This document shows, piece by piece, positions 1 to 64,000 of a stretch of 64,000 nt of DNA. A model generated the notes under the pieces. It made no database searches. It was given only the letters and a program-made list of their open reading frames with translations, and was not told where the DNA came from. The number at the start of each line of letters is the position of its first letter. The stretch's first letter is position 1. The stretch is from assembly GCA_963771355.1 (NCBI GenBank), contig CAVYTA010000006.1, positions 1,920,001-1,984,000 of the forward strand, written 5' to 3'. The position numbers were made by a program, and so were the translations under genes. The DNA is from an uncultured Candidatus Rokubacteria bacterium. GTDB lineage: Bacteria; Methylomirabilota; Methylomirabilia; Rokubacteriales; CSP1-6.

Positions 1-564
1 CTGGGCGCCGAGCCTCCGCGTCCCGACTACTGGCGCCTCACCATCGGCCGGCCCAGCGAGGAGGCCATCCCGCTCCTCCTCGGGCGCGCGGTGCCGGACC
101 GGGAGTCGTATCGCCTCGCCCGGCGCAAGCGCGAGCTCTACGTGGGGTTCTCGCGCCAGGGTATGCGCGCCGTCGCGGGCGCGCCTACCTTCGTGGCTGA
201 CCTCGCCCGGCGCGGCATCCCCCGCGCCGTCGGAACCTCGGCATCGAGCTGGGACGTGCACAATATCCTGGCCGGGCTCGGGCTCCGCCGGCACTTCGCG
301 GTGGTGGTGACCGCCGACGACGTGAGCTCTGGTAAGCCCGACCCGGAAGTCTATGTCCTCGCCGCCCGGCGCCTCCATGCCGATCCCGCCGGCTGCATCG
401 TCTTCGAGGACTCGGTGGTGGGGATTCACGCCGCCCGCGCGGCGGGCATGCGGGCCATCGGCGTGGCCACCGCCTACGACGAGGCGGAGCTGCTGGCGGC
501 CGGCGCCGAACGGGTGGTCGACGACTTCCAGGGGCTCGCATGGGACTCGATCGCAAGCCCGTAG
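1..564 (+). CDS. HAD-family phosphatase (beta-phosphoglucomutase-like), 5'-truncated by window edge
   Basis: Frame 1 is open from base 1; HAD motifs GTSAS, GKPDPEVY and VFEDSVVG present. Confidence 0.85.
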   Translation: MGAEPPRPDYWRLTIGRPSEEAIPLLLGRAVPDRESYRLARRKRELYVGFSRQGMRAVAGAPTFVADLARRGIPRAVGTSASSWDVHNILAGLGLRRHFAVVVTADDVSSGKPDPEVYVLAARRLHADPAGCIVFEDSVVGIHAARAAGMRAIGVATAYDEAELLAAGAERVVDDFQGLAWDSIASP

Positions 565-1238
565 GCGAACCGGGATTCTGGGAGGGGCTCTACGCCGAGG
601 GCAACGACGGCTGGGAGCTGCGCGAGCCGAGTCCGGCGCTGGTCGCTTGGCTTGACGGGGGCGGGCGATTTACCATCAGCGGGGGCCTCGAAATGGCCCC
701 CGCTCTCCCCCCATCGGCGGACGCTCGAAGAGTCCCCGCTCTCCCCCCATCGGCGGACGCTCCGCTGGTCGCGGTGCCGGGATGCGGGCGCGGGCATGAT
801 GCGCGCCTGCTCGCGCAGCGGGGTTATCAGGTGGTGGGCTTCGACTTCGCGGAGGCCGCCGTGAAGGAGGCTCGCGCGCTCGCCGCCGCCGAGGGCAGCG
901 CGGCGCGCTTCGAGCGGCGCGACATCTTCACGCTCGCCGCCGACTTCGCCGAGGCCTTCGACGCGGTGTGGGAGTACACGTGCTTCTGTGCCATCGACCC
1001 CGCGCGTCGGGCGGACTACGTGGAGGTGGTGCGCGCCATTCTGAAGCCGGGCGGCACCCTTCTCGGCTGCTTCTACCCGCTGCGGGAGGGCGGCGACGGC
1101 CCGCCGTACCCGGTGGCGCTGGCCGAGGTGGAGCAGCTCCTCGCGCCGGGCTTCCGCGTGGAGGAGTCGCGCGCGCCCGCCGCGTCCGTCGAGCGGCGGC
1201 ACGGGCTGGAGTGGCTGGTCCGCGCCACTCGCGTCTAG
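540..1238 (+). CDS. SAM-dependent methyltransferase, thiopurine S-methyltransferase / halide methyltransferase-like
   Basis: FW..Y...NDGW N-terminus, VPGCGRGHD motif I, WEYTCFCAI and GPPY motifs; carries an in-frame repeat-derived insertion at about 670-762. Confidence 0.85.
   Translation: MGLDRKPVGEPGFWEGLYAEGNDGWELREPSPALVAWLDGGGRFTISGGLEMAPALPPSADARRVPALPPSADAPLVAVPGCGRGHDARLLAQRGYQVVGFDFAEAAVKEARALAAAEGSAARFERRDIFTLAADFAEAFDAVWEYTCFCAIDPARRADYVEVVRAILKPGGTLLGCFYPLREGGDGPPYPVALAEVEQLLAPGFRVEESRAPAASVERRHGLEWLVRATRV
678..762. repeat. Palindromic element plus 29-bp direct repeat inside the methyltransferase CDS
   Basis: Perfect 10-bp stem agcgggggcc(678-687)/ggcccccgct(695-704); direct repeat ccccgctctccccccatcggcggacgctc at 698-726 and 734-762 (period 36). 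Confidence 0.85.
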
Positions 1239-2117
1239 CGCGCCAGCGCCACGCAGATCACGCCGGCCAGCACGAGGCTGGCGGCGGCGAGCCGCCGGCC
1301 CACCCCGCGCTCGCCGAACCAGAGCCGTCCGATGGCCACCGACAGCACGATGGAGATCTCGCGGGCGGCCACCACGTAGCCGGCCTTCGAGAGGCGAAAG
1401 GCGAAGAGGACGAGGAGATAGCTGGTGAGGTTGAGCGTCGAGGCCACCAGGATGGCGCGCCAGTTGGTCCGCCACTCGCGCGCCAGCGCGGCCCGCCGGC
1501 GCACCATGGCCGGCACGAGAAGCAGGCTCATGCCCACGCCGAGGATGGCGATGTACGGCACCGGGTGAAGCCGCGCCACTCCGGCCTTGTCCACCAGCGA
1601 GTAGGCCGGCGATGGAGAGTCCGGTGACGAGCGCCCAGCCCGTCCCCGCGCTCATCAGCCGGCGCGGGCCGGCGGCGGCGCTCCGCCCCGCCGAGTTGAG
1701 CCCCGCGGAGCTCAGATTGATGCCCACGATGCCCGCCACGACCAGCAGCACGCCCAGCGCGCCCAGCGCCGACGGCCGCTCGCCCAGGAAGAAGAATGCG
1801 GCGAACGGCACCAGCGCCACGCCCAGGCCGCGCGCAATCGGGTAGACGAGCGAGAACTCACCCGAGCCATAGGCGCGCCCCAGCAGGTAGAAGTACACCG
1901 CGTGAATGACGCTGGTGGCGGCGAGAAAGGGCCAGGCGGCGGCGGGCACGCCCTCGCGCGGCAGGAACCCCCAGCCCACGGGCAGGAGCACCAGGGTGGC
2001 CAGCGAGACGGAGGACCAGAGAAAGGCCAGCTGGTCCTGCGCCCGCTTCGTCAGCGCGTTCCAGGACGCATGGATGGCGGCCGCGGCGAGAACGAGGAGC
2101 AGGGCGTCGGTGCGCAT
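1235..2117 (-). pseudogene. EamA/DMT family transporter with a +1 frameshift near 1606 (possibly a sequencing error)
   Basis: MRTDALLLVLAAAAIHASWN...GEFSLVYPIARG in one frame and DKAGV...YVVAAREISIV in another; removing one G restores LSIAAYSLVDKAG. Confidence 0.8.
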
Positions 2118-2169
2118 CCGCGACAGTCTACCGGACCCCTCCGCCGAGGCAGAGCAGTTCGCATGGGGG

Positions 2170-2199
2170 TTTACGCGAGCCGGGCATCCGGTGTAGTCT
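2170..2199 (+). promoter_or_regulatory. Candidate sigma70 promoter of the first ABC operon
   Basis: TTTACG-N18-TAGTCT about 90 bp upstream of the binding-protein gene. Confidence 0.4.
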
Positions 2200-2289
2200 G
2201 CTGCCCACGCCGCCGGCCCGGATCGCCACGCGGCCCGGCGCGCGCGCGCCGTCGAGCCAGACACCCCTTCAGCGTGGAGGACGACACTG

Positions 2290-3624
2290 ATGTCACAGAT
2301 CACACGTCGAACGTTCCTCGGCACCGCCGGCCTCACCGCGGCCGGTGTCGCGACCGGCCCCTGGGTGCTCCGCGCCCATGCGCAGGCCCAGACCATCAAG
2401 ATCGGGATCCTGTACGACCACACCGGGCCCTTCTCCGCCGCCGGCTCCCTGAACTGCTGGCGCGGGGCCAAGATGATCATTGACTACGTCAACGAGAAGG
2501 GCGGCGTCCTCGGCAAGTACAAGATCGTCCAGGTGGACGGTGACAGCCAGTCCAAGGCCGAGGTTGCGATCAACGAGGCCGAGCGGCTCCTCAACGTGGA
2601 GAAGGTAGACATCCTCGCCGGCGTCTACTCGAGCGCCCACGCGGTGCCGCTGGCCGAGAAGGTGGACAAGCAGAAGCGCTTCCTCTGGATCACGACCGCC
2701 ATCTCGTCGAAGGTGTTCGATGGCCGGAACCTCCAGTACACCTTCCGGCCCCAGGCGACGGGCACCCAGTTCGGCGAGCTCTCGGTGGCCTACATCGCCG
2801 ACTACAGCGAGAGCATGCTCAAGAAGGCGGCGAAGGACCTCCGCCTCGCCATCATGTACGAGGACGGCGCCTACGGAGCGGACGTGGGCCTCGGCAACGA
2901 GCTGAAGGCCAAGGAGCTGGGGCTGAACGTGGTGCTGAAGGAAGGCTATTCCATCAACGCCCCCGACCTCTCCTCGCTGGTGACGAAGCTGCGCTCCGTG
3001 CGGCCCGACGTGCTCTTCCACACCGGCTACAACCCCGACATCTCGCTCTTCCTCCGGCAAGCCAAGGAGCAGGGATTGCGCATGCGCGCCTATGTCGGAC
3101 ACGGCGCGGGCCATAGCCAGATCGACAAGCTCAAGGAAGCCTTCGGCAAGGACGTCGAGTGGTTCCACACCCTCGACCCCATCGCCTCGCAGCTCCTCGA
3201 TCCCAAGAAGCTCAAGCCCGGCGTGGGCGATCTCACCGCCGAAATGGTCAAGCGCTACAAGGCGCTCTATGACCCCGCCGTGCAGCCCAACGCCATCGCC
3301 CCCCACGTGTCCATGGGCTTCAACAACATGTGGATTCTCCTCAACGACGTGGTGCCGCGCGCCATCCAGAAGCACGGCGGCTTCACACCCGACGCCCTCG
3401 CCAAAGCCGCGCGCGAGACCGACATTCCCGAGGGCGGCACCATGCAGGGCTACGGCGTGAAGTTCTATCCCCCCGGCCACCGTTTCGCCGGCCAGAACGA
3501 GCGCGCGTACCCGGCCGTCTTCCAGATCATCGAGAGCAAGTTCGAGCTTGTCTATCCCAAGGTCGTCGCCACCGCGCAGCCCGTGCTGCCGCTGCCGGCA
3601 TCCTCACCGTTCGCCGCACGCTGA
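2290..3624 (+). CDS. Branched-chain amino acid-type ABC transporter substrate-binding protein, Tat-exported
   Basis: ITRRTFL Tat motif, AHA/AQA cleavage site, IKIGILYDHTG type-1 PBP start; RBS GGAGG. Confidence 0.9.
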   Translation: MSQITRRTFLGTAGLTAAGVATGPWVLRAHAQAQTIKIGILYDHTGPFSAAGSLNCWRGAKMIIDYVNEKGGVLGKYKIVQVDGDSQSKAEVAINEAERLLNVEKVDILAGVYSSAHAVPLAEKVDKQKRFLWITTAISSKVFDGRNLQYTFRPQATGTQFGELSVAYIADYSESMLKKAAKDLRLAIMYEDGAYGADVGLGNELKAKELGLNVVLKEGYSINAPDLSSLVTKLRSVRPDVLFHTGYNPDISLFLRQAKEQGLRMRAYVGHGAGHSQIDKLKEAFGKDVEWFHTLDPIASQLLDPKKLKPGVGDLTAEMVKRYKALYDPAVQPNAIAPHVSMGFNNMWILLNDVVPRAIQKHGGFTPDALAKAARETDIPEGGTMQGYGVKFYPPGHRFAGQNERAYPAVFQIIESKFELVYPKVVATAQPVLPLPASSPFAAR

Positions 3625-3640
3625 GCGGAGCCATTTCGCT

Positions 3641-3678
3641 CGCCTCAGGGAGCGCCGGAACCGGCGCTCCCTGAGGCG
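3641..3678. repeat. Perfect 18-bp inverted repeat between the SBP and ATPase genes (REP-like / mRNA stabiliser)
   Basis: cgcctcagggagcgccgg-aa-ccggcgctccctgaggcg; no U-tract. Confidence 0.8.
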
Positions 3679-3690
3679 GATCCCTCCCGC

Positions 3691-4422
3691 GTGCTCACCA
3701 TCACCGAGCTCACCAAGCGATTCGGGGGCTTCACCGCCCTCAACGCCGTGTCCTTCTCGGTCCGCGAGGGCGAGATCCTCGGCCTCATCGGGCCCAATGG
3801 CTCCGGCAAGACCACGCTGTTCAACTGCGTGTCGGGCGCGTTGATCCCCACCGCCGGCTCCATCCGCTTCAAGGACGCCGAGATCGCCGGGCTGACCCCC
3901 GACCGCATCTGTCACCGGGGCATCGCCCGGACCTTCCAGATCCCGCGCCCCTTCCGCAAGCTCACCATCGTCGAGAACGTGGCGGTGGCCGCGCACTACG
4001 GCGCGGAAACGCGCACCGGCGAGGCGGAGGCGCGGGTCAAGGCCGCGGAGATCCTGCGCCTGGTCGGCTTGCCCGCCGACCCCGACGCGGTGCCCACCCT
4101 CCTCGGCGCGGGCGGCCTCAAGAAGCTCGAGCTGGCACGTGCGCTTGCCACCGGGCCGCGGCTTCTCCTCGCCGACGAGAGCCTGGGCGGGCTCGACCAC
4201 GCCGAGATGAGCGGCGCCGCCGAGATGCTCCGCCGCATCCGGGGCGAGCTGGGGATCACCATCGTGTGGGTCGAGCACATCATGGCCACCCTGATGCGGG
4301 TGGTCGACCGGGTGGTCGTGCTCGACCACGGCGAGAAGATCGCAGAGGGGCGGCCCCTCGAAGTGGCCAAGGATCCGACCGTCATCGAAGCCTACCTCGG
4401 CGACACGGCGGCGCTGGCATGA
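3691..4422 (+). CDS. livG: ABC ATP-binding protein, LivG-like
   Basis: GPNGSGKT Walker A, GIARTFQIPRPF, LLLADE. Confidence 0.9.
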   Translation: MLTITELTKRFGGFTALNAVSFSVREGEILGLIGPNGSGKTTLFNCVSGALIPTAGSIRFKDAEIAGLTPDRICHRGIARTFQIPRPFRKLTIVENVAVAAHYGAETRTGEAEARVKAAEILRLVGLPADPDAVPTLLGAGGLKKLELARALATGPRLLLADESLGGLDHAEMSGAAEMLRRIRGELGITIVWVEHIMATLMRVVDRVVVLDHGEKIAEGRPLEVAKDPTVIEAYLGDTAALA

Positions 4423-5129
4423 GCATGCTCGAGCTGCGGAAGGTCACCGCGGGTTACGGTCACTTCACCGCCCTGTGGGATGTGGACCTCACGGTGGCGT
4501 CCGGCGAGGCGGTGGCGGTGGTGGGTCCCAACGGCGCGGGCAAGACCACCCTCATGCGCGTGATCTCGGGGCTCATCGCCCCGCGCGCCGGCGAGCTCGT
4601 CTTCGAGGGGGCCGCGCTCGCCGGCCGGCCCGCCCACGAGATCGTGGCCCACGGCATCGCCCACGTGCCCGAGGGACGCCGGCTCTTCCCCGCGCTCACC
4701 GTCGCCGACAATCTCAAGATGGGCGCCTACCTGCCCGCCGCGCGGGCCCGATACGCGGAAAGCCTGGAGCGCGTCTACACCCTCTTCCCGGTCCTGGCGG
4801 AGCGAAGCACCCAGCGCGCGGGCAGCATGTCCGGCGGCGAGCAACAGATGCTCGCGGTGGGGCGCGCCCTCATGTCGCGGCCGAAGATCATCCTGCTCGA
4901 CGAGCCCTCCATGGGCCTGGCCCCGGTGGTGGTCCTCCGCCTCTTCGACCTCATCCGGCGCGTGCGCGAGGAGGGTTACACCATCCTGGTGGTGGAGCAG
5001 AACGTGCGGCAGGTGCTCAAGCTCGTGGACCGCGCCTATCTCCTCGAGGTGGGCCGCATCAAGATGGAAGGCCGCGCCGCCGACCTCTCCGAGCACGACT
5101 TCGTCCGCAAGGCATATGTGGGTTTGTGA
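4419..5129 (+). CDS. livF: ABC ATP-binding protein, LivF-like
   Basis: ATGA overlap; GPNGAGKT, VPEGRRLF, MSGGEQQM, LLDEPSMGLAP. Confidence 0.9.
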   Translation: MSMLELRKVTAGYGHFTALWDVDLTVASGEAVAVVGPNGAGKTTLMRVISGLIAPRAGELVFEGAALAGRPAHEIVAHGIAHVPEGRRLFPALTVADNLKMGAYLPAARARYAESLERVYTLFPVLAERSTQRAGSMSGGEQQMLAVGRALMSRPKIILLDEPSMGLAPVVVLRLFDLIRRVREEGYTILVVEQNVRQVLKLVDRAYLLEVGRIKMEGRAADLSEHDFVRKAYVGL

Positions 5130-5250
5130 GGCGCAGCAGGTTTGTGAGCCGCAGCCGAAGGCGAGGCGAACGCATATGGAAATCTTGAGTCGCCGCCAAC
5201 CGGCTCCGTCAATCGTCAGTCGCCGCCAACCGGGTCGCCTCCAACCGTGA
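5126..5250. repeat. Intergenic repeat element flanked by GTGA duplication, with three agtcgccgccaaccgg-like copies
   Basis: agtcgccgccaaccgg at 5188-5203 and 5218-5233, degenerate third copy at 5234-5247; ggtttgtgag at 5121-5130 and 5139-5148. Confidence 0.65.
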
Positions 5251-6113
5251 TCGATCCCATCTTCATCGCGGAAGCGGCCGTGAACGGCATCCTCCTCGGC
5301 GGCATCCTCGCCCTCCTCGCGCTCGGCCTCAACCTGATCTTCGGCGTCATCGACATCGTCTGGATCGCATACGTCGACCTCGTCATGCTGTGCATGTACG
5401 CGATGTACTTCCTCGTGCAGGTGTACGGCTGGCCGGTCTGGGCCGCGGGCCTGGTCTCGCTGCTCCTGGGCGCCGTCCTCGGCGTGGGGGTCCACCTCCT
5501 CATCATCACGCCGATCCTCGGCAGCCCGCCCGTCAACCAGCTCCTCGCCACCGGCGGACTCCTCTTCTTCATCCAGTCCTTCGCCACCTTCCTCTGGACC
5601 ACCGACCACAAGACCGTGCGCCTGTCCCTGCCTTCCTACGAGGTGGCCGGCATCTTCCTGCCCGCCGGGCGCATCATCCCCTTCGTGATCTCCATCGTCG
5701 CCATGGTGGCGCTGTACCTCTTCCTCACGCGCACCTACATGGGCACGGCGATCCGCGCCGTTTCCCAGGACCGCGATGCCATGCGCCTGATGGGGGCCGA
5801 CCCGCAGCGGGTCTACATCGTCACCTCCGCGGTGGGCGGCCTCATGGCGGGTCTGGCGGGCGCGCTCCTCATCTTCCAGTACTCGGTGCACCCGTTCTTC
5901 GGGGGCCAGTTCGGGCCGCTCACCTTCATGATCTGCGTGCTCGGCGGGCTCGGGAACATGGTGGGGGCCTTCATCGCCTCCTTCATCATGAGCGAGATCA
6001 TCTCGGTCTCCGGCGTGCTCTGGTCCACCGAGATGGGCTACGTGATCGCCTTCGTGGTGTTCATCGTCATGATCTTCGCCCGCCCCGGCGGCATCATGGC
6101 GAAGCGGCAGTGA
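5247..6113 (+). CDS. livH: Branched-chain amino acid ABC permease, LivH-like
   Basis: LALGLNLIFGV, GTAIRAVSQDRDAMRLMG, VLGGLGN. Confidence 0.9.
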   Translation: MIDPIFIAEAAVNGILLGGILALLALGLNLIFGVIDIVWIAYVDLVMLCMYAMYFLVQVYGWPVWAAGLVSLLLGAVLGVGVHLLIITPILGSPPVNQLLATGGLLFFIQSFATFLWTTDHKTVRLSLPSYEVAGIFLPAGRIIPFVISIVAMVALYLFLTRTYMGTAIRAVSQDRDAMRLMGADPQRVYIVTSAVGGLMAGLAGALLIFQYSVHPFFGGQFGPLTFMICVLGGLGNMVGAFIASFIMSEIISVSGVLWSTEMGYVIAFVVFIVMIFARPGGIMAKRQ

Positions 6114-7123
6114 GCCGGGGGCGTATCGTCGGGGGGCTCTTTCTCGCCGTGCTCCTCGCGGGGCCCTTCCTGCCCCTCGGCGTCACCCGCGAGTACACCA
6201 TCCACGTGGCGGTGCAGGTCCTCATCTGGTCCTTCATCGGCGGCGCGTGGTCGCTCATGGGCCGGTTCGGGCTCGTCTCGCTCGGCCACGGGGCCTTCCT
6301 CGGCCTCGGCGCCTACACCTCGACGCTGCTGTGGAACTTCTACGGCCTCACGCCGTGGATCGGGGCGGTGGTGGCAGTGGGGCTCACCGCGGTGTTCGCC
6401 CTCATCGTCGCCTACCCCTGCTCGCGCTTCCAGGTGATCGGCCACTACTTCGGGCTGGTCACCCTCGCCGTGGGCGAGGTGGTCCGCCTCCTCATCATCG
6501 CCGAGCGCAACTGGACGGGCGGCTCGCTCGGGGTGTCCGTTCGCTCCGCGGTGGGCGACAGCGTCTGGGCCATCCAGTTCGCGGACAAGCGCGTGTTCTA
6601 CTACGGCGCCCTCGTCCTCTGGCTGGGCGGCCTCTGGGTGTGGCACCGGCTCGACCGCTCGATGGCGCGGTCGGCGATGGAGGCGATCGGCGAGGACGAG
6701 ACCGCCGCCGCCTCGGTGGGGATCCACGTGAGCCGCTTCAAGATGGCGATCACCGTGCTCTCCGCCTCGCTCACCGCGCTGGGCGGGGTCGCCTACGCCC
6801 AGTACATCGCCTACGTGAACCCGGACACGCTGTCCGGGATCGGCGTGTCCCTTCGGATCGTGTTCGCGGTCGTCCTCGGCGGGATGTACTCGCTGCTCGG
6901 CCCCACCGTGGGCACCGCGCTCACCATTGCGCTCGGCGAGACCCTCCGCATCGGCTTCGGCCTCAAGTTCATCGGCATGGCCGAGACCATCTACGGCTTT
7001 CTGCTCATCGTCTTCATCATCTTCCTCCCCAACGGCATCTACGGCAGCCTCCGCGAGGCCTTGCGGCGCCGCGCGAGCCCACCCGCCTCCGCGCCCGCGG
7101 TCCCCGCCAACACCACCGCCTGA
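6110..7123 (+). CDS. livM: Branched-chain amino acid ABC permease, LivM-like
   Basis: GTGA overlap; GLVSLGHGAFLGLGAY, AIGEDETAAASVGI, VVLGG. Confidence 0.88.
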   Translation: MSRGRIVGGLFLAVLLAGPFLPLGVTREYTIHVAVQVLIWSFIGGAWSLMGRFGLVSLGHGAFLGLGAYTSTLLWNFYGLTPWIGAVVAVGLTAVFALIVAYPCSRFQVIGHYFGLVTLAVGEVVRLLIIAERNWTGGSLGVSVRSAVGDSVWAIQFADKRVFYYGALVLWLGGLWVWHRLDRSMARSAMEAIGEDETAAASVGIHVSRFKMAITVLSASLTALGGVAYAQYIAYVNPDTLSGIGVSLRIVFAVVLGGMYSLLGPTVGTALTIALGETLRIGFGLKFIGMAETIYGFLLIVFIIFLPNGIYGSLREALRRRASPPASAPAVPANTTA

Positions 7124-7183
7124 CCCGCTGGCCCGTGGCGGAGGCCTCGGGCATAATGGCCCCGAGGCGCGGAGGAGGATTCG

Positions 7184-8095
7184 ATGGCGCGATGGACGGT
7201 GTTTCCGGAGGGCGAGGAGCCGCCGAAGGTGGCGGCAGCGCTCGCCGAGCAGGTGGAGAGGGACGGGGGGCGGGCGCTCGCGCTGTACCGCGAGCCGGTG
7301 GGCCAGCACTGGCAGATCTTCTGCCTGCTCCCCGCCGCGCTGGTGGAGGCCACCCCGTACCAGCGCGATCTCTCTCCCACCCACGTGAAGCGGCTCCAGG
7401 AGTGCGTGAAGAAGATCAATCGCTTCGTGGATCCCATCGTGGCGATGTCGCCCGGGCCCGGGGTGTACTGGACGCCCAACGGCAATCACCGGCGCACCGT
7501 GCTGGAGAAGCTCAAGGCCAAGATGGTGCCCGCCATCCTGGTCCCGGAGCCGGAGGTGGCGTATCAGATCCTCGCGCTGAACACCGAGAAGGCCCACAAC
7601 CTCAAGGAGAAGTCCCTCGAGGTGATCCGCATGTACAAGGGCCTGGTCAAGGAGGAGCCGTCGAGCGGCGAGGAGGACTACGCCTTCCAGTTCGAGGCCC
7701 CGCACTTCGTGACCCTGGGCCTCCTCTACGAGCAGAACAAGCGGTTTTCGGGGGGCGCCTTCGCGCCCATCCTCCGGCGCGTGGACAAGTTCCTCAAGGG
7801 CCACTTCCCGAAGACGCTCGAGGAGCGCGAGGAGCGCGCGGCGATGGTGGCGGAGGCCGACGAGGCTCTCGTCAAGGTGGTGGCCAAGATCAAGAAGCGC
7901 GGGATCAACCATCCCTACGTGAAGAACTTCGTCCTGGCGCGGACGACGCCGCTCACCCGGCAGCGCAAGACCCTGCCCTCCTTCGAGCAGACGTTCAAGA
8001 AGCTCACCGCCAACATCGAGGAGTTCGACGTGGCCAAGGTCCGTTACGAAGACGTACAGCGCGCCGGCATCTTCGCTGCGCCGGCGGCCGGCTAG
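7184..8095 (+). CDS. ParB/Srx N-terminal domain protein (orphan, no parA)
   Basis: TPYQRDLS..H..L....F.DPIV...WTPNGNHRR resembles the ParBc fold; RBS GGAGGAGG; upstream -10-like CATAAT. Confidence 0.75.
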   Translation: MARWTVFPEGEEPPKVAAALAEQVERDGGRALALYREPVGQHWQIFCLLPAALVEATPYQRDLSPTHVKRLQECVKKINRFVDPIVAMSPGPGVYWTPNGNHRRTVLEKLKAKMVPAILVPEPEVAYQILALNTEKAHNLKEKSLEVIRMYKGLVKEEPSSGEEDYAFQFEAPHFVTLGLLYEQNKRFSGGAFAPILRRVDKFLKGHFPKTLEEREERAAMVAEADEALVKVVAKIKKRGINHPYVKNFVLARTTPLTRQRKTLPSFEQTFKKLTANIEEFDVAKVRYEDVQRAGIFAAPAAG

Positions 8096-8099
8096 CCGT

Positions 8100-8429
8100 A
8101 TGCCGCGACCGCCGCGCCTCTCCGACGACCACGTGAGCTCCCGGTTGCGCGCGCTGCGCGGCTGGACGCTCCTCGACGGCAAGCTCCACCGGGTCTACGA
8201 GTTCCCGGATTTCGTGGGGGCCTTCGGCTTCATGACCGCGGCCGCCCATGCCGCGGAGGGCCTGGAGCACCATCCGGACTGGTGCAATGTGTTCAACCGC
8301 GTCACCGTGGACCTTTCCACCCACGACGCGGGCGGACTCACCGAGCTGGACTTCGCCCTCGCCGAGCGGATGGAAGCCCTCGCGGCCGAACCGCCGTGCC
8401 GGCACCTGCCCGACCCGCCGGAACCCTGA
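8100..8429 (+). CDS. phhB: Pterin-4-alpha-carbinolamine dehydratase
   Basis: EHHPDW.NV.NRV.V.L.THDAGGLTELD signature. Confidence 0.9.
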   Translation: MPRPPRLSDDHVSSRLRALRGWTLLDGKLHRVYEFPDFVGAFGFMTAAAHAAEGLEHHPDWCNVFNRVTVDLSTHDAGGLTELDFALAERMEALAAEPPCRHLPDPPEP

Positions 8430-8431
8430 GC

Positions 8432-9127
8432 GTGCCGGGCCGCGTCGCCATCGTCGCGGGGGGCACCGGAGCCCTCGGCCAGTCCATCTGCCTGGCCTTC
8501 CTGTCCGCCGGGCATACCGTCTGCGTGCCGTTCGCGGTGCCGGAGGAAACGGAGGCCCTGCGCGCCCGGCTGGGACCCGCCGAGGCCCCCCGCCTGGACG
8601 CTGCCGCCTGCGACGTCACCGACGAGACCGCCGTGAACCGGTTCGTGGCCGGCGTCGTCGAGCGGCACGGGCGGGTGGACGTGCTGGTCAACGCGGTGGG
8701 CGGCTTCGCGGGCGGGGACCTCGCCTCGACGTCCCTGACCGAGTGGAACCGCATGCTCACGCTCAATCTCAACACCGCGGTGCTCGGCTGCCGCGCGGTC
8801 CTGCCCGCGATGACCCGGGCCGGCCGCGGCCGCATCGTGAACATCGCCTCGCGCGCGGTGGTGCCGCCCCAGGGCGGCTTCATCGCCTACACGGTGTCCA
8901 AGTCGGCCGTCATCACGCTCACCCAGGCTCTCGCCCAGGAAGTGCGGGCCCATGGCATCACCGTGAACGCGGTGCTGCCCAGCACCATGGACACTCCCGC
9001 CAATCGCCAGGCCATGCCGGACGCCGACCGCGCCTCCTGGGTCTCCACCGACGCGGTCGCCCTCGTGGTGGCCTTCCTGGCCTCGGATGCCGCGGAGGCG
9101 GTCTCCGGGGCCGCCGTCCCCGTCTGA
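8432..9127 (+). CDS. Short-chain dehydrogenase/reductase
   Basis: AGGTGALG, LVNAVGG, YTVSK catalytic motif, VNAVLPSTMDTPANR. Confidence 0.88.
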   Translation: MPGRVAIVAGGTGALGQSICLAFLSAGHTVCVPFAVPEETEALRARLGPAEAPRLDAAACDVTDETAVNRFVAGVVERHGRVDVLVNAVGGFAGGDLASTSLTEWNRMLTLNLNTAVLGCRAVLPAMTRAGRGRIVNIASRAVVPPQGGFIAYTVSKSAVITLTQALAQEVRAHGITVNAVLPSTMDTPANRQAMPDADRASWVSTDAVALVVAFLASDAAEAVSGAAVPV

Positions 9128-9150
9128 GCGCCCGGAGTATACTCACCGTC

Positions 9151-10539
9151 ATGATCTTCCCCTGGCGTGGGCTCGCCGCGGGCCTCGCCTTCCTGACCTT
9201 GGCCGGGTGTGCCGGCTCCCAGGTCGCCGCGCCCCCCACCATCGCCCAGGGACCTCCCGTCGCCTCGGCCCCCGCCGCCGCCGCACCGGAGGAGCTCCCC
9301 CCACCTACGCGGACGGTGCTGCCCAACGGGATGCGCCTCATCGTCCAGGATCACCGCGCTTCCGACATCGTCGCCGTCTATCTCTGGGTGGGCGTGGGGG
9401 TGCGCCATGAGCCGCCGGATCAGCTCGGCTACGCCCACTTCCAGGAGCACATGCTCTTCAAGGGCACCGACAAGTGGGGGCCGGGCTACGTGGACCGGGC
9501 GGTGGAAGGGGTGGGCGGGAAGTCGAACGCGGTGACGTCCTTCGACTACACCACCTTCTACATCGTGGTGCCGCGCGAGTCCACCGACCTCGCCATCGAG
9601 CTGCTGCACGACATGGCCTTCCGCTCGAGCTTCATCCCCGAGGAGATCGGGCGGGAGCGCGAGGTGATCTTCGAGGAGGCCCGCATCGAGGCGGACAACC
9701 CGCGCACCGCGATCGTCCGCCAGCTCTACGGGATGGTCTTCGAGGGCAACCCCTACGGCCGGCCCGTGCTGGGCGTTCCCGAGACCATGAATGCCGCCAC
9801 CCAGGCGCGGCTGCGCGATTTCAACCGGCACTACTACACGCCGTCGAACATGGCGCTGGTGGTGGCGGGCCCGGTGGACGCGCGCGCGGTGCGCGCCGCG
9901 GTGGACCGGACCTTCGGCCAGGTGCCCCGCCGCCCCTATACCAGCGCGCCCGCGCCCGCCCCGCGCCCCCTCTCCGGCGTGGTGCGGAAGGATGTCGAGC
10001 GGCCCGAGCAACAGGCGCTGCTCGCGCTGGGGTGGCCGGCGCCGCGCGCCGATGACCCCGACGGCTTTGCGGTGGATCTCCTGGCCTCCATCCTCGCCGG
10101 CACCGAGTCGAGCCGGCTCGCCCGCCGGCTCCGCGACGAGGAGCGCCTCGTCACCGGCGTCACCATGAGCTACGCCGCGCTGATGGGCGGCGGCATCGTC
10201 TCGCTGCGCGCCGAGCTGGAGGCCAAGGATCTCGCGCGCGTGGAGCAGATCATCCTGGAGGAGCTGGCGAAGATCCAGGAGAGTGGCCCCACCGAGGACG
10301 AGCGGCAGCTTGCGGTGACCAAGTTCGAGTCCGAGCACGCCTTTGCGGTGGAGACGTCCGAGGGACTCGCCTATGCCTACGGCATCGCCGAGACCACCTG
10401 GACCCTCGAGGAGGAGCTCCGCTACGTGAACCGTCTCCGCCAGGTGACCCGGGAGCAGATCCGCGACGCGGCCCGGCGCTTCCTCACCCGCGCCGCCTAC
10501 GCGCGCCTGGCCTTCCTGCCGAGGGCGGGGACGAGGTAG
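9151..10539 (+). CDS. M16 zinc metallopeptidase (pitrilysin family), catalytic subunit, lipoprotein
   Basis: Lipobox LAGC; inverted zinc motif HFQEHMLFKGT; LPNG strand; YYTPSNM. Confidence 0.9.
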   Translation: MIFPWRGLAAGLAFLTLAGCAGSQVAAPPTIAQGPPVASAPAAAAPEELPPPTRTVLPNGMRLIVQDHRASDIVAVYLWVGVGVRHEPPDQLGYAHFQEHMLFKGTDKWGPGYVDRAVEGVGGKSNAVTSFDYTTFYIVVPRESTDLAIELLHDMAFRSSFIPEEIGREREVIFEEARIEADNPRTAIVRQLYGMVFEGNPYGRPVLGVPETMNAATQARLRDFNRHYYTPSNMALVVAGPVDARAVRAAVDRTFGQVPRRPYTSAPAPAPRPLSGVVRKDVERPEQQALLALGWPAPRADDPDGFAVDLLASILAGTESSRLARRLRDEERLVTGVTMSYAALMGGGIVSLRAELEAKDLARVEQIILEELAKIQESGPTEDERQLAVTKFESEHAFAVETSEGLAYAYGIAETTWTLEEELRYVNRLRQVTREQIRDAARRFLTRAAYARLAFLPRAGTR

Positions 10540-10544
10540 AAGCC

Positions 10545-11852
10545 ATGCGACGCCGCCACTTCCTCGCCCTCGGGCTCACCGGTCTCGCCGCCGCGGGCGT
10601 CAACCCCGGCCGGGCGTGGGCGCAGGCGGTGACGCGGACCAAGCTGCCCAACGGCTTCACCCTGCTGGTGCGTGAGAATCCCACCGCGCCGGTGGTCGGC
10701 CTGTCCCTCATCGTGCGCGTGGGCACCCGCTGGGAGACGCGCGACGACGCGGGGATCTCCAACCTGCTCCAGTTCATGGTGGTCCGCGGCACGGAGAAGC
10801 TGGACGGCTCCCAGATCGTGGCGGCCGCCGACCGGATGGGGGGGAGCATCGACGCGTGGGGCGATGTGGATGCCTCCGAGATCAGCGCCACCGCGCTGTC
10901 GCGCCACTCCACCGAGATCCTCGACCTCGTGGCCGACGTGACGCTCACGCCCACCCTGCCGTCCGCCACCACCGAGGCCGTCCGGGATTTCATCCTCAAC
11001 CAGCTCCGGAATCGCGGCGACAAGCCCTACGATGTGGCGGTGGACACCCTGCTCGTGCAGCTCTACGGCGACCATCCGTATGCGTGGAGCCCTCTGGGGC
11101 GGCGCGACAGCGTGGAGCGCATCACCCGGGACGCCATGATTGCGCAGTACCGGCGCCATTACGTCCCGGCGGAGATGTTCCTGGCCGTGAGCGGCCGCGT
11201 GCGGGCCCGCGAGGTGCTGGCGCAGGTGGAGAAGCGCTTCGGGGGCATCCCCGCCGGACCGGCGGTCCCGTTCCGCCCCGTGCCCATTCCCCCGCCCGCC
11301 GTCTCGCGCGAGGCACGGGAGGTGCCGGGCGCCCAGGCTCAGATCCTCGCCGGCGGCCTGGCGCCCAGCATGACGGAGCCCGACTACGCCGCGGTGAAGG
11401 TGCTCGCCTCGGTGCTCGGCGGCGGCATGGCGGGACGCTTCTTCTCCGAGCTACGCGACCAGCAGGGACTCGCCTACACCACCGGCGTCCTCTATCCCAC
11501 GCGCGTGGACCGCGCGTTCATCCAGGCGCAGCTCGGCACCGCGCCCGAGAACGTGGACCGCGCCGAGGCCGCCCTGGGGGAGCAGCTCACACGCATCCGG
11601 CGGGAGCCCGTCTCCGCGGAGGAGCTGCGCGTGGCCAAGGCCTATCTCCTGGGCAACCTCGCCATGGACCGGCGCACCAATGCGCGCCAGGCCTGGTATC
11701 TCGCCAGCTATGAGGCGGCGGGAGTGGGGCACGAGTTCCTCGATCGCTACATCGCCGCGGTGAAAGCGGTGACCGCCGCCGACGTGCAGCGCGTGGCCGG
11801 CCTCTACCTCGGCACCCTCCGTACGGTGGTGGTCCGCCCACCCCGGCCGTAG
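10545..11852 (+). CDS. M16 peptidase family non-catalytic partner subunit, Tat signal
   Basis: MRRRHFL Tat motif and AWA site; HxxEH replaced by NLLQF; glycine-rich LGGGMAGRFFSELRDQQGLAY with the R/Y pair. Confidence 0.88.
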   Translation: MRRRHFLALGLTGLAAAGVNPGRAWAQAVTRTKLPNGFTLLVRENPTAPVVGLSLIVRVGTRWETRDDAGISNLLQFMVVRGTEKLDGSQIVAAADRMGGSIDAWGDVDASEISATALSRHSTEILDLVADVTLTPTLPSATTEAVRDFILNQLRNRGDKPYDVAVDTLLVQLYGDHPYAWSPLGRRDSVERITRDAMIAQYRRHYVPAEMFLAVSGRVRAREVLAQVEKRFGGIPAGPAVPFRPVPIPPPAVSREAREVPGAQAQILAGGLAPSMTEPDYAAVKVLASVLGGGMAGRFFSELRDQQGLAYTTGVLYPTRVDRAFIQAQLGTAPENVDRAEAALGEQLTRIRREPVSAEELRVAKAYLLGNLAMDRRTNARQAWYLASYEAAGVGHEFLDRYIAAVKAVTAADVQRVAGLYLGTLRTVVVRPPRP

Positions 11853-11886
11853 GGCGTCATCTCCGGAACCGGACCGGGCGAGCCTC

Positions 11887-11910
11887 GACCGGGCATGGCA
11901 ATGCCTGGTC
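11887..11910. terminator. Hairpin between convergent genes
   Basis: gaccgggcat-GGCA-atgcctggtc, 10-bp stem with a GNRA loop. Confidence 0.45.
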
Positions 11911-11915
11911 CTGGA

Positions 11916-12623
11916 TCAGCGCGACGGCTCGAGGATCTCCGTGAATGTACGGAGGACGCGGTCGGGTCGCACCAAGCTCCCCGCAGGTAGCCCCTGGGCC
12001 GGCGCATCGATCCACGCGGCTCGGAGTCCGAGCCGCTGCGGCGCCGCCACGTCCCACTCGAGGTTGTCTCCCACCATCCACGCCTGGCGAGGCGAGACGG
12101 CGAGCGCGCCCAGCGCGTGGCGATACACCGACTCGTCCGGCTTGCCCACTCCGAACTCGCCCTCGATCACGATGACGTCGAAGAACCGGGCGAGATCGTG
12201 CATCTCGATCTTGCGCCGCTGATGGGTCTTGTCGCCATTCGTGACCAGCGCCAGCGGCATACCCTGCTCGCGGAGCCGGGTCAGCGTCTCGCGCGCGCCG
12301 GGATAGAGATCCATCCGCCGCCAGCGATTGGCCGCGAACGCCTCGGCCACCTCCGCGGCCAGCCGCTCGCTGGGTCGCCCCATGCCCTCGAGGGCATGCG
12401 CCACGATCTGCCGCCAGGCGCCGTCCATGTCGGTGCGCTCGCGGGCGTGTCGCACCGGATCGTCCCAGAACCAGCGCCGCGAGCGCGCCAGCGCGGGCAT
12501 GAGAAGGGCCACGTCGATGCCCGCGGGCCCCGCCGCGCTGTGGCAGGCGCGCTCCCAGCAGTCGTCCACCCCGCCCGAGTAGTCGAGGAGCGTGTCGTCG
12601 AGGTCGACGAGGAGCGCCTTCAT
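11916..12623 (-). CDS. HAD-family hydrolase (YjjG-like nucleotidase/phosphatase)
   Basis: MKALLVDLDDTL, LVTNG, GKPD, MVGDNLEWDV; ATGA overlap with the nuclease gene. Confidence 0.88.
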   Translation of the reverse strand: MKALLVDLDDTLLDYSGGVDDCWERACHSAAGPAGIDVALLMPALARSRRWFWDDPVRHARERTDMDGAWRQIVAHALEGMGRPSERLAAEVAEAFAANRWRRMDLYPGARETLTRLREQGMPLALVTNGDKTHQRRKIEMHDLARFFDVIVIEGEFGVGKPDESVYRHALGALAVSPRQAWMVGDNLEWDVAAPQRLGLRAAWIDAPAQGLPAGSLVRPDRVLRTFTEILEPSR

Positions 12624-13579
12624 TGACCCTCGAGGAGGAGGGGCACTTCGGGGGTCGCCGGCGTGAAGGGCGCCATCTCCGGACGGCACACGCCCCGGAA
12701 ATTGCACCAGCGGCAGATGCGCTGATCCTCCGCCTTCTCGAAGTCCGCCTCCTCGGCGAGGTTCCGGAGGGGATCCTTGAGATAGGCGCGCATGGAGCGC
12801 ACGGAGAGCCGGATGTGATCCCGCACGCGGTCGAGATCCAGCGAGCCCCAGGGATGCGTGGTCACCTTCCCCTCGCGGAGATTGACCTCGAGGAGATCCA
12901 CGCGGTCCGGGTCCACCCCCATGGTCTCGCGCGCGTAGAGCGCGTAGCCCCCGAGCTGGAGCGAGGCGTCCGCGCCGGCGCCCCCCGTCTTCCAGTCCAC
13001 CAGCTGCAGTCGATCGGCCGCGTTCCAGTAGCCGAAGTCCGGCGCGGCGAAGACCCTGGTGCCCTCGAACTGGAAGGAGCCGATGTCCTCGATGAGCACC
13101 CAGCGCTCGGTGGGCGTGGCCTTGATGTCGGCGAAGAGCGGGAGCCGGTAGAAATTCCGGAGGCAGCGGATCACGTTGTCGCGCATGGCCTGCCACTCCG
13201 AATCGCGGACGGGGGCCAGATACTCGTGCTCGAAGAGGCCCGTCCGCTTGGGATGCTCGCGATAGATGCCGTCCCGCGAGCCCTTCCACTCCTCGCGCAT
13301 CTGCCGCACCGTGCTCTCGATCAGCGACGCCTCGGACAGGGAGTAGCCGTCCCGGAGCGACAGGAGCGCGCGCTCGACCGACTCGTGGACGAGACGCCCC
13401 GCCCACATCTGACGGGTGGCCAGCTGCTTGAGCACGTAGAGCAGCCGCGCCCGCGGATCGCCCTCCGCCTGCCAGCCGCCCCAGGACCCGTAGTAGTGGA
13501 GGTAGTAGCGGCGGCGGCACTCCTGGAAGACATTGTCCCGGCTGCGGGACCACGAAAAGTCATTGGTAAGATCGGCCAC
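12620..13579 (-). CDS. PD-(D/E)XK nuclease, RecB/Cas4-like, with four-cysteine Fe-S motif
   Basis: FQECRRRYY N-terminal Cys; PDF...LVDWKTG...QLGGYALY; C-terminal CRWCNFRGVC. Confidence 0.85.
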   Translation of the reverse strand: MADLTNDFSWSRSRDNVFQECRRRYYLHYYGSWGGWQAEGDPRARLLYVLKQLATRQMWAGRLVHESVERALLSLRDGYSLSEASLIESTVRQMREEWKGSRDGIYREHPKRTGLFEHEYLAPVRDSEWQAMRDNVIRCLRNFYRLPLFADIKATPTERWVLIEDIGSFQFEGTRVFAAPDFGYWNAADRLQLVDWKTGGAGADASLQLGGYALYARETMGVDPDRVDLLEVNLREGKVTTHPWGSLDLDRVRDHIRLSVRSMRAYLKDPLRNLAEEADFEKAEDQRICRWCNFRGVCRPEMAPFTPATPEVPLLLEGQ

Positions 13580-13714
13580 GAGCACAGGATAGCAGGCGGG
13601 GCGGCCAGAGGGCACGGTCTCGGGGACCGGGCGCTCCGCCCGACCGGCGACGGGAAGCCCGAGGGCCAAGAGCCTGGGATCACGAAAGCTCGCGATAATT
13701 CACGAGATGGCGGT

Positions 13715-13729
13715 TGGCACGTTCCCTGC
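13715..13729 (+). promoter_or_regulatory. Sigma54 (-24/-12) promoter candidate
   Basis: TGGCACG-TTCC-CTGC versus consensus TGGCACG-N4-TTGC, exact GG/GC spacing. Confidence 0.6.
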
Positions 13730-13793
13730 GAGGGTAGCGGCCCAGTTGCACCGCGCCGCAAGTCGCGCCGCGATGCCCACAAAGGGAGGCCGT

Positions 13794-13940
13794 ATGAAGA
13801 CTCGCCGACTCGCCCTCGCCGCCATGCTCTTCCTGCTCGTCAACGCCCCCTACGCTGAGCCGCAGGGCAACGCTCAGCCGGGGGAACACCTGGGCGCGCT
13901 GCTCTGCGAGACCTCGTGCTCGGCCGGTGCCCAGCCCTAG
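13794..13940 (+). CDS. Small secreted hypothetical peptide (48 aa)
   Basis: Strong RBS AAGGGAGG; MKTRRLALAAMLFLLVNAPYA signal-like N-terminus; C-terminal CETSC. Confidence 0.55.
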   Translation: MKTRRLALAAMLFLLVNAPYAEPQGNAQPGEHLGALLCETSCSAGAQP

Positions 13941-14013
13941 CTCGGCCCGCCCCGAGGTGAAGCGGGCGCGCCCTGCGCTCGCGAACTAGCGAGAAGAGTC
14001 CCGCCTCCTCACG

Positions 14014-14046
14014 CTGCCGTCTCTCCCCCGCGGGGAGAGACGGCAG
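14014..14046. repeat. 15-bp inverted repeat with CTCTCCCC..GGGGAGAG core (REP-like)
   Basis: ctgccgtctctcccc-cgc-ggggagagacggcag; related copy at 58546-58565. Confidence 0.75.
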
Positions 14047-14156
14047 TGCTGTCAGCGCTCGCTCCACCATGGTACCCTCCGCCCGACGCCCGCCGCGGGC
14101 TCGTACACGCGAACCCAAAGCCTGAGCCTCACACCACACAGAGGAGGAGCGTGCCG

Positions 14157-15047
14157 ATGTGCCAGATCGTTTCCGAGTACCGGAATCGCCGCGTCGCATC
14201 GCCCGAAGAGCGCATGGCCGGCCTGGGCCGGCGCGACTTCCTCAAGCTCGCCGGGACGGCGGCGGTCACCTTGGCCGCGGGGCCCGCGTGGGCGCAGACC
14301 GCCAAGGTCGAGGTACACTGGCTCGGTCAGGCCGCGACCAAGCTCACCACGCTCACCGGCAAGACGCTCGTCATCGATCCCTTCCTCGTCAACAATCCGA
14401 AGACCCCGCCCCAGTGGAAGAACCTCGACGCGCTGGGCAAGGTCGACGTCATTCTCATCACCCACGGCCATGGGGATCACGTGGGGGATGTCGCCGAGCT
14501 GGCCAAGCGCACGGATGCCACCGTGATGGGCCCCGCCGGCTTGATGGCCACCATCGTGGATCTCGGCTGGGTGCCGGGCGAGAAGGTGGTCCGCTTCGGC
14601 AAGGGCGGCAAGGTCAACCCACTCGGCCCCCAGATCACCATCACCCAGGTGCGCGCCGAGCACTCCTCCGAGGTCACCGTCACCGACCCCACCACGAAGA
14701 AGAGCACGACCTATCCCGGCGGCGAGCCTTGCGGCTTCATCATCGAGTTCGAGAACGGCTTCAAGCTCTACCACATGGGCGACACCGGGCTCTTCGGGGA
14801 CATGCGCCTCATCGGCGAGTACTACAAGCCCGACCTCATCATGGTGCCCATCGGCGGGCACTTCGTCATGGACCCACGGGATGCCGCCTATGCCACGCGC
14901 GAGATGCTCAAGCCGCGCTTCGCCATCCCGTTCCACTACGGCACATTCCCGGTCCTCAAGGGGACGCCGCAGGAGTATCAGGCCGCACTCGGCGCCGCCA
15001 CCACCCAGGTGTTCCCTATCAGCCCCGGCGACAAGCTGACGTTCTAG
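14157..15047 (+). CDS. Metal-dependent hydrolase, metallo-beta-lactamase fold (UPF0173/UlaG-like), Tat-exported
   Basis: GRRDFLK Tat motif and AWA site; ITHGHGDH; YHMGDTGLFGDM; PFHYGTFP. Confidence 0.88.
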   Translation: MCQIVSEYRNRRVASPEERMAGLGRRDFLKLAGTAAVTLAAGPAWAQTAKVEVHWLGQAATKLTTLTGKTLVIDPFLVNNPKTPPQWKNLDALGKVDVILITHGHGDHVGDVAELAKRTDATVMGPAGLMATIVDLGWVPGEKVVRFGKGGKVNPLGPQITITQVRAEHSSEVTVTDPTTKKSTTYPGGEPCGFIIEFENGFKLYHMGDTGLFGDMRLIGEYYKPDLIMVPIGGHFVMDPRDAAYATREMLKPRFAIPFHYGTFPVLKGTPQEYQAALGAATTQVFPISPGDKLTF

Positions 15048-15049
15048 TC

Positions 15050-15089
15050 GGCCGACGAGAAGGGCCCATCTGGACCCTTCTCGTCGGCC
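15050..15089. terminator. Long hairpin between convergent genes (candidate bidirectional terminator)
   Basis: ggccgacgagaaggg(15050-15064)/cccttctcgtcggcc(15075-15089), perfect 15-bp stem. Confidence 0.7.
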
Positions 15090-15093
15090 TCCG

Positions 15094-16290
15094 CTACGAC
15101 GCACGGAGCGCTAGAGTGACGGGGAGGCGTGCTGCCCGGATCGCGGGCGGCACGCCGCCCACCGCGCCGATGATAAGCGCCCAGAGCAGCCCCTTCCCCA
15201 GGAGGGCCCAGGTCACGCGGAAGTCGAAGGCGACCTGGGAGAAGGTGTCGAAGTTGAGCGTGGACAGCGAGGCGCCGTCGCAGTAGAGATAGGCGAGCCC
15301 GCCCCCCAGCGCCCCCCCTATCGCGGCCAGGACCAGCGCCTCGATCAGCACCGATACCACCACGGGCGTGCTCCCGAAGCCGATCGCGCGCAGGGTGGCA
15401 ATCTCCACCTGCCGGCTGGCGATGGCCGAGTACATGCAGTTGAGCGCCCCGAAGGTGGCGCCCACGGCCATGAACGCGGCCACCGTGTAGCCCAGCACGT
15501 TGATCAGGGTCGCGAGCACCTTGGACTGCTTGGCGTAGTACTCGGGCTCGCGCCAGACGCGGACGGAGAAGCGCGGGTCGCGCTTCACCGCGGCGGTGAG
15601 GCCGGCCAGGCCGACGTCCGATCCGTCGACGAGCCGCGCGGTGAGGGACTGGAATCCCTGCCGCCGGAATGCCGACATCGCCACCTCGGCGTCCGCCCAG
15701 ATCTCGGACTCGTGCACGTCGCCTCCGCTCGAAAAGATGCCGACCACCGTCCAATCGCTGTCGCGAAAGGCGATGCGCGACCCGACGCCCAGGCCCTCGA
15801 ACTGCTGGGCCGCCCGCCGGCCCACGATGACTTCGCGGACACCCCGCGCGAAGCGGCGGCCCTCCACCAGGGCCAGCTCGTCGCGAATGGCGAAGGCGGC
15901 CGGCTGCACGCCCCGGAACGGCACATTGTTGGGGTCGGTCTGCCCCCGGCGCGGCAGATCCACCATCACCACCAGCTCGGCGGAGGCCAGCGGCCGCCCC
16001 TCCCCGTCTCGCGCGATGGCAGGCAGGCTCCCCAGCAGCACCGTCTGGTCGCGCGCCACGCCGCTGGACATCTCCGCGTCGGAGCCGGCCCGCAGCATGA
16101 TCACGCGGTCCTCGCGCCCCGTGCTGGCCAGCGTGTGGCGGAATCCCTCGGCCATGGAGAGCACGGACACCAGCACGCCCGCCACCCCCGCGATGCCGAT
16201 GATGACGACCAGGGACGTGCCGAGGCGCTGGGGAAGGTTGCGCAGGTTGACGAGGGTGATCTGCGCGATCTGCCGCAGCGTGCGCATCAT
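15094..16290 (-). CDS. MacB/FtsX-family ABC exporter permease
   Basis: N-terminal TM, periplasmic domain, R..EIATLRAIGF FtsX motif. Confidence 0.88.
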   Translation of the reverse strand: MMRTLRQIAQITLVNLRNLPQRLGTSLVVIIGIAGVAGVLVSVLSMAEGFRHTLASTGREDRVIMLRAGSDAEMSSGVARDQTVLLGSLPAIARDGEGRPLASAELVVMVDLPRRGQTDPNNVPFRGVQPAAFAIRDELALVEGRRFARGVREVIVGRRAAQQFEGLGVGSRIAFRDSDWTVVGIFSSGGDVHESEIWADAEVAMSAFRRQGFQSLTARLVDGSDVGLAGLTAAVKRDPRFSVRVWREPEYYAKQSKVLATLINVLGYTVAAFMAVGATFGALNCMYSAIASRQVEIATLRAIGFGSTPVVVSVLIEALVLAAIGGALGGGLAYLYCDGASLSTLNFDTFSQVAFDFRVTWALLGKGLLWALIIGAVGGVPPAIRAARLPVTLALRAS

Positions 16291-17453
16291 CGATGCCCCG
16301 CGAGGGCGTCCACGATGCGCAGCCGCCGAGCCCGCCAGGCCGGCGGCAGGCCGACCATCAGCGCGAGCGCGGCGGCCACGGCCACCGCCGCGATCCAGGT
16401 GCCGCCCTCCACGAACAGCGGCGGGAAGCGGCCGCCGGTGGAGCCGTTCAGGAACGGGAGCATGCCGACGGCGGCGCCCATGCCCGCCGCGCCGCCGATG
16501 AGCAGCAGCAGCGCCGCCTCCGCCAGCACGAGCCCGGTGACCCGCGCGTCCGAGAAGCCCAGGGTCTTGAGGATGGCCAGCTCGGGAATGCGCTCCCGGA
16601 GCGACTGCGCCATGGTATTGCCGGTGAGGATGACGATGGTGAAGAACACCGCGGCGAGGATGCGCGAGATGAGGGCGCCGATATCGCCGATCTGCTTGGC
16701 GAAGCCGATGGCGAACTCCTTCTCGGGCTGGGTCTTGGTCTCGTCGGGCGAGTTCGCGAACAGCCGGTCGATGCCGGCGGCGATCGCCTTCGCCTGGCCC
16801 GAGTCGGTGATGCGGACGATGTACCAGCCGGTGCGCCCCCGGCCGACCTGGCGCGCCTCGTCGAAGTGCGCGACGTTGATGAGGACCATGTCGGTATTGC
16901 CCTTGACGGCGGGGTCGTCGGCATCGATGACGCCGACGAGATCGAACTCCCAGATCATGTCGCCCCCGACCCGGGGATGGATCTCCGAGGCGATGGGGAG
17001 CTTCTGGCCCACCTTCCAGCCGAAGCGGTCGACGAGCCGGCGGCCCGCGATGGCGCCGGTACGGGTTCGGCCGAACGCCTCCCGCTCCGCGGGCGCGACG
17101 GTGAACTCGGGGTACATGTCGAGGTAGCGGCCGGGATCCACCGCGAACACCGGGAATGCATTGCTCTCGTTCTGGTACTTGGCCCCGAACCATTCCGCGT
17201 GCGCCACCCCCACCACCCCGGCAACCCCCTCGATGCGGCGCAGATAGGAGAGGGGCAAGAGCTCGATGAGGGAGTAGCGCGCGGTGGTCAGGAGGCGCTT
17301 GGCGTCGGCGGTGTCGGCTCCGGACTCGAAGGCCGTCGTCACCGCCTGGAGCAGCCCGAAGAGCATGAAGGCCACCGTCACCGAGGCGAGGGTCAGCACC
17401 GTGCGCGTCTTCTTGCGGAAGAGCCCGGCGAGGAGCAGCGGCAGGAAGCGCAT
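16287..17453 (-). CDS. MacB/FtsX-family ABC exporter permease
   Basis: [25 protein letters not shown] motif. Confidence 0.9.
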
Positions 17454-17459
17454 GGCCGA

Positions 17460-18173
17460 TCAGTCCGCCAGGATGCCCTTGTCCAGGTGGAGCTGGCGCC
17501 GCGCATGGTCGGCGGCCTTGGGATCGTGGGTGACCATGACCACCGTGGTGCCGTGCTCGCGGTTGAGCATCTGGAGCAGCCCCAGCACCTCGTCCGCGGT
17601 CCCTCGGTCGAGGTCGCCGGTGGGCTCGTCGCAGACCAGGAGCACCGGATCGGTGACGATGGCGCGCGCAATGGCGACCCGCTGCTCCTGACCGCCGGAC
17701 AGCTCTCGGGGCTGGTGGCGGGCCCGGTCCTCGAGCCCCACCAGGGCCAGCGCGATCCCGGCCCGGCGCCGCCGCTCCCCGGCCGGGAGATCGGTGAGCA
17801 GCAAGGGCAGCTCCACGTTCTTCTGCGCGGAGAGGACGGGGAGGAGGTTGTAGAACTGGAACACGAAGCCGACATTGGCGGCCCGCCAGCGCGAGAGCTC
17901 GCCGCTCGACAGCTGATCGATGCGGGCGCCGTCCACCGTGATGCGGCCTGCGGTGGGCGAGTCCAGCCCGCCGATGAGGTTGAGGAGCGTGGTCTTGCCC
18001 GACCCGGACGGCCCCATCAGCGCCACGAAATCGCCGCGCGGGATGTCCAGGTCGATGCCATGGAGCACCTCGATGCGCTCGCCGCCGCGCTGATAGTGCT
18101 TGGTGACGCCGCGGATCTCGACGAGCGGCCCGGCCGAGGCGCCGTCCGGGCGGGGAGCGTCCGGCCCGCTCAC
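17460..18173 (-). CDS. ABC ATP-binding protein, LolD/MacB-like
   Basis: [43 protein letters not shown]. Confidence 0.88.
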
Positions 18174-19402
18174 GGGCGGTCGGCCAGCTTGACGGCGGCG
18201 CCGTCCCGCAGCGACTCCGGCGGCGACAGCACCACGCGCTCTCCCTCGCGCAGCCCGCTGAGGATCTGGCGGCCGGCGGCGGTCTCCGCGCCGAGCGTCA
18301 CCGGGCGCCGCTGCACGGCCTCCGCGGCGACCACGAACACCAGGCCCGTCTTGCCCTGGCCCTCCACGCGCACCGCCTCCGCGGGCACGATCACGCCGGA
18401 GACGCTTGCCGCTGGCCGCGTGCCGGCGGGCTCGAGGAACGACACGCGCACCCCCATGTCGGGGACGATGCGCCGGTCCCGGGACTTGATGGCGATGCGG
18501 ACCTTCACCGTCGCCTTGCTGCGGTCCGCGGTGGGGATGATGGCGATGACCTCGCCGGGAATCTTCCACTCCGGGTACGCGTTGAGCGTCGCCTCCACCG
18601 GCTGACCCGATGCGACACGATTGATGAACGACTCGTTCACGTCCACCTGGATCTCCAGCGAGTCCATGTCCACGATGGTCCCGATGCCGGTGCGCGTGAA
18701 GCCTCCGCCCGCCGACAGCGGCGAGATCATCTCGCCCGGCTGGGCGGACTTGGCGATCACGACACCGGCGAAGGGCGCCCGCACCACGGTGTTGTCGAGC
18801 TGGACCTTGGCCATGTCCACCGACTCCTGCGCCACCATGATCTGCTCGCGGCTGCTGGCCAGGCGGGCGCGGAGCATGTCGCGCTGGGCGCGGGCGGCAT
18901 CCAGGGACTGCTCGCTGACGAGCTGCCGCGTGAAGAGATCGCTCTGGCGGACGAAGTCCCGCTCGGCCTGGGCGAGCATGGCCTGGATCTCCGCCACCTG
19001 GGAGCGCGCAAGGGTGAGCTGGGACTGGTTGAGCGAGAGCTGGGCCCGCGCCTCGGTGTCGTCCAGCCGGGCGAGGACGTCACCCTCCTTCACGCGCTGC
19101 CCCTCCTCGATCAGTACCTCGACCACCTTGCCGGTGACCTTGGCGGAGACGGTGGCCTGGCGGCGCGCGGTGACGTAGCCGCTCGCGTCCAGCACGGACC
19201 CGGCCCCCGGCTCCCCGCCGGCCGACTTCGCCACCGCGGTGCGCACCGTGGGCACCGTGGCCCGGGCGGCGACGAGCCAGCCCGCGCCCGCGAGCAGCAG
19301 CAGCACGAGCAGAGCGAGCAGGGCCCGGCGGCCACGCCGGCGCGGCACGGCGGCGGGCGTGCGGTCCCGGCGCAATTGCTCGAGGAGATCCGACCTGTCC
19401 AC
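18170..19402 (-). CDS. Efflux periplasmic adaptor (membrane fusion protein, MacA-like)
   Basis: TM anchor; V.EGQRVKEGDVLARLD lipoyl half, coiled coil, VRAPFAGVV. Confidence 0.88.
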   Translation of the reverse strand: MDRSDLLEQLRRDRTPAAVPRRRGRRALLALLVLLLLAGAGWLVAARATVPTVRTAVAKSAGGEPGAGSVLDASGYVTARRQATVSAKVTGKVVEVLIEEGQRVKEGDVLARLDDTEARAQLSLNQSQLTLARSQVAEIQAMLAQAERDFVRQSDLFTRQLVSEQSLDAARAQRDMLRARLASSREQIMVAQESVDMAKVQLDNTVVRAPFAGVVIAKSAQPGEMISPLSAGGGFTRTGIGTIVDMDSLEIQVDVNESFINRVASGQPVEATLNAYPEWKIPGEVIAIIPTADRSKATVKVRIAIKSRDRRIVPDMGVRVSFLEPAGTRPAASVSGVIVPAEAVRVEGQGKTGLVFVVAAEAVQRRPVTLGAETAAGRQILSGLREGERVVLSPPESLRDGAAVKLADRP

Positions 19403-19571
19403 GGTCTCAGTGTGCCATACGCGCGCCCCTGACGCATTGCGGCGACCCGTCGCGGAGCGCAAGACCTGGGAGAAGGGGGTGGCGGGCCTTGCGGCCAAGC
19501 GGGGCGCCATGTTAGGCTCCCCGCGATTCGGCCTCGGAGCATCCCACCAACGCGCAGCGCGAGGAGGCGCC

Positions 19572-19763
19572 ATGCCATTTGTGAACATCCGGATCTATGA
19601 GGGATGGGGCAAGGACCGCAAGGACGAGATCGCCCGCCGCGTCACCGAGGCGATTCACGAGGTCACCAAGCTGCCGAAGGAGGCGGTGTGGGTGGTGGTG
19701 GAGGAAGTGGACCCGCCGGACTGGTACGTGGCGGGCAAGCCCGGGGAGCGGATGAAGAAGTGA
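19572..19763 (+). CDS. 4-oxalocrotonate tautomerase family protein
   Basis: N-terminal catalytic Pro (MPFVNIRIYEG), about 63 aa, EEV...W..AG; RBS GAGGAGG. Confidence 0.88.
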   Translation: MPFVNIRIYEGWGKDRKDEIARRVTEAIHEVTKLPKEAVWVVVEEVDPPDWYVAGKPGERMKK

Positions 19764-20647
19764 GCGTGGAGGTTCGGAACCCTCTCTTCACCTCCATCGT
19801 TGGCACCACCGTGGAGTTCGAGCGCATCGCCAGCGACTGCCTCTTCACCGAGGGGCCGCTCTGGCATCCGCGGGACCAGTACCTGCTCTGGAGTGACATG
19901 CCCGGGGATCATCTCCGGCGCTGGTCGCGGGCGGAGGGGGTGAGCACCTTCCGCAAGCCCAGCAACAAGTCCAACGGCCTCACCTGGGACCGGCAGGGGC
20001 GGCTCCTCGCCTGCGAGCACGCCTCGAGCCGCGTGTCGCGCACCGAGCCCGACGGGCGCATCGTTCCCCTCGCCACCCACCACGGGGGCAAGGAGCTCAA
20101 CAGCCCCAATGACATCGTCTGCGCCGCGGACGGCGGCATCTATTTCTCCGACCCGCCCTACGGCCGCGCGGAGTTCTACGGCGTGAAGCGGCCGCAGGAG
20201 CTGTCCTTCCAGGGGGTGTACAAGGTCGGCCCCGACCCGCGCAGCCCCGTGCTCCTCGTGGACGACTTCGACCGGCCGAATGGACTGTGTTTCTCACTGG
20301 ACAACCGGCGGCTCTTCATCAACGACACCGCCCGCCAGCACATCCGCGTCTTCGACGTGAAGGCGGACGGCACCCTCACCGGCGGCAAGGTGTGGGCGGA
20401 GACCAAGGGCGAGGGCAAGGGCGCGCCGGACGGGATGAAGCTCGACGCCGCCGGCAACGTGTACTGCACCGGGCCCGGGGGCATCCACGTGTTCAGCCCG
20501 GAGGCGGTGGACCTCGGCGTGATCCAGGTCCCCGAGTACACCGCGAACTTCGCGTGGGGCGACGGCGACCTCCAGGCCCTCTACATCACCGCCTCCACTT
20601 CCGTGTACCGGATGCAGACGATCATCCCCGGGTTGCCCGCCCTATGA
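19760..20647 (+). CDS. SMP-30/gluconolactonase family protein
   Basis: TEGPLW, SNGL, LNSPND, PNGL.FS, PDGMKLD. Confidence 0.9.
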   Translation: MSVEVRNPLFTSIVGTTVEFERIASDCLFTEGPLWHPRDQYLLWSDMPGDHLRRWSRAEGVSTFRKPSNKSNGLTWDRQGRLLACEHASSRVSRTEPDGRIVPLATHHGGKELNSPNDIVCAADGGIYFSDPPYGRAEFYGVKRPQELSFQGVYKVGPDPRSPVLLVDDFDRPNGLCFSLDNRRLFINDTARQHIRVFDVKADGTLTGGKVWAETKGEGKGAPDGMKLDAAGNVYCTGPGGIHVFSPEAVDLGVIQVPEYTANFAWGDGDLQALYITASTSVYRMQTIIPGLPAL

Positions 20648-21891
20648 GGCGTCTCTTCCGCAATCTGCGCTTGATCGACGGCACCGGCGCGCCTGCGCGT
20701 GAGGGCGCCGCGCTCCTGATCGAGGGGGAGACCATCGTTCACGCGGGGCCCCTGGCCGCGGGCGACGCGCCCTCCCCGGCCGACGCCGAGATCCTCGATC
20801 TCGGCGGCCGCACCGTGATCCCGGGGCTGGTGGAGGCGCACATCCACCTCTCGTACAATGACGTCAAGGCCATCGCGGACCTCGACCTGAACTGCCCGCC
20901 CGAGATCTCCACCCTGCGCGCGGCCCGGAACGGCGAGCTCGCGCTCCACTGCGGATATACCGCCGCGCGCTCCGCCGGCGCCGTGCACCGGATCGACGCC
21001 GCGCTGAAGCAGGCCTTCGCGGAAGGGCTCTATCCGGGCCCCCGGCTTCTCGCCGCCAGCCGGGACATCTGCGCCACCGGCGGGATGGCGGACTGGAACC
21101 CCTCCTATCTCAAGCTCGGCATGGAGGGGCTGGCCCTCATCGCCGACGGGCCGGACCAGATCCGCGCCGCCGTGCGCCGCTCCATCAAGGACGGCGCCGA
21201 CGTGGTGAAGTGCTATGTCGGCGGCGACGCGCTCCTGCCCCATACCCCCATCGGCGACTGCACCTACACGCTTCCCGAGGTGGCGGCCCTGGTGGACGAG
21301 TCGCGCATGCGCGGCCGCATGACGGCGGCCCACGTGCGGGGGCAGCAGTCGAGCCGGGTGGCCGCGCAGGCGGGGGTGGATTCGCTCGAGCACGCCACCT
21401 ATGCCGACGACGAGACCCTCCGCATGATCGCCGACAAGGGGCTCACCCTCGTGCCGGGGCTCCGCTACCTCTACTCGATCATCGAGAACGGGCCCCGCTT
21501 CGGAATCGACGAGGCGGTGATCGCGCCCAGCGGGCTCCGCGACGAGATCAAGCAAGCCGCCGACACCTATCGCCGGGCCCGCGAGCTCGGCATCCGGATG
21601 TGCCCGGGCGGCGATTTCGGGTTCGCCTGGAATCCCCACGGCGAGTACGCCAAGGACATCCAGGTCTTCGTGGACGTCATCGGCTACACCCCGCTCGAGG
21701 CCATCACCTGCGCCACTCGCAGCGGGGCGGAGCTCATGCGGATGAACGACCGCTTCGGCACGCTGCGCCCGGGCAAGCTCGCCGACCTGGTGGTGGTCGA
21801 CGGCGACCCGCTCCGCGACATCTCCGTACTTCAGGACCGCGGCCGCCTGTCCGTCATGCAGGGCGGCCGCTTCGTGACCCGCAACTTCTAA
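20644..21891 (+). CDS. Amidohydrolase family protein (Xaa-Pro dipeptidase/prolidase-like subtype)
   Basis: PGLVEAHIH, DVVKCY, AAHVRG, SLEHA, GGDFG, GKLADLVVVDGDPL. Confidence 0.88.
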   Translation: MRRLFRNLRLIDGTGAPAREGAALLIEGETIVHAGPLAAGDAPSPADAEILDLGGRTVIPGLVEAHIHLSYNDVKAIADLDLNCPPEISTLRAARNGELALHCGYTAARSAGAVHRIDAALKQAFAEGLYPGPRLLAASRDICATGGMADWNPSYLKLGMEGLALIADGPDQIRAAVRRSIKDGADVVKCYVGGDALLPHTPIGDCTYTLPEVAALVDESRMRGRMTAAHVRGQQSSRVAAQAGVDSLEHATYADDETLRMIADKGLTLVPGLRYLYSIIENGPRFGIDEAVIAPSGLRDEIKQAADTYRRARELGIRMCPGGDFGFAWNPHGEYAKDIQVFVDVIGYTPLEAITCATRSGAELMRMNDRFGTLRPGKLADLVVVDGDPLRDISVLQDRGRLSVMQGGRFVTRNF

Positions 21892-21903
21892 AGGAGGCTC
21901 CCC

Positions 21904-23094
21904 ATGATCACCCGTGTGCTCACCATGCTGCTGGCCGGCCTGCTGGCGCTGCCGCTGGCAGCCGAGGCCCAGAAAACGATCAAGGTCGGCATGCCCATGC
22001 CCCTCTCGGGTCCGCCCGCGCTGTTCGGCGAGCCCGCCTCCAAGGGCGCCCAGATGTTGGTGGACGAGGTCAACGCCAAGGGCGGCGTGCTCGGCGGGCG
22101 CAAGCTCGAGCTCATCGTGCGCGACTCCAAGGCGGACGCCAACGAAGCGGTGCGGGTGGCGCGCGAGCTCATCCTCAAGGACAACGTGGACTTCCTGGTG
22201 GGCACGCTCACCTCCGCGGAGGGGCCGGCGGTGTCCGTGGTGGCGAAGGAGAACAAGATCGTCTTCATCGCCCCCATCCCGAAGACCGACCAGCTCACCG
22301 CTCCCGACAAGCTCCACCCGTACGTGTTCCGCATCTCCGCCAATACCACCATGGAGGGCCGGAGCGCGGCGGAAATCGTGGCCAAGTGGCCGGTGACCCG
22401 GGTGGCGACGATGAGCTTCGACTACGCATATGGCCAGGACGTCACCAGGGCATTCGTGGAGCACCTGAAGAAGGTCAAGCCGTCGGCGCAGATCGTGGAC
22501 CAGCAGTGGCCGAAGCTGGGCGAGCAGGACTACAACCCCTTCATCAATGCCCAGATGGGGAAGAAGCCCGAGGCGGTGTTCTCGTCGATCTGGGGCGGCT
22601 TCTTCGTGACCTACTCCAAGCAGGCCAAGGCGCTGGGCATGTTCGACGCGCTGAAGTACCACTTCATCGGCGTGGGGGAAGCGGGCTCGCCGGAGACCAC
22701 CAAGTCCATGGGCAAGGACTACCCGGTGGGGATCTGGGGCAACTCCTACGACGCGTTTTACTGGGGCGAGACGCCGGCCCACCGTGACTACACGGCCCGG
22801 CTGGCGAAGTATCTCAAGGACGAGTACCCGTCCTCCTGGGCCATCCAGGGCTACACCGGCATGCAGTTCCTCGTCGAGGCCATCACCAAGGCCGGCAGCA
22901 CCGACTCGGACAAGGTGGCCAAGGCGCTCCTCGGCCTCACCATCGACACGCCCATCGGCAAGCAGACGATCCGGGAAAAGGATCATCAGGCGAATCGCGG
23001 CCAGCTCTACGGCAAGACCGTGATGGACCCGAAGTATCCGTTCCCGATCATGAAGCCGGTGGAGTACGTCGACCCCACCAAGTTCATGGACTAG
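21904..23094 (+). CDS. Branched-chain amino acid-type ABC substrate-binding protein
   Basis: Sec signal AEA; IKVGMPMPLSG; VNAKGGVLGGRKLELIVRD. Confidence 0.9.
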   Translation: MITRVLTMLLAGLLALPLAAEAQKTIKVGMPMPLSGPPALFGEPASKGAQMLVDEVNAKGGVLGGRKLELIVRDSKADANEAVRVARELILKDNVDFLVGTLTSAEGPAVSVVAKENKIVFIAPIPKTDQLTAPDKLHPYVFRISANTTMEGRSAAEIVAKWPVTRVATMSFDYAYGQDVTRAFVEHLKKVKPSAQIVDQQWPKLGEQDYNPFINAQMGKKPEAVFSSIWGGFFVTYSKQAKALGMFDALKYHFIGVGEAGSPETTKSMGKDYPVGIWGNSYDAFYWGETPAHRDYTARLAKYLKDEYPSSWAIQGYTGMQFLVEAITKAGSTDSDKVAKALLGLTIDTPIGKQTIREKDHQANRGQLYGKTVMDPKYPFPIMKPVEYVDPTKFMD

Positions 23095-23250
23095 CCGCTG
23101 ATCACACGGGCGATCGGATTCGGGGCGGGGCACACCCCCTTTGCTCAGTAAAGCATTCGCCGGGGGCGCGCCCCGCCCCGCCTCCGCTCGCCCTCCCGCT
23201 CGGCCTCACTCACGCACTTCATCGCTTCCCCTTCTAGATTGAAAAGCTAG
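23091..23250. mobile_element. MITE-like palindromic insertion flanked by CTAG duplication
   Basis: CTAG at 23091-23094 and 23247-23250; internal inverted repeat cggggcggggcacaccccc(23121-23139)/gggggcgcgccccgccccg(23162-23180). Confidence 0.5.
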
Positions 23251-24136
23251 ATGCCGGATCCTTCCTTCGTTTTTGCGCAGTCGCTGAGCGGGCTCACGGC
23301 GGCGATGTTCCTATTCCTCATCGCGTCTGGGCTTGTCGCTGATCTTCGGGGTGTTGCGCGTGTTGAATTTTGCGCACGGCACCTTCTACATGCTGGGGGC
23401 GTACACCGCGTACCAGTTCGTGCAGTGGCTGGGGCAGGAGGGGGGGATGTTCTGGGTGGCCGCGCTGGGCGCGGCGTGCACCATCGGGCTCCTGGGCGGC
23501 ATCGTGGAGCGCTTCCTCTTCCGTCACCTCTACGGCAAGGAGGAGCTCTACCAGCTCCTGTTCACCTACTCGCTGGTGCTGATCCTGGGGGACGTGGCCA
23601 AGATCATCTGGGGCACCCAGCAGAAGTCCGTGGGCCGCCCGCCCGGGCTCACCGGCTCCTTCTCCGTCTTCGGCGCCACCGTGCCGCACTACAACCTCTT
23701 CATCCTCCTGCTCGGCCCCGCCATCGCGCTCGGCTTCTGGTTCGTGCTCCAGCGGACGCGCACCGGTCGCTTCATCCGGGCCGCCGCGCTGGACCGCGAG
23801 ACCCTGGGGGCCCTGGGCGTGAACGTGAGCGCGCTCTACACCGGCGTCTTCGTGCTCGCGTCGTTCCTGGGCGGCCTCGGCGGTGCCCTCATCACGCCCA
23901 TGCGGGCGGTGGTCCCCGGCATGGACACCGACGTCATCGTGGACGCCTTCGTGGTGGTGGTGATCGGCGGGCTCGGGTCCTTCTGGGGCACCTTCCTGGG
24001 CGCGCTGATCTACGGCCAGGTGCTGTCCTTCGGCATCCTCTTCTTCCCCCGCTTCTCCATCTTCGCGATCTTCGCCCTCATGGCCACCGTGCTCGTCATC
24101 CGCCCCTGGGGCCTGCTCGGGAAGCCGCTGAAATGA
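23251..24136 (+). pseudogene. livH: LivH-like ABC permease with a +1 frameshift near 23333 (possibly a sequencing error)
   Basis: MPDPSFV...LIASG joins LSLIFGVLRVLNFAHG after deleting one T. Confidence 0.8.
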
Positions 24137-24233
24137 TCGTCGCCCGTCCAGCAGACGCCGCCGCGGGCGATCAATGCGGTGGGGGGGTCTGGGGGAGGAG
24201 CGGCGCCGCTCCCCCCCAGCTTCAGTCAATGAT
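24132..24233. mobile_element. 96-bp palindromic insertion flanked by AATGAT duplication
   Basis: aatgat at 24132-24137 and 24228-24233; G-run followed by hairpin ctgggggaggagcggc/gccgctcccccccag (24189-24219). Confidence 0.6.
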
Positions 24234-25209
24234 GCCGCGAATTCCCTGGGGCTTGCTCATCCTCGTCGCGGCGTTCTTCGTGCCCGCGCTCGGCTCGCGC
24301 TTCTACACCTTCCTCGCCAACGACGTGGTGATCTGGGCGCTGTTCGCCACCAGCCTCAATCTCCTCGTGGGCTATACCGGGCTCGTGTCCTTCGGCCATG
24401 CCGCCTACTTCGGGATCGGCGCCTATACCACCGGCATCCTGATGAAGAAGCTGGGCGTCACCTTCCTGCTCGCCTTTCCCGCCGCCGGCGTGGTGGCCGG
24501 GCTCTTCGCCGTCTTCTTCGGCTTCTTCTGCGTGCGCCTCACGCGTATCTACTTCGCCATGCTCACCCTCGCCTTCGCCCAGATCGTGTGGGCCATCTGC
24601 TTCAAGTGGAACGAGGTCACCGGCGGGGAGCAGGGCATGCCGGAGATCCCCTACCCCAGCTTCGACTGGGTGGAGACGGCAGCCGGGTGGCTACCGTTCC
24701 TCGGCGGGTACCGGACGTCCGACTACTTCTACTTCCTCTGCATCATCCTGGTGGCCGCGGCGCTGTGGGTGTTGCGCCGGATCGTCGGCTCGCCCTTCGG
24801 GCGCATGCTCACGACTATTCGCGAGAATCCTGAACGGGCGGAGTTTATTGGGGTGAACGTCCGGCGCTACGAGCTGGCCGCCTTCGTCCTCGCGGGCGCC
24901 TTCGCGGGCCTGGCCGGCGGATTGTTCGGCATCTTCAACCGGGGAGTCTTCCCCGACTTCGCCTACTGGACCAAGTCCTCCGAGGTGCTCATCATGACCC
25001 TCCTCGGCGGCATGGGCACCTTCGTGGGACCGAGCGTGGGCGCGGTGGTGCTCATCCTGCTCAACCAGCAGATCGTGTCCTACACGCAGTACTGGCCGCT
25101 GGTGCTGGGCAGCATCCTGGTCCTCCTCCTCTTCGTCTTCCCCGGCGGCCTCGCCGGCGCCGGCCAGGACCTCTGGCGCTGGACCCGGCGGAGGCTCGCC
25201 CGTGCTTGA
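24133..25209 (+). CDS. livM: LivM-like ABC permease (alternative start 24229/24232; N-terminal 32 aa derive from an inserted element)
   Basis: LLVGYTGLVSFGHAAYFGIGAY, YFAMLTLAFAQ, TIRENPERAEFIG. Confidence 0.85.
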   Translation: MIVARPADAAAGDQCGGGVWGRSGAAPPQLQSMMPRIPWGLLILVAAFFVPALGSRFYTFLANDVVIWALFATSLNLLVGYTGLVSFGHAAYFGIGAYTTGILMKKLGVTFLLAFPAAGVVAGLFAVFFGFFCVRLTRIYFAMLTLAFAQIVWAICFKWNEVTGGEQGMPEIPYPSFDWVETAAGWLPFLGGYRTSDYFYFLCIILVAAALWVLRRIVGSPFGRMLTTIRENPERAEFIGVNVRRYELAAFVLAGAFAGLAGGLFGIFNRGVFPDFAYWTKSSEVLIMTLLGGMGTFVGPSVGAVVLILLNQQIVSYTQYWPLVLGSILVLLLFVFPGGLAGAGQDLWRWTRRRLARA

Positions 25210-25942
25210 CGTGCGCAATGTCGCCAAGAGCTTCGACGGTTTCCAGGCGGTGGGCGGGGTGAGCCTCACGGTGGCCCCCGGCTCGATCAGCGCCATCATC
25301 GGTCCCAACGGCGCCGGGAAGACCACGCTCTTCAACCTGATCACCGGTCATCTGCGGCCCGACACCGGCCAGGTCGTCTTCAAGGGGCAGGACGTCACCG
25401 GGATCGCGCCGCACGACCTCTGCCGGCTCGGCATGGGCCGCTCCTTCCAGCGCACGAACATCTTTCCACGCCTCACCGTGTTCCAGAACGTGCAGGCCGC
25501 CTACGTGTCCCATCGCGGGCGCGGCTGGAACCTCTTCGAGCGCGTCGAGCGCCTCTACATCGACGAGACGGAGGCGATCCTCCGCGCGGTGGGCCTCCTC
25601 GACCGCGCCGGCGAGGAGTCGGGCTTTCTCTCCCACGGCGGGCAGAAGCAGCTCGAGCTGGGCATCGCGCTGGCGCTGGAGCCGGAGATCCTGCTCCTGG
25701 ACGAGCCCACCGCCGGCATGTCGGCCAGCGAGACGCGCGAGTCCATCGCGCTCATCGCGCGGCTGGCCCGCGAGCGCCGCCTCACGCTGCTCTTCACCGA
25801 GCACGACATGGAGGTGGTGTTCTCCATCTCGCAGCGCATCACCGTGCTCCACCAGGGACGGGTGATCGCCGACGGCACGCCCGACGAGGTCCGGCGCGAT
25901 CCCGAGGTGCGGCGCGTCTATCTCGGGGAGAAGCACGTGTGA
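25202..25942 (+). CDS. livG: ABC ATP-binding protein, LivG-like
   Basis: GPNGAGKT, GRSFQ, LSHGGQKQLE, LLDEPTAGM. Confidence 0.9.
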   Translation: MLDVRNVAKSFDGFQAVGGVSLTVAPGSISAIIGPNGAGKTTLFNLITGHLRPDTGQVVFKGQDVTGIAPHDLCRLGMGRSFQRTNIFPRLTVFQNVQAAYVSHRGRGWNLFERVERLYIDETEAILRAVGLLDRAGEESGFLSHGGQKQLELGIALALEPEILLLDEPTAGMSASETRESIALIARLARERRLTLLFTEHDMEVVFSISQRITVLHQGRVIADGTPDEVRRDPEVRRVYLGEKHV

Positions 25943-26649
25943 GCGAGCCCCTGCTCCGGGTGGAGAACGTCTACACCGCCTACGGCCTGTCCCAGGTTCT
26001 CTTCGGCGTCTCCCTCGAGGTGGGGCGCGGCGAGTGCGTCTGCCTGCTGGGCCGCAACGGCGTGGGCAAGACCACCACCATGCGCAGCATCATGGGCCTC
26101 ACCCCGCCCACCCAGGGCCGGGTGGAGTGGAAGGGGCGTGACGTCACGCGCCGGGCCCCCTACGAGGTGGCCAAGCTGGGCATCGGCTTCGTGCCCGAGG
26201 ACCGCCGCATCTTCGCCGATCTCACGGTGTGGGAGAATCTCGACGTGGCGACCCGACGGGCGTCCGCCGGCGGCGGCTTCACCCTCGAGCGAGTCTACGA
26301 GCTCTTCCCCAATCTGGCCGAGCTGCGCGACCGGCAAGGGGGCTTCCTCTCCGGGGGTGAGCAGCAGATGCTCACCATCGCGCGTACCCTCATGGGCAAT
26401 CCCGAGCTGCTCCTCCTCGACGAGCCCTCCGAGGGTCTCGCCCCGCTGGTGGTCGAGCACCTGGGAGAGCAGATCGGCCGGCTCAAGCGCGACGGGCTCA
26501 CCATCCTGCTCGCCGAGCAGAACGTGGACTTCTCGCTGGCGCTGGCCGATCGTGTCTACGTGCTCGAGAAGGGGACGGTCCGCTACGAAGGCACCGCTCA
26601 GGCCTTCCGGGTCGACGAATCCATTCGCCACCAGTACCTCGCGCTCTGA
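25939..26649 (+). CDS. livF: ABC ATP-binding protein, LivF-like
   Basis: GRNGVGKT, VPEDRRIF, LSGGEQQM, LLDEPSEGLAP. Confidence 0.9.
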   Translation: MSEPLLRVENVYTAYGLSQVLFGVSLEVGRGECVCLLGRNGVGKTTTMRSIMGLTPPTQGRVEWKGRDVTRRAPYEVAKLGIGFVPEDRRIFADLTVWENLDVATRRASAGGGFTLERVYELFPNLAELRDRQGGFLSGGEQQMLTIARTLMGNPELLLLDEPSEGLAPLVVEHLGEQIGRLKRDGLTILLAEQNVDFSLALADRVYVLEKGTVRYEGTAQAFRVDESIRHQYLAL

Positions 26650-26660
26650 GGGATAACGCC

Positions 26661-27554
26661 ATGGAGATCGGCTGCCATCTTCCGACACAGGGGCCCCTGG
26701 CCAACGGGGAAGCGCTCACCGCCTTCTGCCGCGCCGCCGAGGCGCACCAGGTCGCCTCGCTCTGGGTGAGCGATCACGTGATCTTCCCGCGCACCGAAGC
26801 CCCCGGCTATCCGGGCGGGCGCTTCCCGCATCCTCCTGATCGCGCGTACCTTGAACCGGTGGTCGTCCTCGCCGCCGCCGCGGTGTGCACGACGAAGGCG
26901 CGGCTGGGCGCGTCCGTGTTCATCCTGGGGCACCGCCATCCCATTGTGATGGCCAAGATGCTCACCAGCATCGACGCCTTGTCCAACGGCCGCCTCATCT
27001 GCGGAGTAGGCGTGGGCTGGTGGCAGCAGGAGCTCGAGATGCTCGGCGTGCCCTTCCATCAGCGGGGCCGTCACGCGGACGAGATCCTCCGGGCCTTCAA
27101 GGTGCTGTGGTCCGAGGAGAACCCGTCGCTGGAGGGTGAGTTCTTCCGCTTCCGCGACCTCGGCTTCGCGCCCAAGCCGGTGCAGAAGCCGCACCCGCCC
27201 ATCTGGGTGGGCGGGGACAGCCCCGGCGCCTTCCGCCGAGTGGTCACCCTCGGCGACGGCTGGCATGCCACCTCCAAGACGCCCGAGCAGCTCCGCGAGG
27301 CGCTGGACCGGCTCCGCGCCGCGGCGGACAAGGCCAAGCGCCCCTTCGACTCCATCGAGCTGAGCCTCCGTTTTGGGATCACCGACGCCCTGCTCGCCCA
27401 GGGCCCGCAGGCGGTGGTGGACGTGCTCGCGGAGTACAAGCGGATCGGCCTCGCCCACATCGTGCTCGAGTTCCGCCGCGACGATCTGCCCCGCATGCTC
27501 GAGATCCTCGACCTCGTCACGGGGACCATCCGGCCCGCCGTCGACGCGGCCTGA
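26661..27554 (+). CDS. LLM-class (luciferase-like) oxidoreductase, probable F420-dependent Rv2161c-like family
   Basis: LWVSDHVIFP, SNGRLICGVGVGW, PKPVQKPHPPIWVGG, GDGW. Confidence 0.85.
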   Translation: MEIGCHLPTQGPLANGEALTAFCRAAEAHQVASLWVSDHVIFPRTEAPGYPGGRFPHPPDRAYLEPVVVLAAAAVCTTKARLGASVFILGHRHPIVMAKMLTSIDALSNGRLICGVGVGWWQQELEMLGVPFHQRGRHADEILRAFKVLWSEENPSLEGEFFRFRDLGFAPKPVQKPHPPIWVGGDSPGAFRRVVTLGDGWHATSKTPEQLREALDRLRAAADKAKRPFDSIELSLRFGITDALLAQGPQAVVDVLAEYKRIGLAHIVLEFRRDDLPRMLEILDLVTGTIRPAVDAA

Positions 27555-27570
27555 GGCCGGCCGGTTGACG

Positions 27571-28959
27571 GTGGCCGCCCTCTCGGCCTCCCGGCGACTC
27601 GCGCGCTTCGTCCTCGGGCTCCGCCTCGACGACGTGCCCGCGCCCGTGGTCGCCCGCGCGCGCCTGCTCGCGCTGGACACGCTCGGCAATTGCCTGGCCG
27701 CCTCCGGTGAGGCGTTCGCGCGCGCGGTGGTCGAGACGGCCGAGCGGCTCGGCGGCCCCGGGGAGAGCACCGTGATCGGGAGCGGGGTCAAGGTCGCGGC
27801 GGCCAATGCCGTGCTCGCCAACGCCACCCTCGCCCACGGCCTCGACTTCGACGATACCCGCGAGGACGCCATCGTCCACACGGGCTGCGTGGCCGTCACC
27901 GCCGCGCTCGCGATGGCGGAGGCGGCCAAGGCCTCCGGGCGCGAGGCGCTCGAGGCCGCCATTGCGGCGGTGGAGGTGATGTGCCGGATCGGCCTCGCCG
28001 TGCCCGGCGCGTTTCATGCCCGCCACTTCCATCCCACCGCTCTCACCGCCCCGTTTGCGGCCGCCGCCGCCGCCGCGCGGCTCCGGCGGCTGTCCGAGGA
28101 TCAGCTCGTGCACGCCTTCGGCATCTGCGGCAGCCAGGCCGCCGGCATCATCGAGTATCTCGCCGACGGCACGTGGACCAAGCGCCTGCATCCGGGCTGG
28201 AGCGGGCACGCCGGCATCGTGGCCACCGTGCTCGCCGAGTCCGGCTTCACCGGTCCCGAGACCGTGCTGGAGGGTGCGCATGGCCTCTACTCGGCCTTTG
28301 CCGGCGGTCATGACGCGGCCCGGCTCGACGCGCTGCTCGACACGCTCGGCCGTCACTGGGAGCTGGCCGAGCTCACCTTCAAGCCCTATCCGTGCGGCTC
28401 CATTGCCCAGCCCTACATGGATTGCGCGATGCGGCTCCGCGCGCGGCACCAGCTCCGCCCCGGCGACATCCGCGCCGTGACGTGCCGCACCGCCGCCGGG
28501 CCCCTGCCCCGGCTCTGGGAGCCCCTCGCGTCGAAGCACGCGCCGCGTAACGGCTACGCCGCGAAGTTCAGCCTGCCCTATCTCGTGGCGGTCATCCTCG
28601 TGAAAGGGCGCGCGGGCCTCGCCGAGTTCGAGGATGCCGCAGTGGCCGATCCGGAAGTCCTCGCGGTGACCCGGAAGGTCACCTACGCGCTGGACTCCAC
28701 CATCGACTATCCGCGCCAGTTCGTGGGCGACGTCGAGATCACCCGAACCGACGGCCAGGTGCTCCGCGAGCGCCAGGATCGTCCGCGGGGCGGACCCGAC
28801 GCGCCCCTCTCGCGCGAGGAGCTCGAGGCGAAGTTCCGCGGCAATGCCGCCGCCCTGCCGCCGGCCGCCATCGAGCGCGTGATCCGGCTCGTCGATGCGC
28901 TCGATACGGGCGCGCCGCTCCCGGATCTCTTCACCGCTCTCACGCCCGCGAGGAGCTGA
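27571..28959 (+). CDS. MmgE/PrpD family protein
   Basis: LAHGLDFDDT, KRLHPGW, FKPYPCGS, AKFSLPY. Confidence 0.88.
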   Translation: MAALSASRRLARFVLGLRLDDVPAPVVARARLLALDTLGNCLAASGEAFARAVVETAERLGGPGESTVIGSGVKVAAANAVLANATLAHGLDFDDTREDAIVHTGCVAVTAALAMAEAAKASGREALEAAIAAVEVMCRIGLAVPGAFHARHFHPTALTAPFAAAAAAARLRRLSEDQLVHAFGICGSQAAGIIEYLADGTWTKRLHPGWSGHAGIVATVLAESGFTGPETVLEGAHGLYSAFAGGHDAARLDALLDTLGRHWELAELTFKPYPCGSIAQPYMDCAMRLRARHQLRPGDIRAVTCRTAAGPLPRLWEPLASKHAPRNGYAAKFSLPYLVAVILVKGRAGLAEFEDAAVADPEVLAVTRKVTYALDSTIDYPRQFVGDVEITRTDGQVLRERQDRPRGGPDAPLSREELEAKFRGNAAALPPAAIERVIRLVDALDTGAPLPDLFTALTPARS

Positions 28960-28961
28960 CC

Positions 28962-29981
28962 ATGCCCAGGCTGACCCTCTTGCTCGCCGTCCTCATCACC
29001 TTCTCTCTCCTGCCGGGCGAGGCCGGGGCCCAGACGCCCCTCGTGGAAGCGGCGAAGAAGGAGGGCAAGGTGGTGTGGTACACCTCCCTCGCGCTCCCCA
29101 GCGCGGAGAAGGTGGCCAAGCTCTTCGAAGCGGCCTATCCCGGCATCAAGGTCGAGGTGCACCGCACCGGCTCGCAGCGCATCCTCCAGCGCGTCATGCA
29201 GGAGCTTCAGGCGAACATCAAGAACGTGGACGTGATCCATACCTCGGATGCCGGCCACTTCGTGCTCCTCAAGGAGAAGAAGCTGCTCGCCCGCCACACG
29301 CCGGCGGGCGTGGACCGCTTCCCCGCCGGCTTCAAGGACAAGGACGGCTACTACTACGGGCTCCGCGCCACCGTGAACGTGATCGCCTACAACACCCAGA
29401 AGATCTCGGCCGCGGACGCGCCCAGGACCTGGAAGGACCTCCTCGATCCGAAGTGGAAGGGCCGGATGGTCACCGCGCATCCCGGCTATAGCGGCGTCAT
29501 CGCCACTCACGTGCTCGCGCTCGTTCACCTCCACGGCTGGGAGTACTTCCAGGCCCTGGCGAAGAACCAGCTCATGCTGGTGCAGTCGGCGGTGGATCCC
29601 GCCGGCGTGGTGGCCTCGGGCGAGCGGCCGGTGGCGGTGAACGGGGGCGACTACACCTTCTACCAGTCGAAGAAGCAGGGCAACCCGGTGGAGATCGTGT
29701 ACCCGAAGGAGGGTGTGCCGCTGGTGGTGTCCCCGAGCGCGATCGCGTCCTTCGCCCCCCACCCGAACGCGGCGCGCCTGTTCACGGACTTTGGATTCAC
29801 CCGAGAGGTCCAGCAGGTGATGGCGGACAGCGAGGGCCTCTACACCGGCCACCCCGACGTGAAGTACCCCACCGACAAGCCCAAGCTCACCGACCTCAAG
29901 CTCCTCACCGCCGAGCCCGAGGAGCTGGAGAAGCGGAACGAGGAGATCAAGAAGCGCTTCGTGGAGTTCTTCGGGGCCTGA
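28962..29981 (+). CDS. ABC substrate-binding protein, Fe3+/AfuA-like family
   Basis: AAKKEGKVVWYTS, PRTWKDLLDPKWKG, APHPNAARLF. Confidence 0.88.
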   Translation: MPRLTLLLAVLITFSLLPGEAGAQTPLVEAAKKEGKVVWYTSLALPSAEKVAKLFEAAYPGIKVEVHRTGSQRILQRVMQELQANIKNVDVIHTSDAGHFVLLKEKKLLARHTPAGVDRFPAGFKDKDGYYYGLRATVNVIAYNTQKISAADAPRTWKDLLDPKWKGRMVTAHPGYSGVIATHVLALVHLHGWEYFQALAKNQLMLVQSAVDPAGVVASGERPVAVNGGDYTFYQSKKQGNPVEIVYPKEGVPLVVSPSAIASFAPHPNAARLFTDFGFTREVQQVMADSEGLYTGHPDVKYPTDKPKLTDLKLLTAEPEELEKRNEEIKKRFVEFFGA

Positions 29982-29986
29982 GCGGA

Positions 29987-31687
29987 GTGGCCGTTCCCGT
30001 CGCCGCGCCGCCCCGCTTCCAGGGCCTCGATCGCGCGTTGCCGGTCTGGGTGGCGGCCGCGCTGGTGCTGGTCTTCCTCATGGGCCTGCCGCTGGGCTGG
30101 CTGGCCTGGATGAGCGTGAGCGGCGAGGGCGGATTCACCGTCCGGCACTATTGGACTGTTTTCTCCGACCGCGCGCTGCAGCGGGCGCTGTGGAACACCG
30201 TGGTGATGGCCTTCTGGGTGGGCCTCGCCTCGGTGGCGGTGGGGGCGCCACTGGCCTGGCTCACCGCCCGCACCGATATCCCCTTCCGAGGCCTGATCCG
30301 CGCCCTCGTGCTCGCCTCCTTCGTGACGCCGCCCTTTCTCGGCGCCTTCGCGTGGGTGATGCTGGCGGGACCCAATGCGGGACTATTGAACCGGCTCTGG
30401 CGCGGCGCCACCGGCGCCGAGGCGCCGCTGCTCAATATCTTCAGCATGCCGGGGCTCATCTTCGTCGTCACCATCTACACCTTCCCCTACGTCTACATCA
30501 TGGTGGCCAATACGCTCGCCCTCATCGCCTCCGACCTGGAGGAAGCGGGCGCGATTCTCGGCGCCGGGCGCTTCTGGGTGGCCCTGACGGTCACCCTCCC
30601 CATGGTCTTGCCCGCGCTGGCCAGCGGCTTCATCCTGGCCTCGCTCCAGGCGCTGGCGCTCTTCGGCTCCCCCGCCATCCTCGCCCTGCCCGCGGGCTTC
30701 CATACCGTGACCACCCAGATCTGGTCGCTCTTCCAGTTCCCGCCCAAGGTCGAGATGGCGGCCGCCTTCTCGCTCCCGCTCTTCCTCGCCACCGCGCTTC
30801 TCCTCGCCGCGCAGAAGCGCCTCCTCGGGCGGCGCGGCTACGCCGCGGTGGGCGGCAAGGGCGGCGCGCGCCGCATGATCCTGCTGGGACGCTGGCGCCT
30901 CCCCGCGCTGGCGGCCGGTCTGGCCGTGATGGCCTGCGCGATCTTCCTGCCCTACGGGATCCTCGCCAAGGCCGCCTTCTCGCGCGCCTGGGCGCAGCCC
31001 TTGACCTGGAGCAACCTCACCCTGAAGAACTTCACCTTCACCTTCTTCGAGTACAGCGCCACCCAGGCCGCCATCGTGAACACGCTCGAGCTGGGCGTGC
31101 TCACCGCCACCGTGGGGGCGGGGCTGGTGGCGCTGCTGGCCTATGTCACCAGCCGCCGCCTGGTGATCGGCCATCAGGTGGTGGCCTTTCTCGCGCTGGC
31201 CCCGGTGGTCATCCCCGGCGTGGTCCTCGCGGTGGCGCTGTTCATCGCGTATACCCGCCCGCCCTTCCTGCTCTACGGGACGCTCTGGATCCTCTTCATC
31301 GCCTATCTCACCAAGGAGATGCCGGTGGGCTACGCGCAGGCAGACGCCACCTTCCGGGGCATCCCCTCCGAGCTGGAGGACGCCGGGCGCATCCTGGGGG
31401 CGGGCCGCTTCCGTGTGCTCCGCGACGTCACCGCGCCGCTGGCCCGGAGCGGGATCATCGCCGCGTGGTGCTTCATCTTCATCGGCGTGATCCGCGAGCT
31501 CTCCGCCTCCATCATCCTCTTCACGCCCAATACGAAGGTGATGTCGGTGGTGCTCTTCGACCTCAAGGAGGAGGGCCAGTTCGGCGCCATCGCGGTCCTG
31601 GGCCTGGTCATGCTCGCGCTCACCTTCGCCACCGTGGCGCTGGTGCAGGCGGTGCTCGGTCGCGACGTGCTCGGGGCGCGCGACTGA
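29987..31687 (+). CDS. Iron/AfuB-like ABC permease (two fused halves)
   Basis: Two EAA motifs (LEEAGAILGA, LEDAGRILGA). Confidence 0.88.
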   Translation: MAVPVAAPPRFQGLDRALPVWVAAALVLVFLMGLPLGWLAWMSVSGEGGFTVRHYWTVFSDRALQRALWNTVVMAFWVGLASVAVGAPLAWLTARTDIPFRGLIRALVLASFVTPPFLGAFAWVMLAGPNAGLLNRLWRGATGAEAPLLNIFSMPGLIFVVTIYTFPYVYIMVANTLALIASDLEEAGAILGAGRFWVALTVTLPMVLPALASGFILASLQALALFGSPAILALPAGFHTVTTQIWSLFQFPPKVEMAAAFSLPLFLATALLLAAQKRLLGRRGYAAVGGKGGARRMILLGRWRLPALAAGLAVMACAIFLPYGILAKAAFSRAWAQPLTWSNLTLKNFTFTFFEYSATQAAIVNTLELGVLTATVGAGLVALLAYVTSRRLVIGHQVVAFLALAPVVIPGVVLAVALFIAYTRPPFLLYGTLWILFIAYLTKEMPVGYAQADATFRGIPSELEDAGRILGAGRFRVLRDVTAPLARSGIIAAWCFIFIGVIRELSASIILFTPNTKVMSVVLFDLKEEGQFGAIAVLGLVMLALTFATVALVQAVLGRDVLGARD

Positions 31688-32767
31688 TGCCGGGCGTGAG
31701 CCTGCGCGGCCTCACCAAGCGGTACGGCGACACCGCCGCGGTGGAAGGGCTCTCCCTCGACGTCCGCCCCGGCGAGCTGGTGGCGCTGCTGGGGCCCTCC
31801 GGCTGCGGCAAGACCACCACGCTGCGGCTGGTGGCGGGCTTTCTCCAGCCGGAGGCGGGCGAGATCTGGGTGGGCGATCGCCGCCTCTCCGCGCCCGGCG
31901 CGGTGACCCCACCGGAGCGGCGGCGCATGGCCATGATCTTCCAGAGCTACGCCCTCTGGCCCCACATGACGGTGGCGCAGAACGTGGGCTACGGGCTCCG
32001 CTTCCAGCGGACGCTGGCGCGGGTCGAGCGCGCGAAGCGAGTGGCCGAGATGCTCCGCGTGGTGCAGCTCGACGGCTACGAGGGCCGCTATCCGGGCGAG
32101 CTCTCCGGCGGCCAGCAGCAGCGGGTGGCGGTGGCCCGCGCCCTCGTGGTGGAGCCCGAGATCCTGCTGCTGGACGAGCCCCTCTCGAACCTCGACGCCA
32201 ATCTGCGCGAGGAGATGCGCGTGGAGATCCGGCGCCTCCACGAGGCCTTCGGTATCACCACGCTGTACGTCACCCACGATCAGGCGGAGGCGATGGTGAT
32301 CTCCGACCGCATCGCGGTGATCCAGGGCGGCCGCGTCGCCCAGGTCGGCACCGCCGACGAGCTCTTCGACGCGCCCCGGAGCCGCTTCGTCGCCGAGTTC
32401 ATCGGCAAGACCAATGTGGTGGATGCGGTCGCCGTCGCCCCCGACACCGTCGAGCGCGGCGGACTCCGGCTGCGGGTGGCCGCGGCCGGCCTCGTGCCGG
32501 GCGCGCGGGTGACGCTGTCGATTCGCCCGCACCTGGTCGTTCTGGTGGAGACGAGCGAGGCCGGGAGCAATGTTCTCGGGGGCACCGTGCGGCGCGCCAG
32601 CTTCCTGGGCGACGCGATCGAGTACGAGGTGGAGGTCGCGGGCTCGGACGTGATCCTGCGCGTGACGGCCCCGCCCGCTGCCGCGGCGGCGCGCCGGCGA
32701 GGCGGTCCGCGTCCGCATCGAGCCCGCCGCCTGCCTGCCCCTCGCGGACGCGGGCGAGGCCCCTTGA
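31687..32767 (+). CDS. ABC ATP-binding protein (PotA/AfuC-like) with a +1 frameshift in the C-terminal TOBE domain near 32673
   Basis: GPSGCGKT, FQSYALWPHM, LSGGQQQR, LLDEPLSNLD; the alternative frame gives AGEAVRVRIEPAACLPL ending TGA at 32767 (as read, the ORF ends at 32799). Confidence 0.85.
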
Positions 32768-32817
32768 AGAGGGGGCGGGCGCCGGGCTACCCTCGCTAGC
32801 CAGGAGGGGGTGAGCCG

Positions 32818-33864
32818 ATGCATTTCGGGCTCTTCATCGAGGAGGCGCGTCCCGGCCAGACCCAGACGCTGGCCTTCCGGGACGTGCTGGAGCTGGCGGA
32901 CGCGGCGGAATCGTTCGGCCTGGACGGGGTGTGGCTGGGCGAGATCCACTTCAATCCCGGCCGGTCCGTGATCTCCGCCCAGATGGTCATGGCGAGCGCC
33001 ATCGTCAGCCGCACGCGCCGTGTCCGGGTGGGCACCGCGGTGCAGGTCCTGCCGCTGAGCCATCCCCTGCGCATTGCGGAGGAGGCGGCCACCGTCGATC
33101 AGCTCAGCGAGGGTCGCTTCGACATGGGCATCGGCCGCAGCGGGGCGGCGCGCACCTACGATGTCCTCGGCATCCCGTACGGCGAGAGCCAGGCGCGCTT
33201 CCGCGAGTCTCTCGAGATCATCCGCGAGGCCTGGAAGGGCAAGCCCTTCAGCTACGCGGGCGACTTCTACCAGTTCGAGAACGCGGTGGTGACGCCGCGC
33301 CCGTTCCAGGAGCCGCATCCGCCGCTGCGCATGGCGGCCAATAGCCCCGAGACCTTCCCCCAGGTCGCCAAGGCGGGGCTGGCGCTGTTCGTGGGACTTC
33401 GCGACCTGGACATTCCCGAGCTGCAGGCGCAGCTGGGCAGCTACCGTGACGCCTGGAGCGAGTCCGGTCAGCCCGGCCGCGCCAGCGTCTATCTCCGCCT
33501 GCCCGTCTATGCCGGCGAGACGGAGCGCAGCGCGATGGAAGACGCCCGCGAGAGCATCACCTACTTCTTCAAGCGCCATGCCGAGCTCACCCAGGCCGGC
33601 CTCGGCCGCGCCGGAGCCGGTCCCGACGACCGGCGCTCGGCGCGCCTCGAGCGGCTCAAGCGCATGACCTACGACGAGATCTGCCGCACGCGGGTGGTGT
33701 TCGGGACGGCGCCCGCCCTCGTGGACCGACTGCGCGCGCTCCAGGAGGAGCTGGGCCTCGACGGGATCATCATCGAGCCGAATGCGGGGGGCCTCGTCCC
33801 GGCGGCGCTGGCGATGCGCAGCCTTCGCATCGTCGCCGAGCAGGTGATGCCCGCGTTCAAGTAG
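32818..33864 (+). CDS. LLM-class flavin-dependent oxidoreductase
   Basis: VWLGEIHF, HPLRIAEEAATVDQLSEGRFDMGIGRS, PRPFQEPHPP. Confidence 0.88.
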   Translation: MHFGLFIEEARPGQTQTLAFRDVLELADAAESFGLDGVWLGEIHFNPGRSVISAQMVMASAIVSRTRRVRVGTAVQVLPLSHPLRIAEEAATVDQLSEGRFDMGIGRSGAARTYDVLGIPYGESQARFRESLEIIREAWKGKPFSYAGDFYQFENAVVTPRPFQEPHPPLRMAANSPETFPQVAKAGLALFVGLRDLDIPELQAQLGSYRDAWSESGQPGRASVYLRLPVYAGETERSAMEDARESITYFFKRHAELTQAGLGRAGAGPDDRRSARLERLKRMTYDEICRTRVVFGTAPALVDRLRALQEELGLDGIIIEPNAGGLVPAALAMRSLRIVAEQVMPAFK

Positions 33865-33866
33865 CG

Positions 33867-34856
33867 CTAGCGGGCCTGCGCCCAGGCGCGCCAGCGCGCG
33901 CCGAGAGCATCGCGCGCGGCGGGCGGCAGCGGGCCCTTCGCCACGCAGGCCGCCGCGTACTCCAGATGCTCGAGGGTGGAGTAGCCCACCAGGATGGTCG
34001 AGACCTCGGGCGAGCTCAGCGCGAAACGGATGGAAGCCTCGACCACACTGTCCACATGCCCGGCCGTCACGAGCTCCTGGAGCGAGCGGCCGCGGCGCAC
34101 GTCGGCCTCGTAATCCGCGCCGCTGGCAATCGGCTCCACGGACGGCATGGCGACGGCATGGCGCGACTCGACGCCGGACAGCGCGCCGCCCGCCAGCACG
34201 CGGATGATGATGGCACCCGCGCCCGCCTTGTGAAGCCGCGGCAAGAGCCCGCCGAAATCCTGGGCCGGGAAGCCCGCCGGCACCGGCCCGGCGGCGCTCG
34301 GATTGAGCAGGTTCAGGCAGACCTGGGCGGAGTCCAGCACGCCCGCATCGATCACACGCGCCAGCGACGCGGATTCACCCAGCGCGGTGATGCCCACGAA
34401 GCGTGTCTTGCCGGCCTGACGCAGCCTGTCCAGCGCCGGCACGACCTCCTCCAGCACCTGCCTGGCGTCGAGCCCTCGGGGATGCGCCGGATCGATGAGG
34501 TTGTGAAGCTGGAGCAGATCCACGCGGTCCATCTGCAGGCGCTTGAGGCTCGCGTCGAGCGAGGCGGTGATGGCGGCGCCGAGACGGGTCTTCTCCTCGG
34601 GCGCCAGCCGTACCTTGGTGCCCACCGCGGCGGCGGGGCGCAGCGTCCTCCACACCCGGCCCAGATTCTTCTCCGACTCGCCGTCACCATAGATGGGCGC
34701 GGTGTCGAAGTAGTTGACCCCGAGCTCGAGCGCCCGGGCCACCGCGCGCTCCTGGTCGGCGGCGGCGCCGCGAGTCATCAGCCCACCCACCGCGCCCGCG
34801 CCGAACCCCAGCGCGGAGACGCGGAGGCCGGTGCGGCCGAGCGTCCGGAGCTCCAT
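33867..34856 (-). CDS. Aldo/keto reductase
   Basis: LGRTGLRVSALGFG, YFDTAPIYG, SLKRLQMDRVDLLQLH. Confidence 0.9.
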   Translation of the reverse strand: MELRTLGRTGLRVSALGFGAGAVGGLMTRGAAADQERAVARALELGVNYFDTAPIYGDGESEKNLGRVWRTLRPAAAVGTKVRLAPEEKTRLGAAITASLDASLKRLQMDRVDLLQLHNLIDPAHPRGLDARQVLEEVVPALDRLRQAGKTRFVGITALGESASLARVIDAGVLDSAQVCLNLLNPSAAGPVPAGFPAQDFGGLLPRLHKAGAGAIIIRVLAGGALSGVESRHAVAMPSVEPIASGADYEADVRRGRSLQELVTAGHVDSVVEASIRFALSSPEVSTILVGYSTLEHLEYAAACVAKGPLPPAARDALGARWRAWAQAR

Positions 34857-34870
34857 GGACGAGCCGGCGA

Positions 34871-35461
34871 TCAGCCGCGGCCGGGGAAGACGGGGTTGTC
34901 GGTGCGGTCGATCAGCGCCGCCTCACCCTCGGTGGGGAGCTGCTCGGCGAAGTTCTGCGCCGCGTCGATGTCGCCCTCCCAGACCTCGCGCGGCAGCTCG
35001 TACAGGACCTCGATGCCGTGCCCGTTAGGATCGGCGATGTAGACGCTGTGGGTCATGCCGTGATTGACGCGCCGGAGAAAGGGCACGCCCCGGCTCTGCA
35101 TGAAGGCGATCTGCTTGAGCCAGGACTCGCGGTCCGGCCACGCGACCGCGACGTGGTTGAGCCCCACCTGGCTCGGTAGCAACTTCCACTCCGCCGCGTC
35201 GTCCTTGCCGTCGGCGGCGGCCGGCACCTCCGCCAGGGCAAGGTCGTGGTGGGTGACCCCGCCCTTTTCGTCCACACCGCTGTAGAAGCGCATCTTCCAC
35301 GGCCGGTTCTTGAGCTCGGCGACGCACTTGAAGCCCATGATCTCGGTCCAGAACGTGTGCGAGACCTCGAGGTCCCGCACGTTGAGGACGAGGTGGTTGA
35401 CGCCACGGGGCGCGACGGCGGCGGTGGGGGCGCTGGGGACGGGCTGGGTCGACGTCGACAT
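34871..35461 (-). CDS. VOC (glyoxalase/extradiol dioxygenase-like) family protein
   Basis: NHLVLNVRD, HHDLAL, LNHVA, HGMTHSVYIADPNGHGIE; RBS CAGGAGG. Confidence 0.85.
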   Translation of the reverse strand: MSTSTQPVPSAPTAAVAPRGVNHLVLNVRDLEVSHTFWTEIMGFKCVAELKNRPWKMRFYSGVDEKGGVTHHDLALAEVPAAADGKDDAAEWKLLPSQVGLNHVAVAWPDRESWLKQIAFMQSRGVPFLRRVNHGMTHSVYIADPNGHGIEVLYELPREVWEGDIDAAQNFAEQLPTEGEAALIDRTDNPVFPGRG

Positions 35462-35553
35462 GGTGTCCTCCTGAGTCGTGGGCTGAATCGTGGGCTCTAT
35501 CGCGGGCGTGTTCGTGGGCCGGGTCATGGCTGCCCTGTCGCTCCTGTTCCCGA

Positions 35554-36147
35554 TCATAGCAGGGTGCAGGCCTCCTCGAAGGTCAGACGCGGGAGGCGGG
35601 GCATGACCTTGGAGGGGTCGCCGTGCCCCACGTTGCAGAGGAAATTGGACTTCACCCGCCCGTCGGGGAAGAACTCGGCGTCCACCTTGGCATTGTCGAA
35701 GCCGGACATGCCGCCGATGTCGAGCCCCAGCGCACGGGCGGCGAGCATGAAATAGGCGCCCTGCAGCGTGCCGTTCCGGAACGCGGTGGTCTGGGCGAGG
35801 GTGGCGTTGCTCTTGTAGCTGTCCGCCATCTCGGGCCGGTGGGGAAAGAGCTTGGGCAGGAGCTCATGGAAGCGCGTGTCGTAGCCGATGATGGCGGTGA
35901 CCGGCGCCGCCTTGGTCTTGTCCACGTTGCCGGGCGAGAGCGCGGGCAGGAGGCGGGCCTTGGCCTCGGGGGTGCGGAGGAAGACCAGCCGCGCCGGGCA
36001 ACAGTTGGCGCTGGTCGGCCCCCATTTCATCAGGTCGTAGATGGCCTGCAGCTCGGCGTCCGAGACCGGCGTGGGGAGCCAGCCGTTCTGAGTCCGCGCC
36101 TTCCGAAACAGGATGTCCAGCGCCGCGTCGTCGAGCGTCGCTCCCAC
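35554..36147 (-). CDS. rutE: Nitroreductase-family malonic semialdehyde reductase (RutE-like)
   Basis: [49 protein letters not shown]. Confidence 0.85.
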
Positions 36148-36180
36148 GATCGGTCTCCTCTCGCCTCGTCAGGGCTCCGG

Positions 36181-38515
36181 TCAGGCGCTGGCCCGGGCGG
36201 CCTGCATGGCCTGCCAGACCCGTGCACTCGTGGCCGGCATGTCGAGCGCGCGGACGCCGAGTGGCGCGAGGGCATCTAGTACGGCATTCATCACCGCGGG
36301 CAGGGCGCCGACGGTCCCCGCCTCGCCGGCTCCCTTGGCGCCCAGCGGATTGAGCTTGGTCGGAACCGGATTGCTCTCGACATGCATGTCGCAGAAGTCG
36401 TCCGCCCGCGGCATGCCGTACTCCATGAAGGAGGTGGTCAGGAGCGCGCCGTTGTCGGGGTCGTAGATCACCTGCTCCATGAGCGCCTGCCCCACCCCCT
36501 GGGCGACGCCGCCGTGAATCTGCCCCTTGAGCGTGACGGGATTGATGACGGTGCCCACGTCGTCGACGATCAAGTAGCGCGCCAGGCTGACCGCGCCGGT
36601 GGCTTCGTCGATCTCCACCTCGCAGACGTGGCAGCCGTTGGGCCAGGTATCGGCGGGCGGCGAGAAGGTGCCCGTCTCGTAGAGTCCCGGCTCCAGGCCC
36701 TTGGGCAGGCTGGCGGGGACGAACGCCGTCCGCGCCACTTCCTTGAGCCCCACCGACCGGTCCGTGCCCTTCACCGCGAATCGGGCGTCTGCGAACGCGA
36801 TGTCCTCCTCGGCGGCCTCCAGCATGCGGGCGGCGATCTTCCGGCCCTTGGCGATCACCTTGTCGGCGGCCATGGTGAGCGCGGTACCGCCGATGACGGT
36901 GGAGCGCGACCCCATGGTGCCCATGCCGAAGGCCACGCGGTCGGTGTCACCGTCGATGAAGCGGACGTCCTTGGGGTCGATGCCGAGGCGCTCGTGGAGG
37001 ATCTGCTTGAACGTGGTCTCGTGGCCTTGCCCCTGGTTCTTGGTCCCCATGAAGATGGTGGCGCTGCCGCTGGGATTGAAGCGCACCTCGGCGAACTCGG
37101 GGCCCGGCGAGGCCGCGCGCTCGATGGCGTTCACCACCGCGAGCCCGCGCAGCCGGCCCTGACGGCGGGAGGCGTCACGCCGCGCGGCGAAGCCGGCGAC
37201 GTCGGCATGCGTCGACCGCCTCGTCCATGCTCTTGCCGAACTCGCCGCAATCGTAGGTCATGCCCAGGGGCGTCTTGAAGGGCATGGCCGAGGGCGGGAT
37301 GACGTTCTTCCGGCGGAGCGCCACCGGATCCAGCCCGAGCTCCCGGGCGGCGTCGTCGATGAGCCGCTCGATGACGTAGGTGGCCTCGGGGCGGCCCGCT
37401 CCCCGATAGGGCGCGGTGGAACTGGTATTGCTCAGCACGCAGGTCACGTGCGCGAAGGCGGCCGGGAAGGCGTACACGCCCACCAGGGTGAAGACATTGG
37501 AGAAGGTGGCCAGGAGGTTCCGATCCGAGGACACATAGGCCCCCACATTGGCCAGCGTGTGCACCCGGAGCCCGAGGAAGCGGCCCTCGCCATCCAGCGC
37601 CAGCTCCGCCTCGCTGACATTGTCGCGCGCGTGCTCGTCGGCCGGGATGGCCTCGCTGCGCTCGCAGGCCCACTTGACCGGCCGCCCCACGCGCCGCGCC
37701 GCCCACAGCACGAGGCGATGCTCCACGTACTGCCAGCCCTTGGTCCCGAAGCCGCCGCCCACGTCGCCCGCGATGACGCGGATCTGGTGCTCGGGGATCT
37801 GGAAGATGTTGCTGGCCAGCGCGTTCCGCACGCGGTGGGGATACTGCACGTCGGCGTAGAGCGTGTAGCGGTCCTCGCCGGGGTCATAGACGCCGAGGGC
37901 GCCGCGCGCCTCGAGGTACTGCGCGTGCACGCGGGTGATGACGTAGCGCCGGCGAATCACGTGCGGCGCCGTCGCGATGGCGGCGTCGGCGGCGGCCCGG
38001 TCGCCCGCGGTGAAGACGTTGGAGATATTGTCGGGGGACTCGTCCCAGACCCGCGGGCTGCCCGGCGCGGCCGCCGCCGCGGTGTCCGTCACCGACGGCA
38101 GCGGGTCATAGTCGACGTCCACGCGCTCGGCGGCGTCCTTGGCCTGGGCCAGGGTCTCCGCGATCACCACCGCCACCGGATCGCCGACATAGCGCACCCG
38201 CTCCGAGCTGAGGCCCTTGTGCGGCGGAGCGAACATGGGAGAGCCGTCGGGCCGGGTGCGCTTGAGCGTCATCTTCATGGTGCCGAGGCCGTCGCGGGCG
38301 AGATCGGCGCCGGTGAAGATGGCGACCACGCCCGGCATCGCGCGCGCGGCGGCGGTCTCGATGGACCGGATGCGCGCGTGGGCATGCGGCGAGCGCAGCA
38401 CGACCAGGTGGACCTGGCCGGGCAGGTTGACGTCGTTGTGGAAGCGGCCCTCGCCCTTCAGCAGCCGCGCATCGTCGAAGCGCCGGATCCCCTGCCCGAT
38501 CCCGTACTGCCCCAT
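36181..38515 (-). pseudogene. Xanthine dehydrogenase-family molybdopterin large subunit (form II CoxL-like) with a +1 frameshift near 37213 (possibly a sequencing error)
   Basis: RSPHAHARI, DVGGGFGTKG, YRGAGRPEA, GQGHET, GQIHGGVAQG, GAKGAGEAG across two frames. Confidence 0.85.
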
Positions 38516-38595
38516 GGAGCGACGGTCTCCTTGTTCACATGTGCGGGTCAGCGTAGCTCGGCCCAATCCGTTCGATCCGCCGACCCGCCACTATA

Positions 38596-39303
38596 CTACC
38601 TGCCGAGATACGCGTCCTGGATGCTCGACTCGGCCAGCACTTCGGCCGGCGTCCCCGTCGCCACCGTGCGACCCTCCTCCAGCACATAGACGCGGCTCGC
38701 GATCTCCAGCGCCTTGGTGACGTTCTGCTCCACGAGCAGGATGGCCACCCCCTCGCCGTGAATCGTGCGGATGATGTCGAACATCTGGTCCACCAGCGCA
38801 GGCGCCAGTCCCAGCGAGGGCTCGTCGAGCAGGAGCAGGCGGGGGCGGGCCATGAGGGCGCGGCCGATGGCCACCATCTGCTGCTGTCCGCCCGAGAGCG
38901 ACCCGGCAAGCTGGCGGCGCCGCGCGCCCAGGATGGGGAAGAGCCCGAAGACGCGCTCCAGCGCGGCGTGCCGCTCGCGGCGGGCCCCCGGCCGATAGGC
39001 GCCCAGCTCCAGATTCTCCTCCACCGACATGCGCGTGAAGAGCCGCCGTCCCTCCGGCACCAGCGCGATGCCCTGGTGGCAGACACGATGGGCGGGGACG
39101 GTGGCCAGATCCAGGCCGTCGAAGGTGAGCGTCCCCCCCTGCCAGCGATGGAGCCCGGCGATGCTGTTGATGAGGGTGCTCTTGCCCGCGCCATTGGGGC
39201 CGATCACCGACACCACCTCGGCCGCGTCCACCGCGAGGGAGGCGTCCCATACCGCGGGGGCGTCGCCGTAGCCGATAGCCAGGTGGCGGGCCTCAAGCAG
39301 CAT
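38596..39303 (-). CDS. livF: ABC ATP-binding protein, LivF-like
   Basis: GPNGAGKS, VPEGRRLF, LSGGQQQM, LLDEPSLGLAP. Confidence 0.9.
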   Translation of the reverse strand: MLLEARHLAIGYGDAPAVWDASLAVDAAEVVSVIGPNGAGKSTLINSIAGLHRWQGGTLTFDGLDLATVPAHRVCHQGIALVPEGRRLFTRMSVEENLELGAYRPGARRERHAALERVFGLFPILGARRRQLAGSLSGGQQQMVAIGRALMARPRLLLLDEPSLGLAPALVDQMFDIIRTIHGEGVAILLVEQNVTKALEIASRVYVLEEGRTVATGTPAEVLAESSIQDAYLGR

Positions 39304-41086
39304 GGCGCGTCCCGAGATACACCTGCACCACGCGCGGATCGCGCAGCACCTCGCGCGGCTCGCCGGCCGCGATCACCTCCCCCTCGTTGAGCACCACCAC
39401 CCGGTCCGACAGCTCCAGCACCGCCCGCATGACGTGCTCCACGAAGAGGATGGACGCGCCCTGCGCGCGGATGGCGCGGATGAGCCGCACCGCGCTGGCG
39501 ATCTCACCCGGATTGAGGCCGGACAGGACCTCGTCGAGCAGGATCACGCGCGGCCGCGAGGCAAGCGCCCGCGCCAGCTCGAGGAACTTGCGCTCGTGCA
39601 GGTTCAGCTCGGCGGGGCGCGCCGCCGCGCGCCGGCCGAGACCGGTGAACGCGAGCCACTCGCGCGCCTCCGCGCGCGCCGCGCCCGCCGCGATGCGCGC
39701 GGGGCCGAAGGTGGCGGCCAGCGCCACGTTGTCCAGCACCGTCAGGTTGAAGAAGGGCCGCGGGATCTGGTAGGTGCGGGAGACACCGAGCCGCGCGATC
39801 TCGTGGGCCGAACGGCCGGTGAGGGTGATCTCGCCCAGCGCGATGCGGCCGCGGTCCGCGCCGTAGTGGCCGCTCACGAGGTTGATCAGCGTGGTCTTGC
39901 CCGAGCCGTTGGGCCCCACCAGCCCCACGATCTCGCCGCGCCCCACCACCAGGCTCACCCCCCGCAGCGCCTGGATCCCGCCGAAGGCGCGGCAGACGTC
40001 CACGCACTCGAGCGCGCCCGACGCGGTGACCGTATCCGCCGCCGGCGGCGGAACCGGCGAGGCCGGCGACTCGATCACCGGCCGGCCCGGCTCCGCGGCG
40101 GGCCGCTCGGCGGCGGCGTCAGAGACGGCGGCCGCCGGCCGGCGGTGGAGGCGCCGCCAGCCGCGCAGCGACGCAGGCACCACGCCCTCGGGGAGGAGCA
40201 GGATCACCAGGATGAGAGCCAGGGCCACCGCCGCGCGCCCGAGCACCGCGGTCTGCCCGCCGGTGAACAGATACAGCGAGGCGGTGATGATCACCGCGCC
40301 CACCATGGGTCCCAGCCAGTGGCGCGCGCCGCCCAGGATGCTCATGAGCACGACGTACAGCGGCACCGTGATCGAGAACGTCTCGCCCACCGTCACGTAG
40401 CTCACGTACACCGCGTGGATGCCGCCCGCCACGCCGGCAATCCCCGCGGACAGCGCGAAGGCGATGAGCTTGTAGCGGAAGGTGGGCACGCCCTTCACCT
40501 CCGCCACGTCCTCGTCGTCGTGGATGGCGAAGAGTCCCAGTCCCAGCCGGGACCCCGCCACCAGCTTGGCGGTGGCCACCGAGAGCACCGCCAGCGCGAG
40601 CCCGAGGAGGTACACGGTCCCGGTGGGCGAGCCCACCAGACGCGGGATGGGCACGCCGCTCAGGTAGACGCCCGGCCCTCCGTCGATGCGCGTGTTGAGC
40701 ACGATGGTGGCGAGCACGAAGGTGATGGCCAGGGTGAGGAGCCCGAACAGCTCGCCGCGCAGGCGCCGCAGCCGGAAGACCACGGCGCCGATGCCCAGGG
40801 CCAGCAGGGCGGGGATCAGGCCCGCCACGGGGAGTGTCCAGAGGAAGGGCACCTTGAAGGACGCGGCGAGGGTGGCGGTGGTGTACATGCCGGCGCCGAA
40901 GAAGGCGCCGTGGCCGAAGCTGAAGTAGCCGGCGTAGCCGCTCAGGAGGCTCCAGCTCGTCGCCAGCGCCACCCAGGAAAAGATCAGATAGAGGAATGAC
41001 TCGTAGAAGGCGGGGAGCCCCACGAGCGGCAGGGTCGCCAGGGCCAGGCCCACCGCGGAGAGCGCCGCGAGGGGGCGCGCGTTCAC
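39293..41086 (-). CDS. Fused LivM-like permease / LivG-like ATPase
   Basis: N-terminal GYFSFGHGAFFG permease, Pro/Ala linker, C-terminal GPNGSGKT...RTYQIPRPF...LLDE. Confidence 0.88.
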   Translation of the reverse strand: MNARPLAALSAVGLALATLPLVGLPAFYESFLYLIFSWVALATSWSLLSGYAGYFSFGHGAFFGAGMYTTATLAASFKVPFLWTLPVAGLIPALLALGIGAVVFRLRRLRGELFGLLTLAITFVLATIVLNTRIDGGPGVYLSGVPIPRLVGSPTGTVYLLGLALAVLSVATAKLVAGSRLGLGLFAIHDDEDVAEVKGVPTFRYKLIAFALSAGIAGVAGGIHAVYVSYVTVGETFSITVPLYVVLMSILGGARHWLGPMVGAVIITASLYLFTGGQTAVLGRAAVALALILVILLLPEGVVPASLRGWRRLHRRPAAAVSDAAAERPAAEPGRPVIESPASPVPPPAADTVTASGALECVDVCRAFGGIQALRGVSLVVGRGEIVGLVGPNGSGKTTLINLVSGHYGADRGRIALGEITLTGRSAHEIARLGVSRTYQIPRPFFNLTVLDNVALAATFGPARIAAGAARAEAREWLAFTGLGRRAAARPAELNLHERKFLELARALASRPRVILLDEVLSGLNPGEIASAVRLIRAIRAQGASILFVEHVMRAVLELSDRVVVLNEGEVIAAGEPREVLRDPRVVQVYLGTRHAA

Positions 41087-41934
41087 GCGCGACCGGGCCT
41101 CAGCACGAGGATGAGGATGAGCAGCGAGAAGGACACCAGCGGCGCCCACGCCGGGGTCACCACCGCCATGGTGACGGACTCGCTCACGCCGATGAGGAGG
41201 CCGGCCAGGAGCGCGCCCACGGGATTCGCCAGCCCGCCGATGATCACTACCGCGAAGACCACGCCGAGCCAGGACCAGATCTGGGCGGGGGCCAAGGTGG
41301 AGATGAGGGCGATGAAGACCCCGGCCACGCCGGCATAGGCCGCGCTCACGCCGGAGAGAAGGAACGCCTGCGCGCGGTGATTGATGCCGAAGGCGGCGGC
41401 GATCTCCGGATCCTCGGCGCTGGCCCGCAGCGCCTTGCCTACATAGGTCAGCCGCAGCCAGGCCCAGGTGGCCAGCGCCAGCCCCGTCGCGGTGAGACCG
41501 GCGAGGAGCTCGAGGGTGGGGACGAAGAGCGGGCCGATGCGGCTCGACGTGCTCGCGTACGGCGTCTCGAAGCGGCGGAAGTCCGCCGTCCAGAACCACT
41601 GGATGAGGGACTCGAGGATGACGGTGATGCCGAAGGTGACGAGCAGCGAGGTGAACTCGGTGACCCGGAAGTAGGCGAACACCGCGTGGAGCCCGACGCC
41701 CAGCGCGAAGAAGGCGGGCACGATCACGAGCGCGGCGGCCCAGGCGGGCCAGTGGAACGCGGTGCCGAGCTGATAGGTCAGATAGGCGCCCAGGAAGGCA
41801 AGCGCGAAGTGGCCGAGGTTGACCAGGCGCAGCAGGCCCCAGCTCAGGCTGAGCCCGAGCGCGAGGAGCCCGTAGAGCCCTCCCGCGAGCAGCCCCGACA
41901 CGACCGACTGCCCGAGGAGGGTGACGCTCGGCAC
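41083..41934 (-). CDS. livH: LivH-like ABC permease
   Basis: LALGLSLSWGLLRLVNLGH, GKALRASAED, VIIGGL. Confidence 0.88.
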   Translation of the reverse strand: MPSVTLLGQSVVSGLLAGGLYGLLALGLSLSWGLLRLVNLGHFALAFLGAYLTYQLGTAFHWPAWAAALVIVPAFFALGVGLHAVFAYFRVTEFTSLLVTFGITVILESLIQWFWTADFRRFETPYASTSSRIGPLFVPTLELLAGLTATGLALATWAWLRLTYVGKALRASAEDPEIAAAFGINHRAQAFLLSGVSAAYAGVAGVFIALISTLAPAQIWSWLGVVFAVVIIGGLANPVGALLAGLLIGVSESVTMAVVTPAWAPLVSFSLLILILVLRPGRA

Positions 41935-43148
41935 TACGGCAGATTGATGCGGGCGCCCGGCGCCGCGAACTCCCTCGGCCACACCACCAGCCACTTCCCG
42001 TCCTGCACCTGGCGCATCTTCGAGAGGTCGTCGCCGTAGTTGTTGGGGCCGTCGAAGCGCAGCTTGCCTTCCACGGTATCGACCCGGTTCTTCCGCAGCC
42101 ACTGGGCCAGGACCTTGTCGTCGAGGCTCTTGGTGGCGGCGATGGCTGCCTCGAGGACCTGCCACGCGGCGAAGGACCCGGCGGCCTGGGTGTCCACCGC
42201 CGTGTACGGCAGCCCCGCCTTGGTGGCGCGCTCCTTGAACAGCGGCACCAGCCGCGCGGTGGCGGCGTCATTGGTGAACGGCGGATGCTCCTCGAAGAAG
42301 GTGTTCGACAGCGCGAGCTTGGCTTCCGGCGCGGTGACCATGGGGCCGGGGGCGGGGAAGAGGTGGAAGTGGCGCGGCGGCGAATAGTCGAGCTTCTTGA
42401 GCGCCTCGAGGAGCTGATTGCCGTCGAGCCCCAGCGCGCCCACCCAGAGGAAGTCCGGGTTGGCATCCTTCACCCGCGCGGCGATCGAGCCCCAGTCCCG
42501 CGTGCCGAACTCGTACTCGAGGTAGAGCAGGACTTTCAGTCCGCGCTTCTCGGCCACTTCGCGGGCGCCGTTGGACTGGTACTGGGCGGAGGGAAACTTG
42601 CTGGTGACGATGGCCACCGTCTTGGGCGGGGTCTTGGTGGTGGCCAGGCCGTCGAACACCATGCCGGGGACCGTCTTCTGCGGCTCGGGCCCGAAGGGCG
42701 CGACCGGGAAGTGCATCTCGTAGGTGGCCAGGTGCGGCATGCCGAAGCTGTGGTGGATGATCATCTTCTGGTAGCGCTGGGCCACGCCCATGGCAGCGAG
42801 GATGCCGCTGGTGGCGTAGGGCCCCATGATGAGGTCCACCTTGTCCACGGTGATGAGCTTCTCGTAGAGGCTGCGCGTGACGTCGGGCTTGGACTGATCG
42901 TCGAACAGCACCCACTCCACCGGCCGGCCCAGAAGACCCGTACCCCGATTGAGCTGCTCCACGTAGATCTCGCCCGCGATCTTGTGGATGAGGGCGGTGG
43001 GCGCGAGCGGCCCGGTCAGCGCCAAGGTGCTGCCGATCCGGATCGGCGGGCCCGCGGGCGCCGCCGCGGCCGGCAGCGCCGCGCCGACGAGCGCGAGCGC
43101 GGCCACGAGGGCGGTGAGACGACGCGTCAACCCACGGGTCTTGGGCAT
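41934..43148 (-). CDS. Amino acid-type ABC substrate-binding protein
   Basis: Signal peptide; IRIGSTLALTGPLA; GLLGRPVE..L.DDQS; YEKLITVDKVDL. Confidence 0.9.
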   Translation of the reverse strand: MPKTRGLTRRLTALVAALALVGAALPAAAAPAGPPIRIGSTLALTGPLAPTALIHKIAGEIYVEQLNRGTGLLGRPVEWVLFDDQSKPDVTRSLYEKLITVDKVDLIMGPYATSGILAAMGVAQRYQKMIIHHSFGMPHLATYEMHFPVAPFGPEPQKTVPGMVFDGLATTKTPPKTVAIVTSKFPSAQYQSNGAREVAEKRGLKVLLYLEYEFGTRDWGSIAARVKDANPDFLWVGALGLDGNQLLEALKKLDYSPPRHFHLFPAPGPMVTAPEAKLALSNTFFEEHPPFTNDAATARLVPLFKERATKAGLPYTAVDTQAAGSFAAWQVLEAAIAATKSLDDKVLAQWLRKNRVDTVEGKLRFDGPNNYGDDLSKMRQVQDGKWLVVWPREFAAPGARINLP

Positions 43149-43202
43149 GTCGGCCTCCACGGTGAGGAGCGAACGTGAGCTGTCGGTCGCCGAATGCTGC
43201 GG

Positions 43203-43231
43203 ACATTACCGACCGCCTCTGGCAATGTCAA
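43203..43231 (-). promoter_or_regulatory. Sigma70 promoter of the third ABC operon with an overlapping inverted repeat
   Basis: TTGACA-N17-TAATGT on the minus strand; gacatt(43202-43207)/aatgtc(43224-43229) inverted repeat. Confidence 0.6.
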
Positions 43232-43271
43232 CCGGCCCCGCGGCCCCTGGAAACGGTGGTAATCTCGCCCC

Positions 43272-43565
43272 ATGGCGACGACATTCATTCTCACCTGCCC
43301 CTGCTGCAATGGCCGCCTGACCATCGACCCCACCCTCGAGGCGGTGATCGCCCACGAGGAGGCGCCCCGGCCCCGGTCCGGGCTCGACCTCGGCGGCGCG
43401 CTCTCGACCCTCAAGGGCGCGGCGGCCCGGCGCGAGGAGCTCTTCAAAGAGCAGATGAAAGCCGAGCAGAACAAGGGCAAGATCCTCGACAAGAAGTTCC
43501 AGGAGAGCATCAAGAAGGCCAAGGACATGCCGGACAAGCCAATCAATCCGATGGACATGGACTGA
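43272..43565 (+). CDS. Small hypothetical protein with a CPCC knuckle and charged coiled-coil tail
   Basis: LTCPCCNGRLTIDP; Lys/Glu-rich helix; GC3-biased codons. Confidence 0.75.
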   Translation: MATTFILTCPCCNGRLTIDPTLEAVIAHEEAPRPRSGLDLGGALSTLKGAAARREELFKEQMKAEQNKGKILDKKFQESIKKAKDMPDKPINPMDMD

Positions 43566-43569
43566 GAGG

Positions 43570-44664
43570 TTGGCCGGTGCAGACCTGACCGGCACCCTCC
43601 TCAAGCGCGTCAGCCGGTCTTTCTACCTCTCCCTGGCGGTGTTGCCGCGGGAGATCCGTTCCACCGTCGGCCTGGCCTATCTCTTCGCCCGCGCCGCCGA
43701 CACCATCGCCGACACGCGGCTGCTTCCGCGCGCGCAGCGGCTCTTGCACCTGGCGGCCTTCCGCGAGGAATTCGACACCCCCGGTCCCGCCCGCCTCGAG
43801 GCCCTGCGGCAAGCCCTGCTGCACGCCCGGCCGCAGGCCGCGCCGAACGACATGGTCGGCGCCACCCGCGCGAGTCAGGCGCCGGAGGCCGAGCGCGCGC
43901 TCCTGGAGCGGCTGCCGGACTGCTTCGCTGCCTATCGCGCGCTCCCGCCCGCCGACGCCGCCCGCGTGCGCCGCGTGCTGGGCATTCTCGTCGAGGGAAT
44001 GCAGGAGGACCTCACCCGCTTTCCGGGCGAGGACGCGAGCGGGCTCGCCGCGCTGGAAACCCGCGCGGAGCTGGACCGCTACACCTATCTCGTGGCCGGT
44101 TGCGTGGGGGAGTTCTGGACCGAGATCCACGTCGCCCATCGGCCCCGGCTCCGCCACTGGGATCCCCCGAAGATGGCGGCGCTCGGGGTGCGCTTCGGCA
44201 AGGGCCTCCAGCTCACCAACGTGCTGCGCGACATTCCGCGCGACCTGCGCCAGGGCCGCTGCTATCTGCCGAGCCGCGACCTGGCGCTCCTGGGGCTCGA
44301 GCCGCGCGATCTCCTCGACCCCGCCGCGGGCCCGGCGCTCCGGCCCCTGCTCGTCGAGCTGCTCAACGTGGCGCTCGACCACTACGAGGCCGGCTGGCAG
44401 TACACCTTCGCCATTCCTCGCGGGGAGACGCGCATGCGCCTGGCCTGCGCCTGGCCGCTCCTCATCGGGCTGCGCACCCTCGACCTCCTCGCGCGCACGC
44501 CCAACTGGCTCGACCCCGCGGTGGTGCTCAAGGTCCCGCGCGTCCGGGTGTACGGCATGCTCGCGCGCTCGCTCGGCACGGTCTGGTCCACGCGCGCGCT
44601 CGGCCGGCAGGCGCGGCGGCTCCGCGCGCGGATCACGCGGGCTCCGGAGGGCTCCGCGCGGTGA
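43570..44664 (+). CDS. Squalene/phytoene synthase family protein (farnesyl-diphosphate farnesyltransferase-like)
   Basis: VSRSFYL, AYLFARAADTIAD, YTYLVAGCVG, GKGLQLTNVLRDIPRDLRQGRCYLP. Confidence 0.88.
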   Translation: MAGADLTGTLLKRVSRSFYLSLAVLPREIRSTVGLAYLFARAADTIADTRLLPRAQRLLHLAAFREEFDTPGPARLEALRQALLHARPQAAPNDMVGATRASQAPEAERALLERLPDCFAAYRALPPADAARVRRVLGILVEGMQEDLTRFPGEDASGLAALETRAELDRYTYLVAGCVGEFWTEIHVAHRPRLRHWDPPKMAALGVRFGKGLQLTNVLRDIPRDLRQGRCYLPSRDLALLGLEPRDLLDPAAGPALRPLLVELLNVALDHYEAGWQYTFAIPRGETRMRLACAWPLLIGLRTLDLLARTPNWLDPAVVLKVPRVRVYGMLARSLGTVWSTRALGRQARRLRARITRAPEGSAR

Positions 44665-44696
44665 GTGCCTAGCAGGGCTGCGGCAAAACTCGCCGG

Positions 44697-45908
44697 CTAG
44701 GGCCGGATGGCGCGGTAGGTCTCGGGCGCGTACCGCGCGAACAGCGCCGCCACCGCCACCAGCAGCACGGCCGTCGCGCCCAGCGTGGCCTCGGCGCCGG
44801 CGAGATCGGTGGCGAGCCCCAGCGCCACCGGGCCCACGACATAGCCCAGGTCCGAGAGCATGCGGTAGGTGCTCATGGCGGCCGCGTTCATGCCGGGCGG
44901 CGCCACGTCCGCCGCGTACGAGGCCGGCGCCGCGCCGCCCACGCCCGCGGCCACGCTCCACGCGATACAACCGGCGAGAAACCATGCGTACGTCGGGGCC
45001 AGCAGGAAGAGGACTAGGGAGACGCCGGAGATCACGGTGGCCGGCACGATCACCGTCTTGCGCCCGTAGCGGTCCGCCAGCACGCCGGAGGGATAGGCCA
45101 GCGCGAGCCCCACGATGCTGGCCACCGCCAGGCCGAAGCCGATCCGGTCGGCGGAGAGCCCCAGCCGGTCATGGGCGAGGATCGGGATCACGTTGAAGAG
45201 CCCACCGGTGCGCGCCACCGCCCCCATGAAGCTGGTGAGGCACACGAGCACGAAGCCGACCTGGCCGGTGAGGAGCCGCATCTGGGTGACGAATGGCGGC
45301 AGCGCGGCGGCGGGATCGGAGAGGGGATCGGCGGCGCCGCGCAGGCCGCGCGTCTCCGGGATGCTGAAGAAGGCCAGCGCGGCGGCCACCGTCCCCGCCA
45401 CGGCATAGGCCACGAAGGGCGCGGGCAGGCCGAAGTGCTCGGCAAGGAGGCCGCCCGGCAGCGGGCCCACGCTCACCGCGAAGAGAAACGTGCCCTGGTA
45501 CACCGCCATCACCCGCCCGCGCTCGGCGGGGGCGGTGATGTCGGCAAGGACGATCTGCCCCGTGTTGACCACGAAGGCCGCGCCCGCCCCTGCAATGAAG
45601 CGCGCCAGCACGAAGGTGGCGAAGTCCGGCGCGACGGCGCAGAGGAGATTGCCGGCGGCGGTGATGAGCCCGCCCAGCGCCAGCACGTTGCGTCGGCCGA
45701 GTCGGTCCGCGAGCTGTCCGGCGGGCAGGGCGATGAGGAAGCGCGCGAGGCCGTACACTGCGATGGCGACGCCGATGGCCGACTGGAGGACGTCGAAGGA
45801 GCGGGCGTACAGCGCGATCACCGGCACGATGCTCCCGAAGCCGAGCTGGTTGACCGCGATGAGCGCGCACATCCAAATCAGGATACGATTGCGGCCGGGG
45901 GCGGGCAT
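44697..45908 (-). CDS. MFS transporter
   Basis: GQLADRLGRR and GVLADRYGRK motif A repeats, about 12 TM segments. Confidence 0.88.
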   Translation of the reverse strand: MPAPGRNRILIWMCALIAVNQLGFGSIVPVIALYARSFDVLQSAIGVAIAVYGLARFLIALPAGQLADRLGRRNVLALGGLITAAGNLLCAVAPDFATFVLARFIAGAGAAFVVNTGQIVLADITAPAERGRVMAVYQGTFLFAVSVGPLPGGLLAEHFGLPAPFVAYAVAGTVAAALAFFSIPETRGLRGAADPLSDPAAALPPFVTQMRLLTGQVGFVLVCLTSFMGAVARTGGLFNVIPILAHDRLGLSADRIGFGLAVASIVGLALAYPSGVLADRYGRKTVIVPATVISGVSLVLFLLAPTYAWFLAGCIAWSVAAGVGGAAPASYAADVAPPGMNAAAMSTYRMLSDLGYVVGPVALGLATDLAGAEATLGATAVLLVAVAALFARYAPETYRAIRP

Positions 45909-45941
45909 GACCGCTACCCTGTATGAAGGAAAAAGGAGGCC

Positions 45942-46730
45942 ATGGCAATGGGATACGGCTTCGCGCTCTTCGCCGCCACACCCCCCGAGGTGATTCGCGC
46001 GTCCGCGCGCGAAGCGGAGGCCCTGGGTTACGATTCCTTCTGGGTCAATCACCCGGGCGCCGTCGACGGGCTGGCGTCCCTCGCCGCTGCCGCGAAGGCG
46101 ACAACACGCATCGCGCTGGGCATCGGCGTCATCCCGCTGCACACGCGCGGCCCCGAGAGCATCGTCGAGGGCGTGAAGGCGCAGGCCTTGCCGCTGGATC
46201 GCCTTCTGCTCGGCGTGGGGAGCCCGAATCCCGCGTCCCTCACCCGCGTGCGCGACGGCGTCGCCGCCCTGCGCGCGGGCCTCAAGACGCGTGTCGTGGT
46301 GGCCGCGCTGGGCCCCAAGATGTGTCACCTCGCCGGCGAGGTCGCCGACGGCGTGCTCTTCAACTGGCTGACGCCGGCGTTTGCCCGGCGCGCCGCCGAG
46401 TGGGTGCGCGCGGGCGCCACCGCGGCGGGGCGCAAGCCTCCCACCCTCTACGCGTATGTGCGGGTCGCGCTGGGCCCCGCCGCCATCGAGCGGCTCGGAG
46501 AGGAAGGCGCCCGCTACGCCGGCATTCCCGCCTACGCCGCCCACTTCGAGCGCATGGGCGTGAAGCCGGTGGACACGTGTATCGCCGCGATGACGCCGGA
46601 CGCCATTCCCCGGGCGCTGGAGGCCTGGAAGGGCGCGGTGGACGAGGTGGTGCTCCGCGCCATCACCGCGAAGGACACCGTGGAGGAAAACCTCGCGCTG
46701 GTGCGCGCGGCGATGGCGAAGCAGTCGTGA
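45942..46730 (+). CDS. LLM-class flavin-dependent oxidoreductase (short form)
   Basis: AEALGYDSFW, TTRIALGIGV, AALGPKM..LAGEVADGV. Confidence 0.85.
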   Translation: MAMGYGFALFAATPPEVIRASAREAEALGYDSFWVNHPGAVDGLASLAAAAKATTRIALGIGVIPLHTRGPESIVEGVKAQALPLDRLLLGVGSPNPASLTRVRDGVAALRAGLKTRVVVAALGPKMCHLAGEVADGVLFNWLTPAFARRAAEWVRAGATAAGRKPPTLYAYVRVALGPAAIERLGEEGARYAGIPAYAAHFERMGVKPVDTCIAAMTPDAIPRALEAWKGAVDEVVLRAITAKDTVEENLALVRAAMAKQS

Positions 46731-46755
46731 AGGACGGCCGCATTCACCAGGCGCC

Positions 46756-47652
46756 GTGAGCCGGACCGTCCCCTTCGTCCAGGCGGACATCTTCACCACG
46801 CGCCCCTTCGCGGGAAATCCCGCCGGCGCCATCCTCGACGCCGACGGCCTCACGGAGGGGGAGATGCGCGCGCTCGCGGTGGAGCTGCGGCTCCCCGGCC
46901 TGGCTTTCGTCACCCGCCCCACGGGGCCGGGGGCGGAGTTCCGCCTCCGCTTTCTCACGCCCGCCCGTGAGGTGACCTACTCCGGGCACACCACGCTGGG
47001 CGCCGTCCATACCCTGCTGGAAGCCGGCCGCATCCAGCCGGGCGCCACGCGCTTCGAGACGGGAGCGGGGATCGTGGCGGTGACGGTGGAGACGGCCGGG
47101 GACGACACCGTGATGTGGCTGGCGCCGCCGCTGGCGCCTCTTCGCCCGCCCGCGGCGCCGCTCGAGCCCCTGCTGTCCGCGCTCGGGCTCGCGCGCGAGG
47201 ACCTGGGCGCCTGGGCCGCGCCCGCGGTCACCGGCGACACGGATCTGCTCCTCCCCATCGCGGGCCTGGGCCCGCTGCGCGCGCTCCGTCCCGACCTGCC
47301 GACCCTCGGGGCCGTGGCGGAGGCGCGGGGCCTGCGCGGCACCTGCGTGGTTTCTCGCGAGACGGTGGAGCCGGGCTCGGGCACGCACTGCCGCGTCTTC
47401 GTCCCGCATTTCGGCGTGCCCGAGGACATCGTGACCGGCTCGGTGCATTCGCCGATGGGGCTCTGGCTCGCGGAGGCGGGGGCCCTCCTCCTCGCCGCGG
47501 GGCGGGCCGCCTTCACCGCGGAGCAAGGCGACACGCTGGGACGGCCGGGGCGCCTGCGTGTGGAGGTAGAGGGAGCCGGCGGCGCGGCGCCGCAGGTCCG
47601 GGTGGGCGGCTCCGCGGTCACCGTGCTGAGCGGAAGCCTCCGCCTGCCCTGA
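46756..47652 (+). CDS. PhzF-family isomerase/epimerase
   Basis: DIFT.RPFAGNPA, EVTYSGH, EDIVTGS, EQGDTLGRPG. Confidence 0.88.
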   Translation: MSRTVPFVQADIFTTRPFAGNPAGAILDADGLTEGEMRALAVELRLPGLAFVTRPTGPGAEFRLRFLTPAREVTYSGHTTLGAVHTLLEAGRIQPGATRFETGAGIVAVTVETAGDDTVMWLAPPLAPLRPPAAPLEPLLSALGLAREDLGAWAAPAVTGDTDLLLPIAGLGPLRALRPDLPTLGAVAEARGLRGTCVVSRETVEPGSGTHCRVFVPHFGVPEDIVTGSVHSPMGLWLAEAGALLLAAGRAAFTAEQGDTLGRPGRLRVEVEGAGGAAPQVRVGGSAVTVLSGSLRLP

Positions 47653-47663
47653 CGTCGCGCCGA

Positions 47664-48548
47664 CTAGTCCGGGGCCGGCAGCCCCAGCAAGGCCGCGGGA
47701 TCCACACGCGCGCGCTTGAGCTGCACCTGGAAGTGCAGATGCGGACCGGTGGCGCGGCCGGTGGAACCCACCCCCCCGAGCGTCTCGCCGCGCGCGATCA
47801 CGCTGCCTTCGGCCACGTCCACGCGGTCGAGGTGCATGTAGAGCGTGTACAGCCCGAGCCCGTGGTCGAGCATCACCAGCCGGCCCCCGAAGAAGAAGTC
47901 GCCCACCAGGACCACGCGCCCGCGATTGCTCGCCACCACCGGTGTGCCGCGCTCCGCCGCCCAGTCGGTGCCGGCATGCGGCCGGCGCGGCTGCCCATTG
48001 ATGATGCGGCGGGAGCCGAAGCCCGACCCCGCGCTCTCCACCGCGAGCGGCATGGTGAAGCGGCCCTGCCAGAGGCGCTCCGGCGTGACGGTGTCGTAGA
48101 GCGTACGGAGCCGGACCGCCTCCGCCTCGGCACGCCGCTCCGTCTCGGGGTCGAGGTCCACCATCGGGGTGGGCAGGGTGAGCCGCTGCACGGGGAACGC
48201 GCGAGCCCGCACGGTGAGGGACCCGTTCAGCGTGCGCGCGGTGCCGTCCGCCCCGATCACGCCCACGCGCCAGGGCTGCTTCCCCGCGCGCGTCTCGAGG
48301 TCGATGCCCGCGACCGCGGCCCAGCCCTCGCCGTAGGGGAAGAAGACCAGCGGCAGGCCGCCCAGGCTTCCGTCGACCTCGCGCGCCCCCTGGGCGCCGG
48401 AGACGTGCACGAGCGCCATGTCGCCCTGGCGGGGGGACGGCGGGGTCACGGAAACCGCCAGGGACGCGGGACGGGACGCCGGCTCCGCTGACGCGGGCCA
48501 GGGGGCGAGGAGCAACAGGATGAGGGAGAGGACGGCGCGCGAGGCCAC
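47664..48548 (-). CDS. M23 family metallopeptidase, exported
   Basis: HAGTD, LDHGLGLYTLYMHL, GSTGRATGPHLH; N-terminal signal. Confidence 0.9.
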   Translation of the reverse strand: MASRAVLSLILLLLAPWPASAEPASRPASLAVSVTPPSPRQGDMALVHVSGAQGAREVDGSLGGLPLVFFPYGEGWAAVAGIDLETRAGKQPWRVGVIGADGTARTLNGSLTVRARAFPVQRLTLPTPMVDLDPETERRAEAEAVRLRTLYDTVTPERLWQGRFTMPLAVESAGSGFGSRRIINGQPRRPHAGTDWAAERGTPVVASNRGRVVLVGDFFFGGRLVMLDHGLGLYTLYMHLDRVDVAEGSVIARGETLGGVGSTGRATGPHLHFQVQLKRARVDPAALLGLPAPD

Positions 48549-48592
48549 CGGATGATTGTACGTGCGGGCGCCGGCGGAGGCGCGGAGCGCGA

Positions 48593-49495
48593 TCAGGACG
48601 GGTCGGGGCGCTGCTGGCGCAGGAACTGCTCGATCTCGGCCACGAGGTCGCCGGAGGGCGGCAGCTCGTCGCGCGTCTCCGGTGCGGCCGGCGGCTCCTC
48701 GTCGCCCTCCTCCGGCTTCTTCCGCTCGAGCTTCTTGATGTACTCCGCGATCTTCGCGTTCTGCGAGACGATCTCCTCGAGGTTCTGCTCGAACTGCTTG
48801 GTCGACTCCTCGAGGTCCGAGAGATCCGCCTCGGTGTTGAGGAGCGAGAGCACGCGCCGCACCAGCGCCATGGAGGCCTTGGGGTTCTCGATGCCGGAGA
48901 TGTAGTGCGGCACGTTCGCCCACAGGCTCGCGGTGGGCACGTCCTGTTCGCGGCACAGCGTGTTGAGCACGCCCACGATGCCGGTGGGCCCCTCGTAACG
49001 GGTGGGCCGGATGCCCAGGCGGGCGGCGAGCTCGGGGTCGAAGGCGCTCCCCACCAGCCGAACCGGACGCGTGTGCGATACCTCGGCGAGCAGCGCCCCC
49101 AGCGTGAGGACCAGCGACGCGCCGGAGCGGCGGGCCAGCTCGAGGAGCGCGCCGCAGTACGTGCGCCACTTGAGGTGGGGCTCCACCGCCACGCCCACGA
49201 TGATGTCGCGGTCCAGCGAGTCCGGCTGCGCGAGCGAGAACTCGGTGGACGGCCAGATCACTTCCCGCTCGGTGCGCGAGCCCGCCTTGAAGCGGACGTA
49301 AGGACGGGAGAGCCCGAAGTGGTAGAACTCCTCGGGATCGATGCTGGCGAACGGGCGCGAGGGCCACAGCTGCCCGAGATAGCGCGCGGCACCCGTCGCG
49401 GATTCCGCCGCATCGTTCCAGCCCGCGAAGGCCAGGATGAGGATGGGCCGTCGCAACCCGGCCGGTTCTTCGTGTATCGTCAGCGCGTCGGTCAC
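48593..49495 (-). CDS. PAC2 (proteasome assembly chaperone 2) family protein
   Basis: AFAGWNDAAESA, IDPEEFY, EPHLKWR, LAEVSHTRP, YEGPTGI, LWANVPHY, AEIEQFLR. Confidence 0.88.
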   Translation of the reverse strand: MTDALTIHEEPAGLRRPILILAFAGWNDAAESATGAARYLGQLWPSRPFASIDPEEFYHFGLSRPYVRFKAGSRTEREVIWPSTEFSLAQPDSLDRDIIVGVAVEPHLKWRTYCGALLELARRSGASLVLTLGALLAEVSHTRPVRLVGSAFDPELAARLGIRPTRYEGPTGIVGVLNTLCREQDVPTASLWANVPHYISGIENPKASMALVRRVLSLLNTEADLSDLEESTKQFEQNLEEIVSQNAKIAEYIKKLERKKPEEGDEEPPAAPETRDELPPSGDLVAEIEQFLRQQRPDPS

Positions 49496-49612
49496 GTTGG
49501 CAGGTTGTCCCTTCGGGTCGCGAGCCGCCTTCCTCGTCGAGGATGCCCGAGAAGGGGGAGACCCGCAAGGATAAAAGCGCGTGGGCGGGCGGCCGAGCGC
49601 GCCCGCATTCAG

Positions 49613-49642
49613 TTGACGCCCTCCAGGCGCGCTCGGTATCAT
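49613..49642 (+). promoter_or_regulatory. Sigma70 promoter candidate
   Basis: TTGACG-N18-TATCAT upstream of the small lipoprotein gene. Confidence 0.5.
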
Positions 49643-49689
49643 ACGCTGGCAGTGGCATCGCCACCCGAGCAGTCCCACAGGAGGCTGTG

Positions 49690-49953
49690 ATGAATTGCGC
49701 TCGCATCGTCAGGTCGGCTCTCGTCGTCGCCGTACTCGCCGTCACCGGCGGCTGCGCCAGCTCCGAGCAGTGGGCGGAGTGGCGGTCTCACAATACCCAC
49801 TTCGCGTCGGATCGGCACATGGGGTTCTCGATGCGCAACAACATGGAGGGCAACAATCCGAAGGTCACGCGCGCGGACATGGACCTGGCGCCGCGCGAGA
49901 ACTGGTGGGGCAAGGTGATTACCGTTCGGCCCGACCAGATCTTTGAGAACTAG
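49690..49953 (+). CDS. Small hypothetical lipoprotein
   Basis: RBS AGGAGG; hydrophobic signal ending TGGC; HFAS..H..FS and WWG motifs. Confidence 0.7.
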   Translation: MNCARIVRSALVVAVLAVTGGCASSEQWAEWRSHNTHFASDRHMGFSMRNNMEGNNPKVTRADMDLAPRENWWGKVITVRPDQIFEN

Positions 49954-49968
49954 GCGATAGCGGGCCTC

Positions 49969-50679
49969 ATGGCTCGCTGGGTGGCGGTTGCCCTCTTCGC
50001 GGTGGCGGTGGGCGTGGCGACCGCCCCCGCTCCCGCGGCATCGCAGCCTCCGGTGGAGGCGGTGAGCGAGAAGCTCATCCCGCTGGAGCGCTACTCGACG
50101 CCCAAGGGCCAGGCCCTGGCCCGCGCGCATCAGCTCCGCCTGTACAAGTTCTCCGAGCACATCTGGGGATGTCTCCCGTGGCTCGACGTCCAGAAGCAGA
50201 GCATCGGCTTCCAGCGCCCCAAGGGCGCGCCCGGCGACGACCGCTACTTCTCCACGTGGATCCTCATTCCCCAGGCGGAAAATCCGCAGTTCGCCGCGCA
50301 GCCCCAGACCCGGCGGATGTCGGCGATGTTCTCCCGCTACGGCGTGGATCTGCTCCGCCGCATGGCGAGCGTCCACGACGTGCTGGCGGACAGCAACGTG
50401 CACGGCTTCTCGGTGGTCCTGAGCTGGCTCAAGCCGGGGACGTCACGGCCGGGTGCCCAGCCCGTGAACGAGAGCCTGGCCGCCTTCATCGACAAGACCA
50501 CCGGCCTCGACTACCTCGAGCGGCGGATTCCCCACGCGGACTTCGCTCGGCGCATGCGGGTGGTGGGCTTCGACGGCCAGACCGACCTCGGCCCCCAGGT
50601 GCTGGAACTCTGGGACGACGACTTCGCCGCCACCTTCAAGCTGCCGAACTACGAGCCTCCCGCCGGCGTCACCTGCTGA
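49969..50679 (+). CDS. Hypothetical exported protein
   Basis: Signal peptide, strong GC3 bias, no recognised domain. Confidence 0.75.
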   Translation: MARWVAVALFAVAVGVATAPAPAASQPPVEAVSEKLIPLERYSTPKGQALARAHQLRLYKFSEHIWGCLPWLDVQKQSIGFQRPKGAPGDDRYFSTWILIPQAENPQFAAQPQTRRMSAMFSRYGVDLLRRMASVHDVLADSNVHGFSVVLSWLKPGTSRPGAQPVNESLAAFIDKTTGLDYLERRIPHADFARRMRVVGFDGQTDLGPQVLELWDDDFAATFKLPNYEPPAGVTC

Positions 50680-50861
50680 CGCCGGCGCCCGGCTCGTCGC
50701 CCGACTCCCCCGCGCCTACCGCCCCTCCACGAGCATGAGCGGGGTCGTCGCCAGGGGGCCCCCGGGTGTGCCCATCACCGCCAGCCAGCGGGCACGATGG
50801 GCGGTCCTTTCCGGCGAAGGCGAGTTCATGGGCTCCGTCTATACTACGAAGAGGGCGTGGT

Positions 50862-50890
50862 TTGACAGTCCCCGGAGGTTCCGCTAGCAT
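50862..50890 (+). promoter_or_regulatory. Sigma70 promoter of the ftsH operon
   Basis: TTGACA-N17-TAGCAT, about 30 bp upstream of ATG 50921. Confidence 0.7.
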
Positions 50891-50920
50891 GACGTGCAAG
50901 TGCGCCACTGGCTAGGGAAA

Positions 50921-52822
50921 ATGAAACGACCCATCCGTCAGAAGACGCAGTTCTCCCTCGTCTACGTCCTGATCGCCGCCGTCGTTTTGTCCGTGGTCCA
51001 GAGCTGGCTCGTCTCGCCGCAAACGGTCGAGATCCCGATGAGCCGCTTCCTGACCTTGCTGCGCGAGGACAAGATCGACCGCGTCAACGTCACCGACAAG
51101 GAGATCCAGGGCACCCTCAAGCCCGGCGCCCTCCCCGCCCAGGCCCCGCGACCGGGAGACCGCGTGCGCACCTTCTTCGGCGCCGAGCCCGGCCCCACCG
51201 TGTTCCGGACCACGCGCATCCCCATGGTGGACGACTCCACCCTGGTGAAGGAGCTCGAGCAGCATAAGGTCGAGTTCGCCGGGCGTATCGAGAACACCTT
51301 CTGGCGTGATCTCCTCTTCGGCTGGGTACTGCCGCTGGGCGTGATGGCGGGCATCTGGATCTTCCTCATGCGCCGCATCGGCGGGGGGCCCACCCAGGCG
51401 CTCTCCTTCGGGCGCTCCAAGGCCAAGATCTACGATCGCCGCGAGCTCAAGACCACCTTCGCGGACGTGGCCGGCGTGGACGAGGCCAAGGCCGAGCTGA
51501 TCGAGGTGGTGGACTTCCTCAAGAATCCGAAGAAGTACCAGCGGCTCGGCGGGCGCATCCCCAAGGGCGTGCTCCTGGTGGGGCCGCCGGGCACGGGCAA
51601 GACCTTGCTCGCGCGCGCGGTGGCGGGCGAGGCCGACGTGCCCTTCTTCTTCCTTTCCGGCTCCGAGTTCGTGGAGATGTTCGTGGGCGTGGGCGCGGCG
51701 CGGGTGCGCGACCTCTTCGAGCAGGCCAAGGAGAAGGCGCCCTGCATCATCTTCATCGACGAGCTGGACGCCATCGGGAAGTCGCGCGCGGGGGCCACCG
51801 GGCTGATGGGCGGCCACGACGAGCGCGAGCAGACGCTCAACCAGATCCTGGCCGAGATGGACGGCTTCGACTCCTCCAAGGGCGTCATCATCATGGCCGC
51901 CACCAACCGGCCCGAGGTCCTCGACGCCGCGCTGCTGAGGGCCGGGCGCTTCGATCGGCAGGTGGTGGTGGACCGGCCCGACGTCAAGGGACGCGAGGCC
52001 ATCCTCCGCGTGCACGCGCGCAACGTGCAGCTCGCCCCCGAGGTGGATCTCCGCGTGCTGGCCGCCCGCACCCCCGGCATGGCCGGCGCGGACCTCGCCA
52101 ACCTCATCAACGAAGCCGCCCTCCTCGCCGCGCGCAAGGGGAAGAACGCGGTGGAGATGGCCGACCTGGAGGAGGCGGTGGACCGGGTCATCGGCGGGCT
52201 CGAGCGACGGAGCCGCGTGCTCTCCGAGAAGGAGCGCGACATCGTCGCCCATCACGAGATCGGCCACGCCCTGGTGGCGACGTCCCTGCCCAATGCCGAC
52301 CCCGTGCACAAGGTCACGATCATTCCGCGCGGGGTGGGGGCCCTCGGCGCGACCTATCAGCTGCCCCTGGAGGACCGCTATCTCCTCACCCGGAGCGAGC
52401 TGGAGGACCGCATCGCGGTGCTCCTGGGCGGCCGTGCGGCGGAGGAGGTCGTCTACGGCGAAGTCTCCACCGGCGCCCACAACGACCTCGAGCGCTCGAC
52501 CGAGATGGCGCGCCTCATGGTGATGCAGTACGGGATGTCGGACAAGCTGGGTCCCCTCACCTTCGGGGGAGGCCAGCAATCCCTCTTCCTCAAGGGCAAC
52601 GGGATCTCGGTCGAACGCGACTTCGGAGAGGACACCGCGCGGACCATCGATGAGGAGGTTCGCTCCATCGTGGACCGCATGTACGATCGCGTGCGCGGCC
52701 TCATGATGGCGAAGAAGGCGGTGCTGGTGGCCGCCGCGGTGGAGCTCAAGCAGCGCGAAACCATCGAGGGCGACCGGCTCCGCCAGCTCCTGGCCGGGAC
52801 CGCGGAGGAGGTGGCGCGATGA
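50921..52822 (+). CDS. ftsH: ATP-dependent zinc metalloprotease FtsH
   Basis: Two TMs, [18 protein letters not shown] motif [23 protein letters not shown]. Confidence 0.95.
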
Positions 52823-54330
52823 TCTCGATGCGGCGCAGGACCATCCTCTTCCTCGTCGTCGTCGCGGGCGCGCTCGGCGCCTTCGCGGGTGGCTGGGGCG
52901 CCCTCGCGAGCGGCTGGAACAACCGGGCGGCTTCGGACGAGCAGCCGGCGCCCCCCTCGCAGCTCCGTTCCCCTGCCACCGCGCCGGGGCGCCTCGTGCA
53001 AGCGGCGCTGCCCCTCACCGCGGGGAGCTTCGCCCAGGTGGCGGAGACGGTGGGGCCCGCCGTGGTCAACATCAATACCGTGACCGCGCGCGGGGGGGGC
53101 GGGCGCACGCCGGTGGAGGAGTTCTTCGGCGAGGAGTTCTTCCGCCGCTTCTTCGGCGAGGTGCCCGAGCGCGAGCAGCAGCAGCGGAGCCTGGGCTCCG
53201 GCGTCATCGTGGACGCCTCCGGCATCGCACTGACCAATGCCCACGTGGTGGAACGGGCCACCGACATCGAGGTGGTCACCTCCGACGGCAAGAAGCACAA
53301 GGCCAAGCTGGTGGGCACCGACCGCAAGACCGATGTCGCCGTGCTCCGGCTCCAGGGCGGCGGGCCCTACCCCGCCGCGCCCCTGGGCGACTCCGACAAG
53401 ATCAAGGTCGGCGACTGGGTGGTGGCCATCGGCTCGCCCTTCGGGCTGCAGCAGACGGTGACCGCGGGCATCATCAGCGCCAAGGGGCGCTCCATCGGCC
53501 AGGGCGGGCCCTTCGACGACTTCCTCCAGACCGACGCCGCCATCAATCCCGGCAACTCCGGCGGCCCGCTCGTGAACATGGCGGGCGAGGTGGTCGGGAT
53601 CAACAGTGCCATCCTCTCGCGCTCGGGCGGCAATGTCGGCATCGGCTTCGCCATCCCCGCCAACATGGCCCGGCGCATCTACACCGAGCTGGTGGCCAAG
53701 GGCAAGATCACGCGGGGCTGGCTCGGTGTGTCCATCCAGCCGCTCACCCCCGAGCTGGCCAAGGGCTTCGGGCTGAAGGAGCCCAAGGGCGTGCTCCTCT
53801 CCGACGTCATCTCCGACAGCCCCGCGGAGCGCGCGGGGCTTCAGGCCGGCGACATCATCATCGAGTTCGACGGCAAGAAGGTGGAAAACCCCGGCGACCT
53901 CCAGAAGGTCGTCACCAACACCACCCCCGGCAAGGGCGTGCCCCTCAGCCTCTGGCGGGACAAGGCCTCGAAGACCGTCGAGATCCGCATCGGCGAGACG
54001 CCGGACGAGAGCGTGGCGCTCAGGTCGAACAAGCCGGGACGCAGCCTGCTCGGGCTCGAGGTGCGCCCGATCACGCCGGAGATCGCCCGGCAGCTCAACC
54101 TCCGCAATCCGGAGGGCGTGGTGGTGGTACGCGTGGACGAGGACAGCCCCGCCGCCGAGGCCGGGCTGCAACGAGGCGACGTGATCCGCGAAGTCAATCG
54201 CCAGCGGGTGCGCACCCTCTCGGAGTACGAGCGCCTCATCAAGGACCTGAAGGAGGGCGACCGCATCACCGTGCTCCTCCAGCGTGGGGCGCAGGCCCTC
54301 TACGTGGCCTTCACGGTGGCCCGGGGCTGA
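52819..54330 (+). CDS. degQ: Do/DegQ-family serine endoprotease with two PDZ domains
   Basis: LTNAHV, TDVAVL, QTDAAINPGNSGG, two PDZ domains (SPAERAGL, SPAAEAGL). Confidence 0.9.
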   Translation: MISMRRRTILFLVVVAGALGAFAGGWGALASGWNNRAASDEQPAPPSQLRSPATAPGRLVQAALPLTAGSFAQVAETVGPAVVNINTVTARGGGGRTPVEEFFGEEFFRRFFGEVPEREQQQRSLGSGVIVDASGIALTNAHVVERATDIEVVTSDGKKHKAKLVGTDRKTDVAVLRLQGGGPYPAAPLGDSDKIKVGDWVVAIGSPFGLQQTVTAGIISAKGRSIGQGGPFDDFLQTDAAINPGNSGGPLVNMAGEVVGINSAILSRSGGNVGIGFAIPANMARRIYTELVAKGKITRGWLGVSIQPLTPELAKGFGLKEPKGVLLSDVISDSPAERAGLQAGDIIIEFDGKKVENPGDLQKVVTNTTPGKGVPLSLWRDKASKTVEIRIGETPDESVALRSNKPGRSLLGLEVRPITPEIARQLNLRNPEGVVVVRVDEDSPAAEAGLQRGDVIREVNRQRVRTLSEYERLIKDLKEGDRITVLLQRGAQALYVAFTVARG

Positions 54331-54770
54331 TGGGGGAGCGCCCCGGCACCACGCGGCTGCGGACCCTCGTCGGAAATCACGCTCGGCTGGCCCCCATCGC
54401 GCGACTCCTCGGGGCCTCGGTCCTCGAGGTGGAGGACGGACGGGTCGTCATCGAGTTCGAGGTGCGCGAGGAGTTCAAGCATCCGGGCGGCGCCGTCCAG
54501 GGCGGCATCGTCACCGCCTACGCCGATTTGTGCATGGCGCTGGCGGCCCACACCCACTTCGAGCACGGCCAGCACATGTCCACCTCCTCGCTCACGGTGA
54601 ATTTCCTGGCCCCCGTCACCGCCGGCCCCGTGATCGGCGAGGGCACGGTGGTGAAGAAGGGACGCTCCGTGGTCTTCATGGAGGGCATCCTCCGGGACCG
54701 CGGGGGCAACGAGTATGCGCACGCCACCTCCGTGGGCTCCGTTCGCGCTGTCGTTGCCGAGACCGCCTAG
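54330..54770 (+). CDS. PaaI-family thioesterase (hotdog fold)
   Basis: GAVQGGIVTAYADL, VNFLAP, VVKKGRS. Confidence 0.85.
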   Translation: MGERPGTTRLRTLVGNHARLAPIARLLGASVLEVEDGRVVIEFEVREEFKHPGGAVQGGIVTAYADLCMALAAHTHFEHGQHMSTSSLTVNFLAPVTAGPVIGEGTVVKKGRSVVFMEGILRDRGGNEYAHATSVGSVRAVVAETA

Positions 54771-54801
54771 TCCCCGCGCCCGCTGCACCTCCCCAAACAC
54801 C

Positions 54802-54810
54802 TGCTAAACT
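54802..54810 (+). promoter_or_regulatory. Extended -10 internal promoter candidate for dnaJ-clpB
   Basis: TG-C-TAAACT in an AT-richer intergenic gap. Confidence 0.4.
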
Positions 54811-54860
54811 AACGGTGAGGCGGCGCTCCGACGGGCCGCAGGACCCGGGGCGCCGCTTCC

Positions 54861-55927
54861 ATGTCCAAGCCCATGGAATTCAAGGACTACTACAAGATCC
54901 TCGGCGTCGCGCGGACGGCCGACGACAAGGCCATCAAGACGGCCTATCGGGCGCTCGCCCGCAAGTACCATCCCGACGTCAACAAGGGCTCGGCCACCAA
55001 GTTCCAGGAGGTCAACGAGGCCTACGAGGTGCTCTCCGATCCCGAGAAACGCCGGCGCTACGACACGCTCGGCTCCGACTGGCAGCGGCACGCGGAGGCG
55101 GGCGCGCGGCCCCCGGGGGGCGCCGGTGAGGTGCGCTTCGAGACCGGCGGCGACCTCGGCGGGTTCTCCGACTTCTTCCAGAGCATATTCGGGAACTTCT
55201 CCAGGGGCGGCGGGCCCGGGAGCGCCGGGCCACGGACGGGAGGTCGCGTGCGCGACTTCCGGCGCGGGGGCCTGGGCGACTTCGATCTCGGCGATCTGGG
55301 CGACCTCGGCGGGCCCGGCGTCGCGGAGCCGGGAGGCGACGCCGAGGGCCCGATCGAGCTGTCCCTCGAGGAGGCGTTCGCGGGCGTGCGCAAGCCCATC
55401 GCGCTCGAGCTGGACGAGGCCTGCCCGGTCTGCGGCGGCTCCGGGCACGTGAACCGCAAGCCCTGCGCATCCTGCCGCGGCACCGGCTGGGCCAAGGGCC
55501 AGCGCCGGCTCGAAGTCAAGATCCCCGCCGGCGTGGACACCGGCGCGCGCATCCGCGTGGCCGGTGAAGGGCCCGCGCGCGCGGGCGGCGGCAAGTCCGA
55601 TCTCTATCTGCGCGTGACGGTCAAGCCCCACGACCGCATCGAGCGCAAGGGCGACGACCTCCACGTGGATCTTCCGGTGTCGTTCGTGGACGCCGCCCTG
55701 GGCGCGGAGATCTCGGTCCCGACGCTGAAGGGCCATGTCTCGATGAAGATCCCGCCGGAGACGTCGAGCGGCCGGGTCTTCCGCATCCCCGGCTACGGCA
55801 TGCCGCATCTCAAGGGCGGCGGCGCCGGCGACCAGTTCGTCCGCGTGCAGGTGACGGTCCCCGCGGGTCTCACCGCGAAAGAGCAAGAGTTATTGGCGGA
55901 GCTCAGACAGCTACGCCAGGAGAAGAC

Positions 55928-55931
<4 letters not shown>
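54861..55931 (+). CDS. dnaJ: DnaJ/CbpA-like co-chaperone with a half zinc finger
   Basis: KDYY.ILGV, YHPD, G/F region, two CxxCxGxG repeats, DnaJ C-terminal domain. Confidence 0.9.
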
Positions 55932-58525
<2,594 letters not shown>

Positions 58526-58545
58526 AACACTGTGCGCCCTGTTCT

Positions 58546-58565
58546 CTCTCCCCCGCGGGGGAGAG
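58546..58565. repeat. Perfect 20-bp palindrome downstream of clpB (REP-like / terminator)
   Basis: ctctcccccgcgggggagag; same core as 14021-14039. Confidence 0.7.
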
Positions 58566-58680
58566 GGCAGGCGGCATTGGCTTCGCCCTTCCGAGGCGAT
58601 TGGCTGACCAGCGCGGGCGCGCCGGTTGAATCTCCTGGTGGCGCTGCCACATCTGAAGGCATGATCACCGGGGAGGCCCC

Positions 58681-59973
58681 ATGACCGGATCCCGCAAGGG
58701 CGTGCACTACGCTTGGATCATGCTCGGCGCCGTCGTCCTCATCTTTCTCGCGGCGTCGGGGTTGCGCGCCGTCCTGGGCGTGTTCATCAAGCCGATGGAA
58801 GCGGAGTTCGGCTGGGATCGCTCTTCCATGTCCCAGGTGGCGGCGCTCTCGCTCCTGCTGGTCGGCGCGGTGGGGCCCTTCGTCGGCTGGCTGGCCGACC
58901 GGTGGGGCCCGCGCAATGTGATGATGCTCTTCCTCGCCGTCGTCGCGGTGGGCGCCATGCTCTCCGCCTACGTCACCAGCCTCTGGCAGTTCTACCTGAC
59001 GGCGGGGGTGCTCATGGCCCTCGGCGCGGGCGGCATGGGCATGGCCACCGCCTCCACGCTCGCCGCGCGCTGGTTCGTGGCGCGCCGCGGCCTCGTGATG
59101 GGCATACTCGGCGCGGGCATGTCGGCGGGCCAGCTCGTGATGATCCCGGCCGCGGTGTGGCTCACCCTCAACTACGGCTGGCGGAGCTCCTTCTTCTGGC
59201 TCGGCGTCAGCGTGTTCCTCACCGCCATCCCGTTGACCTACGCCTTCGTGCGTGACGATCCGAAGCTCAAGGGACTCACCGCGTTCGGGACCGGCGTCGC
59301 CGTGCCGCAGGCCGGGATGAAGGAGATGCCCGCCGACCGGCGGGTGTCCGTCAACGAGGCCATGACCTATCCGTCCTTCTGGCTGCTGGCGGGGACCTTC
59401 TTCGTCTGCGGCTACACCTCCAACGGCATGGTGCTCACCCACCTCGTGCCGCATGCCGCCGAGCACGGCTTCTCCGAGATGCACGCGGCCCAGGCGCTCG
59501 GCGTGATGGGCGCAATGAACATCGTGGGCACGGTGCTGTCGGGCTGGATCTGCGACCGCTTCGGCCGCAAGGGGCCGCTCGCCTTCTACTACGGCGTGCG
59601 CGGGCTCTCGCTGCTGTTCCTGCTCTATATCTGGAACGTGCCCTCGCTGCACATCTTCGCCGCGGTCTTCGGGCTCAACTACATCTCCACGGTGCCCCCG
59701 ACCACCACGCTGACCGCCAACATCTTCGGGCGCTACTCGGTGGGCGTGCTCTCGGGCTGGATCTTCTTCGCCCACCAGGTGGGTTCGGCCCTCGGCGCCG
59801 CGGCGGGGGGCTGGATCTTCGACTTCACCGGCTCGTACCAGTGGGCCTTCGTCTCCGCGGCGCTGATGGCCTTCGCCGCCTCGGGCCTCTCGCTGGCCAT
59901 CAAGGAAGTCCCGGTAAGCCAGGCGCCCACGCCGCGCCCCGCGCCCACCGGCGTCCCGGTTCCCGCCGCCTAG
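58681..59973 (+). CDS. MFS transporter (OFA/YbfB-like)
   Basis: GWLADRWGPR, ARWF.ARRGL, GWICDRFGRK. Confidence 0.9.
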   Translation: MTGSRKGVHYAWIMLGAVVLIFLAASGLRAVLGVFIKPMEAEFGWDRSSMSQVAALSLLLVGAVGPFVGWLADRWGPRNVMMLFLAVVAVGAMLSAYVTSLWQFYLTAGVLMALGAGGMGMATASTLAARWFVARRGLVMGILGAGMSAGQLVMIPAAVWLTLNYGWRSSFFWLGVSVFLTAIPLTYAFVRDDPKLKGLTAFGTGVAVPQAGMKEMPADRRVSVNEAMTYPSFWLLAGTFFVCGYTSNGMVLTHLVPHAAEHGFSEMHAAQALGVMGAMNIVGTVLSGWICDRFGRKGPLAFYYGVRGLSLLFLLYIWNVPSLHIFAAVFGLNYISTVPPTTTLTANIFGRYSVGVLSGWIFFAHQVGSALGAAAGGWIFDFTGSYQWAFVSAALMAFAASGLSLAIKEVPVSQAPTPRPAPTGVPVPAA

Positions 59974-60314
59974 AGCGGCGCGTCGAAGTGGACGGCGAGC
60001 CACACGGTCGGGACCTCGGGATCCGTCCACTCCACCCGGTGCCGCGCGTGCGCGGGAATCCGGAGCCAGTCGCCGGGCGCCAGCGCGCGGGGCTCCGCCT
60101 CTCCCTCGAAGCGAAGGCGCGCCGCCCCCGCGAGGACCGCCACCCACTCGTCCCGTGCCCCGTCGTACCACTGCCCCGGCGGCGTGACCTGCCCCCGCGA
60201 GATGATGCGCTCGATGCGGAGGTGGGGGGTCTCGGCAAGCACGTCCACCTGCTCGTCGCGCAGGGCCGGCGGCAGCGCGCGGAACAGATTGCCGGACGTC
60301 CCGAACGCCGTCAC
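59970..60314 (-). CDS. Cupin domain protein
   Basis: RIERIIS.GQ.TP...WYD...DEWV, IPAHARHRVEWT; GTGA overlap. Confidence 0.85.
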   Translation of the reverse strand: MTAFGTSGNLFRALPPALRDEQVDVLAETPHLRIERIISRGQVTPPGQWYDGARDEWVAVLAGAARLRFEGEAEPRALAPGDWLRIPAHARHRVEWTDPEVPTVWLAVHFDAPL

Positions 60315-60769
60315 CCGGTGAGCCGCTCGATCAGCGCCGCGTGCTGGGGAAACGCGGCGAGCAATACGTCCCGACGCGCCAGCTCGAGATCGGCGAAGTC
60401 GAAGCCCGGCGCCACCGTGCAGCCGACCAGCGCATAGGTCTCCGCCGACGCCAGCGCGGCGCCGAACCAGTGGCCGGCGGGCACCACGCCCTGGGGCGCC
60501 TGCCCCGCGTCCAGGTCCCCACCCAGCGTGAATTCCGTGAGCGTGCCGGCGGGCGCAATCGCGGACACGGTGAGCGGGCCGCCCGCGTAGAAGTGCCAGA
60601 GCTCGTCCGAGCGGATGCGGTGGAGCCGGGAGACCTGGCGGCCTTCGAGGAGGAAATAGATCGCGGTGGAGACGTTGGCGGGGCCGCGATAGGTTTCGCG
60701 GTAGTGACCTCCCTCCGGATGCGGAGTCAGGCGGAGGGAGCGGATCCAGCGCGCGGCGGCGGCGTGCAC
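60311..60769 (-). CDS. Cupin-5 (DUF985) family protein
   Basis: L.PHPEGG.YRET, TAIYFLL, HRIRSDELWHFY.G, GCTVAPGFDF. Confidence 0.9.
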   Translation of the reverse strand: MHAAAARWIRSLRLTPHPEGGHYRETYRGPANVSTAIYFLLEGRQVSRLHRIRSDELWHFYAGGPLTVSAIAPAGTLTEFTLGGDLDAGQAPQGVVPAGHWFGAALASAETYALVGCTVAPGFDFADLELARRDVLLAAFPQHAALIERLTG

Positions 60770-60787
60770 GCCCGGCGCGATGGCGAG

Positions 60788-62551
60788 TTACCAGCCGATG
60801 GCGTGGCCCCCACGGCGCGGATCGGCGCCGCCGTGGCGGGTGCCGTCGGGGCCGACCACGATGGCGCACACCGCGCCCGCGCGCCAGTCCCACTCCGGCC
60901 ACTCGCTCACCACGTGGCCGAGCGCGGCCAGGGCCTCGCGGGTCGCCGCCGGCATGCGGCGCTCGATCTCGAGCACGCCCGGCGCGTCGGGATGCGGCCA
61001 GAAGGAATCCGGGAAGGAGCGCGTGGCCAGGCGGGGCGCTTCGATGGCCCGCTGCACCGGCATGCCGTACGCGGTCACGTTGAGGAAGACCTGCAGCATG
61101 GCCTGCTGCTGCACGTCGCCGCCGGGCGTGCCGAACGGCATGAAGAGCTTGCCGTCCTTGAAGGCCATGGCCGGCGCCGGCGTGAGACGGGGGCGCTTGC
61201 CGGGCGCCACCTCGCTGGGATGGCCCGGCGCGAGCCAGCCCTGCGAGCCACGCGGCGAGACCACACAGCCCACTCCCGGCACCACCGGCGAGTCCACGCA
61301 CGGATCGCTGGGGGTAGACGAGAAGCCGTTACCCTGCTCGTCCACCACGCACACGTAGGAGGTGTCCAGCGCCCCGCTGATCCCCTTGGGCCCGGGCGGC
61401 GTCGGCGAGGCGCCGTTCTTCACCGCGGCCAGCCCGTAGGGATCCCCGGCGGGCGGCAGCGTGGTCCAGGCGCGATCCTCGTGGATCAGCGCGCGGCGGG
61501 CCTTGGCGTAGACCTTCGAGAGGAGACCGTCCGCGGGGACCTTCACGTGCTTGGGGTCGCCGTAGTAGGTCTCGCGGTCGGCGAAGGCGACCTTCATCGC
61601 CTCCACGATCAGGTGAAGCGCCCGCGGGGAGTTGTGGCCGAGGGCGGCGAGGTCATAGCCCTCGAGGAGATTCAACATCTGGAGCAGCACCGGTCCCTGG
61701 CCGGAGAAGCCGCAGGCCGCCACCTCGTACTCGTGAAAGCTCGTCTTCAGCGCCGGCGCGACCTCGACCGAAAACTCGGCGAGATCGTTCGCGCGGAGGA
61801 GCCCCCCCGCCTTCTCGTGATAGGCCACGATGCGCCGGGCGATCTCGCCCCGGTAGAACACGTCGCGCGCGGCGCGGATGGCCTTCACCCGGCCCTGGCG
61901 CCGGGCTTTCGCCTCGGCGTCCATCATGAGCTTGATGCTCCCCGCCAGCTCGCGCTCCACGAGGATCTGGCCGGCCTTGGGGGGCTTGCCGCCGGGCAGG
62001 TACAGTGCGGCGGAGGTGGGCCACCGCGCCATCTTCTCCGCGCTCCGCTCGAACATCGCGGCGCTGAAGATCGAGACCGGATAGCCGTTCTTCGCGCACT
62101 CGTACGCCGGCGCAGCAACCTCGGCGAAGCTCTTGGTGCCCCAGCGCGCGAGCGCCGCGCACCAGGCGTCCGGCGTGGCGGGGACGACGGTGCGCTGAAT
62201 GCCGGTGGGGATCTCGCCGCCGCACCGGGTCCGGTAGTACTCGGCGGACGCCAGGCGCGGATAGGGCCCGACGCCGGTCACCTCGTAGGTCTTCCGCGAC
62301 CTCGCCACATGCACCAGGATGGGACCCACGCCGGCAAAGCTCACCATGTCCGGGTGCACCACCCCGAGCATCATTCCCGCGGCAGCGCCGGCGTCGATCG
62401 CGTTGCCGCCGGCCTCCAGGATGCGCGCCGCCGCCTGGGCGGCGAGCGGATGGCCGGCCGCAACCATCCAGCGGCGGCCCATGACCTGATTCATGACTCC
62501 GGAGGCGGCCTGCGGCATGTGCTTCTGGCTCTGCGCGGCATCTAGGCTCAT
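60788..62551 (-). CDS. ggt: Gamma-glutamyltransferase family protein (cytoplasmic)
   Basis: GGNAIDA, AFADR..Y.GDP, autocleavage site LDTSYVCVVD..GN, FGTPGG, GADPRR; no signal peptide. Confidence 0.9.
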   Translation of the reverse strand: MSLDAAQSQKHMPQAASGVMNQVMGRRWMVAAGHPLAAQAAARILEAGGNAIDAGAAAGMMLGVVHPDMVSFAGVGPILVHVARSRKTYEVTGVGPYPRLASAEYYRTRCGGEIPTGIQRTVVPATPDAWCAALARWGTKSFAEVAAPAYECAKNGYPVSIFSAAMFERSAEKMARWPTSAALYLPGGKPPKAGQILVERELAGSIKLMMDAEAKARRQGRVKAIRAARDVFYRGEIARRIVAYHEKAGGLLRANDLAEFSVEVAPALKTSFHEYEVAACGFSGQGPVLLQMLNLLEGYDLAALGHNSPRALHLIVEAMKVAFADRETYYGDPKHVKVPADGLLSKVYAKARRALIHEDRAWTTLPPAGDPYGLAAVKNGASPTPPGPKGISGALDTSYVCVVDEQGNGFSSTPSDPCVDSPVVPGVGCVVSPRGSQGWLAPGHPSEVAPGKRPRLTPAPAMAFKDGKLFMPFGTPGGDVQQQAMLQVFLNVTAYGMPVQRAIEAPRLATRSFPDSFWPHPDAPGVLEIERRMPAATREALAALGHVVSEWPEWDWRAGAVCAIVVGPDGTRHGGADPRRGGHAIGW

Positions 62552-62558
62552 GGTCCGT

Positions 62559-62568
62559 ATGGTAACAT
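62559..62568. promoter_or_regulatory. Overlapping bidirectional extended -10 promoter for two leaderless genes
   Basis: Plus strand TG-G-TAACAT-N6-ATG(62575); minus strand TG-T-TACCAT-N7-ATG(62551). Confidence 0.6.
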
Positions 62569-62574
62569 AGCGAC

Positions 62575-63309
62575 ATGTCTACGTTCCCGCTGATCGGCGT
62601 GAGCATGTCCATCACGGTCACGACGTCTCCCGAGCGGGCATACGTGAACTCGACCTACCTCAACGCGATCCAGCAGGCCGGCGGCGTGCCCGTCGCGCTG
62701 CCCGCGCAGCTGTCCCCGCGCTCGTGGGAACGGCTGGCGGCCGGGCTCGACGGCCTTTTGCTGACGGGTGGCGGCGATATCGATCCCGCGCTCTTCGGCG
62801 AGGCGCCGTCTCCCACCCTCTACGACGTGGCGCCGATCCGCGACACGTTCGAGACCGCCGCCGCGCGCTGGGCCCTCGAGCGCGGGGTGCCGCTCCTCTG
62901 CATTTGCCGCGGCCTGCAGGTGCTCAACGTGGCGCTGGGCGGCAGCCTCCACCAGGATGTGGCCACGGAGCCCGGCACCCAGCTGGAGCACAGCCAGAAG
63001 GGGCCGCGTGATGAGCCGACCCACAAGGTGACGGTGACGCCCGGCAGCCGCCTGGCCGAGGTGCTGGGCGCCGACGAGGTCGAGGTGAACAGCATGCACC
63101 ACCAGGGCATCAAGACCCTGGGCCGCGGCCTCACCGCCAGCGCCTGGGCACCCGATCAGCTCGTCGAGGGCGTGGAGCTACCGCACGACAATCGTTTCAT
63201 CTTGGGCGTGCAGTGGCATCCCGAAGAGCTGATCGGACACTCCGAGCCCGCGCGCCGCCTCTTCTCCGCCCTCGTCACGTACGCCGCCCGCGCGCGCGAC
63301 CGCAAGTAA
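62575..63309 (+). CDS. Gamma-glutamyl-gamma-aminobutyrate hydrolase family (peptidase C26, PuuD-like)
   Basis: DGLLLTGGGDIDP, CICRGLQVLNVALGG, VNSMHHQ, GVQWHPE. Confidence 0.9.
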   Translation: MSTFPLIGVSMSITVTTSPERAYVNSTYLNAIQQAGGVPVALPAQLSPRSWERLAAGLDGLLLTGGGDIDPALFGEAPSPTLYDVAPIRDTFETAAARWALERGVPLLCICRGLQVLNVALGGSLHQDVATEPGTQLEHSQKGPRDEPTHKVTVTPGSRLAEVLGADEVEVNSMHHQGIKTLGRGLTASAWAPDQLVEGVELPHDNRFILGVQWHPEELIGHSEPARRLFSALVTYAARARDRK

Positions 63310-63349
63310 CCCTGCCCGGCCCCGGGCTCCGGGGCGCCCGGAGGATTTC

Positions 63350-64000
63350 ATGCCCAAGACTCGTGGCACCGGCCTCCTGATGCTGTGGACCGACGTGGAC
63401 GCCGCCCACGAGGCGGAGTTCAACCGCTGGTACAACGAGGAGCATCTCCACCATCTCCTCAAGGTGCCCGGCTTTCTCTCCGCGGCACGCTACGAAGCCA
63501 TCTCGGGGGGGCCGAAATATCTCGCCATGTACGAGCTGGAAGAGGTGAGCGTACTGCGCACGGGGGCCTTCCTCGACGAGGTGCGCTTTCGCCCCTCGCC
63601 CTGGCGGACCAAGGCGTCCGGCGGGCATGTCGGACGCAACTATCTCGTGCAGGGCTACCGGCAGATCTTCCCCGCCCGGACCAACCCGATCGAGCTCACC
63701 ATGGGCCCGTCGCCGTATCTGCAGATGGGCCGCATGGACATCCCCGCGGCGATGGAAGAGGAGTGGAACGCCTGGTACAACGCCGTCTACGTCCCCGACT
63801 ACCTCGGCGTGCCCGGCGTCATCCGGGCCCGGCGCTACATGGTGGTGGACGGCCAGCCGAAGTACCTGACCCTCTATGAATTCGAGCGCGCGGACGTGCC
63901 GAGGAGCGAGGCCTGGAACCGGGTCCGCGATCTCAATCCCTGGACCCATCGCATCCGTCCCTTCATGAAGCTCGACGCGGGATCTCCGGCGGTGTTCAAG
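63350..64000 (+). CDS. Two-domain EthD/DUF4286-like dimeric alpha/beta-barrel protein, 3'-truncated
   Basis: RBS GGAGG; repeated module E.EFN.WY..EH...VPGF..A.RY...PKYL..YE; frame open to the window end; absent from the ORF track. Confidence 0.8.
   Translation, partial: MPKTRGTGLLMLWTDVDAAHEAEFNRWYNEEHLHHLLKVPGFLSAARYEAISGGPKYLAMYELEEVSVLRTGAFLDEVRFRPSPWRTKASGGHVGRNYLVQGYRQIFPARTNPIELTMGPSPYLQMGRMDIPAAMEEEWNAWYNAVYVPDYLGVPGVIRARRYMVVDGQPKYLTLYEFERADVPRSEAWNRVRDLNPWTHRIRPFMKLDAGSPAVFK

Follow-up and report, generated by a model that had tools for sequence, protein, structure and literature searches.

A G/C hairpin repeat of Rokubacteria and its probable relay mini-ORF at a livH–livM junction

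MIRUs insert at start codons and carry an internal ORF coupled at −4, according to the passages of two papers that summarise Supply et al. 1997 (PMC12548453, PMC3184786). Non-functional short ORFs across attC hairpins, and ORF-11 of attI1, restore downstream translation, as stated in the part of PMC8876359 on such reading frames. The locus analysed here had been put forward in a preliminary description as part of an undescribed mobile-repeat system; "undescribed" is too strong a word, since the cited passages describe MIRUs in similar terms. Judged from its sequence, the spacer between livH and livM holds a G/C hairpin repeat of Rokubacteria and, probably, a relay mini-ORF, predicted to be translated, that would hand ribosomes over from livH to livM.

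The window, which is the whole analysed stretch of 64,000 nucleotides, contains two adjacent genes of ABC permeases. Their assignments to the LivH/UrtB and LivM/UrtC types score below the curated cut-offs of the named families. The genes and the junction between them have the following features.

23251..24136, + strand: upstream gene, LivH/UrtB-type ABC permease, the TGA stop of which overlaps the next ATG (ATGA)
24132..24137, + strand: left AATGAT, which includes the ATGA stop/start overlap
24133..24232, + strand: predicted relay mini-ORF, which starts in the livH ATGA overlap and is fused to livM in the window letters
24137..24176, + strand: variable left spacer, single-copy in the genome and unrelated to that of the two core-bearing congeners
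24161..24164, + strand: short-read mismatch site, at which the window is 2 bases shorter than in 5/5 covering runs
24177..24219, + strand: conserved repeat core of family A, with a short head, a G7 run, a 3-nt link and a bulged G/C hairpin
24179..24187, + strand: G-T-G7 arm, which mirrors the purine strand of the stem and is the predicted third strand of a class I purine-motif triplex
24189..24219, + strand: hairpin, in which one base (24196) is bulged and the closing pair covaries
24228..24233, + strand: right AATGAT, with a constant ATGA part and a variable first base
24229..25209, + strand: downstream gene, LivM/UrtC-type ABC permease, with its own ATG

Taken at face value, the letters of the window contain no stop in the frame that leads from the ATG of the livH overlap into livM. 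The DNA has a G+C content of 70% and the core is itself free of stops, so the open frame alone carries little weight and was tested against relatives and sequencing reads. The C run of the hairpin is followed after 11 nt by the livM ATG, without a Shine-Dalgarno-like motif between them. The folding z-scores of the whole segment 24132–24233 are weak (−1.6 and −2.0), and a search of 22800–24600 against Rfam returned 12 matches, all far under the gathering scores.

The repeated part of the spacer is limited to the ~43-bp core at 24177–24219, which is present in this genome in five intact copies and one interrupted copy. A 23-nt pattern of the family occurs in 37 of the 61 genomes of the order, with 0–21 copies in each, and the reversed control pattern gave two matches in total. 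A scan of species genomes with the pattern identified at least 119 stretches; among the 80 matches listed, almost all belong to Rokubacteria/Methylomirabilota and none is mycobacterial. Nine matches with labels other than Rokubacteria were checked. Six have flanks 78–94% identical to proteins of this genome and are probably mislabelled, and the flanks of the other three are only 43–44% identical. As a sequence pattern, family A is thus nearly confined to Rokubacteria among the matches listed. Viral contigs contain no exact match to the pattern, and a literature search, largely of open papers, returned no report on repeats of Rokubacteria or on this core.

We assembled 170 unique copies of family A, including 60 further copies fetched from part of the listed matches. 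The closing pair of the stem is of the Watson-Crick type in 145 of the 157 canonical copies and is formed by four pair types, compared to a mean of 53 after shuffling. One base of the stem is bulged. The G arm is conserved to 94–100%, which is partly fixed by the search pattern, and is unpaired in the RNA fold. The lengths of the arm, stem, and C run are 7/7/7 in 135/170 copies. In all five copies with a stem of six Gs, which come from about three junctions, the arm is likewise six Gs long, compared to 5/162 of the others. The G arm and hairpin are predicted to form an intrastrand DNA triplex of class I, in the sense of the relevant section of PMC4666352.

The positions of the copies relative to genes were determined using starts from a simple gene finder trained on this genome. 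Between co-directional genes there are 131 sense and 24 antisense copies, whereas five copies are at convergent and three at divergent junctions, and seven further copies were unplaced. Co-directional junctions therefore hold 155 of the 163 placed copies, compared to ~76% of the junctions of this genome. The first in-frame start is most often located 7–14 nt past the hairpin. The genes flanking the copies are unrelated, and the copies fall into 61 junction clusters. Copies from several genera can occupy an identical junction (in clusters of up to 11), which indicates that some copies are old. Of 30 orthologous junctions that are empty in this genome, 20 are tight (≤8 nt), compared to a background of 37%. 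The earlier view that small palindromic dispersed repeats come and go at tight junctions is supported by this difference.

Nineteen orthologous livH–livM junctions were recovered and read. The same hairpin core is located at the junction in two congeners (L002 and L003), in which the stop-to-start distances are 99 and 97 nt, and is absent from the remaining 17. In both congeners, the frame opened by the ATG of the overlap has 32 codons and stops short of the livM ATG by 4 or 2 nt, the repeat is out of frame with livM, and the hexamer is not duplicated. Filled and empty alleles thus exist. The preliminary description had predicted that excision would restore TGATG; none of the four empty alleles from the same genus matches this product, the TGATG geometry is found in 2 of 13 more distant empty alleles, and the precise 96-bp excision is absent from all short-read contigs examined over the site. 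The orthologous junction of a member of another genus (L005) holds a tandem pair of a different repeat.

The strong sense bias of family A (131 versus 24), the covariation of its stem, and its retention at one junction across genera are features that a maintained cis-regulatory RNA hairpin with a leader peptide could have, acting as an attenuator-like element or mRNA stabiliser that tunes the downstream gene. Pro-Pro close to the end of two of the three reading frames also fits such a role. Nevertheless, we consider this explanation unlikely. A regulator of this kind is difficult to reconcile with the diversity of the flanking genes, the lack of the core in 17 of the 19 livH–livM orthologues, the varying frame of the peptide, and the 24 antisense copies. 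Moreover, the conserved arm does not pair in the RNA fold, the section of PMC4666352 on purine-motif triplexes states that RNA does not form them, and no Rfam family reaches its threshold.

The existence of filled and empty alleles would also be expected of a MITE-like element with a defined length, moved by a cognate transposase into ATGA sites and duplicating its target there. In agreement with such an element, end-to-end direct repeats of at least 6 nt were found in 12 of 91 copies, compared to 6.6 by permutation (p 0.03), and NTGA is present at both ends in 26 of 109 copies. However, the latter number is close to the product of the marginal rates (56 and 45 of 109, about 23), NTGA at both ends can be explained by selection for coupling alone, and 8 of 90 unrelated right ends match the left end of the window copy just as well. 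Family A has no terminal inverted repeats and no fixed left end; the left part is not conserved, and filled-minus-empty lengths vary widely. The fixed ends and six-base target duplication that had been ascribed to a 96-bp element are not supported, and position 24228, the first base of the right hexamer, is G instead of A in three of four runs, so the six-base duplication itself is variable. Across the short-read contigs, both spacer ends retain the inner ATGA. Five copies from one genome (L110–L114, G043) have a longer conserved left part with CTGA-like words at both ends and are possibly a young subfamily with definable ends.

The search for a cognate enzyme, which had been recommended as a check, covered Y1, IS91-type, IS110-type, and reverse-transcriptase genes and identified no candidate among them. 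Y1 transposase (PF01797) is absent from all eight genomes of the genus, including this one, and the repeats flank none of the 20 Y1 loci elsewhere in the order. No family A copy is located within about 4–5 kb of the two IS91-type and two IS110-type matches in this genome, where there is one loose match to family B; a reverse transcriptase was not found. A MITE-like origin is therefore improbable, and we retain the reading of the spacer as a hairpin repeat crossed by a relay mini-ORF.

The length of the spacer was compared with eight public short-read runs, of which five, from five studies, had a contig over 24161–24164 and three had no coverage there. All five (X2, X14, X13, X12, and X4 from studies P2, P5, P4, P3, and P1, respectively) have two extra bases at this site, and the contigs of X4 and X12 are otherwise identical to the window over 24090–24201. 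Short-read contigs drop rare variants and break at the repeat, so that no single contig spans the whole spacer. The spacer of the population is most likely 98 bp long and out of frame, and the 96-bp in-frame state is most likely the result of a two-base assembly error, or the absence of the two bases may instead be a 2-bp deletion private to the strain. AATGAT is indeed repeated 96 bp apart in the window letters (24132 and 24228), as the preliminary description noted, but the actual spacing is probably 98 bp and the second copy often begins with G. Similarly, the insert is stop-free in the livM frame in the window, whereas the frame from 24133, once two unspecified letters are inserted, has 33 codons and ends on the TGA at 24230–24232, which overlaps the livM ATG. 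Another indel of the window is located ~830 bp upstream of the two-base site, at the 5′ end of livH, where a surplus base near 23329–23335 breaks the frame. This base is missing in the contigs of all four runs checked and is probably an assembly error. The 652-aa ORF 23251–25209 is a product of the surplus base and the two-base loss, not a gene.

A real 96-bp insert that, in this strain, adds a 32-residue N-terminal extension to LivM in the manner of the Rickettsia palindromic elements is permitted by the window letters, and family A does include fusions (8 of 106 copies outside this genome) and related repeats do lie in frame inside genes of this genome, but we give it a low probability in view of the two extra bases in every covering run, the second indel 830 bp upstream, the out-of-frame repeats of both congeners, and the rarity of fusions in the family relative to chance. 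The claim of a new LivM peptide is to be dropped.

The relay mini-ORF reading was examined across the family. A junction was counted as bridged if a frame that opens no more than 8 nt from the upstream stop closes no more than 8 nt from the next start. Twelve sense copies without a start within 60 nt were set aside, and 119 were kept. In ten of these, the upstream gene reads through the hairpin, and seven of the ten end at −1 or −4. The 109 intergenic copies comprise 52 with a mini-ORF, nine fusions, 19 uncoupled copies, and 29 without a start at the stop, so that 48 (about 44%) are unbridged by the strict rule. The number of bridges exceeds all three controls. Permutation of the left parts gave 26 expected bridges, and none of 2000 permutations reached 52; shifting the frame by +1 and +2 gave six and seven bridges; and repeat-free junctions of 55–130 nt are bridged in 14 of 410 cases, these being from this genome only whereas the repeat copies are mostly from relatives. 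When one copy is counted per junction cluster (61 clusters), there are 27.6 bridges compared to 14.4 expected. Fusions, in contrast, are under-represented (9 of 109, compared to 16 by permutation). The stops of the mini-ORFs are at −4 in 21 copies, at −1 in 11, and at 0 in eight. The frame of the window copy, with two bases added and a −4 overlap, is the one most used by the family (33/52) and also that of both congeners. Among the 29 copies without a start at the stop, the frame from the first ATG of the spacer ends on the start in 13, compared to 7.3 expected (p 0.0015). The translational coupling across the repeat that the preliminary description assumed thus appears to be preserved.

The bridging peptides are encoded in three frames, have 21–86 residues with unrelated left parts, and contain Pro-Pro near the end in two of the three frames. 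The use of three frames and variable lengths indicates that it is the frame that counts, and probably not the product, and we expect the peptide of the mini-ORF to be without function. The hairpin, placed at the 30S binding site without a Shine-Dalgarno motif, would block fresh initiation on livM. The throw-away frame leads from the livH stop through the hairpin to the livM start and would enable ribosomes to re-initiate. Insertions at coupled junctions may persist mainly if the frame that runs from the upstream stop across the hairpin has its own stop at −4, −1, or 0 relative to the next start. The blocking step predicts lower coupling of copies that have their own Shine-Dalgarno motif; however, these copies are not less often coupled (6/13 versus 55/96, p 0.56), which counts against the model, and a distance test likewise gave no support.

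It is likely that family A is a mobile selfish element. The conserved G arm may fold back to form the predicted DNA triplex, which could be linked to how the repeat spreads. In a more speculative scenario, which we hold to be rather doubtful, family A is an actively spreading element without a transposase, the triplex of which is recognised by a host or trans-acting enzyme that targets stop/start overlaps. Its A-rich tail would supply the overlap, making it a portable coupling cassette that unites BoxC triplex repeats and MIRUs across phyla.

The window contains three other repeats, which the preliminary description had joined with the 24132 locus into a single system. They form separate families: B (670–762; 15 loci), C (5126–5250; 38 loci), and D (23091–23250; 7 loci). 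One family for all four loci was rejected, as cross-matches do not exceed about 27 nt, with E values of 0.02 or worse. Only 670–762 shares the layout of a G run and hairpin with family A, on the other strand. Family B has a weak excess of bridges (7/19 versus 3.9, p 0.017), with some of the start calls doubtful. Families B and C are also found in frame inside genes. The repeat at 670–762 is in frame in the ORF ending at 1238, to which it adds about 30 residues and is an RPE-like case; from its motif, we take this ORF to resemble a SAM-dependent methyltransferase. The junction at 5126–5250 is unbridged by the rule, and the ORF from its overlap stops 58 nt before the predicted start. Family C (5143–5170 and 37 other loci of this genome, G000) consists of short triloop hairpins that often begin 1–4 nt after a stop codon. 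It forms tandem arrays and is located inside predicted genes at 10/38 loci, for example near the gene start at G000:C1:178800. A family C unit is nested in a family A copy at G000:C6:1703252-1703341, and both fall within the 3′ end of an oppositely oriented gene. Family D (23108–23193) forms a long hairpin, of which the 21-nt loop is conserved and the arms vary; it has seven copies and a folding z-score of −3.0.

Some junctions are shared by different repeats. The junction G000:C6:2388574-2388752 holds family B in this genome and family A in two other genera (L032 and L034), and families A and C are at nearly one place in L052 and G000:C1:178778-178938. Family A precedes a gene that we take to be ftsW-like in several genera (L031, L044, L048, L049, L100, and L047), in one case in the opposite orientation, which points to repeated insertion. 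Such junctions suggest insertion hot spots used by different repeats.

Family A provides a counted and controlled case, outside mycobacteria, of a hairpin repeat that would survive in operons by means of throw-away ORFs. Its junctions may serve as natural reporters for termination-reinitiation across a strong hairpin. "Small proteins" of this kind, with 20–50 residues, and such N-terminal extensions are likely to be by-products where they are annotated in Rokubacteria. Since unexplained triplex-type repeats are here tied to start-codon sites, the mechanism of their spreading becomes easier to test.

Family A resembles the MIRUs, as far as they are characterised in the passages cited above, in being intercistronic, dispersed, 40–100 bp long, and near start codons, with a G/C-rich internal inverted repeat and with filled and empty alleles. 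Both have a small ORF that overlaps its neighbours, which in family A, as predicted translation, bridges 52/109 junctions, 21 of them at −4. Four-base direct repeats flank filled MIRU sites; ATGA is present at both ends of the livH–livM spacer, and four-base repeats are at both ends in only 26/109 copies of family A, which is about the product of the marginal rates. Family A differs from MIRUs in the phylum of its host, and no mycobacterial sequence is among the listed matches to its pattern. In addition, only its ~43-bp core is conserved, so that the start of the ORF comes from variable flanks in any of three frames; it has 0–21 copies per genome compared to about 40–50 of MIRU; and it has a triplex-like G arm.

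The BoxC, PIT, and TM_ECO repeats, as presented in the available portion of Holder et al. 2015 (PMC4666352), are built similarly, with a G/C hairpin of 35–45 nt and a mirror G arm in which T matches A of the purine strand. They are likewise intergenic, variable between relatives, and not located beside mobile elements. By its sequence, family A has their three-strand mirror layout, which could form G.G-C and T.A-T triplets, with one bulge. The order in family A is G arm, purine strand, and pyrimidine strand (class I), whereas TM_ECO is of class II (C stem, G stem, and G arm). The consensus of family A also differs, and its bulge and paired extension exceed the strict ITxF loop limit. TM_ECO is described there as having no strand bias, in contrast to the 131 sense and 24 antisense copies of family A, which abut start codons.

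As small bulged palindromes that are mostly intergenic and sometimes in frame at gene ends, REP/RAYT (REPtron) and the Rickettsia palindromic elements are also similar, in the sections of PMC3733652 that treat them. Family A copies have no flanking Y1 transposase, are single instead of inverted dimers, and are near the downstream start rather than the upstream stop, with convergent sites rare (5/163). In GTAG-type REPs, the head is expected at a short spacing from the palindrome. Family A has no GTAG/CGTC head beside the stem; its GTGG is 6–7 nt from the stem, inside the G arm. Compared to the Rickettsia palindromic elements as summarised in that source, the repeat is not in frame here after the two bases are restored, and is so in a minority of copies elsewhere. 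It differs from a MITE in its lack of terminal inverted repeats, fixed length, and target-site duplication, with a weak excess of end repeats only. By analogy with the short ORFs across attC hairpins in the cited part of PMC8876359, the mini-ORF of family A would carry ribosomes over the hairpin to re-initiate, in ordinary operons instead of cassette arrays and with no attC core sites evident. Family A probably functions in the manner of a MIRU and has the construction of a BoxC/triplex repeat, but is a member of neither family.
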